Position numbers and translations under genes: made by a program. Below the pieces are notes generated by a model that worked only from the letters and a program-made list of their open reading frames with translations, was not told the DNA's origin and ran no database searches. Of a stretch of 64,000 bases of DNA, positions 1-64,000 are shown piece after piece (position 1 is the stretch's first letter; each line of letters starts with the position of its first letter). Origin of the DNA: Camelus ferus (Eukaryota); contig NC_045696.1 in assembly GCF_009834535.1 (NCBI RefSeq), positions 63,924,001 to 63,988,000 on the forward strand, given 5' to 3'.

Positions 1-857
1 CTAACTCTGAAACTTTTCTGATCTAATATATGTAATACACCTAGCCTAGTTCAAGATCTTAGAGTATAATTTTAAAATCATTACATACGTTTCATTTGAC
101 TCTAGTCACTTTAGAATATTAATCTTGGGATCTATGCTACAGGATCGACTAACAGCGAAAAGCATATATTTAAGGACTTCTTAATTACATCTATAGCCAA
201 ATATTTGTATAGAGTTATGCTGACTTTTATTAAAACCTGTTCTTTAAGTGACCAGAATTATATAAAATTTCCAATGTTCAATCTTTCAATGGTCCAATGC
301 AAACATTTATTGGTTGCCTACTCTATTAATAAATGTGGAAAATCTTTATGCCACAAGTTTAAAGTATCTAGGAATAACTTTGTTCAAAAGTTAAGTTAAT
401 TTCTGTAAGAAATAAGAATGTTCTCTGTTGATTCATTTCAGCTAAAACAAATACATTTCATTCTTTAAACAATTTAACATGGTCACTGACAGTAATCTGT
501 TTCATTTTAGAAATGAAAACTTGGAGAACAAATAAACAGGCAAGTTGGCTACAAACTTAGGGTGACTTAATAACGGGACCAAATAAACCACAATTTATAA
601 TTCTTTTCTAAGTACAAATCCACTATTCCTCACAGATAATCTAATTTTCAGAAAATAAATTCCTGTGTTTGGTATTTTGGGTTTGTTTACCTATTCTAGG
701 AAAGTTGCATATCTGTATTATGTATCTTTCATATTTTCACTTTGTCAAAGATTATTTCTCATATTTGGAGTCCATGAATGGATTAAGGCGACATGATCTT
801 GGTAGAAATGGCTGATTAGTGAGAACACATCAGTAGCCCCCTTAAACCATCCATCAC

Positions 858-968
858 CTTGCGCTTCGGTTGGGCATAGCTCGTGCTATATTGGCCAGCG
901 GCTCTGCGCGCTTCCTCTTCATGCTCTTGAATTTGCTGTTGTAATAGAATGAGCTCACCAAGCAGACC
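858..968 (-). CDS. OPA1: OPA1 exon 5b (111 nt, alternatively spliced; YME1L S2 site region)
   Basis: atggcag|GGTCTGCTTGG...CGCAAG|gtgatg; GLLGELILLQQQIQEHEEEARRAAGQYSTSYAQPKRK. Confidence 0.97.
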
Positions 969-3900
969 CTGCCATGAGTTTATAATGAGGAGAAGAGGAA
1001 AATTGGGGAGGAGAACAATGTTAAACCAAAGGGCACAAGAAAGGTACAGATGTAAGTTAGGAAGGAATGGACAGCTTATAACAAAAATGGAAACTCAGTT
1101 ATATACCTTTAGAGCCACTATATAACTGGGCTCTGTACCACATTTCCATTTTTCCCTCAGTAAAATTATGTCTCAAAATATAAAACAGAATAGTTTAAAA
1201 AGTAAAAAGGAAAATGCAGTGTCTGTTTGCTAAATAAAATGAGCCAGATATATAATATCAAAATACAGTAAAACCCAGACTAACTGGAATGCTCAAGGAA
1301 GGCGGCACTATAGTTCACTAAATTTCCTAGGAACACGAAAATCAAGAAAACAAAAATTTCAACCCTTATTTTTGAATTGCCAACATGAACTAGTGTATAC
1401 TCCTGACGACACATATGGGGAAAAACCAAAACTGATTTTTTGAACAGTGTTGATCTTACAGGCCCAAATCTTTTAGTTCTCAACCATAAGTTTCATAAGA
1501 CTAAACGGAGAACACATAATAGCTTATTTACTTATTACATTATTTATTCTTAATTATATTTTCCTTGACATTTAATGTCTTCAATTAATTAAAGATTACA
1601 GCCCCTCAAAACTAAGTTTTTGAGCATCAAGTTAATCAAGGTTTTACATTAATTCATATATTTTACATGCTATGCACACTATCTTATTTGACTAAACTTT
1701 AAGGGATTTTTTTGGCAATTTAAAAAATGTTTGGGATACTCTTTTAACTTTATACATCATCAAATAAGTGATTTCAATGAATTTTCATTTTGTGAGCTGT
1801 TTTGACATTAAATAAAAATAGCCTATGAGACTATAACCAATGAGATATCAATAACTAAAGCATAGGTACTATAAAAGAACATAATTAAGATATGGAGATA
1901 ATACAAGTTACTATGAAAATAAAAATGAAACAAAATCCAGTTTGGACCTATGCACAAAATAATCACCATTTCTATGTTTAAAATGAATTCCATTTAATAA
2001 TTATGAAATGTTCATCTGGTGCAATGTTTTCACATGTGGCATGAAACTAAAATAGAAGTCATTTTCTATACAATGCTTTTAAATGCTGGTCTTTCAGACA
2101 ATCGATCTCAAGAAACACAGAAGAAAAAAAACTAGGAATTGACAAGGTTGGGAGCCTAATTTTTCTTAGAAACCTTAAAAAGATAAAGTTCCAATGAATG
2201 AGGTTACTCTTTAATTTGCACAAAAATATTTTCTGGGAGAACAGGCTCAATTTTACCAAGTTATAAAAACTAAAAGAGGAAAACTAACAGTTATCAAAAT
2301 AGTCTAAATTAGGAGTTTCAAACAGCTTCACAGCTTTATAAAATAACTGCCAAAAATATTTTATTTTGCATAAGACAATTATAAATTTTCTTAAACTGAA
2401 ATACTGGTTAACATTACATCCAAATTTTAACTAGTAGACTCATCCGAAGGCTTAATAACCTAGTTTATATAATCTAAAGACTTAACAAAGTCTTCCAGAA
2501 AAGAAGTAAATACAAATAGAAAAGCTTTAATATAGTAAAGCATTTTAAACAAGGGAAAATATTAGTATACAATTTGGGGGATTTTAATTTTGTTTGCTCC
2601 TTAGTTTTATTACATTAAACTATACCAACAATAATAAAACTGGTTTACTTACTATAAATCAAAGGATGAAACTAGTTGTTATTTCTGCATGACAAGTACG
2701 AGGACATCAAAGTGGCAAGTAACATAACTGAAATTTCAACATCTGTGTCCAAATTCAATAGTACAAAATGTATAAAAAACCTGCAGTTATCTTTTAAGAT
2801 GTCTCTTTTAAATAAATACTTTTATGGTCATTGATAACTCTATCAAAGAAATGCAATGCCAACTCACTACTCTCATCATCCCCATAATTTTTAATGTCCT
2901 TTTTTATTTTTTATATCACTGACTTTCATCAAGCAGAAAGAAAAGTAATCCAACTTATTTTTACTCATTTAGTCATTTATCATAAACACCTCTCCTAATC
3001 ATCTAAATCTTTAGATTTCTCTAAGTGACTCCTTTTTAAAGAAGGCTTCTCACGTTGGCTTCTACATTAGTGTGCCTGTGTTTAAACTAACATAATACCA
3101 GTATTATAATTTATAAAACATCAAAGCAGTGAGAAAATATTCCACATTTCTTAACTGTGCTGGTCTATCAGGCACATGATTCTTTTTACTTACAGCTTAA
3201 CCACCCCTCCCTAGTCCATCGCTTATCTCTATATACAAACTGTATGATAAATACTCTAATATCTACACCATTACAAGAAAAACACCCTCTTTCTAGTGAC
3301 ACCTCACTTTCCTTCCAAGTCTGTTACTGAAGCACTGTTATGTGAAGATAGTTGAAATTAACTGTTACCTCCTGAAAAAAGTAGGAAGAGAACAAGAATT
3401 AGACACAGAAAAAGCTATTTACACTTTACTACATGACTAAAAAAGCTTTACCTTTATCCAGTTTTAGGCATCAACTCTCTCTGAATAATGATGGGCTATT
3501 TCTAAAGCTAACTCATGTGGAACAAGGAAGAGGAGGAATTGTGTGTGCCTTTAAGAGTGCAGGGCACACTCCTTAAATGAACAAAATACTTTTACTCAAT
3601 ATCTTCCCAAGTACAGAAGTTTTTCTCTCAAGAAATAGCACATAATTTTTAAAATGACATGTATTATATTAAAGCTGTAATGATTCTTGTCTATAACAAT
3701 AGTTATTGTAAACAACCACAGATAAAATACTCTCTAAACATCTCCTGGTCACTGTCAGTTTGACCCTGTAGCTCTCATAGTTCTGTATTTCATGCATAGC
3801 GTTCTTGGTTTTTTAAAAAAGTATAATGTCAGACCAGAAAATCAGTGGTTACTCCAGAAGCCAAAGCATCAACTGAAAGTGCTGCAAATACCTCTAAAAG

Positions 3901-4444
3901 TCGATGAGGTTCATAGAAAAGATTTTTTAAAATCTTAAAGTAATGACTCATTATATTGTAAATTATAAAATTAAATTATATTCATATATAATTATGTATA
4001 TATATGTGCATCCATTTAAAATATTATATTGTTAATAGCATTCTAAAAATTAATAGCAGAGCAGAGCCCATAGTCTGTTTTTACACCTAACACGTAGAAT
4101 AAGGCCTGACACATTACATGTGTCACAGCCAGCACCCAGAGTAGGGCTTGGCGCACGTTTGTTGCCTGAATGAATTGAATGAATTAAATGATAACCTACT
4201 TTTACCTAATAATACAAAGTTTATAGCATAAAATCCAAATTGAGTTTCCTAAAAAAATGCTTATTTTGTAAATAAGCTACACATCAACCGTACAATCCAT
4301 TTTCCCACTCATCACAATTCCCAGACAGCCTCCCACAGAAATTAAGAAAAGGGGAGGAAATTAATCAAATAATGTTAATATGCTGTTAACTGAAGGAATA
4401 ATTCAAAGTGTAAGATAGTAACGATCATCACTGTCATCATCATA

Positions 4445-4660
4445 TTTATTAATATTTAGTTTTATTATGTGCCAGGTCTTGCGCTAAAGAGCTTTATGTA
4501 ATTCTCACAGCAACCCTATCAGGTCGAGTTCCCTCTGTTACTGAAAAGGAAACCAGAAATTCAGAGAAGCTGGAACTTATCCTAGGTCGTGCAGCTCAGA
4601 AAGCAGGAAGGGCAGGATCTGAATACAGGCAGTGTGACTCCAAAGTCTGCACCTGATACC
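4445..4660 (-). mobile_element. MIR SINE
   Basis: atgtgccagg...ctcacagcaaccctat...ggaaaccagaaattcagagaag...ggatctgaatacaggcagtgtgactcc. Confidence 0.75.
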
Positions 4661-7600
4661 ATCCTATTAGCTCTGTAGTCTCACTACTTTCAAACTGCCT
4701 TTGACCCATCAGGTTCAATCTATATTTAAAAGAGAAAAATGGGACGACTACAAAACTTTGGAGGGCATATGTAACGTACTTTTTAGAGAAGGAGCTGGCA
4801 AACTACAGTGGGCTGGGGGAGCAGTCCACAGAGACCCTGAGCCTGCCAAGCTAGAACAGTTACTATCTGCGCCTCTGAGGGAAGGCTTGTCAACCCAGCT
4901 TTATCAGTCTTGTAAGTAACGTGGGGCCATGAAAAGAACTGTTTGACAATGAAGACTTCTTTCCCCTTCCTGTAAAAAATATTCCTAGGAACTAATCTAC
5001 TTTTCAAAGTTTGAATAATTCTGTTATTTGACTAGCTAAAAAGAACTATTTTCCTATTTTTCTCCAACCCCAGTAATACATAATCCTGCTCAAGATATGC
5101 ATAGCCAACTAAAATATGTTTATTATTAGATATCAGCAGGAAACATGTCTTTCCACTTGTATTGTTTAACCTGTTTCAATTCAGAAATACCATATTCTAT
5201 TTTACTATTTGGACAGTTTCTACAAATAATAGTTTTAAGAGATGAACAAATCGGTTAATTACCAATAGTTTTTGTCAATATTACAATTTCTATCAAATCC
5301 CCTTTGCTCTAAATTACTACCTAAAAACAGTGTTATGTATACAGTATATGTTCAATGTTTTTTAAATGACATAAAAATGAAGTATGTTTATTATTAAGGA
5401 ATAAAATAAGTATCTAACTAACTATACTTGCTAGTTGCCAGCTGCTCAGGAAACTTAAGTTTCCTGAATCTGTGGCTACTTGATGGTGCTGGTTGTGAAA
5501 ACTTCATTTTGCCAGTTTACATTATTTGTTGCATGAGGAATCCCAGAAATGTAAATCCTACTTAAGTAACACTGCTTTGTCACAATTCAGAATTCCAAAT
5601 ATACACGCTACCTTCACCTTCTTATTTTCCTGAATAGTTGCCAAATGTTGAAGGCCAAGAGAAATTCACAGGTAATGAGAGCCAAAAAAAAAAAAAAAAA
5701 AAAAGAAAAAAAAACAAACCCACATTATATAAAATCTTCGGGCCCATTCTTGTTAGCATTAATCAAATTCACTTACTTTAAGTTAGCCTCTCTTTTACTG
5801 AGTTAAATCAATCAAGGAATTTTGTTAAGAATTCAGCATTATCCTAGGTGCTCTGAGTACAGAGATTTTGTGACAGAAATAGCCCATTAAATATTAAGAA
5901 TGAAAGCCAAAGTAAATGGTGTTTCATCTGTTAAATGTTTTAAACATTAAGAGTAAAATTAGTGGGACTAAAATAGTTATGGAAGGCTTCATGAAAGTGA
6001 CAAATGAACTGGGCTTTGAAGATGAGTGAAAATTAGGCAAAGAAAAGGGAAAAGAGATTATTTCAGCTGGGAGGTACAAAATAAGTAAAGCCACACAAAT
6101 AAGAATTAGAGTAACACACGGAATGGAAGAGAATTACTGTTAATAATATTTAAAACAGTAATACCATTTTTATGATCTGGACTTTTAAAAGATCCTCCAA
6201 ATATTTTCTATTAATTATAAATGTGCTTGTAACCTTCCAAAAGACAATATTCCTTACTTCTGTGATATGTTTATGACCAATCAGAAACATCATAGAGCAA
6301 AAGTACAAATAATAAAATGTCTCATTTAGCAAGTTAATTTTCACTAAAACACAACAATCTTTCTAAATCTAAAAAGAGAAGATACACTAACTGGTCCTGT
6401 CATCTACATGTATTATGACCAATATACAGAAATTTGCTGATTTACAAACCAGATTAGTCCATTAATTCACTAAAAAAGGCTCGCCACTCCAATTCCTAAT
6501 TCATCTTCAGGTAGTTCTTTAGGTCTCCTGAATATTATTATCAAGACTCAAGAACATTATTCATTTCACAGTAAGGGCTCTAATATTTTTCTACAGTGGA
6601 CACAAGTTTTCAAATTTTTGATTAAAAGCAGTTATTAAAAAATTGTTTCAGTATTTTTCCATTATTTATTTTTCCTTTATTTCTCAAAAATAAAATCAGA
6701 ACTTTTGATCAACATAACATAACTAGTGTCCACAAACTGAATGAATATAAATCCAGGCAAAATCAAAGAAACTGGATGTTTCATTAGCCTGGGCAGCAGT
6801 ATGTGGGAATACACGCTTTTTTGACTTTTTGAAGAACTCAATTACAACGTTGCAGAAGACCCAAAGTCTAGTGACCCCAGATTGGGAACCACAGGTAATC
6901 TGTCCATCATGCTGTTCATTCTGTCTAACTCAGGTCAATCTGACATCTATGTTCCCTCAGTTCCCTGTCACTTTCACTTCAGTTGACTTTGAAAGGCTCC
7001 TAACTATCCCTTGACATGCTAACACTTCTCCAGATGTGTTCTCTTATTAGAAAGAACAAATCTTTTTTTAGTTCCAGTTGTAAAAATGTGTTTAATTTAT
7101 CACTACTTTTTAAAAGAATCTGATTCACATTTACTTTTACATTTCTACCTGAAGTCTAGCCAGAAACTTTGGTACAAACCAGACAGTCTTTAAGCTGAGA
7201 CATGACTGCTTCAAACTCTGAACACCATACCACCTGATTGCCTATTGAGTTTTAGAGTAATTTCAAAAAGGCTTCTGCTAAGGTCTCCCTTTCCATGCTT
7301 ACATTCAACCACCAATTGATAAACAAGTCTCTTAAAATCAGTTTATTTCCATCTTATCTGAGCAGTTCAGTATTTTCAAATATCACAGGTAATAGTCAAG
7401 CTTTGAAAACATAATGCTGCATATTAACAGAATTCAAAACCACTAATTGAGGCTGAAAATACTTCTTCTGTATAGTAAATATTTATACTAACATTTAATA
7501 CTATTTGATTTCGCCTATAATGAGAACAGCTTAATTAGAACTCTAGATTTAGCATTTGAACAAATAGTTGGAAATAACTGGTAAGTTTTTAATGGGTAAG

Positions 7601-9166
7601 ATAACCACCATAAGCTATGCAAAAAGTTAAAAAGAAATAGTCTACAAGAGCATTTATCTTCAAGCAAAGTAAATTATAAAATAAAGCAATACATTTGCTT
7701 TGAAGCCTATTGCATAAAATGAAATCCATACAAATTCCCAGAGATCCAGTCTCTTGTTTCTTCTATATTGCAGAGCTCCTAATCATTTATCAATTACTAC
7801 TCATTTATCACCCTGGCAGGATTTTAAGGGAATTATCCAAGTCAGCCCTAAACAGGTTTCTCCTTTACCAAAGCAATCCTAGGCCATAACAGAAAAGAAC
7901 AGAGATGCAGGCCTCACCTAACTGATCTAGGCAACAAGAAATCTTGTCACTTGAAAACCACACTTCCATTCCTTAACAGAGCCTCCTTCACCCCAGATAG
8001 ATTAGCTCCTCTCTGCACAATAACTCTATCTGCATTAAGGGCCAAGGTGTAGGCTCAAAATAAGCTGTGCATCATAGGTTAATTTTTATTCAAATTTTTC
8101 TCCCCAGCAGGTATAGTCAAGGGGGTCACTTGGTTAAAATAATGCCAATGGAAAAGGTATCAAAAATGATCAAATTAAAAGTTAAAATACACATGCACAC
8201 ATATACACACATTTTGAAATGTTTTCTCCAAAAGATCAAGTTAAAAGACGAAAGAAAAAATCTTTTGAAAATATAATTCAAACCTGGAACATCATGTAAA
8301 AAGTTCAAAGTTGAAGGACAGGAAACAAGATGGAAACCTACACACAGGAATTATTTTCCTCCTGCTTCCCAAATGAACTATTTACTTCAATGTATTAAAA
8401 TCGTAAAAACTCTCAGTATTTAATTTTAAAATGTTCATAGAATATTTTTCCCAGATATCTGTCTATCTAGGTATTAATTTTTTAAAAAATTCCAAGGAAG
8501 CAGTTATCTTACCAATTCCAAAAGAAAATGTCAGCAATTCTCCTAAAACTTTCATAAGGATTTTATTACATGTATTGAAATTAACATATCCTAAATAACC
8601 CCATACATAATTCTGTTGACTACCAATGTAACAGAAATCTATTTATCTACTATTATCCCCATCACTGTAACGAACTTGCTATTCCCTTAATATTTCCCCT
8701 GAATGTATGTCATGAAATATTAGTTCCTAGATGATATTTCACGGAAAAGGGGTTCTGTTGTTAAACAAATCTGGAAAACCCTGCATACTCTGACTTATCT
8801 TAGAGATTCACAATGCACACGGGTATATAAAGGTCTGAGAAATTCCAGGGAAAAGAAAAGAAGCCTGATTTGTTTTACTTATACCAGCTTTCCCCCACAT
8901 ATATTTAACAACAAAACCCTTTGTTGAGGACAATCCCTGAAACTAATGCTTCACAGACACGTTTGAGGGAAATGGGCTCCTCCCATTATATTTCCAGAAC
9001 TGTTACATAATACGCTGCATTTTATACCAAGATTAATAACAATACCTTTGTAGGATGCTTGTATATTTGTTCCTCAGATGTTACCATTTTCAAATCTTCC
9101 AGGTAGATAAAAACTTTTTAAAATCTTTCCAGACTATCTATGTGAAGAATGCTCCCTTACACTTGC

Positions 9167-9234
9167 CTTTTTATAACGCTTGTCACTTTCAGATCCAGGA
9201 TCTGTTGCTCTAAATGCCGTTTCTCCAGGTGAAC
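9167..9234 (-). CDS. OPA1: OPA1 exon 5 (68 nt), encodes the OMA1 S1 cleavage site (FR|ATD)
   Basis: ctttaag|GTTCACCTGG...TATAAAAAG|gcaagt (GC donor); (G)SPGETAFRATDPGSESDKRYKK. Confidence 0.95.
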
Positions 9235-9915
9235 CTTAAAGATAAATATGCGATCCTTTAATTCTCCAGTGATGTCGATAGGCTAAACTAAATTCCAAAT
9301 TATGTTTAGTCAGTTGAAAAGTAAATGTATTTCTAGAGGAAACATCACTTTTTGGGAAACTATTCTTATTTTAAGAAATAAAGGAAACCTAAGGAAAAAA
9401 GTTCAAAAATATTATAGGATGTGTTTAACTGATTGTTTAAAATATCACTGAAAATTACAATAAAAATAAGACAATCTTTGATAAGGATTATTTTACATGA
9501 GAGTACTTACAGTTTGGCCTTACACAACTGCCATTTACAGACCACATACAGTAAAAAAGTTAAATTTAAAATGTCAACTGTGACAGGACAGATGAGACAA
9601 ACTAAAATGACTTTTCGTTTCAATTGTCAGAAACAATCAGATCAGTTTCAAGAAAATATTTTGGTTAAGCAAACTTTCTTTGTAATAGCTTTACTCTTAT
9701 AATATAGATACATATCTAGGAATTTTAGTTTTACCAAAAAATAATTACTTTATTATTTCCACCTAAAGGATAATGAATTTGCCCAATATAATTCTGGCAT
9801 TTTAAAATTCAGCATAAGCAGCATTATATATCTGGTCTGCAATTTTATTTGCAACTAGTTTATTAGAAGCATTTAAAAGGCATGTTAAGGTCAGCAAAAA
9901 TATCTGTTTACACAC

Positions 9916-9969
9916 CTAACAAGAGAAGTAGGTCAGAAGCTTCTATGACTTCACTAACCAATTTGTGAC
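9916..9969 (-). CDS. OPA1: OPA1 exon 4b (54 nt, alternatively spliced)
   Basis: ttttcacag|GTCACAAATTGG...TTGTTAG|gtgtgt; (G)HKLVSEVIEASDLLLLL. Confidence 0.96.
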
Positions 9970-10471
9970 CTGTGAAAAATCAGCAAAGGGGGAAATAGAA
10001 ATGTAAAATTTAACAGGAATGAGCAAACAAAGATGTCTGAGACCTCAGATTTATAGCATGATAGGGCAGAATTGGGCAAATACACCTGGATTAACCTTAG
10101 TAAATTCTGTTCATTATGGTCTACTATAATTAAATTTGTTTTAAAATCACCAAATTGGCTCTAACCAATTAGGAAAAGTAAACACACAGGAAGTCTCACC
10201 TACTTGTCAAGAACAAATGCTATTTTTTTTCACTGACTAAAGCCAAGCATGTTTAAGTTCTTGCAAATTTTCATTTTGTTTGGCCAAACAAAAATTAAAA
10301 CCAGTGAGCAACAAAATTTCGTGTGTATCTTCTTTTTCCAAAAACCTAGTCTTTATTTGTACTAAATGTTTTCATTTAAAACATGGTAATAAACAAATGA
10401 ATACATCTTAAGTATTTTTCCTCTGTATTTTCTGACATTTTAAACGAGATCAAACACAAGTCCTTCCTTAC

Positions 10472-10579
10472 CTGTGGTGAAAAAGTCCTTCAATAAGCTG
10501 AGGCTTTCTGCAATCTTGTCAAAGTCAGGTGCCAATTTTGCAAGGTCTTCTGAATTAGGAAGGGCTTTTCTAATCTTCT
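10472..10579 (-). CDS. OPA1: OPA1 exon 4 (108 nt, alternatively spliced)
   Basis: ttctccag|AGAAGATTAG...ACCACAG|gtaagg; (E)[35 protein letters not shown]. Confidence 0.97.
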
Positions 10580-11092
10580 CTGGAGAAAAGAAAAAAATAC
10601 ATACTCTCAAAATTAAGAATTTGATTATTAAAACATACAATTTAAATAACCACATATAAATTTAAATAAAAATATTTTTTCCATTTTTCTCCATTACAAC
10701 TACAACTGCTACATATATCTGAAACAATGTGTTATTCTAGTGATATTCTGCAGGCCATGAAAATTTTTAAAAAATATTCACCAAACATATGGCTTAGAGG
10801 AGTATCTTTAATTTATAAGTTAAATGCCTTGGGACAGAAGCACTGTATTAATGTTAACACTGGATTGGTGTATAGAAGTACCTTTTGGAAGTCATAGCAA
10901 AGAGGCAAAGAAAAAAAAATCATTTGTAGCACCTTGCCTGAATACAAAAAAAAAAGTGATGAAATCCCAGTTCAAGTCCAAGAACAGAATTCAGTTACTT
11001 TCCTCTCTCCTTTCATATTCCCTAAGAAGATTCACACTTGTTACCATTTCAAAACATAAAAAGCTGTCTACAAGCCCAAGACAAGCCCTTAC

Positions 11093-11213
11093 TTTTGCTA
11101 GCTTTATCTATAAAGTGACTAAGTACTTTCATTTATAAATACGCAACAATTTTGTCAAAGTTTGGTACAACTTTATGTGTCTTCTAAACTAGGAAGGGCT
11201 TTTCTAATTTTCT
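11093..11213 (-). pseudogene. Degenerate tandem duplicate of OPA1 exon 4 (pseudo-exon, 121 nt) in intron 3
   Basis: ttttgtcttttccag|AGAAAATTAGAAAAGCCCTTCCTAGTTTAGAAGAC...GCAAAA|gtaagg; 32/35 identity to the start of exon 4, about 80% over the first ~69 nt; flanking intron also homologous; in-frame TAA at 11175-11173. Confidence 0.88.
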
Positions 11214-11261
11214 CTGGAAAAGACAAAACACACAAAGTTTCTCAAAATAAGAATATGTATC

Positions 11262-11465
11262 AGATTTTATTCTAAGTGCTTTAAAAGCATTAACTCGTTT
11301 AATCTTCAAGGCAATCCTACAAAACAGTTATCATCGAGCCCACTTTACAGATGAGGAATGGGGCACAGGGGGTGAGTAACAGGATCGGAGCACAGAACAA
11401 AGTGCAGGGTCAGGTTTAAGCCTAGGCAGGCCAGCTTCAGAATTCAGGCTCTCAGCCACTGTTCT
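11262..11465 (-). mobile_element. MIR SINE abutting the exon-4 duplicate
   Basis: ctaagtgcttt...tttaatcttca...cccactttacagatgaggaa. Confidence 0.75.
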
Positions 11466-12282
11466 GTGGTACTGGCGAATGTATCAAGTTAAAAAGCTCT
11501 CCTCATAAATGTTAGAAAAATAATTTCAAAGAGTGCTTTTCCTGCAAATATCTTTGTCAAGGCAGCAGTTTTATCTTTAAGAAAGTGCTGTGAATAGTGC
11601 ATGCAGAGATTAAATCCACCCCCATATACACCTAAGCTAAAATCTAAAAAAGCCAACACAAAGCCTAAATAAAAGACTTGACGAAAATCATTTCATCAGG
11701 AAAAAAAAAATTTTTTTTAAAAGATCACCATGACTTACTGGCAATCACAACTATCAAATATACTTTTTTCTCTTCTGTTATTAGAAAAGGGGAACAATGG
11801 CTGACTAACAGGAGAAGTTACTCTGGACACCAGCAGTCTTGTAAGGAATCCGGTTACAAGAAGTACAGATAACTAAGATATCCAGTCAAAGAGGGTTAAT
11901 TAGGTAGGGCACAGTACATCTGTTCTGCGTAACATACAACACTGAAAATGATGTTCAAGAAGGTGGCTTGGCAGTATGGAAAATGCTGACAAATGTGGAA
12001 GGTAGCAAAAGAAAAGAGAGCAAAGTGTGTGTTCACTATGACTATATACTTTTTAAAAAGGAAACGAAAATAATAACCACATACACAAAATAGGTACAAT
12101 GAAAAGAAACTGTTTCTTAAGGATAATGGCAGCTGTGTTAAAGTGATGAACTAAGGGATAATTTTTTTTCTTACCAATTTTTTCTCTATTAATTTTATCA
12201 TTAAAATAAAACTGCTACACCTTGAACTTATGAGTTAAGAAACTCTCTCTTTTCTAAAGATAAGACGAATAAAAGTATTTTA

Positions 12283-12393
<111 letters not shown>

Positions 12394-12980
12394 CTAAAAG
12401 ATAAAAAAGCATGTTAATCAAATGCTCTGAATACCACACAAAATACAAAGAAAAAGTACTTAAATTTCTTTAGTTAAAACACACTAATCTACTAAGAGTG
12501 ATGTATTATGTTCAAAATTTTTAGAACAAAGTGGCCTCAGCTCTTCTAAAAATAAATTAGCAGACAACCACATAAAACATGTAAATGTTGCTTTACTAAA
12601 TATAGACAGTGTAAAAATTCAAAATATATTCCTGTTTCAAACAGGTTTCATGATTTGGCTTTAAACACTGAGGAATAGAAGCAAGACAAACCAGGGGTCA
12701 GGACATCTTGCCTCTGGTCCCAGAGCTGCCAAGAAGTGGTTGCATGAACATGCCACTTACTTCCCTGCCTGTGCTACTAAATGGCAAAACCGAAACTCAA
12801 ACCTAAGTGTGCTTACTCCCAGCTCAGAGCTCCTTCCGCTAGGCCATTAGCATCTCCTATAGTAAGTAACAGTCAGAGAGCATTTTCCTATTAGCACCAG
12901 TAAAACAATTCAGCACACGGTAGACACTCAGAAAACATCTAATTGTATTCTACTGCACTAAAGGAAAATGATATACGCTA

Positions 12981-13388
<408 letters not shown>

Positions 13389-14967
13389 TCAGACAGGGAA
13401 ATAATTCAAAGGAAATAAGCAAACTTTTGCTTTCAAGTACAAAAATTCCAACAGCTTAGAACAGCTATTCTTTGCCCTCTCATCTAAGTCTCACAATCCT
13501 GAGACAGCTGAGGGATGGAAATTATGGAAAAATCACTGATACCTCAGGTACCTGGTTCCCCAGAAAAAGGAAAAAGAAAACATTCCAAAGAGAAAAGAAT
13601 CTAAATATACATGTTACTGTCTAAGCTCTTCCCTCTTGTCCTTCCTGGCAGAGAATGAAAGCCTCCTACCAACAACCATAACCTGATTATCTTATTCAAC
13701 ACATAGTCACAGTGCTTACTGTGGGCCAGGCCCCATTCTAAAGAGTTTTAAACTATTAATTCCTTTAATCACAGGGGAATAGAAATATCTTAAGAAAAAG
13801 GAATCAAGGAACACAGAAACAATGCTGTAAAGAAAGACAGTAGGGGAGAGGGAGTATCTAAGTGCCAGGCAATATGCTAGATGTTTACACAAATGCTACT
13901 GTTAACTCTCAAAAAGCCCCAGTAAGGTAAGTATCCTTATTTTACCAATTTGCCTTTTTAAACTGTGTCTTGCCTAAGGCAAAATGACAAGTGAACAGTG
14001 AAAGAGGGATGGAACCTCACGTTAGTCTGCCAATAGAGCCCAGATTCTTTCCATGACAGATGCCAGTGGATAAGATCTGGGAAGCAGTAGACACAAAAAC
14101 CAGGTGTGGCCCCAGGTAAAAGGATGAGGTGGCACTGTGAGTCACCTGCCACCTCCTCTGGAACCCTGGGGGATGACACTGGACCTGGCTCTGATTCAAG
14201 GCTCTGTAGGAACCTTCTAACTCAGGAAACCTGAGGGAAATAGGATTTAATTGTAGGAGAAAATACACATTGCCAGTTTAGGCACACAGCTGATTTGTAA
14301 CTCTACAGGTAAAGGTTACTTCTGATCACAAATACATTTATCTTCTTTTTACAACTTGGTAAACATCCCAAACTTTTTTTTTAAGCTCTGCTTCCAAGAT
14401 AAATCATAATTTCCCGCATCTTATAAAAATAAGTAGAATTTTATTAATCAAGAAATTAAATTCTCATGGCCTCAAACTCAGCCTACATAAAGAGCAAAAG
14501 TCCTCATTTTAGCTTTAAATGGGCTCCATCCCAGCAACTATACACACATAAAAATTAGTAAAACAACAAATGCCTCCATGTCAAGGGAGCAGTAGAGACA
14601 GTTAAATGGTACAAGGATTTACAGGAATAAAAGCGATCCCTGGGGGATGAGGTAGTCAGCGCAAATTTCCAAGAAAAAGTAAATCTTAAGTTAGGTGGGA
14701 ACTGAAGGGTCAAAAATAGGAAAAGGCATTTCAGATAGGGAGAGGGATTTGGAACTGAAACAATGAAATGGGAAGAGGCCCAATGAGCTGCCTGAGAAGG
14801 CTCGCTATGGGAGGGGAAATGGGAGAGGAGTCTAAAAGCTCACTATGGAGACATGGAACATCAGGTTGAGCTTCAGCTTTACTTTGTAGGCAATAGGGAG
14901 CCACTGAGAGTTTCTGAGTAGAATAAAATTAATTAAACAGTAATGAAAGAAAATATTAAAGGCAATG

Positions 14968-15361
14968 TGCTATAGACTGAGTACTTGTGACCCCCTACTC
15001 CCCCCAAATAATTAATGTGTGGAAGTCTACTCCCCAACATGACAGTATTTAGAGGTGAGGCCACCCAGAGGTAATTTAGTGGTTTGTATGTGGTCATGGG
15101 GTGGAGCCCCCGTGATGGGACTGGTGCCCTTATAAGGAGATAAAGAGCTTAGAACTCTACCACTCTCTCTGCCACGTGAGGACACAGAGAGAAGGATGGC
15201 CATCTGCAAACCATGAAGTGAGTCCTCATCAGACACCAAATCTGCCAGCACTCTGATCTTAAACTTCTTAGCCTCCAAAACTGTGAGAAATAATGTTTGT
15301 TGTTTAAGCCACCCAGTCAGTACGTGGTGATTTGTCATAGCAGCCCGAAATGACAAAGACA
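14968..15361 (+). mobile_element. MaLR solo LTR (MLT1A-like)
   Basis: TG...CA termini; perfect 5-bp TSD CAATG (14963-14967 and 15362-15366); MLT1 motifs such as gccacgtgaggacacag and tgtttaagccacccagtc. Confidence 0.9.
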
Positions 15362-15849
15362 CAATGTTAGGTAAAAGTAGATCAGAAAGGAAGACAGAAA
15401 GTGACCTTATTTCAGCTGCCCAGATATGAGACTACAGTGGGGTGGCAGCAAGGAGCAAGGAAAGAGAAAGGTGGATACCAGAGTGACAGAGCAAACACAA
15501 GAGGCACAGAAAGAGCAGTAGTAGCCATGAGGTTTTACCAGGGAAGATGAACATCACCACTTACAGATACAAAAACTCAAGGGCTGAACCAACTGGGGGA
15601 ATAGCTCACGGGTCCGTAACATTTAGCTCAAACTTCTTTTAGTTCTTTCCCTATACCCACCTAGTCTTTTGAGTTAGATAACCTTTGGTTCCAGTCACAG
15701 CTTCACTGCTTACTAGCTATGTGATCAAGGGCAAATTATGAACTCATCAAAACCTCAGAATGTTAAAATGGGCTAATGGCTGTATCAGAGAGTCACTGAC
15801 AATAATTGCAAATTCAAGTGTCTTTTCTTAAACCATATCTCCTTTCACT

Positions 15850-17840
15850 ATAAGCATCTTTGATCCTACTGGGACAACCAAGTCACTGAGAGACTTCACT
15901 CTTCTCCTTATCTGTTAGTGTCCATCTTAGGTATTTACCCACTTACCCACCTTAGAATTCTCCTGTTCATATTTTAAATAACTCTTTTACAAATACTCTA
16001 TAGACTCCTTTGCCCTCTGACTTGTTTCACCTGTTTGTCAAAATACAAACCCTAAATGAATTTTATCACTTTTCTCCCTGCCTGTACCAAGGGAATGAAG
16101 CACTACTGAAGAAAACCACACCCAACTGAACAGGCATCTCACCAAGGCCTTCAAGACTGCCTGACAATCTTGCTTCTCATCTTTCATCAATTCATTCTTT
16201 CACTCTCTTCTAGGACTATTGCAGGTGTTCTCCACTCTCGTCTAACCTCCCACATCCCCCCAAACTTCCTTCAGCTCTCAGGAGACAACCCTGCCCCTAC
16301 TTCACAAAGAAAATGGAAGCTATCAGAAGAAGGAAACATGCTGTCCACTGACCACATCTACATCCATCCTCTACCAGCTCCCCACTAGCCCCACAATCCC
16401 TGTTAGATTACAGGAATTACTCCTTCTCCCATTAAAGGGGAAATCACTCTGTTCAGAATTTTCTTTCCTCCTTCCTTTTCAGGGATCACAATCAAGCCTT
16501 TGCCATCTTAAAGGAGAGAGAAAGAAAGAAAAAAAGGTCCACTTCTCTGTTCTATTCAAAGTCGCACCAACCTGATTTCCACTTGTCTCACTTCAGTGAA
16601 ACAGCTCTTACCAAGTGCCCCGAAGCCTTCTACTGGGAATTTGTTTTTTCAGTTTTCGTTTTCTCTCCCACAGCAATGTATGACAATGCTGGCAGCTCCT
16701 CACTGCTGGAACTCCCTCTTCTTTGGGCAGACTCTAGTTTTACTCGACTTCACTGGCTACTCCTTTTCAGTCACTACCTCCCCAACTACCTTGTAAATGT
16801 TGGGAGTTCAACTGGCTTAGATCTAAATGCACTTCTCGTCTCACTGCACACACACTCTTCCCAGGCAATCTTACCCTCGCCTGTTTCCTCAGCTGACCAT
16901 CTACATACCCATGTCTCTCAAATTTATGTCTAATACAAATAGTTACATTCCAGGTTCATGTGTCCAGTTGCTTATTCAACATCAGCACTTAAGATACCAA
17001 AAGAGTACCTCAAGTTCAAGATGTCCAAAACCATGATCTCCCTCCTTCTCCTTCCTCCTGAAGCCCTGACCCTTGGCACTCCTTAGCTCAGGAAATGACA
17101 TGAACATCCATCCAGTTACATAAGCCACAAAGTTAGGGATCATTCCTGATAACTCCCTCATGGTCAAGTTCTGTTATTTCTGCTTTCATTATAGATCTCA
17201 AATCTTCCACGTCTCCCATCTCCACTACCACTATTCCTTACCTGGGCTGCTACAACAGTCTGTAGCAATATGTTCTCCACAGCACAACCAGAGCATTCCT
17301 CTGAAATGAAAGTCTCATCACTGGCACTCACCTGCAGAACTGTCTCCCATGCATTTAGAATCAAATCCAAACTCCTGGTCTATAAAGCCCTATGTAGGCT
17401 GGTCCCTGCCTCACTCCAACCCATATCCAAGCTCCTTCCAGACCAGCTGTCATCTAGTTCCTCAACTGTACCATGCTCCTTCCCACCTCAGGGCGTTGAT
17501 ATCTACCGTACTTGGATAAACTCTTCTACCTACTTAATTCCTGCTACCCCTGTTAACTCCTGTCACAATCAGTTCCACCTCATGCATTCCCTCCTCTTCC
17601 TGAACTTTCATTCTAATTCAGGTCCACCTGCTACAGTTCTTTGCTCCCTTTACTTTTCCTTCAGTGCTTAAAAAATTTGTATTAGTATTATAATTATTGG
17701 ATTAAAATTTGTCTCTACCAGTAAGCTGCCATCTTCATAAGGCCAGGATCCTGTCTGTCTGTTCTGCCTACCACCGTATTTCTAAAGCCTAACCCAATGC
17801 CTCACAAACAGCAGACATTCAATAAATTTGCTGAATGAAC
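15850..17840 (+). mobile_element. L2 LINE remnant (3' portion); left boundary approximate
   Basis: Pyrimidine-rich L2-like body ending in the typical 3' tail cattcaataaatttgctgaatgaa. Confidence 0.75.
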
Positions 17841-19029
17841 ATGTTATTGAGAGAAGAACCCCCAAAAAAAAAAAAGAAAGAAAAAAGAAAGAAAGAAAAA
17901 AGAACCTAGGAATGACCATAGAGTAAATGCTCAATAAATGTCATTTCAACATTAGCACACTAACCTCCACTAATATAGCCCTTTAAGTATCAAAAGTTAC
18001 ATGATTTTTTTTATTTTAGAAAGGAGTTAATCTAAATAAATATCCAAGTAGATGAACTCCAGGTCTCAGTGGTCATATCTCTAAGATGTTTTGGCTTTTC
18101 ATTATTTTCTCCCTCTTTTACTTCAAAGCCCCTAAAATTCCTATTTCCACAATGGCAGCAATAGCTGTCGCTGGGAGCAGGGACGGGGGTGTGTATGGCA
18201 GCCCAAGCCAGGAACTACATGAAAAATGCTCTTCCATTAGTCCCCTGGAAGAGATAATTGACTCAAAGCAAAATCCTAGTGCTTGGAAAGGCAATGTCAA
18301 GAATTACTTCTAGAGCTTCCAATTCATGATGTTGCTCTAAAAGATCAATGCTCCTTCAGGAGGGACTATTTTTCCCAACAGCATCCTCCTGAGATACAGG
18401 TAAGTGAGTAAAGAGAAGAAATTGAGATTTCTTGAAGCACCATCAGATTAAAGGCTGTCTGGGTCACCCTCCACCCCATTGCAATGCAGCTGAGTGCTAA
18501 CAGCAACACCTGCCCACAGGCTGAGCAGCCTGGCAGGGAAGAGCTAAGGCTCCAGAGTGTGTGTATATGTGTGCAGGGGGGCCAGGGAGCGATTCCCAGA
18601 GCGGGCCCCAACAATGCTGGCATATGTAACACGATCAGATCGCCTGCCTACTCTTTAAAAGTTCTAAAATGAAGCCTGCTAGATGATACATCATACACCT
18701 AAAACACGGTTTGCTATGTCAGCCTTCTCATTTAGGGTAACCCACACAAGGCATCTAAGTCAATCATTAGTCCTTCATGTTTAAATATAATTAGATAACC
18801 AGACTCTTGCAGAAAACTAGCAGCTCTTAAGAGGATGTCAAAGATAAACAATACTATTAATCCTGAAAAAAGCAGAGATATGAAATTTTAATTAATATTC
18901 TTGGGAGGCTTCCAAAAGATAAAGCAGGTAAGTAATAAAAGCAGGTTGTCACTAAAAATAGCAATCAAAGAACAATACAAAGTTTACACAATTAAACATA
19001 TCTTTTAGAGTTTAATAAATATTAAAAAA

Positions 19030-19860
19030 GAATTCATTGAAATTAAAGCTGTTTTGGAAAAAAAAAAAAAGACGAGCAATACCAGAAAACGAACTAAGGA
19101 AATTCTCCAGAACTTAGAAGACAAAGAAAAAAGGTGGAAACCATGAAAGCGAAGTTAAGTGACTCAGAGAAGTGGTATCCAAAGTGGGGGCGGTGTGTGA
19201 AATGCATTTCATGGGCTACACAAAATGACCCACTGGGATTAAGGAAGAAAGTACCAAAGCTTCTAAATACAATACTTCTTGTATCTCATCCTTCAAAAAT
19301 ATGTCAGGGTAGATTTATAAGGTAAATAATTAATTAGTACAAAGGTACATGTACATAATTTAAAAATAAATATGCATACACACATTGTGGAACATGCATT
19401 CTTTTTTTTAAGATGATATGCATATATATTTTGGAAATCATGGGTAACAGGATCAATCTAAGAAGACCAATATTCATCTAATATGCATTTGAAAAGAAAA
19501 AGAACAGAAAAAAAAATGAGTGGGAGAAAACAAAGTAAGAAAAATTTTTCCAGAATTGACTTTTTAACAGAAAGGCACACCGAGTACCAAGCCAGATCTA
19601 GGTTGGGGGTAGTCGGATAAAGCCTTGAGAAATTTAAGATAAAGCCTTGAGAAATTTAAGATAAGGCCAAGATCCTAAAAGTGTCCATGAAGGGAAAACC
19701 TGGATACCTACACACACACAAACACACACACATTAAATTGTCCTGAGAATTTTTATTAGGAACAAAGAATGCTAGACAAGTATGTAGCAATATCGGAAAA
19801 CGGTTTTGAAAATACACTTCTGTATTAGACCAAACTAAAAATCAAATGTGATGCAAAATA
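19030..19860 (+). mobile_element. Old L1/HAL1 ORF1-region remnant, apparently interrupted by a DNA-transposon-like insert (~19170-19440)
   Basis: A-rich ORF1-like sequence on both sides of a segment bounded by agtggtatccaaa...tttggaaatcat. Confidence 0.5.
19616..19664. repeat. Perfect 22-bp tandem duplication (about 2.2 copies)
   Basis: GATAAAGCCTTGAGAAATTTAA twice, then GATAA. Confidence 0.95.
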
Positions 19861-21539
19861 AGGCTCCTCCACCCCCACCCCAGAAAGCATCTATTCTCAC
19901 CCATATACCATCTTCTTTTACCCTATATACCATTTCTTAGTATGTAATTAAAGTATTCAACAATTTCACACAAAATATTTATTGCACCTAAATAAATGGT
20001 GGCCATCGGTCTTCTTACATATCTATGAGCACCTATTTATGTCAAAAAATGTTTATCTGTTAAAGAATAGGAATTTAAATATACTCCTTCATAACATGCA
20101 TAGGAACTACATCAAAAGACAAACTCCGGATCTTGGGGCTTCTGACCTTCCACATCTTTACTTTGCAGGTAGCTAAACTGTGATATCAACATAAGACATT
20201 TTAAGCCATGACTATGGAATCGAAAGTATCTTTAGAAACAATTTAGCTGACAGCATCCAATTAAATAAACAATAATCAGTTATTGAGCAGCCTTTTTTAA
20301 ACTCAATTTTTAAAGTTTGTCTTGCGTATCTTAATTGCTCCAACGAAGTACTCTATTTTCTGCAAAGTCTTTTCTTACTTAAAGACATTTAGATATATTT
20401 CTCCAGTAAATATATTAGAAATTAGAAATAGTTGTAAATAACTTACTTCAGTACTGAGGGCTGTGGATTTACTCAGAAACTAAAATTCCATGAGGTTAGA
20501 AATAACTTACTCAATTATTCTAATTGACTAAAAGGATACCTATTGTATGCCATTTAGTTCTAAATTTAGACTCATACAACAAATGGATTCCATTGCTTAT
20601 GAACACTATTTGTTGCACTACTTAAAACATTCTGGGGAAAAAAAAAAAAAAAACCAAGACAGGTGTTTCGAGATTGAGTTCATTCAGGAAAACCAAGTTT
20701 TTCCAACCTTGCTTGATGCATGTTACTTCTAACCAAACGCCTGCAACAATGAGTTAAACCTGAAGATGTCTAAGAATACAAGAACACGTGTGCTAATTAA
20801 AGTCAAATTTAAACTCATTAAAATGCACACAGTAATCCATAGAAATGTAAATACTTAAACGATTTTTCTGTTTAGGATTAAGCCAGGCCTGGGCAACAAT
20901 AACACAGTGATTAGAAAGGTGGTGCCACATTCACCACCTCGCATCCAAAAATCAAGTCTCCCTCCCCAAACACTGAAAAAAGCTGCTATTAAGAGGTTAT
21001 CTCTAATCACTATCTCTGACACTGTATGCGTCACTGCTCCCGATCAAACTCCAAATCATGTTCATTCAGCGGATTAAGGAATGAAGCAGAATCCCACTTA
21101 CCCCGAGAGAAGAACTCGGGTACCTGCAAAAGCAATGTAAACCTGGCATGTAGGTAAAAGAAAAAGACAGAATTAAGAGACGCGGAAAAGGTGACACATG
21201 GATAGAGCCAGAGACCGGGGAAGGAGGGGTTAGAAACAAGAAGCCAGCAGAGATAGAGATAACAGCGAGGACAGAAGGGTGAAAGCGGCAGGCACAAAAG
21301 GACAACAGAGACAGGCCAAGACTGAAAAGCGCCCAGAATCTTCCAGTGGCACAGAAACAGGGACAGGGGTCAGTACTGGGGCCAGCACCTCAGGTAAGCC
21401 GAGTCAGGCCTCCTGCCACTCTGGATCCTCAAAAATATTCCCGAATCCTCCAACCGCCCCCTGCCAAGCCTGAGAGTTACCTACACATTCTGAAGATAGT
21501 GAGGGGACAGCCCCATTCTCTGCAGTCCCCAGAGATAAC

Positions 21540-22030
21540 AGGGCCAGGTCAGAGCCCGCACTTACCAGGCCACAGCGGCCCGGCGTAGCCGCCACATCTC
21601 ACCGGCGACGAGGTCACACAGGCGCCGAGGCGGCCACGCGGGAGCCCCGGTGTCAGCCCCAGTCCGGCTCCTGCTCCACGAATGACCCAGGAAGAGGCCC
21701 TCAGGAACAAGGGCACACAGCAGCCTCTGCGGCCCTCCCAATGGCGAATGGACTTCCGCGAGAGCCTGCCCGGCACCCGTACTCGGTCCGTCAGGAAAAC
21801 CAGCCCCTCCACCCTTCCTAGGCGGGCAGCACAAATAGGCCGGGGAGGACTCGCGCATGCGCTCAAAGCCTCTGGAAGGACCAATGTATTTTCGCTTCCC
21901 TCACCGGGCCTCGCCCTGCCTCGCCCTCTTTGTTTCCGGGTCGGAAAGGTGAATTCGAGCCTCTCAGGCTAAAGGCTTGGAGAGGGGACGGGTCGAGATG
22001 TTGGGCTGGGATTGGCGGGTTGAAGGGCAT
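21540..22030. promoter_or_regulatory. OPA1 CpG-island promoter and 5'UTR
   Basis: Locally high GC and CpG; NRF1 palindrome GCGCATGCGC 21853-21862; ETS/GABP CGGAAGT (minus) 21752-21758 and CCGGAA (minus) 21934-21939; YY1-like CAATGGCG 21739-21746; CCAAT 21881-21885 and ATTGG 22011-22015; no TATA box seen. Confidence 0.9.
21566..21597 (-). CDS. OPA1: OPA1 exon 1 coding part (32 nt, MWRLRRAAVA + TG), start of the mitochondrial targeting sequence
   Basis: ATG at 21597-21595; ATGTGGCGGCTACGCCGGGCCGCTGTGGCCTG followed by donor GTAAGT. Confidence 0.98.
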
Positions 22031-23317
22031 GAAGTCTGGATTGATAAATTCTCACTAGGTGGCTAACAATTTAAGAAAATTTGATATTGAGAGAGTATGG
22101 AGGAGCGTAGGGAATACAAAATGCGTACAGTGTAGGAATAGAGTAATAGAACAGAGTAATGAAAACCCACGACTTCCCCCCACCCTTCGCCCCTGAGCGC
22201 TTTTGTCGGCGTCTTTGTTTACAAAACACTTTAATATCCTCAGAACGGGAAGTTGGGGGAGGAGTCATGGACGGGTTAAGTGCTTTAGAATCTCTGAAGG
22301 TTAGATCTGAGTGGGGCTCAGATTAGATGGGCTAAGGGTTTGGAATAAGCTTGTGGAGTTTATAAAGTCATCAAAAATGATTTCGTTCATTCACTCTTTA
22401 ACCGGCTCTCCTCTGGCTTTTAATCTCACTAATTTGTTGAAATTGCTGCTGTCAACTTCTGCAAAAATTGCATATTGCCGGTGATCACTGTACTTCTCTG
22501 CATTCAGCTCAGAATTTTAGGTGTTCAGCACTCTCTTTAATTGGCTTCCCTCTCCTGGCTTTCAGGACATCGCAGTCTCCTTTTTCTTCAAGTCTGTTAC
22601 CCCCCCCCCCCCAAGTCTCCTTTGTTGGTTCCTCCGCCTAACCTCTCAACAGTTGGAGGGTTGGAGATCCTAGACCCTTTCTCTTCTGTCTTCATTATCT
22701 CCCTAAGTAGTTTAAAGTCAGTTCTATAACTTTAAATACCCTTTTCCCCTTCCAACTCTTAACATTTTATGTTTTATGTGGAAACTGGGGACCTAACCTA
22801 TGGAAGGTAGTGAAGTCAATCAGTGGCATAGCCAGGACCAAAATTATAGTTGCCTTGTGCTCCCTTCATTTTAAGGGTACCATCCCTACACATGCTACAC
22901 ACAAAGAAAATTTCTTTCCCTGTAATCATCAGAATCATAAGTCAGTATCATCCATTCATAGTAATACCAAGTCTAGATCTAGTTACTGGTAGTAAACTTC
23001 CCAAATGAAGGACTCTGGGAATTTTCTTTATTATATTTGTTATGGTGACTGTTTTAATGGCAGGAGCAAATAGGAATTTGCTATACTGATCTGTACAAAC
23101 TGTAGCTCTTTCCAGGTTTATTGAGTTACGCAAAAATTCCTTTGTTACTGTTAATTCCCTGTTGTTCTAGGGAAAAGAAGAGAAACCTAATAACGGTAAC
23201 TCCTTTCATATATGAGTTATCTTTACATTTTACAAAGTCCTTGTCTTGCAATTCTGCTTCTAAGAATTTAGCCTACTGAATCTGTTCCATAAAAAATTGG
23301 ATTCGCCTCTTGGAGGT

Positions 23318-23445
23318 GTTGCAGGAGAATGGGGTGCTAGAGGATGGTCATGTCCCAGGTCTCCGGTGAGTCCCTGGGACATACCCTGCTAAGTGAGTGT
23401 CTCTGGCTTCACATAGGAAAGAATTCAAGAGCAATTCATAGTATA
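23318..23445 (-). mobile_element. ERV1-like LTR fragment
   Basis: Begins tgttgcagg and includes ggaaagaattcaagagc, recalled as typical of antisense ERV1 LTR ends. Confidence 0.45.
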
Positions 23446-23719
23446 CAGAAATACAACATTTTTTGTATTGACCTTGTATTCTGAGATTCTTCTTAACTCA
23501 TTATGTCCAGTGGCTTATTTTTTTATTGATTTCTTAAGGTTTTCAATGTAAACAATCATGTTATTTGAAAGTGTTCTACCTTATATTTTTTTCCTGCATT
23601 ATCACACTGCAGGTTATACTTTTAGTCTTAAAATACAAACATTATAAAATAATGTGGATCTAATAATTTACAAATGATTTCAATTTCAATTCTTGCACAA
23701 TTTCACAAAGGTTAATGTG

Positions 23720-24397
23720 ATTCAGTTTCACCTTTATAAAGAAAACTCTCAAATCTGTATTGTAAGCTTTACCTCCCTCTGGAATTCCAGGACTTGATTT
23801 CTAAATGCATAATAGATTTTTTCCACCTGAATAACTCAATAATATCTCAGCATTAATCACCAATCCCAAACCAGAATTATCATCTCCACTCGAAATTAGC
23901 TTCCCTATATCCACAACTGTCACTAGCACTGTTGATTCACTGTGGCTTGAAATCCCAGTCACCTCTGATTGCTCTCCCTCATTTTTGCATTTAGTTTTCT
24001 ATTGATTTAAGTACTCAGAAATATGTTTTCAAATGATGTATCACCTCTACCCCCATTGCTACACTTTAGCTCAGGCCCCTCATACTTGACTTTCCCAATA
24101 GCTTCTCATCAAGCCTTCCTGAGCCTCAGTTTTTCTCTTTAGAAGTACATCCTTTTCTGTTTCTCCAGAACTATCTTTCTTAAGCCCACTTGATTATGCT
24201 AGAGTTCTGCCCTATACCAGAACTTCCCCCCTTTTCTTGGTCCTCAGTGTGTACTCAGTCACACTGTTTACCTTATTACATGAGTGTCTGTCTCTCTAGC
24301 CAGACCACGGTACCTTGAAAGCGGAGCTGAGTTTTACTCTTTTTCAGTATCTCCAGACCAGGATTCTTAAGAAATGATTTGTAAATGTTTGTTGATG
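23720..24397 (+). mobile_element. L2 LINE remnant; boundaries approximate
   Basis: L2-like motifs (ttccacctgaata, ccagaactatctttct) and a 3' end aaatgtttgttgatg. Confidence 0.6.
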
Positions 24398-25609
24398 TGG
24401 ATTATAACATGCTTTCCTGAGGGGTGGGGAGAGTTTAATAACAATGATGGTGCAGTTTTGTGTCACTTAGCTGCTTTCCTTCTCCAGGAAACCACAGAGG
24501 AAGAATGCAGTGTTAGGGAACTTGGGCATCTCCCAGGAAGAACTTGGCAAAAACTTCTATTGTAAAAAGTGTAACCCAAAAACTTAAGAAAACAAATGCA
24601 CTGAAAACTTGTGCTATTTAGCTTTTCCCTTTGTTTTGAAGTTTCCTGTCTCTGACTGCTTATAATTCTGTCTCCTCTTTGGGGCCAATGTCATGTCCAA
24701 AGCCTGCAGAATACTCCTTTTTCCACTCACTCAGTTCTGAGCATTCTACCCCCTACTTAGAGGTATTTTTGCTCTATGCTTTGAAACATTTCTTCTTTGA
24801 TTCTGTTTTAGACGAATACCATATCGTCTACCTCTACCCTATTCCAGGCCTGTCCAGCCTTTAAGTAACCCTGCATCGTAATCTATTCCTGTAACGCCTG
24901 TACCAAATGCCTTTCCAGCTTGCAGGAGTCTTCCTCAGCAGGAGTGGGTGGAGCTGTGTGCCTTGCAGAGGGACCAGCTGTCACATCCTTGCTGCTCATC
25001 ATTGTAAGCTGTTGACAGCCTCCTTGCTCCCTCATGCCTCAGGTGGTCTTAGCTTTGTGTTAGGAAGATGAACAGTTGAAGCAACAGCCCCCTACAACTG
25101 CTAGAATCCTAATCTGGTTTGCAAACAGCACCGGAAGAGTGAGATCTACTATCTCCCAGTCTGGAGAACCACCTTAGCAGCAATGACACTTGCATTTAGA
25201 GAAGGCAAAATGGATCTACTGACAGTGATTCATTTACCAGTTTATACTGGTAGGAGAGACGCTGGAATGCACAGCCCCCGAGAAGTTCCTTCACGGGTAG
25301 GATTAGATATGCATATTTGCCTAAAACGAACTCAGATTAGAATCCCTTCTTTCTTTGCTTCCTTCACTCTACCTAGTTTGTCATTTTGTTGGGGATGGGT
25401 GAGATTTAGACGAGCAGAAAAGATGGAGGAAGAGATCCTGTAAGGATGTGTGCGGTGAATCTGGGGCTCCATGACCATTTTAGGTTTACTTCTGCATCAT
25501 TCTGTTTTCCTGACATTGTAATACGGGCTGATCTGTCTCCTTACAAAATGAGCTAATACATATGAAGCGTTAAAAGTATGCCTGGTACACAGTAAACGCT
25601 TAATAATTA

Positions 25610-25975
25610 TATTCGTTAAGAAAGGATGGGATATGCTGCTCTAAGAAGATAAACTCCCAAATGTCAAAGACTTAATCACAGTACAGAATTATTTCTTTCT
25701 CACGTGACAGTCGGATGTGCACTGGAGGGCTCTCCTGAGGCTTCCCTGTTAAGCCTACGCCGTCTGAAATAGATGCCCTTTAGGGTTACTCTGCTGAGCT
25801 CTAAGAATTGTCTGGTCTGGTTTTGAAGGGCTATCATAGAAATGACTTGACAATGTGACTACTACATGGGTGGTCAGTACGGTCAGAGATCATTTCTGCC
25901 CACATTCTGTTGGCCAGAACCTAGTCACGTGGCCAGCTCAACCACAAGTAAAGCTGAGAACTACAGAGGAGAACT
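25610..25975 (-). mobile_element. Old MaLR (MLT1-type) LTR remnant
   Basis: Motifs atttctttctcacgtgacagtc and catttctgcccacattctgttggccagaacctagtcacgtggcc. Confidence 0.65.
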
Positions 25976-27177
25976 CGGCCAGTTGTTCTCACTGCCTGTC
26001 TCTGCCTTACAAGCATTAGCTATAGCAGTAACATCAGAAATAGTGTTATTTTTCTCTAAGCATGAGATGTTTCCTTCTGTTTAAGTACTGCTATCTATAT
26101 TCCCATTGAACTTACAGTTTTAGATTACTTTTTAACCTATGTCCATCTGTTTCTAAAACACCATGAGACCCGCTTTTATTTTATTCTCCATAGTGAGAGA
26201 GGAAACTAATTTTATTTTACTCTCCATAAAAGGAGAACCAGCATATTGACAGTGGTTGGATTTCTTAGAAACCCACTGAACGAGGGCTCAGAATTAAAAT
26301 TCAGTTGATTTAAAGAAATGCAATACTAATCACACACCTGAGTTTACGATCTGAGATTCATACCTATTCTATTAAACTGTACATTCTATGCAGAATGAAA
26401 GAGCTTGAAGTACTTTCAACTTGCAGGATTTTTCCATTGATAAGACCTGGCTATTTTAAGAGCACTGGAAAAAAGTCACTGTGAGGTGCAGGCTTCCACA
26501 TGCTAAGTTGCAACTTAGAAATCTGTCTGACAAAGGCTTGGCCTTGGAAATTAATCCCACTGCATTAGCCAAAAAGACACGAAGAAGACTGCTCTCGTGC
26601 TTACCTTCCATTACCTCAGGACGCTGGGTTTAGGGCTTCCAGTGCTGCCAAGGAGCAGTGCAGACAGCAGGCCTTCCATGGTCTAGTCTACCCATGGGCA
26701 GTGCAGACTATGTGATTTCCTCTGGTCGTATCTATGAGCAGGGTGGACAATGTGACTTCCATGTTCTATTTTTATGAGTTCAGAGAAATATGTTAACTTT
26801 CTCAAGGTCACACGTTATTCAGATATGTGTGGTATATTTAGGGCTCAATTTCCAAACTATTGCCTGAAAGAGTAATGGAAGAGAAAAGTGAAAAGTGGTT
26901 CAGAGCAGATCACAGAGTATTTTGAAGATGTCAAGTTATATTTGGATATTTGTCTTTTGGCAAAAATTCTTATGTGTAACAGCTTTGTGGGGAAGCACCA
27001 TACTCCAAATGGTGCTCTATGGAGGTTACTTTACCGTGAGGGGTGAGGCGTAAGATTGGTTAAAGGTGGGAGACTAAAAGCAGAGAGCCTGGTAGGAAGA
27101 CATCGTAATTATCCAAAATGTGTTCTGACTTGGATTATGATTACAAGGTCAAAGATGGCAATGAAGCTTAAGTCTAA

Positions 27178-27770
27178 TATTGATTTTTTTTAATCGAAGT
27201 ATAGTCAATTTACAATGTGTCAGTCATTTCTGGCATACAGCATACTGTTTCAGTCATGCATATACATACATTTATTCGTTTTCATATTCTTTTTCATTAT
27301 AGGTTACTAAAAGATATTGAATATGGTTCCCTGTGCTATACACAAGAAACTTGTTGTTTATCTATTTTATATATAATAGTTATTATTCACAAATTTAGAA
27401 CTCCCAATTTATCCCTTCCCACTCCCTTTCCCCCCAGTAACCATAAGATTGTTTACTATGTCTGTGAATCTGTTTCTGTTTTGTAAGTAAGTTCACATCT
27501 TCTTTTTTATTTTTTTAGATTCCACATATGAGTGATATTATATGTTATTTTTATTTCTCTTTCTGGATTACTTCATTTAGAATAATAATCTCCAGGTCCA
27601 TCCATGTTGCTGCAAATTGCATTATTTTATTCTTTTTTATGGCTGAGTAGTATTCCATTGCACAAATATGCCACAGTTTCTTATCCAGTCCTCTACTGAT
27701 GGACATTTAGATTGTTTCTATGTCTTTGCTATTGTAAATAGTGCTGCTATGAACATTGGGGTGCATATAT
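27178..27770 (-). mobile_element. Artiodactyl/camelid L1 3' end, 5'-truncated
   Basis: Poly-T, then gaagtatagtcaatttacaatg...ccatgttgctgcaaat...gaacattggggtgcat; 19-bp TSD with 2 mismatches (27159-27177 and 27771-27789). Confidence 0.9.
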
Positions 27771-28356
27771 CAATAAAGCTTAAATCTAAATGGCTGGATT
27801 TTCCTTTTTTAATGTTAAGGCTGAAAGACATTTATATGCTTTTAAAATAAACTTCTTTGATGTTATGTTTCTTTTTCCTTTCCTCTTTTGAAGCATCCAT
27901 TCCATCATAGTTGCTAGCACATCCATACTTCCTTCCTTCCTTCCAGCAGTTTCTGTGCCAGTGATGGGGACACCACTGTCTCTGTGGGCCAGCTCTGCAG
28001 TGTGCCCTGATGACTGTTCTTCTCTGCATAGCCTCCAGGCCACCTTCTCCAGCCCTTGCAGAGATTCTGTAAGCTGCCCACTATTGCTTGATACAGTCCT
28101 TACCTGGCTCAGTTTTCCCAGAGTTAGTTTCTGTCACTTGCAAAAAGAACCATGACTACTTCAATTTTCTTATTTGATGCCGTAACTCAGATGCTGACTA
28201 GAACAACCTTGTCCTGATCATTTAGATAAGATTGATTCAAACTATTGTCCATGGACTGTAGAAAGTCTAACATTTTCTCCAAGAGCTCTATAAATTCCAT
28301 GGAAGACTCGGGTTCTAACAGACACATCTGACTCAGAACTTTAGTGTCCTCTAAAT

Positions 28357-28595
28357 CAGGATTTCTCAGCGTTGGGACTATTGACATTTCAGGCTGAACA
28401 ATTCTTTATTGTGGGTGGCTGTCTTGTACATTGTAGGAATTCCTGGCAGCATCCCCAGTCTCTGCCCACTCAGTGCCAATCTGAATGTCATAACTGCCCT
28501 GTCCCCAGGCATGACAATCAAAAGTTTCTTCAGACATTGCTAAATGTTCCCTGGGTGGGAGGGGGTGCAAAATCACTCCCTGTTGGGAATCACTA
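28357..28595 (+). mobile_element. MER20 hAT-Charlie DNA transposon
   Basis: cagg.tttctca start; attgacattt...tgtacattgtagga...cagacattgctaaatgt; degenerate 8-bp TSD ctctaaat/tcctaaat. Confidence 0.85.
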
Positions 28596-29129
28596 TCCTA
28601 AATTAATTCAGTGTAGGAATTGGCACTTGTTGTCTCTGTTCTCACCGAGTCTGTCCCAGCGTGGTACTCAGATATTTTCCTTAATTTCCACCCCCCCCCC
28701 AAAATTTTTAATGTAACAAAAGGTATCTAATACTGGTAGCAAAGTTGATGAAAGTTCTGGAGAAATGGAGACATTTTCATCATGAATATGCAACCAAACC
28801 AAATGTGTTAGATGCTCATGCTTTTAAAGTCTCTTGGTTGTTTCGGCAACTTGTGTTCTAGCTTCCAGCCACGTTACTTGCCCCTCCTCCACTTCTCTTA
28901 CTTTATCTCTATGTACTTCTCTATTGCTCTTCTTTGCCTCCAGAGTCTTGTCCATTTTCAGTTCCCAGTTGTTTAGTTATATCTTTTTATTTCTCTGTGC
29001 CATCTTATCCCCTTAGGGTCTCACCTTCTACTCCTAATTGGCTTATCAAGGTATTTTCCTAAATAGCCCCCTCCACCATAGAAATTCTGGAACTTGTGAA
29101 GATAATTTTCACTACAGCTCCTCGTAGAT

Positions 29130-29500
29130 AGCTACAATAGTATTAACCCCCTTTTACTGGGGTGTTCTAATTACCCATTGCAGTATAACAACTCCCTGAA
29201 ACTTGGTGTCCTAAAACAGCAACCATTTCATCATATGTCTCTCCAAATGGTATGCCACATGGTTGGCTCGGGCTCCTCACAGCAGAATGTGTATTCTCAG
29301 ACTAGTTCAGCTTTCACGTGGAGGCTCAGGACTCCTAGAGAAAGGGCTCTTCCAGAAGAAGTGGAAGCTGCCAGTCTTGTAAAGCCCGACCCTTCAGTGT
29401 CATGTCTGCCACGTTGGTCAAAGTGGTCCCAGAGCCTGTCGGATTCAGGTAAATGTGCATCCATCTTATGACCATAGTACTGCCTCTGGCCACAAATTTG
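29130..29500 (-). mobile_element. Old MaLR (MLT1-type) LTR remnant
   Basis: taacaactccctgaaacttggtgtcctaaaacagcaaccatt and tgtcatgtctgccacgttggtcaaagt motifs. Confidence 0.55.
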
Positions 29501-30271
29501 GACATTAACCTGTCATGCAAATCACCCTCTTTCCCTCCCAGGACCCCTGAATGTCTCATCTCATTATAGCGTCAGACACAGACTTGAGGTTCAGGTTTTT
29601 GATGGATGAGAAAACTAGGAAAAGAGCTAAGAAAGCTTGGTGCTCTGAACGCTGAGGAAAGAGAGGGCTTCAAGATGAAAGTGGGCAGTAGTGTCACGGA
29701 CCACAAAACAGAGACTGAGGGGAGGAGAGCTTTGGGTGCGGCCAACGGAAAGCCTGGGTCCCCTCCTCTCTCTCCTTTACTGTGGGTGATGATGCTAGGA
29801 GTCAGAGACTTGTTCATTGATTTTTTTTTAATATAATTTTCTTTTTTTGATGATATGAAATACGTTTCTTCTAGAAATTTAAGAAATAATGTGTGGAGGG
29901 AAGTGCATAGACAACCACTAAAACCTTTTGTTGAGTTGATTTCTCTATTCTTTTTATAAATATGAATGCTTCTGTGCATGTATGTATGTTTGTGTATGTG
30001 GACGTATATTCATTCCTTTTTTCTCCCATCCTTCCTCTGATTGTTCGATCACCAGCAAGACATTTCTAGGTGCCCTCAGTGTAAGGTTACCATAGGAAAG
30101 CAAAGAGAAAGAAATGAGACAATTACCAGCACTTAAGTTTTCAAAATAGACTTGAAATTTCCGGAAGATACTTTACTTAGAGAAAAAGGATTTCTAAGTC
30201 TTACAGTCTGACTTTTGCGTACACGAGCTAATTTTTATTTTATAAATAATAGACTTTGGAAGAATGAATAA

Positions 30272-31000
30272 TGTAGGATTCAGTTTTCCTGTCATGGATT
30301 TCAGGAATCACTTCATGGCTGAGGAAGGAAAGATGTGGGAGGTGTGATTGCTCAGGGTTGGTGTAGGTCCCAGAGACACTTCTATACCTTGTGGGATGAC
30401 AGACATCTCAGAGTGGTGGGGCTGGGACCTCAAGCAGAGAACTGGATCCTGGTTCCGGAGAAACCTGAGGGGGACAGAGAAGCCTTATGTGCTAACAGAC
30501 CACAGCAGTATTGGAGAAGAAATTGGCAAGAGCCTAGCAGGGTACCACACCCCACGTTGCCTTTGGTCCAGGAGGCCTGGGAAAATGCCCTAGAGTTTCA
30601 TTTGCTCCAAAGGTGTGGAGAGGGACTAAGAGAGGGCTGGGATACAACCCCTGGTGGAGCCACAGACATCTCAACAGAGTCAAGCCCAGTAAACACAAAT
30701 GACCGGATAAGCAGAGACCAGCGATGGCTCAACCTATGCCAGTGAAGGCCAGAGGCTGGTGAACGACCAGCCTTTCTACCCTCTGTGTGACACCAACATC
30801 CGTGGAACATAGATGCTAATCTAATGGAAGAAAGAGGGAAGGGGAAAATCCTTAATTAATTGTTTAAACATAAAGTGCCTGGAAATACTCTGGGGTGACT
30901 TAGCTAGATTCATTTCCTGCGATCAGTACAAATGAGGGAATAAAACAAAAATCAAGTGGAGATATGAAAAAAAAAGTTACATTTTCTGCACACTGTGACC
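30272..31000 (+). mobile_element. Ancient LTR-like remnant, family not assigned
   Basis: TGTAGG start and a U5-like aaagttacattttctgcacac end; pattern recognition only. Confidence 0.35.
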
Positions 31001-31622
31001 TAAGAAATATGTATGATGTTCATGTGTTTATGTGTATATGGTCCTCTATGTTATTCCCTAAAGTTTTGATCATATTGTTTATAGAGTTTTACTAAACATT
31101 CTATCATGAACAGTTTAATCACATCATTAAGTATTCTTAGGCATGTCTCTGTTGACTGCATAATAAATCCATTATATGGGTATGGTTTTCTTTCCTTCCT
31201 TCCACAATCCCCTGACTGTTCAAAACTTAGTTTCTAATTTTTTACTGTTGTATGTAACATATCTTTTAACAGATTAAATCTTTTCCTCTAACTTGCATTA
31301 TGTTCTGGGGGACAATCTACAAAAGTGAAATTACTGGGTGAAGGTATTTAAATATTTTTAACTCTTTCTGTTTACATTGTCCGCCAGCCTTCCTGTCTGG
31401 CTGTGCCCTTTTACATTCCCGTCAGCTGGTGCCTTCATCTGGCTGTGCCTTTCTTCAGAGACCATTCAGAAGGGTCAAGTTCTATGTATATGAACAAAGT
31501 GGGATTCAGTCCAGTAGATCAAAGCTCTGAGTGTATCTTGACTCTTGTCTAGCCTTTGAAACTTCAAAATTGTCTGGAGCATGAAGGCTGTCCTTTGACA
31601 CAACATGTAGATTAAATATTAA

Positions 31623-31637
31623 GCCACTAGAGGGCAG
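31623..31637 (+). promoter_or_regulatory. Candidate CTCF site
   Basis: GCCACTAGAGGGCAG, matches the core consensus CCASYAGRKGGCRS. Confidence 0.6.
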
Positions 31638-31862
31638 AGTTATCCCACTAAACCAAGGCGGGGGGGGGGTGGGTTGTTTTTGTTTTTTGAAAACCCCAGC
31701 CAGTTTATACCGTCAATTTAGATCTAAATCCTGACATTGCCATCAAAGTGGCTCCAATTATTTTCACAAGGTGATAGAGGCTGGGATGCTATATATTTAA
31801 AATAAGCTGTTCTACTTTCTCTAAAAAACACACTGTATTCACATTACTTCCTCTTAAGAATG

Positions 31863-32930
31863 AACTTTTAATTTTAGAATAGTTTTAGATTTGCAGGAAA
31901 ATTGTAAAAATAATATAGAGACTTCCCATATATTCCAAACCCAGTTTCTCCTATTGTTAACATCTGGCATTATATGGGACGTTTATCACAGTTAATGAAC
32001 CAATATCGACACGTTATTAGCAAATAAAGTCTATAATTTATTCAAGTTTTCTTAGTTTTAAACAAATGTTCTTTATTTGTCCCACGATATCCCATTACAC
32101 TGGGTTGTCTGTCTTCTTAGGCTCCTCTTGGATGTGACAGTTTCTTGAACTGTTTTTGTTTTGATGACCTAGGGAGTTTTGAGGAGTACAGGGCGGGTAT
32201 TTTGTACATCATCCCTCAATGGGGATCTGTCTAATGTGTTTTCTCTTAATAGATGGGTTTATGAGTTTAAGGGGAGAGTATTACACAGGTAAAGTGCAGT
32301 TCTCATCGCATCTTATTAAGGGTACAAACGGTAGGCATGATTGGTGACTGTTGATATTGAGCTTGATCACCTCGCTGAGCTAGTGTTTGTCAGGGTTCTC
32401 TACCACAAAGTTGCTCTTTTGACCCCTTCCCATGCTGTGCTCTTTGGAAGGAAGTTGCTGTGAGCAGCCCACATGTAAGGAGTGGGGAGCCATGGAATCC
32501 TCCTTGAAGGGGCAGTATCTACACACATTATTTGGATTCTTCTGCTTAGCAGATTTGCCTCTTCTCCGCTATTTATTTATTTACCCTATCCTTTATTTAT
32601 ATCAGTGTGGACTCGTGGATCATTATTTTATACTTTGGGTTATAATCCAAAAGTCCGATTTAAAAATTCTGTTGCTCAGACTGTTTTGGCTGTTGGGATC
32701 TTCCAGTTGCTCTAGTGCCCTTTTGATACATCCCCATCATTGTTCTTTTTGTCTTCGTTTTGTTTGTTTTTGAGCACTGCTTGACTTTCTGGCCCTAAAA
32801 GAGGCTTCAAGCTCATCATGTGTATTTGCTGCCCTAGTCCTGGCATCAGCCATTTATTGCAAGGAGCCCTGGTCCCTTTTATTGGAGAATGGTCTTAGAA
32901 AGGAAGATCAGGGTGCTAGGGTTATGCTCA
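31863..32930 (-). mobile_element. Old L1 (L1MC/L1MD-type) 3' UTR
   Basis: ttttagaatagttttagatttgcaggaaaattg...cccagtttctcctattgttaacatc...ggagaatggtcttagaaa. Confidence 0.85.
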
Positions 32931-35900
32931 CTTAGGTACATATTTTGCCTAATTTTATGCTTCCAAACTGCCCTGTAAAGTTATTAGTCCTACTTTATGG
33001 ATAAGCAATCTTTGCAACCATGCAAATCTCCCCTAGCTAATTGTAGAGCCTGTCCTCACGTCCAGATTCAAGGTGACTACAAATCCATGTTCCTTTCAAT
33101 ATGCCCAGAAATAATGGCTCAGGTGGAAGAGGAGAGTACATTACTCCCTGCAACTGGGTGAAAGATGCTTACTTTTACTTTTGTTTTCCTCCAGAGAAAG
33201 AATGGAGTGACTTGCTTGCTGAAGCTCTCTGGCAGTCAGAGGAAATGGGTGGTGCTTCGGGTGCCCCCAGTTTACTGAGGGCGCCACCATGGACCCGGGA
33301 CCTTGGGTGGGCTATCCTGATCTGGCTCACGAGATCAGAAGAAGGGGAGTGTCTCTGGAGGAACCAGGGCAAGCTTCAAACAGGACCAGAGCCAATGGGA
33401 TTCAGAAAGGCAGGAGCTGGCGAGGAGGAAAGAAAGAACATCAATGAGATGAAAACTCCTAGAAGAAGGAAGCGTTCTGGTGGAAAAGAGAAGGCCTAAT
33501 GCATAGTAACTGAGTTTTCATTCCTCAGGGCAATTCAGGAGGATTTGGTGGCTCCTTAGTGAGGATAACTTTCCTGACACAAGTGAGGCACACGGGGTCT
33601 TTATTTGGATTTTTTCTATGTAATTGGAATAAACTTGCATTACATTTCCAACTCCTTATCTTTGGGAATAAATAATATTAAATTCTAGCATATAGATTGA
33701 CATTGTAAAGCTCCCAATGGGGCAAGAGACTTGGGCTCTAGTAGAGGTTAAGTAGAACTTGAAGAAATTATGCTGTAGCAAAACACGTTTTTAATAACAT
33801 TTACTTTTTCTGATTATGGCATTAAAGCATGTTTATTGTGGCAAACTAGATAATAGAGACAAGCAAATAAAGAACTCTCTCATGTACAGATACTCACTCT
33901 CAGATATTTCTTCTTTATTTTTTTTTTTGTCTCTGCATCCATCTATAATATCAGGCTCATGTTGCATATAAAAATTTACATCTTGTTTTTCACTTAATTT
34001 CCTTTTTCATCTTATCAAATATTCCTGAAAATTTGATATCTAGTGGATGCATATTATTACATCGTATTGGATATGTTCAGTTTATCATAGTATGCTGTGA
34101 TTAAATTTTTGTATATGTACATTTTGAATATAGCCAAGACTACTCCCTTAGGAACAATTTCTAGAAGTGGAATAAAGTGGTGATAATAAAAGCATCTGCC
34201 TCATAGAGTTGATGACAGGAAAGTGAGATCAGAGGAGTTAAACCACTCACAACGGTGTTTGGTAGATGGCAAGCATTCAATGAATGTTAGGTATGATTGC
34301 TGAAAATCCATTCTACCTGATAAAAATTCACAAGCAGTCTTCTAGAAAACTCCTTTTCATTCTTAACATAAGCTGTCATCAAATATTTGAGTAGTAATTG
34401 AAAATATCATGAACCACAATGTTAAGCTTTTGTGAATGACATCTGGGGCAAGAGGGGTTGAAGAAATTAGCAATAGGCTAAATTTGTAGGGTTAAAGGGG
34501 CAAGAAATGTTATGGAAAGGAATGGTGAGACAAATGTCACCATTGCATCTGATGGAAGAGTGACCAGGGCTTACGCTGGGATAGTGCGTGTAACATTGTG
34601 GGACTAGAGGTAAAAACAGGAAAGGCTTTTGTGACTTAACGTCTTCCTGGGGCTGGGAGTCCCCAGAAGATCAGGTTTGGGGCTATGCACCCAGGAGTTA
34701 CAGGTTATTGGGGAGAGAATACAGGCTAAGTGGGGTCACCAGTGCTTTGGGAGGGAGTCAGGCCAGCTGCTGTTCCGATACATGGAATGTTCAGTTGTGG
34801 AGAAGGTATAAGCTGGAGACCATTTGCTCTATCATAAGGGTTAAAAAATTAAAGCAAAGTCTGAAGATCCAAAATTAAGCAATCTTTGCAACCTGAGATA
34901 TTACATTTCGATAAATGAAGCAGGAATTTAGGAGAGTTGCAAAACGAGTAGGTTAAGAGAACGATGATGGGTGTGTTGCCTCCATGGTCGAAAACTCACG
35001 TGTGTTTCCTGGAGGGGAGGGGAGCACTCTGACTTGATCCTTTCGGCAACCACATAGGTTTGTGAGTGGAGGACTCAGGCACTCCGTTCTGTGCTGCTTT
35101 TACCTCTGCTACCCCCCATGGTGCTCACTCACACAGTCTCGTGCCTTGCCCTTCACGGAGCACTTAACTCTCGTCTGAGCAGTGCTAAGTGCTTGACAAG
35201 ATCTCAAGGAAGGGACAAATAGCAGTTTCGTCTAACAGGTGAGGAAAGTGAGGCTCAGAGCAGTGAAGTGACTTGTTCAAGATCAGAGTGGGAGAACAAG
35301 ACACAGGACGGGAATGTGTTTCCCACCTCCTATTCCAAATACCTGACCACTTAATGCAATTTAGTATGTGGGCTCCTGGCTGCCAGATGCCAGCAGAGTG
35401 CTGACGGAGAAGGTGTCCTGTGCAGGGGCACTGGGAGCAGGGAGGAGAGGAAGGCTAGACACCTCATGTACATAATGGAACTTCTGGATTGGAATCAGAC
35501 CAGCTAATCTCTAAAGTTCCCTCCCAATGCCAAGACTATCTGACTCTAAATTCCTCTCATTTAAAAGGCTGAGGCTGCCCACGTTAGACAGTGAGGCTGA
35601 CAAAGGTTAGCTGGGATTCTCTGTCTTTCCAGTGCCCTCTGATGGCCTTTCAAATGTCCCTGGAAACCCAGGGTTCTAAAACCACCCTCATAGGCCTGGC
35701 ACCCTTGTATTAAACTACCCCTACCAATGCTAAGAATTTCACAGAAGTCAGAACATTCAATAATAACAGCAAATGTTTGCCACATTGACTCTGTGCTCAG
35801 TGCTTTATATGAATTATCTCAGCTAGCTTCTTATCAACCACAGGATATTTACTAGAGGTTAAGGGGTTTGTTTTGGATCACACTGGTGGTAAGGGCTTCA

Positions 35901-36560
35901 GTAGTAATGGAGCCCAAGCCACCAGACATAAAGGCTCCTATGCTTCCCTACTTTACTGAGGTGTGATTGGATTACAATAAACTGAGCATATTTACAGTGT
36001 AAAATCCGTCAAGGGTGTACCCACGAAAGCATCATCACAATCAAGAGGACTGAAGCCCTTACTCTTAACCACTAGGCAGCAGCTTCCCCCGCTAATCCTA
36101 GCTCTTCCCTTGGTTTCGCTAGATCAGTGTCAATCTCGTCCTACATGACAAGCAGTCAGATGCTTGAAGATGACCAACCTGCGCTTCCTAAATCTCCTAT
36201 TCCTTAAGACAAGCACCTTCGTGAGTTCCTGCAAATGCATTTCTCAGAACATAGCTGAGTTTCACTTATCAGCTTGCTAATCCTCCCACACAGATTTCGC
36301 GCAGGTAATTGGATATTTGGATGATTCTTCAATCTGCCAAAAGTCCTGCAGCTTTTGCCTTAAAGTACACAGGCTGGGACCAAGCCTGCAGGTGGCAGCC
36401 AGCGGTGCCCTCAGCAAGGCCCATGTTGGCAGGCTCAGTGGCCAGGGTTGGAATGTCTCGGGCTTAGCCTGGCCTGCTTTGAACCCTCTCGTCCTAATAG
36501 GCTGACATTCTTCAACCAAACAATTTGTGCATGTGTTTATTTTAGAAATATTAATAAAAC

Positions 36561-36800
36561 ATTTTATTATATTATTTATTTATTTTCATTGAAGTATATA
36601 TAGTTGATTTATAATATTATATTAGTTTCGTATGTAAAGCATAGTGGTTTAATATTTTTATAGATTATACTCCGATTAAAGTTATTACAAATTAATGCCT
36701 ATATTTTCCTGTACTGTACACTATATCCTTGTTGTTTATCTATTTTATACATAGTAGTTTGTATCTCTTAATCCAATACCACTGTCTTGCTCGTCCTCCC
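36561..36800 (-). mobile_element. Artiodactyl L1 3' end fragment
   Basis: T-rich tail followed by attgaagtata...tatccttgttgtttatctattttatacatagtagtttgtatc. Confidence 0.8.
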
Positions 36801-37019
36801 TAAAATAAAATGATTTAATTGTCTGTTTTCTCATTTTATGCACGTATATGGAATAAATATATAAATATTTTCAATATGTATTATATTTTATATTTATATA
36901 TATACTATTCCATAAAAAATATTTTTTTAGGAAAAAAAAAATTCCCAAGTACAGTTATCTTCAACTGCCACTAATTTTTCCTTTAAAAATATAATTGGCC
37001 TAACATTAGACTGGGCATG

Positions 37020-37180
37020 AGCACATTATCTTATTTATCCTTACAACCATCCCATTGAATAGAATAGTATTATTCCATTTCACAGATGAAAAGCTGAAGC
37101 TTAAGATAATTAAGTAACTTGCCAAATTTTCCATTGTTATTAAATGGTGGAGTCATAATGTAAGTTGTTTGATTCCATGG
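37020..37180 (-). mobile_element. MIR SINE
   Basis: ccatttcacagatgaaaagctgaagcttaaga...aagtaacttgcc. Confidence 0.7.
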
Positions 37181-40100
37181 CTGGACCTAATTTCAGGGCA
37201 TCAAAGATTTGGGAGGTGAGTGGCAGAGGGAAATAGGAAAACAGTGGCTAAAACCCCAAGTCCAAGGATTCCTTTGATTAAATCCCTTCTTACACATCAC
37301 ATCACACACACATGTATTTTCTGCTTTTACAAAAACAGGATTATGTTCCACATAGTGCTCTGCAACTTAACTTGGCAGTTTATGTATCATGGGTGGCTTG
37401 CTATGATAATACATCTACCTTATTTAAACAATTTTTCTTTTTTGAACATAACCCATACTTGCCAAAAATGTAGATTCTGTGTTCCCACTTCCAGGGATCC
37501 TGATTTGGTAGGGCTGGGCTGGGAGGCCACAAAAAGTTTGGAAGAGCTCCTGGGGGCAGGACAGGGACCACTGGTAAAGAACTTCTGCTCCTCTAAGCAC
37601 CTCCTGCAGGGAGAATGGAGTATAAACAAATGGAGCAACAAGAGAGCAGGCAACCAGCCAGCGATAGGGGTCCTGGTGCCAGAGAAGGACTGAGAGGAAA
37701 GGGGAGAAGGTGGCTCAGTCCCCGGTGTAGGGAGAGGTATTGGGACATTTCTGTGGCAGACATGGAAAGAATGCAGGTCTTTCTCAGGGACTTGCACAGG
37801 AGGGCAGTGGCAAGATGGTGACAGCCCCCAAACGCCTCTATAAGAACAGAGGTCGGGCTGGAGGCTGAGGAACTTATTTTAAAGTTGCATATGCATGGCA
37901 GACTCAGTTTTTCCTTAGACTGTTAATTTGAGGTGCTTCTGTAGGGTTTTCGGAGGGTTTGGGAGAGCTAAAGATCTCAGCAAGCCTCCAGTGACACCAG
38001 GTTAACGGGAGGAAGGTCTGAGTACTGGGAGTGCATCAGGTCCACTCTTTTATTTTTAAATCAGGAAATAACATTTCCTATCACCCATTTGCTTAGGGCA
38101 TTGGGAGACGTGCTAAACATGAACAAATAAAAGCTCCAAACTTAGTCGTTCATTTCAGCCTCTTCTCCCTCCCAAATATCATTGATCAAGCCACTCAAGA
38201 GTCTCCTCCTCTGTGCAGTGTCTTACTTGCTGATGAGTGATGACAGCGATAACTAGCATCAAGTCATCCTCAAGAGGACATTTGGAAGGATGATAAACAG
38301 GAAAATCAGCAGCCAGTCCCAGCTTTGCCTCTCTCTCTCCATCTCCAGCTGGGACCTGTTCTTGATTCTCGCCAGGAGGCTCAGCCATTGTGGGGTCATC
38401 CCAGCCCCACAGAGGGGGTACTGAACCCAGCCAGGCCTCACTCTCCAGTGCTCACACTCCCCACCAGTCTGAGCGGGGACATTGCCCTGATTCTGCTAAT
38501 TCGCCTTCTGCCTTATTCCCAAGTGTCAGGTCCCCCGTGGGTACTAGTGTTCCCAGTTCTTGCCTGGCAGCCTGCACTTGTGCCCCAGAACCTTCCTAGG
38601 AGTAAGGACTGGGCTTTCTCTTGCCAGGCTCCTACCTGGACCTGGAACACTGCCCTAGGCCCAAAGCCCCTGGCTGGGCCTAGCCATTGGAGGATAGACT
38701 CCCGGAGCCATCTTCCTGTTTGGATTTCCAAGTATCACCTGCACTGTGTTCCTCATGGCTGGACTTAGCTGTTCATTGGAAATGTTTCCACTTCTGTCTT
38801 ATGACCTCCCTTCCCTTGGCCAACTGCCCTCCTTAGCTGTAAGCAAAGATTGCCAAAACTTCAATTGCCTGCTGGATTGAACCTTCTTTGTCAGCATCTG
38901 CGATTTCATCAGTTCCCCAAGTGCAGGTATTTACTACACTGGGTGTGTCCACATCCTTTCTACCCTGCCTCAATAATTGGATACACTCTGCAATTCTGTG
39001 ATATGGCCATGGCTTTACACAATTAGTATGTTCTGCAAACGTCCTATCTAAATAGAACTTTCCAAATGAAATCCTCTTTTAAGTATGCTAGAGAAACTGT
39101 TTTAAAGAACCCTATTCTGATTCCTTAACAAAAAGTGGGTAACAAGGTGGTACTGTGTGAAGTACATGACGTAAGTCTTGAATCATTTATTCGAGTCCCA
39201 CCTCTTATAGATGGTGACCTTGGAAATCATTATACAGTGTTTCTGAAACTTTTTCTTCACCTGAGAAACAATGAGGGTAATTTAGTCATTTCTAAGACCC
39301 AGTCTAGTTGTAACAGTCTGTGATTCTTAATAGTTACACCTTAATATGCACTGTTTTGATATTCAAAATGTCAGGTTAAAAGTTCTCAAAATTAAGCACA
39401 CTGGCATGAAGTTTCTGCCTGGGGACTCTTCTCTTTTGGCTTTTGTTTTTATAGACTGTCATTAATGACCTGGGATTGTCATAAGAATTGCCAACTTAGA
39501 TACGCTTCACAGAAGGGAAGCTACCTTACCTCCAGAGAGGAGCTTGTTATGTTTTATTTTTGAAAATAACAGAAAGCAAGGGGGGCTCTTCTGAACATGG
39601 ACCAACGCGCCACCCCAAGTCACCTCAGAGAAGGTCAGGATCCAGTGCCAAGCAGGGACAGTTGAGAGCAATGCTTCCGACAAGTAGAGCCAGCATTAAT
39701 CTGCTCTTTCCTTCTGTAATTAATGGGGAGGCCCTGTATCGCTATATTAGACCCTTTCATCTAAGGGTTGCTAAATGTTTTACAAATGTTAATTAATCCA
39801 ATTAAACTTCACATCACCACCTTGAGGTAGTTAATTCTTCTTTGGGACATTACATCTTTGCTTGCTCCAGTGTACTCCACAGTTCATGCCTTAGTGCAGA
39901 TTAGGATAATTAATAATGACACCTTTGAACTTAGATACAGTTCTGGACGTAAAGATCTCAAGCCCTTTACAAATAATCAGATTTGAGTAACAAGGACAGA
40001 AGGGGAAGCTTGAGGCAGAGCACTGTCAATGATGACAAGGCAGAAACACCTCGCCCTTTCAGATTCCACTCCATGCTGAACACACATGACCTTGAAGAGT

Positions 40101-41123
40101 TCTTTGTGACCCCTTTGTGACTCAGTTCCTACAGCTCCCAAGCAGGGGCAATAATATTACTCATCTCCATACTTCATAGAGATGTTGCAAGGAATAATGT
40201 TTGTAAGATGCTGTGGAGTTCTCAGATGAAAGGTGGAAATTAACACATGATGAAACATTACTACCACTTATCTTCACATCATCTAAATGGTTTAGGCAAG
40301 TGAAGTATCAGCATCCCCTTGGTCCCAGCAGAAACTGGTACTGCCATTATTTCCATTTAGCGTCTATTACAGACACCCAAAGAGGCTGCGAAGCGCTCAG
40401 GGCAGCAGACATGCTTCTGGGAGAAATGAAAGCAAGCCGAGGTACCAGGTCAGCAAAGATGTAGCTAATTTTTTGTTGTCTTTTTTTTCCCTTTCCGTTC
40501 TTATTTAAGATGGAGCACTTGAGAGGAAATGAGTGCGGAGAGAGAATCAGGGAAAGGCTGAAGCAACTTTTCCCCTTGGGCATTCCTCCCAATTCTAAGT
40601 TATCAATATATGTGTATCATTTGGAATCCCCAGAATTGGCTCATGTGCAGGTCCTCCACTGGGCCTTTGCTTTCAGTCTTCTTTGTCAATAATATTTTCT
40701 CTATTCATTTCCATTTATCTAGGCCAGCATAGAGCTCCCCACCTCCATGAAGCCTTCCTGGCCTAACTCCCTGCTTGAGCTCCCTCTGCCATGCCTCTGT
40801 AATTGGCACTTGTTTTGGAATTCATATTTTGGTGTTTGTCTCGCTTCCCTAATAGACTTAGCTCTTCCAGGATGTATTTTATTAATCTACATTCTTTGTC
40901 TAGTACAGGTCATGGGACACTGAAGGTAATCCAGTAAGTGCTAAATAAATGAGTGAACGAATGAATTCTGTCCACAAAATGTGAAGATTCGAGATCGGAG
41001 CACATCAAATCCACACCTGCTTCTCTCGCTGTGCCATGCCGCACCCTGTGAGGCACACAGAGTGTGGAATAGGAATTTCAAACAGGCAAAAGTAAGGGCA
41101 AGAGAGACTGATTTAAATAATAC

Positions 41124-41533
41124 ACTTTTAACTCTTTTCGGTAAATTCCAAGGAGCACAGTTGCTGAATGTTTAATTTTATGAGAAACTCCTGAACTGTC
41201 TTCCAAAGTGACTATACCTTTTTGCACTCCCATCAGCAGGGAGAGTTCCTGTTGCTTCACATCCTTGCTGGTATTTGGTGTTGTCAGTGTTTCAGATTTT
41301 GGCAATTTTATATAGGTGGATAGTGATATCTCATTGTTGTTTTCTTTTTCTTTCTTTCGATTGGGGGAAGTAATTAGGTTTTTATTTATTTATTTATTTT
41401 TAATGGTGATGCTGGGGATTGAACCCAGGACCTCATGCCTGCTAAGCATGCACTCTACCACTGAGCTATTTACCTTCCATCTCATTGTTGTTTTAATTTG
41501 AAGTTCCCTAATGACATAATCAAATGAGTTGAT
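41124..41533 (-). mobile_element. Inverted 5' segment of an L1MC1-like element (end of ORF2), interrupted by a SINE
   Basis: Reverse complement reads atgtcattagggaac...aacaatgagat...aacactgacaacaccaaat...ctccttggaatttaccgaaaagagttaaaagt. Confidence 0.85.
41344..41478 (-). mobile_element. tRNA-Ala-derived camelid SINE (Vic-1 type)
   Basis: A/B-box head (tagctcagtggtagag / gggttcaatccc), aaacctaattacttcccc tail, 16-bp TSD ATCTCATTGTTGTTTT (41328-41343 and 41479-41494). Confidence 0.92.
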
Positions 41534-41622
41534 TATAAATAACAAAACCAAAAGATATTTACTTAAAATGTTTTCTTGGTTAATTGCTTGAGCCTTGACT
41601 ATTAAATTCTTGGTTCCTAAAC

Positions 41623-42260
41623 ATATGTCTGCACAAAATCAGGACATGCATGTTTACAGCCATCTTTTTCATAATGGCCAAAACTTGGAAGCAATCAATA
41701 TGTCCTTCAGTAGGTGAATGGGTAAATAAACTGTGGTACGTTCAGGCAATGGAATATCATTGAGCTCTAAAAAGCACTGAGCTATCAAGCCAGAAAAAGA
41801 CATGGAGGAAACTTAAATGCAACTTACCAAGTGAAAGAAGTCAATCTGAAAAGGCAACACATTGTGTGATTCCAACTACTTAACATTCTAAAAGGCAGAA
41901 CTATGGAGATAGTAAAAGAATCAGTGGTTGTCAGGGCTCATGGGAGAGTTAGGGATGGACAGAGGAAGCAGAGAGAATTCTTAGGGCAGTGAAACTAATA
42001 TCCACGATACTATAATGGAGGATACATGTCATTATACATTTGTTAAAACCCATAGGATATGTAACGCCAAAAGTGAACTCTAATGTAAACCATGGACTTT
42101 GAGCAAAAATGATGTGCCAGTGATTATAACAAATGTATCATTCGGATGGGGGATGCTAACGTGGGGAAGGATGTGTATTTGCAGAGGAAAATCTCTGTAC
42201 ATTTTGCTCAATTTTGGTGTGAACCAAAAACTGCTCCAAAAAAAAAGTCTATTAAAATTT
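41623..42260 (+). mobile_element. L1MC1-like 3' UTR with A-rich tail
   Basis: gagctatcaagcc...gacatggaggaaacttaaatgc...gatacatgtcattatacatttg...gaaccaaaaactgctcc...aaagtctattaaaa. Confidence 0.9.
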
Positions 42261-43984
42261 ATTTTATATTAAAATTTATTTAATAAATAATAACTTTCAA
42301 ACAATGTTCTAAAAGGAAATACGAGGTTTAACTTAGAGGGTTCAAGAAATTGTCCATTTACATATAATACTGTCTACAAAGACTGAATTACTTTAGAACC
42401 TGCTTAGGCAATGATTTCTACAATATTTAAGCATGGGCTGATCAAGAAAAATATTTATACTTATGATATCAGTTTGCCTTCACTGACATCATTACTTGTA
42501 CTGAGCCCAGACTCAAGCTTCAAATTCAAGACTTCCATATAATGGCCTTGATCTCTCTTGTCTGCCATCTCTCGCTCCCTTTTTCTTCCTTCACACCCAC
42601 CCCGGCTGCAGCAAAGAGGAAGGACTTTGGACAAGTCTGCGCGTTTCTTCTTTTGGCGGCTCTCTTGCCTCAAATGCTCTTTCCTATGGCTCCACTCTCG
42701 GTCTAGGGCCCAGCAACTCCACCTATGAAGACTTTGCTGTCTGCTTTCAAGGCCCTTCCCAAATGTTTCCTCCACAAAGAGGCTCTCCTGGTCATATACA
42801 TGCAACATCCCTCGCAGAGCACTCTGGATATGCCAAATAAACCTGCAGAAGCCGTTCGCCTAACAACTAGGACTACAGATTGGGAGAGCGGCATTGCCTT
42901 GTCCAAATGCCCACTCTTCACTAAGTACTTCTGTGCCTGTGTCTGCTCAGTGGGCGTGACCATAACAGTACTGACTATAGAGACCCTGGTGAGTATTGTG
43001 AATGGTGAGTATAAAATGCTTAGAATAGCGCCTGACGGATGGAAGTGTTTCGTAAACATCCCGTTTCCTTTTCCATGGAATCTAGTACTGTTTCTGGAGA
43101 TACTCATGCTGGCGGAACAACGGTGCTAAACCAGGGAGAGCGCGGCGCACAAGTCACGTGGCTGCAGAGGCGCTCGCACACTGTACCATGAGAACGTCTT
43201 GAGGGATGTGAGGAAACTCGTTACTTCAAAGTCCTCAGTTTTCCTGGGCTATGTTGTCGAAATGGTTTTCTAGGGCCTCCTGGTTTTCACAAAAGTCTTT
43301 TAGGTTCTTAGGGACTTATTTTGCTATTCCAATTTGGCTTTAAAATTGTTAGGGCATAACCAGATCTGTTTTATGAGGTACGTTCGTGCGCAGTTTTTCT
43401 GTAAAACTCTTAGTCAGTTACGCACTCATCTTAACCCCCACAGTGGTGCATGGATTGTCAAGTGTGTTCAGGAACCCAGCCAGAAGGAAACAGTGCAAGG
43501 ATTGCCAGCTGTAGACAATAGAATGAAACACTTCCTTGTCACCTGCCCACTAGCACTGGCATAGTTTTACCACTTCACATATGAATATTGCTCAACCCTC
43601 ATCATTCCAGATAACATTTAAAATCTTATTTTATTATTTTCCCTCTTAAATATTTAAATGATTGCCTGCTAGAACTCTTAAAATGTTCACTTATTTTTTT
43701 GATATGAGTTTTTATTGAGATATAATTCACATTCATAAGATCTACCCTTTAAAAGGTAAACAATTCAGCGAGTTTTAGTATATTCACCAAGTTGTTCTCC
43801 CCTAACCACTATCTAATTCCAGGACATTTTCATTTCCCTAAAAAGAAATCCCATATTCCTCATATTTTGATATTGTGATAAAATGTTTTATTTGGTTAAA
43901 TTGTGCTCATAATTTTTAGAAATTCAGAGAACTACATGTATGGATGGATGTGTATATGTGTAAATTAATATCATAATAGCTTAC

Positions 43985-44134
43985 CTTTTGTTTTGTTTTG
44001 TTTTGTTTTGTTTTGTTTTGTGGGGGGAAGTAATTAGGTTTATTTTAAATTTTTTTTAACAGAGGTACTGGGGATTGAACCCAGAACTTCGTGCATGCTA
44101 AGCATGTACTCTAACACTGAGCTATACCCTCTCC
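43985..44134 (-). mobile_element. tRNA-Ala-derived camelid SINE with (CAAAA)n tail
   Basis: Same head and tail as 41344-41478; 13-bp TSD CATAATAGCTTAC (43972-43984 and 44135-44147). Confidence 0.92.
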
Positions 44135-44354
44135 CATAATAGCTTACTTTTTTATGTTTATCTCATTTATACTTTACTGTTTGCTCAATCTTTTATACAT
44201 ACGCACACTTCAGTCTTGGTCTTGTTAGAGTTTTTCATGTGAGGTTAGTGATACCAGCACCAACAGGTATGCAAAGTTTAAAGAGAGTGAGTGGACACAG
44301 TGAAGGTGAAAATAACTCTCCTTTACAGAACAGACCCTGTTTCCCAGGGACTTA

Positions 44355-44540
44355 CCCCTCATAACAACAGTTCTAGGAGGTAAGTTCTATTATCATCATC
44401 TTTATTTTACACGTGAGCAGATGGAACCTTCTGGAGCTTATGAAACTTGTTATCCCAAGGTAACATAATTAGGAAAGACAAATTTGAACCCAGGACCTCC
44501 AAATCCAGAGCACATGTCCTTAATCACTGCACTCTACTGC
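44355..44540 (-). mobile_element. MIR SINE
   Basis: cctcataacaac...gaggtaag...atttgaacccagg...tccagagc...cttaatcactgc. Confidence 0.7.
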
Positions 44541-45590
44541 CTGCTGTTAAACTGAACCTTTAGTTTGATTACTCCAACAGCCCTTGGTTGGTGCTGCATA
44601 ACACGCTTTCCCAAGTCTTCCTTCAGTTCCTCCGATTACCAAATGAGAACAACCAGCTCTTGCAGCTAAAATGATCACCCAGTGAGGCTGGCACAGATGA
44701 ACGGCTGGATTCTGGGGTTTTTTTTTTTCCCCTTTAGAGCCCACATGGATGCGTGTTCCCCTCCATCACACTGGGACTTTTAAGAGTTATCTTAGACTTC
44801 TGTTCCAGTTCTCATAGTAACTAACCGCTTTTTATCATATTTGTTGGCATATTTAAATCCCTACAGCAGTCTGAGGGTAGCAAATATGAATTGATTTACA
44901 TATGTAGTCCCTGCACTCAAATAATGTGTATTGAATATACATGTGAAAAAATTTCAGAATGAGTCTTTCCGTGTAGTCACTTGACTATTTTATTTCTAGA
45001 CTTCCTTGAGAGTTTAGCCACTAACATTTTAGTGAGAGGAGACTACACAGAAGTTTGATTATACCTTTGTTCTTTTTCTGTAAGTTTCTTAACAAAGTAA
45101 ACTCAATACCACATTCACATTAAGTGGAATGTTTTTTGCATACACACAAAAATGTGATTTCAAATACCTTTTGAAGAGGATTAGCCATAATTTGTACCTT
45201 TTGTAAGCAAAATGAATGAGGATCCTATTACACGCCGATGGATTAGGGTTTTCATTAATCAAGTAAAGTCTGCAGCTCTGTTAGCTTCCCTCCCACCCCA
45301 ATTCTGTAGCCCCTGGGAATAAAGTGGTGACTGGGAGTCCTCGCGCCTGCTCCCCACTTCTCGGAAAGGTCCTGCCAACTCTGCATTGTCTTGCTGGATT
45401 TGCAGTCAGATGTCTTATGCTGGCAGGCACTGTGCAGGCAATGAGTTCTTTCCCTGTAAGTTGGGCACAAAAAGATCAGCATGGGAGCAGCCTCCTTTGG
45501 GACAGCTGCTCAGGGAGAATTCAGCAAGTCAGGAGCCGGCAGTAATTACTCTGAACAGAGTGGCTCGTGGGAGGAGTTCGGCTTGCTAAG

Positions 45591-45597
45591 TATTTAA
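45591..45597 (+). promoter_or_regulatory. TATA-like element of the ATP13A4 proximal promoter
   Basis: TATTTAA about 170 nt upstream of the ATG, in a region that is not a CpG island. Confidence 0.45.
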
Positions 45598-45763
45598 GTA
45601 CTGTCATTTGCTGAGGGAAGGTGTGCACTCCAGAAGGAGTTTAACCTGGAGAATCTTGAACTCTTTCAGTCAGCTGGCGAAGGGTGGTGGCTCGGCAAGT
45701 TCAAGTTCGTCCTGGACGCATCTTCTGCTTGGGAAGGTCAGGGAGGAGTGGAATTACTTTTCC

Positions 45764-45826
45764 ATGGGGGACCAGTTTGAGAAGGGCCAGCAAGCTTTGC
45801 TCAATGAAGGAGAAGAGAATGAGATG
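45764..45826 (+). CDS. ATP13A4: ATP13A4 first coding exon (63 nt), P5B-type ATPase (polyamine transporter family)
   Basis: tccATGG start; MGDQFEKGQQALLNEGEENEM then donor GTAAGA; matches the recalled ATP13A4 N-terminus (human MGHFEKGQHALLNEGEENEM) and the known head-to-head synteny with OPA1. Exon 2 was not found in the window. Confidence 0.93.
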
Positions 45827-45883
45827 GTAAGATTCCTGCCACATCCCCCCTATTCCCCATCCCCACTCCCCACCTCCAACACT

Positions 45884-45932
45884 GTCTCTCTCTCACACAC
45901 ACACACACACACATACTCAGACACACACTCAC
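45884..45932. repeat. (CT)n(CA)n compound microsatellite just downstream of the ATP13A4 exon 1 donor
   Basis: tctctctctcacacacacacacacacacatactcagacacacactcac. Confidence 0.9.
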
Positions 45933-47617
45933 ATGCTTCTTTGCGATTTGATTCTGGTATGCCGTGAGCAAAGGTAATGTTCAAGACATCTCTTTCCCAT
46001 AAATATAATCTCTGACAGCAGAAGTTTGCTAGGATGAGAATACTGTATTCATTTTATCAAGAATGTTTTCTTTTTAAGTAAAATCGAAAGGGAGAAGAGT
46101 ACAATGCCACTTTATGATTTGTTTTTGAGCCTCACCAGTATAGCAAGTTCTGTTCAAAACTTCTAATAATTTCAGCAAATCCCTGATGCTGGGAGCAGTG
46201 TATTCCCTGATTAGAGGAAGAGGAACAGCTACAGCGAAGCAGGAGGGCAGCCAGGGTCCTGACCTTCTCTGCTCACATATCTGTGTTCACAAAGACTGTT
46301 GGGCAGGGGAAACATATGAAATATTAACAATTATCAGCTTACACTCATTTTCTGTTTACTTCTAGAATGTTACTTGTAATTCCCTGTGTAGATTGCTTAC
46401 AGACAACTTTCTGGAGTTCACTCTTTTATTTTAGATGTGTTCCCATTTGGGAAACTACAGGAAAATCAAAGATGATTCCTATGCTCTTGCTGAAATTAAA
46501 GCTGTATTTCTCAATTACAATATAATCAAGAGAGAGTTAGAAATGTGTACTTTCTCTTAATAAGGCCGTTCTGCTAATTGTGTAAGCATAGTCTTTTATG
46601 CCAGTAATGGTGTAATTAAAATGTTAAAATGCGATGTTCTCATTCTCCAACAGCATTTTTATCTTCCTGGAATTAATATATAAATAACCAACCCAAAAGA
46701 TATTTACTTAAAGTGTTTTCTTGGTTAATTGCTTTAGCCCTGACTATTAAATTCTTGGTTCCTAAACTGGTCTTTCAGGTCTAATCTGCTTACCTGTTCC
46801 TATAGCAACAACATTTTTTTGACCTTCAAGAGTAGATCCCTCCGCTATCAAAGCTGAAAAAATTATAGGGAAATAAAAGGCATCCAAGCTTACATGCTTT
46901 CTTAACTATCTCCTTACTTCTTTCCAATTTGACCACCAAATGACTTTAGCCTCTACACAGGTGTCACCAGAAATGACCTTCTGAGCCATGTTGGCGATCA
47001 TCCTTATTTCTCCAGAGTGTTTTCTCTATATTAAGAGAATTCTCTGTGTTAAGTTGAAAATTTGATATTCATCTTGAATATTCTTCACCAGAAGGCAAGG
47101 TCTCCTTCCTTCTAATGGTTTTTTAAATTCTCTATCAAATCCTCAGATGGAAATACATCCGTTTCCTGTCTACTTATTTCTGCTCTGCCACAATTTGTCA
47201 TGAAGAATCATCTACTTGCTAGTTCCTAGCACCAGGGAAACCACTGTCCCTTCTTTAGCCTATATACTGGAGTGAAGCAATTTTGTTACTAGTTCGTCTT
47301 CATAATAGCACCACCCAATCAAGCCACCAGGGAGTCAGCTTAGCTTTGCATGCAGCTGAAATCCCAGCTAGGAGAGGGCCTTTGACACGGGGAGGGACGC
47401 TGTGTTTTCTGGAGAGGAGTCATTTGGCTGGTGGCCTCAGAGGAGGTGCAGCAATTAATATGCACTCTTGAGCTCTGCCTCCTGCTCTGCCTGGAGAACC
47501 TGGCCACCTGCCTGCTGTTGTGACTGACACTGTCCCTTTTAAACTTATTTCTCCATTCCCTTCACCCAGAGCAGTAAACTTCAAAAATTATCAACATATC
47601 TTCAATGTATGCCACTT

Positions 47618-47772
47618 ATTTTTTTTAATGTTTATTTATTTATTTTCTTGGAGTATAGTTGCTTTACAATGTTGTGTTAATTTCTCGTGTACAGCATAGT
47701 GATTCAATTACATATGTAGTCCTTGTCATACTCTTTTTCATTACAGGCCATTACAAACTGTTGAGTATAGTT
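47618..47772 (-). mobile_element. Short artiodactyl L1 3' end
   Basis: T-rich tail followed by ggagtatagttgctttacaatgttgtgttaatttc...gtacagcatagtgattca. Confidence 0.8.
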
Positions 47773-48589
47773 TATGGTGATTTTTAGTTTATGAAATAGT
47801 TTCTTGGCCACTAGCTAATTTAGTTTTTGCTACACTTTGTGGGGTAAGTGCCAGGATTCCCACTTTAAAGAGGAGGAAACTGATGCCCTGAGAATTTGCT
47901 TGTCTAAGGTTACATCAGCCAATAACCAGGAGCTGAGACCCCACATAGGTTAGTTTAGGTTGGTAGACCCGAACATAGCCCATTCATAGCTTTTTAGGTT
48001 CTCCCAGAAGACATTGCACTCTTCAAAGGAGAACAAACTTCCTGCCTGAATAAAACAAAGCTTAGTAGCATCTGATCTTACATTCCCCAGGATTCATTTT
48101 TATATATGATTTGTTAGTTCCTGAGTTAGTATGTTTCCTTTGACCTCAATATTAATCCTATTTAGAAAATTAAGATTATCTAGAAATGTGTCACATCAAA
48201 GTATATAGTTTCTCATTTTCTAATATACACTGGTCATTGCTTTGATGATAGACATGACTGCAAATTTCAAGAGAAAACAGGGTCTAGTCCTCATGTCAAA
48301 TAAAGAAGAATGGATTATTTCCAGACCTAATGATGCCTATGACTGTCTTCCCTTCTAGAATTAATAAAACAGGAACTGAAGAGCAATGCTAGGTGACCTG
48401 AAAGTAATATCCTCAAGTGAAAAATGAGACAGGAGCCAATGAAAGAAAGGACTTGTTAAAAGAACAAGGCAGGAAAGGGGAGACAGTGACCTTCAGAGAA
48501 GGCTCATCCAGATGAATACCTCAGAAAGGACCCACAGAGGAAACTGACTCCCAGACAGCACCGTAATGGGACCAGAGGCATGGCTCTCA

Positions 48590-48750
48590 CCAGCTCTGGG
48601 CTAGCCACTCTCTTGCTGTAGCCTCAGTTTTTGTATCTGTAAAATGGGAGTAGTCTTTACCTTACCTGTCTCACAGGGCTCTTATGAGGATCAACTAAGC
48701 CAGTCTATGTGGAAGTGTTTTAAGAAGTGCAAAATTCTGGAGAAGTGTAA
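48590..48750 (+). mobile_element. MIR SINE
   Basis: gcctcagtttttgtatctgtaaaatgggag...tcacagggctcttatgaggatc. Confidence 0.7.
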
Positions 48751-48879
48751 GCTGATATTATCTATACAATGATAGGAGGAATCAGGGCTTCAGCAATTAA
48801 TGAGTTAAATACAGATTACCCTCCCCCCCAATAAGGTTACCTCTTCTCATTAAATAATAACAAGTGAGGAATCTATACT

Positions 48880-49008
48880 TTAAAAAAATGATACTTTTAT
48901 TTGCCTATGTAATTAACTTTTTGTTTTTAATGGAGGTACTGGAAATTGAACCCAGGACCTCATGCATGCTAAGCACACGGTCTACCACTGAGCCGTACCC
49001 CCACCCCC
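48880..49008 (-). mobile_element. tRNA-Ala-derived camelid SINE
   Basis: atggaggtactggaaattgaacccaggacctcatgcatgctaagcacacggtctaccactgagc. Confidence 0.88.
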
Positions 49009-50352
49009 AGGGAATACATATGTTTGTTCACAAGCTATAGAGGCCATTTATAAGCAGAGAGGAGCTGAGTTACTTCATAACCTGCCTCATAGTGCTTACT
49101 TTGGAAAACACCTACCAATCTTGGGACTCAGTTTCCTTATTTGTGTTGGAATGAGTTGGAATCTCAAATTCCTTTGAATTCTGCTGTTACATATTTATAC
49201 TTTGCAAGGCCTCAGAAACATCAAGTGCTCACTTGCTTATACCATGACCAAACAAAGATATGATTTAATTGATGCAAACCTTAGTATCACTATCTTTAGT
49301 TACACTCTAATGAAATCACCCTCCTTTTGAGGAAGTGTAGTGTTCCAGCGAGACTTGTCTTAAAAGTTGTGTTCCCTGCCTTTTTTTTTCTTTCCTAGAT
49401 TTTAGCAAATAAGAAAGGGGAAAAAAAAAAAAAACCACCTTGAATATTTTTCTGATTATAAAGGTAGAATATGTTTATTGTAAAAATATTGAAATGACAT
49501 ATAAAGGTTTAAAGAATGAAGTAAATATGATTCATGAACGTTCTACCTAGACATGATCAATATTATTATATTGGTGACTCTCCTTCTAGATTTATAAAAA
49601 CTGCATACACAAAATTCACCACTTTGTAATACTTTACTACATTTTAATATTATTGATAAACTGGTGATTACCTATATCTCTTGTATCCGTATCATGGAAA
49701 CACTACATAATGATATGCTATTGTACATCTCTTCCTAACTCTGCATTCAGTGATGTCACATTAGTAGCTTGAAATGAGCAATATTGGGAGTATTTACGCC
49801 ATAAAAGTCAGTAGATGCTACGCAGAACTTCCACCTGCCCCACCTGAAGGCCAGTTGTTAAAAATACATCAGCACACCACAGAACATATTATTCTCTTTG
49901 CCCTCCCCACCACATTTCCAAATACAATAAGGGTATTGTATTTGAATAGCACCCATTTATTTGCACTACACACCATTCCGAAACAAAATAAAATCAAATA
50001 AAATCAATCACAATCTATTCTTAAAAGAATTCACACACATACCCACAAATAAGTATTTTTTTTAAAGTAAAAAATGGAGCCATTCCATTTACACTCTTTT
50101 TTAAAGCTGGCCTTTTCATTACACTTAAAATATATTATGGATATTTTTTCCTTTTTGATATTTATAGCTACACATAACGTTTAAATGGTGTTTGGATGGA
50201 CTATGCTAGATTAAGCAAATCTTTCATGTTGCACGCTTCTGTTATTTCTAAATTTTTTTGGCAGTGATGGACCCCTTTGTACATGTATTTTTACGTATTT
50301 ATCAGATCATTTCTTTAGGATAAAATCCTTGAAATAGCTCTGCTACATTAAA

Positions 50353-50449
50353 GGGGATGGATATAGCTCAGTGGTTGAGCGCATGTTTAGCATACATGAG
50401 GTCCTGCGTTTGATCCTCAGTACCTCCGTTAAAAAATAATAATAAAAAA
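50353..50449 (+). mobile_element. Short tRNA-Ala-derived SINE copy (head plus A-rich tail) inside an old L1 remnant
   Basis: ggatatagctcagtggttgagcgcatgtttagcatacatgaggtcctgcgtttgatcctcagtacctcc plus A-tail; 11-bp TSD TAAAGGGGATG (50349-50359 and 50450-50460), whose left copy overlaps the SINE head. Confidence 0.9.
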
Positions 50450-51764
50450 TAAAGGGGATGTGTGTTTTAAATTTTTATTGATACTTAATGCTAAATTGGC
50501 ATCCATAAGATTGTGATTGTACCAGTTAATACTCTGACTAGCAATCTTTTCTGTGAATATTTGATTTCTCCACCGTACTTGCCAATGCTGAGTGTCATCA
50601 ATCTTTTTAACTTTGGCTCAACTGGAATGTGAAAATGATACTTTATGATGATAGCTGTGTTATTTTTGCATTTCCTTGATTTGAAGTTGAACACATCTCT
50701 ATATGTTCATAAGCATCTTTTCTGACTCGAATATCTTAATGTCATCACCGATGTGATATCAACTAGTAGACTGGGGAGCTAAAACCCAGTGCATGTGGAA
50801 AAGCAAGAAGAACTCTTTGAAATTCCAAGTCATTTGTGAGAACAGCAAGTAGTTAGTACAACGGGCACATAATGTGGCAGCCAGATGGTGTGGGGTCCTT
50901 GCCACATCGGCAGTCCTGCCGTGCCTTCACCACGAGCTGGGGCATCTGTCCTCCGCGATGATCTGGCTCACTTTGATAGCTGATGTCCGCCTTTTCTTCC
51001 CCCACCTCCCCCCACCGCTATAGCCACTTATTTATTATGCTCCGCGAGCACCTCCGAGTTGGTTGCCAATGTTAACTAGTGAACCCACAGATCTCATAGT
51101 GGAGGAATTGTGTTCGGACTGAGACATTTTGCCAGTTGAACTGTTCAGGAAGCTGGGCTACTGGCCAAGTCTGGTGTCTTTATTCTTGATTCATTGCTGC
51201 AGAACTCCCATGAAGTCAACTCATCTCTGATAGAAACTTATGAAGAGTAAGTCTTAATTACTTCTTGAGAACAGGGACCCTGCTTGGTTCACCTTCTATG
51301 GCCTCCTTCTTCCCTTTCCTCCCCATCCCCAGGATTTAGCACAGTCCTTGGCATACTCAGGACATATTTAATGGCACAATTACAAGCTCCCTTAACCTGA
51401 AATTTTGCATTCTCGGAAGAACAGGCAGGCAGCAGGACTCAAAGGGAGAAACCATTTGAGTCATTTAAAGAGAAACCTAGGATATTTTTGTGTTATTTTG
51501 GGGGGATTGTCAATCATCTTGTGAGTTTATCAGTTGACTGCTCTCTTCCTGAAGCATAAACAAAGCTTATTCATCTGAGTTAATTAGCTAAACTACAATA
51601 TTTTTCTAAGAGATACCTTATTCTACCCTTTCATCCGTTCATGTATAAACTCAACAAATATTTACCAAACCCCTACTCTATGCCAGGAATCCTCTGTGCT
51701 CACCAAAGAGGATTTTGAGTGAATAGCAAACAGTTTCTGTTTTCAAGGCATTCACAGTTGAGTG

Positions 51765-51928
51765 GGCAGGACCAAGTACATAATTTGAGGAGCCCAGTGC
51801 AAATTGAAAATGAGATGGCCTTGGTTCAACAAGTATTAAGAACTTCAGGATAGCTCTCGCAGAGCGTCCTTCCAAGAGCAGGGCCTTATATGGCTGCACA
51901 AGTCACCTGCTCATGAAGCTGGTCCTAC
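51765..51928 (+). mobile_element. hAT-Tip100 (MER91-like) DNA transposon
   Basis: tacataatttgaggagcccagtgcaaattgaaaatg...ctgcacaagtcacctgctcatgaagctggtcct. Confidence 0.65.
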
Positions 51929-52679
51929 AATTGGGGGAACCAGGGATGCCAACATAATGAAAATGTGATGAAGTGGGTGTCATTGTGGGAGTTATGCATC
52001 CAAACCCGTGGGAGCACAGAAGAAGGAGCATCTCAGTCAGAGAGTATTCCAAGGGGAAAGATAGCATTTAATTTTCCTGGAGGGGTAGGTGAGGGCCAGA
52101 CTGTGAAGGAGTTTATAAGATGTTCAATGAGTGTACATTTTATCTTTTTCAATGATTCCCAAACATTCGTCCATGAAAAAAAACATACCAGAATCAAGTT
52201 GGGGAATAAATATATAAAAAATTAATTCCTAGGCACTCATTCCAGACCTACTGATTTAGAACCTGTGATGGTGGAGCTACACTTGGTCAGAATGATTGTG
52301 ATGCCAGCCTGATGGACACAATGTGGAATTAGCTAGAAGATTTAAAACAAGGAATGATATGGTAGGATTTACCTTTCCAAAGGATGCCATACTGAGGGTA
52401 AGGAAGTTTGCTTGGAGGAGGAAAGACAAGGAAGTGTTTGAAATGGTCCAGGTAGGAGATTCAGGATGAAACTACAGATTGTCATAAAGGATGCTGAGGG
52501 GAGAATGGATTTAAGAGATAGTTAGAAATCAGAATTTAAAGGACTTCATAATCCATAGACTGTGGGGTAAGAGAGGAGGGTGAACAGGATGAGTAGGAGA
52601 AGTTGGAAGAATGCTACCACCTAATCCCATAGTGGGAGGCAGTAGGGATGGCAATAATAGTAGGGGACCAATAGTAGTA

Positions 52680-52895
52680 GCAAATACTTACATGGTGATT
52701 GATCTGGACTAAAATCTTTATACATAGTAACTTCCTGAATTCTCTCAGCAACCCGAGGAGGAATGATCATCTCTCTTCTACAAATGAGGAAACTGAGGCG
52801 CAGAAAGATTAAATGACGTGCCCAATTTCATCTGGCCAAGTAAATGGAAAGATACAGCTCAAGTTCTCGCTTTAAACATGGTGGTTTACTGCCTC
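52680..52895 (-). mobile_element. MIR SINE
   Basis: tacaaatgaggaaactgaggcgcagaaagattaaatgacgtgccca. Confidence 0.75.
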
Positions 52896-54078
52896 TTGGT
52901 TTTGCTAAATTCTGTTTGCACTACTTTGGTTGTTAACAGTGGAAAAAACAGCAGGGCATAATCGAAAGAAACACAACATTAGGAGGCTGGAGAGCAGCAC
53001 TATGGCATTGGCTCTGCCATTATTTATTCTCTGAATAATCTACTTTAAAGTAGATAATGGTTACTTCTCTTTGACGTCGCCTCATTTACAAGGTGGAGAT
53101 AATAATACTTCACTGGTTTGAGCTAGGGACCAATGCAGATGGCTTCTTGGGATCCTCTCCAACACATACAAAAATTATGATTTAAAAAGTTTTAAAACAG
53201 GTGGATAAAATCTCTGTGAAGCATCTGAAGAAATGTAAGTGATACTCTTGATTTTTTTCAAAGCACTGTGAGATTTTTTTAGCCATGGAAAGGAGAACAT
53301 GTCTGGAGACATTCCATTAAGTGGGAACTGGAGATTTCTGGCAGCGGCTGTATGAATTACTCATGAATAAAGGAATAAAGGTAAATCTGCCCACAATTAA
53401 GTAACCGGTGCTGAGCCCTATAGCTTCCTCAGGCCCACAGAAGACACAGAGCACAGGGACTTAGCCTTCAAAAGAGTTGGTGATCTGGTGATATGTCCAG
53501 AGGAAATTCACTCCTGGGTGCCAGCTTCAAGGAGGGTTTGTGGTTATTTCAAAGCCCTGTGAAGACTAGGCAGAACAGGACCACTTATCTAAATGGCCTA
53601 CAGCTATTTCTACATGCCCTTCCTGGAAGCCTGGGTGATTTGCCTGAAACCACAGCTGGGTAGAGTTGAAAGGCAGCTCAGAACATCGCCTCCTCAAATC
53701 TGTCCTCAGCCTGGGGCTATTCTTATGGACGTTGAGCACAGTTATGCCCTAGATGCGCCCTCAGAGAAAGAACAGCAGGAGGCCCAAAGGTGCTGTGTGC
53801 TTTTCAGAGAAGTATTATGTCCCTCAGGCTAGGACACTTTCTGATTTTAGTGCTTGCACACACAGGGCCTTGGCTGAAACCATAATCACCTTAGCATTTC
53901 CAGAATCTCTTAGCTTCTTGGGGAAACCATGGCTGGAGGATTTTGAATCTCTGGTACTACAGCCTCAGAATCAGTACAGAGAAGATGATATTGTGAGGAA
54001 AGGTCAATTTTTGAAGCCAGTTCAAAAACAAAAGCATCCAAGAATTCAGTTTGGGTAGATAAGTGGTTCCTTCTACCT

Positions 54079-54558
54079 GTTTTGTTTTGTTTTGTTTTGT
54101 TTTAATTGAAATATAGTCAGTTTACAATGTTGTGTTAATTTCTGGTGTACAGCATAGTGATTCAGTTATGTGCATATATATACTTTTTCATTATAGGCTA
54201 TTACAAGGTATTGAATGTAGTTCTCTGTGCTATACAGTAGGACCTTGTTGTTTAACTATTTTATATATAGTAGTTAGTATCTGCAAATCCCTAATTCCCA
54301 ATTTATCCCTCTACCTCCATCCCCTTTTCCATGCTAGTAACCGTAACTATGTCTGTGAGTCTGTTTCTGTTTTGTAAATAAGTTCATTTGTGTCATTTTT
54401 TTTTTTTTTTGGTTCCACATATAAGTGACATCATATGGCATTTTTCTTTCTCTTTCTGGCTTACTTCATTTAGTATGACAATCTCCAGGTCCATCCATGT
54501 TGCTGCAAATGGCATTATTTCATTCTTTTAATGGCTGAATAGTATTCCATTGTATATA
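54079..54558 (-). mobile_element. Camelid L1 3' end with (TTTTG)n tail
   Basis: Homologous to 27178-27770 (aattgaaatatagtcagtttacaatg...ccatgttgctgcaaatggcatt). Confidence 0.9.
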
Positions 54559-55249
54559 ATGTTGATTTTTATGACACACATTTACCTTCAAGTTTGTTCT
54601 TCTTCAACCTGGAGTTAGCAAACGTGATAAGGATTTTTTAGCTTGGAGATCACACCACCCTGTCCAGGTCTTTACTTTCATTCCAAGAGACAGTTTTTTC
54701 CTTTCTACTTTCTCTTATCACCCAAATGTGGTCTTCTTGCTCTTCCCAGAATATATTATATACTTTGTCTGTCAGAGATGTGTCTTCACCCTGATACCTA
54801 GCCATTAGCGCCTTGCCCATACAGCAGAACTCATCTTAAATCTGATCCTCTTCTTTAAGACATCTGGGATCCCCTGAGTCACACTCAGTCACTTCCTTGT
54901 CCAAAGTAGATCTGAACTGTAACAATTTTTACTAGGTTCTGTAGTAGAGTCATGTGTTTATCCTTCACCCCCAACAGATTGTTTATATCTTACATGTAAC
55001 ATTGACATTACTAAATAGGTGAATTGAAGATTCTGTGCAAATATTATAAGAGTTTTTCTCTTCTTTCCTGACTCAATTGACTTGTTAATCCCAATTTTAC
55101 AAAAGGAAGCCCTGAGAAGTTATGCATTTTATCAAACGCTGAAAGCTAAAAAGCAGCAAAAGCAGATCTTGAACCTTGGGAAGGTTGACTCCAAAGCTCC
55201 TGCTCTAACTCCGGTGGCTTCCTGCCTTAGACCTCTGATGGGGTCTTCT

Positions 55250-55475
55250 GCTGCTACCACCAGTGCCATCACCATCTCTGCTGCCACCACTTCTAGTACC
55301 CCTGTCTCAACTACTGCCTTCACTACCACGACGACCACTGCCACCACTGCTCTTACCAATACAACCACCGTAACCACCACCACTACTGCCACCCCCACCC
55401 CTGCTATCACCACCACCGCCACGACTAGCATTACTACCACTGCCACCGCTTCAGCTCCTAAAGACACCAAGACCA
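55250..55475. repeat. Degenerate (ACC/ACT/GCC)n trinucleotide low-complexity tract
   Basis: accaccactactgccacc... gives Thr-rich (+) and Val-rich (-) ORFs. Confidence 0.9.
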
Positions 55476-57888
55476 CGTGCATCAGTCTAGCAGCGATTTT
55501 ATACTTTGGGCTCATCTTGAGCTTGTGGGAAACTAAACCTCCAGGTCTCTTTTTATCAAATCCATAGCTCTCTGAGCTTCGGGGCATACCAGTGAACAGG
55601 AGCATAGGGGCTGGTATCAGGTCACCCAGATTCCCCTGCAGTTTTTAGTCATCCTTGCGTGCCTGCATCAGAAGTGGTCTCTCCTCACGGTCTTGTCGCT
55701 CCGCCAGTGTGGCCTCCTTGGCTTGTCGCTCAGTGCCAGGCTTCTAGTAGGGGCAGATAGGGTTATCTGTCGCCCTTGTTCAACTTGGTCTTAGCCAGTC
55801 ATTTTGTATTTGGGCTTCAAGGGGCTTTCCTGGTGGTATTTTAGATATCTGTAAAGAGGTTAAAAAAAAGGGCTTTTAAAAATATTTATTTTTCCAATTT
55901 TAAAATTTCTTTTAATCATATTCATTGGTTAAATTGTGTACAATAGAGAAGTAAAAGAAGAATCTCAATGATGCCATCACCCAAGGCAAATACCACTGGT
56001 GTTTTATTTGATACATTGATCTTTTGGCCTTTTTTTGTTTATGCCTCATCTTTTTTTCAATTAAATTTGAAATCATATTGCATAATCTTATGTTGTTTCC
56101 CTTCACTTATTATTATTATGTATATATTTTCCCCGTGTTATTAAAAATACTTAAACATTATTTTAATGGCTATATGATATTTTTCAATTATTACCTGAAT
56201 CCTATACATAGACTGCTTTCTCTTACTACTTCTACTAATATTGTAGTGAATACCTCTGCCTATAAATCTTACCTGCATTTTGTATAAATGAGAGGGATTT
56301 TTTTAAAAGATAGTCTTTCTTAGTTCCTAAAATCATGCCCTTTGTAGGGGTGGTCTACAAATTTGTAAGGCTAGATTGGCTAGGTTTTAAGAAAATCCCC
56401 CTCTCAGGAGCAGAGATCTAAACTCATGTCTATCTGCCATGAAAGAGTATGATTTTGATGCTCAGAAATGCCATGTTTGCCATTCTTCATCCCAGAGAAT
56501 TATGAAGAGCAAGTGCACAACAGAAAGTTGTGAAGCTTCTATTTATTCAAAGGCTTTTCAGGCAGAAGGCATCACGTGCATCTGAAGGACCAGCTCTGAC
56601 CACAGCAGTCCCGTGTAGCAGAGGTGAACGGGCCTCTGGCAATAGACCAGGGAGCCTTCATACTTCACTTCAGGAAGGTTTCCTGTGTAGCTTCCCCCTG
56701 CAGTTTCTACCCTACAAGGAATAAATAAAAGCTAGAATTCCTATTATCTTACTATCAAATTCCACCCCCTGTGGCCACAGCTATAGTATCTGCTCTTTAA
56801 TAAAGGCCTGATTATGGGGGCTTTCAAACTATTGAGAGAAAAACCCAATCATCTTCCTTCTGAACTTTTACACAAGATCACAGAGCAGGAAAAAATTTAT
56901 ATTTGAGTTTTAACATCATTGAAATAATTGCCTACAAATGGCCCCGATAACAATTAATTGTCCAATTGAAAACAGCAAAAGAATACGCAAATTAAAGTAA
57001 ATATTTTATTACCCGAAGGAGGATATAATTTTCTACTTAATCTTTCATGGATTACTGACCAACTATTCACTGCTGTGTCTTCAATGCTTAGAAAAATGCA
57101 TGACACCTCGAAAGTTCACAATATATATTTTCAGAAAAAAATGAATGAATGATGGATGAATGTAGCTAGTTACAGATACATTCCAAAATTATATAAAATA
57201 GCACACAAATTGAGAGGTAAATAAGGATTAGAATTTAGAGAAATAGATGCCTGATTTATTACACTTCATTTTACCTGTTCTGTAGAAGCATAGAGTCTCA
57301 GGCCAGGAGCTTCTTCAAGGTTTATCTAACCTTCTCCAGCCCCTTACCTCACCCATTCAACCTCTCCTCAAATGCCCTCAGAGAAGGAAATTTACCGTAA
57401 GACAAATCATTTCCTTGTAAGACAGAGCAGACTACTTAAAAATAAAAACAAAACACTTCCTTATGTTGAACTGAAATTTGGTTCTATTAACCTGAATTCA
57501 TTAGTCCTACTTCTTTTGCCTTTTGGGGCCACTTGTCAAAAAATCAGCTTCCATTTCTACAATGCAGGCATTAAAAATTGTTCTTGTGTGTCCCCCAGCC
57601 CCACCCTCCAAACATCTCTTCTTCAATCTAAACACTCAGTTTCTTCAACTGCCCTTCATGTGGCAGAGTTCTTTGAAACACATCTCAGAAATTCTTGCAA
57701 TGATAATTTAAAGAAGCTACCTTCTCTCCATGCAATTCTCTCTTTGATATCCACAGAGATTCTGGGATAAAGGGACATCTACCTGGAAGAAGACAGAGGT
57801 GCCACTCACTTTGTCACTAAGATTGTTGAAGATAAGGAGTTCAGACCTCTCTGTTCAGATCCAGACAAGTCTTAGATCAGTCTGATTC

Positions 57889-58429
57889 TGTTGCCGAACT
57901 CAGGTTTGGCTGCTCGCCACTCATAAAAATCAATACACAAGAGACAAGCGTTGGTTGCAAAGGAAAGGTGGCCTTAATCAGGAAGCTGGCAACTCAGGGA
58001 GAAGGTAAACTTGCCTCCCAAAATCAACTCTGAAGATTCTGCACAGCCATGAAAGGTTTTAAAGGGAAAAAGAGGAAATAATCTTGGCTAATCCTTAAGG
58101 GAGGGGGTCAGATTCTTTGTCAGTTTTCCACTGTGTACAGATTAGCTGACTCCTGATCCTCCTTTAGATGCTGCCTTGCCCATGTGGTCCATGTGCACAT
58201 TTGCTTAGCGAGAAGTAGAGAGTTAGTCATTCTTTAACTACTTAATTCTTCCTTCCTTCTGTTTTTAATCCAGGCGAGGAATCAACAGGTTAGGCAAGGC
58301 ATTGTGTACATTCAGTAAAGCATAAATCAGGAGTTAGGTTAAATGTTACCTAGTGATCTCATTTTCAAAGTTAATGTCTGAGGGAAACAGAGGTGGACAA
58401 ACAGAAAAGGGGCAAAGGAACTGCTCACA
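57889..58429 (-). mobile_element. ERV1-class solo LTR (541 bp)
   Basis: TG...CA termini with perfect 4-bp TSD ATTC (57885-57888 and 58430-58433); strand inferred from the U5-like tgttgccgaactcagg end. Confidence 0.85.
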
Positions 58430-58560
58430 ATTCCTGCTTAATTATAGTAACAGTTAACATTTATCGACAACTTGTTAGGGCCTATGTCCATTGACACACA
58501 TTTTCATGTGATCCTTCATTTTAAATTCATAATAACCCCATTAGGTAGGTACTGTCACTG

Positions 58561-58815
58561 CAGGTGTAAACATTAAACATTTCTGTTGCTCTTCTATGGG
58601 ATGGGTCTGCGTACTATGGATTGTGCTTGAAATATGGCCACTGATTGTTTTATAAATCAAGTTTTATTGGAAGCTCCCTGCACTTGTTCACAGATTGTCT
58701 CTGGCTGCTTTTGCACTACAACAGCAGAACTGAGTAGTTGTGAGAGACTGTACAGCCCACAAAGCTGAAAATATTTACTATCTGGTACTTTACAGAAAAA
58801 AATTTGACTGACCCT
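58561..58815 (+). mobile_element. MER58-type hAT-Charlie DNA transposon; left end approximate
   Basis: aagttttattggaa...ggctgcttttgcactacaacagcagaactgagtagttg...aaaatatttactatctgg. Confidence 0.85.
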
Positions 58816-59403
58816 TACTCTTTTCCTTTCCTTTCTGGTCTCATTTCCTTTTTTTTTTTTTTTTTTTTTTTTAACTTTTTCTTCATTGTCATAGTGAAAT
58901 ATTACTTGTTAGGATGGTCCAAGTCTTTTTTTTTTTTTTTAATGCTGATTTTGTAGAGCTTAGAAAGGACTTGGGCTGCATGGTGTTAAAGAGTTTAGAC
59001 ACGCTGTCAGTGAGAGTGGTAGATATTTACAAAATGTTGTGACGGGAAGGGCCTGTTTAGAAGTTTGGGTTCTTCCTAATAAGGATTCTTCCATTAACCA
59101 TTTATTTTGTATAAAGAATTTCCCTTTGCCTGACCCTTGTTTCTTCCACCTCTAAATAGACGTAGATCTGTAAGATCTGTCTGATTTGGTTTCATACCTG
59201 TTCTCATTTTGAGGGTGCCCAGACCCTTACTTACCAGAACGAAGATTGGTGAACAGATCTGTAGGAAGCTTTGCTTCCTGGAAATAATGCAGCTATTTTT
59301 CACCAAGAGCCAAATGGATCCTGAAACACCCCCCCCACCACCCAAATCATGGAATTTCAGATATAGAAAATCACTTAGAGATAATCTACTCTAAATATTC
59401 ATT

Positions 59404-59450
<47 letters not shown>

Positions 59451-61891
59451 TTTTGGTAAAGATAATTGTAGATTCACATGCAGTTGTGAGAAATAATACA
59501 TGGAGAGTCTGTGCACCCATTAGTAACATCTTGCAGAACTATAGTACAATCTCATAATCAGGAAATTGACATTGATATGATTAAGGTACAGAACATTTCC
59601 ATCACCACAAGGCCTCTTCATTTGCCTTTTTATAGCCATATCCATTTCCTTCTTATCTACACTTAAGTTCTTGCAACCACTAATCTGTTCCCTATTTCAG
59701 TAGTTTTGTCATTTCAAGACTGTTATATAAATGTGACCATACAGTATATAAACTTTGACACTGACTCTGTTAATCAGTATCATTCTCTGGAGACTGATCT
59801 AGATTGTTGCGTATATCAAGAGTTCATCCTTCTTTATCGCTGAGTAGTGTTCCATAGTATTCCATGGTGCTGTGTTTTATTTAACCATTCATCCATTGAA
59901 GGTCATTTGAGTTGTTTCTAGTATCTGGCTCCTAAGAATAAAGCTGCTATAAACATTTGTGTATAGGTTTTTGTGTGAACGTAACTTTTCATTTCTCTGG
60001 GATAAATGTTCAGGGGAGCAATCACTGGGTTGTATGGAAGTTACATGTTTAGTTTTTAAAGAAACAACTAAATTGTTTTCCAGGAGTGGCTGTACCATTC
60101 TACATTCCCAACAGCAATGGACAAATGACTCATGTTCTCCACGTCCTCATCAGCATTTGCTGTTGTCACTAGTATTTATTTTAACCATTCTGATGGGTAA
60201 TTAGTGATATTTTTAGTTTGTGTTTCCCTAAGGGCTATGGATTTTGAACATCTTTTTTTATGTGCTTATTAGCCATCTGTAACTTCAAGTCTTTTGTCAA
60301 TAATCTAGTTGAATTTTTTTCTATCAAGTTTTGAGAATGCTTTATATATTCTAGATACCAGTCCTTTGTCAGATATGTGGCTTGCAAATACTTTCTTCCA
60401 GTCAATAGATTTTCTTTTCCTCTCCTTAACAGGCAAACGTTTTTGCAGAGTGAAAGTTTAGTTTTAATGAATTCCAATTTATCATGTTCTCCTTTCATGG
60501 ACAGTGCTTTTGAAGTAAAATCTAAGAACTCTCTGTGTAGCCATAGACCCCAATATTTTTTCCTAGTTCTATTCTTAAAGTTTTATATTTTACATTCAAG
60601 TGTGAGATCCGTTGAGAGTTAGTTTTTGTATAAGATGTGAGACTTAGGTCCATTTTTTGTCTTTAGATGTCCAGTTGCTCCTGTACCATTTGTTGAAAAT
60701 GCTATTTTTCACCATCAAATCTCTTTTGCATATTTGTCAAAAGTCAATTGGGCATATTTATATGTCTGTTTCTTGGTTACTATTCTTTTCCTTTGAGTTA
60801 TGTGCCAGTGCTACACAGTCCTGAGTAAGGTAGCTATACAATAAGTCTCGAAATCAGGTAGACTGGTTGCTCCCACTTTATTTCATTTTTCAAAATTATT
60901 TTAGCTATTATAGTTCATTTGCTTTCCCATGTAAATTTTAGAATAATCTTGTTTATAGCTACAAAAAATCTTACTGAGATTTTGATAGGAATTGTGTTAA
61001 ATCCATGTATTAATTTGGAAAGAATTAAAATTGTTACTATGTTGAGATTTCCAACCATAAATGAGGTATTTATCTCCATTTTATTTAGATTTTCTTTGGT
61101 TTCTTTCATTAGCATTTTGTAGTCTTCAGTATACGAGTCCCGTACATGCTGTTTGATTTACACCTAAGTATTTCATTTTTTGAGTGATTGTAAATCATCT
61201 TATATTTTTATTTTCAGTATTCATGTGTTCATTACTGGGATACAGAAAGATAATTGATTTTTGTATATTTATCTTGTATTTTGTGACTGTGGTGAACTCG
61301 TTTATTAGTTCTAGGAGGGTTTTTTGGTAGATTTCTTGGGATTTTCTATATAGAAATCATATGCAAGTAGAAATAATTTTATTTCTGTACACTGTTTATT
61401 TCTTCTTCTTGTCTAGTTATAACTCCTGTGCTGTTTTGAATAAATGTGGTGAGAATAGACACATTGTCTTGTTCCTGATCTTATGGGGCAAACATTCAGT
61501 CTGTTACCATTAAATATAATGTCACTTATATATTCTTAAAGATGCTTTTTGTCAAGTTGAGGAAGCTTCCTTTCATTTCTTTTACTCTGAGAGTTTTTAT
61601 CAGGAATGGATGTGAAATTTGTCAAACGCTTTATCTGTATTAATTGCTATGATCATGTTTTTGTTTTATTTTTTGTTTTTTTGCTCTGTTAACATGATGG
61701 ATTACATTGATTGATTTATGGATGTTAAAGTAGTCTTATGTCCTTGGAATACACCACTTGGTGCATATTTCATCTAACATATTGTTGAATTCTATTTGTT
61801 AATATTTTATCTAGGACTTCTGCTTCTGTATTCCTGAGGGATATTGGTCTACAGTTTGATTGCTTTCTTTTCCTTCCTTTGTTTCTTTTTT

Positions 61892-61941
61892 TTTTAAACA
61901 TTTTTTTATTGAGTTATAGTCATTTTACAATGTTGTGTCAA
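61892..61941 (-). mobile_element. About 50-bp, extremely truncated young L1 3' end nested in the old L1
   Basis: ttttattgagttatagtcattttacaatgttgtgtcaa flanked by the direct repeat CTTTGTTTCTTTTTT (61877-61891 and 61942-61956). Confidence 0.8.
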
Positions 61942-63579
61942 CTTTGTTTCTTTTTTTATACTGTCTAGTTTTGTTATTAGTGATACTAGCTTCAAAAAAT
62001 AAATTAAGGGATGTTTCATCTTCTTTTATTTTCTGGAAGAAATTTTGAAGAGTTGATATTAATTATTCTTTAAATGTTTAGTAGAGTTTTTCAGTGAAAC
62101 CACCTGGGCTTAGGGATTTCTTTTTGGAAACCTAAAAAGTATAAACTCAACTTTCTTGATAGTTATGGGGTTATTCAAATTATCTATTGTCCTTCTAATG
62201 ACATGAATAATAAGATTGTTATAGTTTCACAGGTCCTAAGGCTCTATTCAACATTTTTTTAGGCTATTTTCTCTCTGTAGTTCAGATTGGGCAATTTTTA
62301 CTGTTCTATCTTTCACATCACTCATTATTTCCTGTCCTTCCCTTCTACTGTTGAGCCCATGCCATTGAGAGTTTTTTTTTTTTAATTTCAGTTCTAAATT
62401 TTTTTTAATATTCAGTTCTAAAATTTCCATTTGATTCTACTTTAGATCTTCTATTTTTTGCTGAGATATTCTGTTTTTCATTTCTTTTACATGTGACTCT
62501 AATTGCACCTTAAAGCACTCTTATGATGGCTGCTTTAAAATCTTTGTCAAATAATTCTAACATCTCTTTTATATTTGTGTTGGCATCTATGGGTTATGTT
62601 TCTTCATTCAGTTTGAGATCTTTCTGTTTTTGGTATGACTTAAAGAAAATTAAAACATGGACATTTTAGATATTATGTTATGAGACTCTGGATCTTATTT
62701 AAAACTTAGTTGGTTCTGTTGACACTGCTCCACTGCTCCACTGGTGGGGGTGTGCTGGACCCCAAGCTGCCTCCTCAAAAACCGGGGGAGAAACAGATCC
62801 ACTTCTTCCCTGGGGGTGGAGTTCTTGGTCACCAGCCTCATTTCTTACCCTTGATGAGGCTATCACTTCCCCGGGTGAAACCTTCCTCCTGTAGGTTCAG
62901 CATAAGATTGTCAGCAGTGAGACAGATACAACTCTGTGATGCGGTGATCATCTGGGAGATGTTCTGGGCCACCTGGATCTTGTGCGGCTTGTGCGTCTCA
63001 TTCCTGCCAGTTGGTGGTGCAAGTTCCGGTTACCTACTCAACCGCCATGGACACTTGAGGAGAGGGAGGCTCCTCAGTTTTTGCTGGTTGAGGGTGGGAG
63101 TTTCAGCACCACCAGCTTCCACTGAGAACTCTATGGCTTGGAGTGTGAGAAGTGCCTCATTCCTCCTCCCAACATGGCCTCCATGGATGCCATGGGATAG
63201 GGTCTTACTATTGCTGGTTGGAAGTAAAAAGTCTTGAATCTCCATTAGGCTTCCTCTGACAACACCCCAGCATGGAGGAGGAGGGGAGCCTTGTTACTGC
63301 TGGTTGGGAGTGGAAGTCCAGGCTCCACATGGTTTCCACTGACATCCAAGGGGAAAAGGTGCTTGTTACTATTTGGTGGGAATGAAAATCTTGGCTCCTT
63401 ATGTAGTCTTATATGACATCATTCCTGCAGGAAGGTGAGGTTCCTCTTTACAACATGTTGAGAAGAGCAGTCTAGACTCCCCACTTGGCCTTTGCTGCTG
63501 TAGGTGGAGTGAGGGCCACAGTTTTTCATGTGCATGAACTTTGGATCCTTTTCCTGGTCACGTGGGTAGAGAGATCAGG

Positions 63580-63580
<1 letters not shown>

Positions 63581-63616
<36 letters not shown>
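63581..63616. repeat. (TG)18 microsatellite
   Basis: Perfect TG run. Confidence 0.95.
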
Positions 63617-63622
<6 letters not shown>

Positions 63623-64000
63623 CTCATTTCCAGGTTGCTACTTCATTTGATTCAAGTTATAGATGAGGCAAAAAGAAAACCCAGGGAACTCACTACCATG
63701 TCATTTGTTCCTTGGCTCCCAAGTTCCCCAGCCAATCTGCCTTCGCTCCACCATTTAGGCTTCTTATCTTTGTTTTCTATGTAATGTTCATGAATCTTAG
63801 TTGAATTCATTGGGAGGAATAGGAAAAAGCAAGTCTTCCCCATGTTTCCAGAAGTAAAAGTCTCATTTACTTTTAAAAGTAACATTACTTTCTGACTTTA
63901 TTTTAAAATATATTTGATTCTACTTTACATATTTTTGAAAGCACAGAAAACTATAAGGAAATAGATAAGCATCACCATGGTTCTATCATTGTTAATGTTT

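Follow-up and report, generated by a model that had tools for sequence, protein, structure and literature searches.

The window analysed here is a 64,000-nucleotide stretch of Camelus ferus DNA (contig NC_045696.1, positions 63,924,001 to 63,988,000) and includes, on its minus strand, the 5' part of OPA1, whose exons were located by a spliced fit of P0002, the camel OPA1 protein (Table 1). The target of this fit comprised the window and the 80 kb below it, and 28 of 28 junctions had a unique solution. Exon 2 matches Camelus dromedarius OPA1 isoforms at 100% identity and alpaca at 98%, and on this evidence the gene is assigned as camel OPA1. Likewise, the translation of exon 4 is identical to P0002. 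Exons 4, 4b and 5b are the three alternative exons that define OPA1 isoforms. The exon 5 donor (window 9160-9167, minus strand), as fitted to the camel protein, is a GC (AAG|GCAAGT), the sole GC among the 28 solved OPA1 junctions, and a GT is present 6 nt downstream of it (GCAAGT|GTAAGG).

Table 1. Features of the OPA1 region, in transcript order (window coordinates).
Feature	Position	Strand	Basis	Remark
OPA1 exon 1	end at 21566	(-)	P0002 spliced fit	
OPA1 exon 2	13359-13041	(-)	P0002 spliced fit	
OPA1 exon 3	12393-12297	(-)	P0002 spliced fit	its donor would join the copy
Upstream intron segment with pyrimidine tract	11216..11257	(-)	local alignment	homologous to the intron before exon 4
Acceptor AG of the copy	11214..11215	(-)	alignments	equivalent in position to the exon 4 acceptor
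Decayed exon 4 copy (putative pseudoexon)	11093..11213, 121 nt	(-)	direct repeats, alignment, own-genome search	
First in-phase stop (TAA) if the copy were spliced after exon 3	11173..11175	(-)		starts at nt 39 of the copy
Donor-like GT (AAA|GTAAGG)	11091..11092	(-)	own-gene PWM score, U1 duplex energy	
Downstream intron segment	11078..11090	(-)	local alignment	homologous to the start of intron 4
OPA1 exon 4, functional	10579-10472, 108 nt	(-)	P0002 spliced fit	parent or sister of the copy
OPA1 exon 4b	9969-9916	(-)		
OPA1 exon 5	9234-9167	(-)	P0002 spliced fit	
OPA1 exon 5b	968-858	(-)	P0002 spliced fit	

Between exons 3 and 4 lies a second, decayed version of exon 4. The bases just before it (11213-11093, minus strand) read ...ttttgtcttttccAG (upstream context ...tgtgttttgtcttttccAG), and those just after it read GTaagg. 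Two direct repeats connect the copy and exon 4, one of 50 nt at 88% identity with a spacing of 634 and one of 28 nt at 79% identity with a spacing of 636. Local alignment of the copy region (11257-11078) with the exon 4 region (10623-10453) gave a score of 121, compared to a mean of 37 (sd, 4.9; maximum, 59) for 200 block shuffles, and 130 of the 159 aligned columns were identical, with 21 and 12 nt unaligned on the two sides. The own-genome search returned E=1.2e-13 and 79% identity over 111 nt. The original prediction of a paralogous exon 4 copy at 11213-11093 is thus real. Its distance of 634 bp upstream of exon 4 is correct as a start-to-start measure, but the gap from the end of the copy to exon 4 is 513 nt.

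The homology is not confined to the exon. Upstream, it reaches 44 nt into the intron (31 of 36 aligned columns identical between 11257-11219 and 10623-10587), in agreement with the approximately 40 nt of homologous intron claimed earlier. Downstream, it extends about 15 nt past the GT of the copy, and the block 11094-11078 is identical to 10469-10453 at 14 of 17 positions, which bears out the proposed resemblance between the sequences following the two donors. No further homology outside 11257-11078 was detectable by local alignment when an extended 634-nt repeat unit was sought. The spacer that lies between the two exon versions (471 nt) is single-copy and matches itself alone in the genome; a transposon origin of the spacer was rejected on that ground.

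Both splice dinucleotides described earlier, the AG and the GT, are present in the copy. However, the status of the GT as the counterpart of the exon 4 donor is ambiguous. In both alignments, the exon 4 donor GT faces a CT in the copy, and the present GT of the copy is found 9 nt further on. A GT-to-GT alignment of the two donors would be an equally possible alternative. As the tool alignments and the GT-to-GT alignment place the GT of the copy differently, the AG is the only clearly ancestral site, and the GT may be secondary rather than the ancestral donor.

Because the intron flanks on both sides are homologous (44 nt upstream and approximately 15 nt downstream), the copy is, as the original prediction held, a DNA-level duplication and not a retrocopy. 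By its alignment, it is a tandem duplication of a block of about 180 nt, placed on the same strand and upstream of exon 4. The only other exon-4-like place in the genome, according to the own-genome search, is a processed OPA1 retrocopy (L003; G000 contig C4, about 38,307,109; locus coordinates 940-1662). In this retrocopy, exons 1 to 5 are joined without introns and without exon 4b, at 81-90% identity to the parent exons and with deletions. Like L003, the intron 3 copy is non-functional in appearance, of broadly similar divergence and a carrier of the ancestral GTT codon. In contrast to L003, which has no introns, it has intron flanks and is located inside the gene; therefore, only the intron 3 copy could meet the spliceosome in OPA1 pre-mRNA.

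One codon provides a bound on the age of the duplication. The copy and L003 both read ATTGTTG (Val, GTT), whereas the present camel exon 4 reads ATTGCAG (Ala, GCA). Among the best 120 of 1693 protein matches, the only entries with DKIAESL in exon 4 are 3 from Camelus and 3 from Vicugna, and all other exon-4-containing entries among those 120 have DKIVESL. The Val-to-Ala change in exon 4 (window 10472-10579) is common to camel and alpaca. As the copy keeps the ancestral GTT, the duplication is likely to be older than the Val-to-Ala change and hence than the camel-alpaca split, on the basis of one codon and two bases. The Jukes-Cantor (JC) distance between the copy and the exon 4 region is 0.21 over aligned columns, most of it presumably on the branch of the copy, since exon 4 is constrained. 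If mammalian neutral sites change at about 2e-9 per site per year, such a distance suggests an age of tens of millions of years, with a large error. In a three-way comparison of the copy, exon 4 and L003, 21 sites were unique to the copy, 5 to exon 4 and 1 to the retrocopy, 2 sites differed in all three and 62 were invariant (36 gap columns excluded); polarity derived from this retrocopy is noisy.

Coding capacity has been lost from the copy. It has a 2-nt deletion after base 37 and several insertions in its 3' third, with a net gain of 13 nt, and in the phase of exon 4 (phase 1, set by exon 3) it contains five stops, a TAA followed by four more. Because of the deletion, the insertions and the five in-phase stops, it cannot code. 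The claim that the copy is frameshifting and TAA-terminated held, as its 121 nt leave a remainder of 1 on division by 3 and the phase-1 reading ends in TAA. The predicted product of exon 3 joined to the copy would stop at codon 13 of the insert, corresponding to residue 162, and this stop is 80 nt before the 3' junction of the copy. By the 50-55-nt rule for nonsense-mediated decay (NMD), a transcript including the copy is therefore predicted to be NMD eligible. TAG triplets number six in the copy and one in exon 4; about two would be expected from the intron 3 rate (0.016 per nt). This TAG content fits decay towards intron composition.

No OPA1 protein among the 120 surveyed (exon 2 query, best 120 of 1693 matches) contained two exon-4-like segments; by fuzzy matching, one segment was counted in 111 of them and none in 9. 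Exon-4-skipped isoforms accounted for 5 of these best 120 of 1693 matches. The search covered proteins of 187-2000 aa, longer than truncated products of about 162 aa would be. A mutually exclusive exon pair was rejected: the copy fails in this role because it differs from exon 4 in length (121 versus 108 nt), has lost the frame and contains stops, and 0 of the best 120 of 1693 proteins have a second segment.

The copy is probably the inert relic (pseudoexon) of an old tandem duplication of exon 4, now decayed and skipped or included at noise level, where "inert" follows from priors and neutral expectations and is not a measurement. A block of approximately 180 nt, made up of the exon with about 44 nt of intron before it and about 15 nt after it, was copied upstream on the same strand. 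The copy has since acquired the 2-nt deletion, the insertions and the five in-phase stops, with loss of coding. The spliceosome would skip the copy or include it at noise level only, and any transcript including it would reach the stop at codon 13 of the insert and be removed by nonsense-mediated decay. The features of a tandem-exon-duplication relic that were found here are homology, location on the same strand in the neighbouring intron, homologous intron flanks and lost coding capacity.

The splice signals of the copy were compared with those of the gene itself. A crude PWM was derived from the real OPA1 splice sites in this genome (29 donors and 29 acceptors); these were scored leave-one-out, and those of the copy were not. 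On this scale, the copy acceptor (6.0 bits) scored above 16 of 29 real acceptors and the copy donor (8.5 bits) above 19 of 29 real donors. Pyrimidines occupy 13 of the 17 positions from -20 to -4 of the copy acceptor, compared to 9-16 in real OPA1 acceptors (n=29). Pairing of the copy donor with U1 is weaker than that of 28 of 29 real donors, with a duplex energy of -5.0 kcal/mol versus -11.5 kcal/mol for the exon 4 donor. With both splice sites in the mid-range by the own-gene PWM and a length of 121 nt that suits exon definition, some inclusion is plausible, which counts against the relic reading.

However, sites of this quality are common in the gene. Within 75,006 nt of OPA1 introns, 228 AG and 34 GT sites score at least as high as those of the copy, and 17 AG..GT pairs separated by 50-250 nt, the copy included, score at least as high on both sites. 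The chance that four given bases all remain unchanged in a neutral copy is 0.32-0.63 at 75-89% per-site identity. As 32-63% of neutral copies would keep four bases, the survival of AG and GT is unremarkable. We infer that the AG, the tract of pyrimidines and the GT have survived as leftovers, to an extent expected under neutrality. A search for Rfam families beside the copy yielded none, with a single sub-threshold match of 18 bits against a gathering score of 62. The neutral relic, offered in the original prediction as a caveat, is the reading favoured here.

One of the 16 other AG..GT pairs is an exon-like element between exons 5b and 6, outside the window (L006, about 8517-8618, minus strand; window coordinates -1382/-1427 to -1483). 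The reading frame of this 57- or 102-nt element is open; it has strong PWM scores and encodes ...PWNCRKALVSRLLISLFVR, and nearly the same peptide is present in a predicted Weddell seal OPA1 protein (P0028). The element occupies the same interval as the published human OPA1 NMD 'Exon X', with no stop here. As the peptide of this cassette is found in the seal protein, elements passing the PWM filter can be real exons. The filter consequently has some power, but passing it proves nothing.

Preservation is uneven along the copy. As stated earlier for the acceptor end, 32 of the first 35 exon bases match exon 4, and a block across the AG is identical at 37 of 40 positions. In the 5' part (11257-11179), 68 of 76 columns are identical, versus 62 of 83 in the 3' part (Fisher p=0.023, with the split chosen post hoc). 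The acceptor end is indeed better kept; however, with a post hoc p value, this is a weak argument for function. The acceptor end may be under constraint. Equally, the contrast could result from indel-rich decay of the 3' part, as the 3' third of the copy carries most indels, or from gene conversion.

Gene conversion is compatible with the relic reading: transfer of a short tract (approximately -45 to +35 relative to the acceptor) between exon 4 and the relic, at some time later than the duplication, would make the acceptor part look young without selection. In its favour, a distance of only 634 nt separates the partners, which share a strand; JC distances are 0.11 (5' part) and 0.31 (3' part); and about 40 nt of the well-kept stretch are intron, noncoding in either partner. 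However, GTT, absent from the present exon 4, is retained in the copy just beyond the putative tract and is also carried by L003. Within the tract, a site reading AAA or AAG (one of the three exon differences) groups the copy with L003; therefore, any conversion would be old. Conversion and constraint are indistinguishable within one species. Overall, we consider such an event possible but unlikely.

A poison exon is defined as a conserved, alternatively spliced exon with a premature stop whose inclusion leads to NMD, according to the available part of PMC8819188. A premature stop or frameshift on inclusion, one of these features, is found in the copy (TAA at codon 13). If a regulated share of transcripts took up the copy between exons 3 and 4, OPA1 dosage would be tuned through decay triggered by the TAA. 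Several observations are consistent with this: the copy has an AG, a pyrimidine tract and a GT, and its two sites score in the mid-range by PWM, inclusion of its 121 nt would shift the frame and place a stop 80 nt ahead of the junction, preservation is better at the acceptor end than elsewhere in the copy, and, as described in the accessible text of PMC11564677, OPA1 already uses one NMD exon between exons 5/5b and 6. These points are countered by the commonness of equal-scoring sites in OPA1 introns (16 other pairs), the weak U1 pairing (-5.0 kcal/mol) and a dinucleotide retention within neutral expectation. Furthermore, a literature search on OPA1 found no mention of such an exon. Overall, the copy is doubtful as a poison exon. 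Likewise, it appears rather improbable that the copy was retained since before the camel-alpaca split as a second, hitherto undescribed non-productive splicing switch in OPA1, whose well-kept acceptor end and stop-containing body would serve as poison or decoy and set OPA1 dosage or exon 4 inclusion. A regulatory interpretation of the copy is possible and makes it a candidate only.

The acceptor of the copy, as a decoy 3' splice site or part of a decoy exon, would bind U2AF/U2 unproductively and slow the removal of intron 3, thereby influencing intron 3 retention or the inclusion of exon 4. Decoy exons are a described class (PMC8819188, in the portion available), and the signals of the copy are an AG, a tract and a GT that score in the mid-range by PWM, together with weak U1 pairing. 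Preservation is best at the acceptor end, the donor is a poor partner for U1, and exon 4 is alternative, being skipped in 5 of the best 120 of 1693 OPA1 proteins. Nevertheless, 16 other pairs score as well, the heterogeneity reaches p=0.023 with a post hoc split, and the 3'-third indels or gene conversion explain the preservation equally well. The RNA structure at the copy was also not unusual (folding z=-0.22). Overall, we regard a decoy role as quite unlikely.

Chance similarity or an assembly artefact can safely be set aside, as the alignment score is 17 sd above the shuffles, the own-genome search gave E=1.2e-13, and 79-82% identity with indels is unlike a collapsed or duplicated assembly; in addition, among 24 sequencing runs listed, 4 held all sampled words of window 10400-12420 and 13 held half or more, although the best word-holding runs may be the assembly's own sample, and the 3 runs on record as RNA (0.38-0.50 of sampled words) were given no weight. 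Two metagenome-contig loci from a 21-base pattern scan were rejected as chance matches, having only 23-24 nt in common with the window.

Tandem exon duplicates are reportedly the raw material of mutually exclusive exons, as Letunic, Copley and Bork are said to have proposed in 2002. Unannotated tandem exon duplicates in introns have since been surveyed by Ivanov and Pervouchine in 2022 (PMC9013439, as described in its available part). Like these, the intron 3 copy is intronic, on the same strand, homologous to the adjacent exon and its flanking splice-site regions, and derived from a local DNA duplication. Unlike duplicates usable as mutually exclusive exons, it is 121 rather than 108 nt long and has five stops. 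OPA1 is absent from 10 supplement files of the human MXE catalogue (PMC5740500). No report of an exon 4 duplicate in OPA1 was found in the literature searched; the supplements of PMC9013439 might list a human counterpart.

Within OPA1, the closest functional comparison is Exon X, an NMD exon and the target of the antisense oligonucleotide STK-002. In the sections available, PMC11564677 supports this exon by RT-PCR, RNA-seq and cycloheximide and reports its conservation in several mammals. Similar to Exon X as described there, the copy is intronic and exon-like, belongs to the same gene, and would add a premature stop and lower productive mRNA. In contrast to Exon X, which that text places in the 5/5b-6 interval, it is located in intron 3, derives from exon 4 and is known here from sequence alone. 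The identification of the copy as the known NMD exon was rejected, as the copy lies between exons 3 and 4 and Exon X between exons 5/5b and 6.

Pathogenic deep-intronic cryptic exons have also been described for OPA1, arising from intron 4b variants (PMC5155325) and from the intron 16 variant c.1608+622A>G (PMC7960924), as far as the accessible parts of these reports indicate. Like these cryptic exons, the copy would be a dormant, exon-like sequence a small change away from splicing. However, in the cases described there the splice sites are created by patient mutations, whereas the AG and GT of the copy are already in the camel reference, and the copy is, unlike them, a duplicate of a real exon.

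Dominant optic atrophy results from OPA1 haploinsufficiency, and a therapeutic strategy that blocks one non-productive exon already exists (PMC11564677, in its available part). If a regulatory role were true, a second NMD or decoy element beside exon 4 would offer a further handle on OPA1 dosage and isoform choice and would illustrate cleanly how a duplicated exon can become a regulator. Should the age of the copy reach the limit set by its divergence, other mammals may carry the element too, among them species used as models of dominant optic atrophy. On the best reading of its sequence, however, the copy is a previously unannotated relic of tandem exon duplication. As it stands, it would be a well-documented instance of something ordinary, local exon duplication followed by decay, and it is of use chiefly for annotation and for dating events in the camelid lineage.
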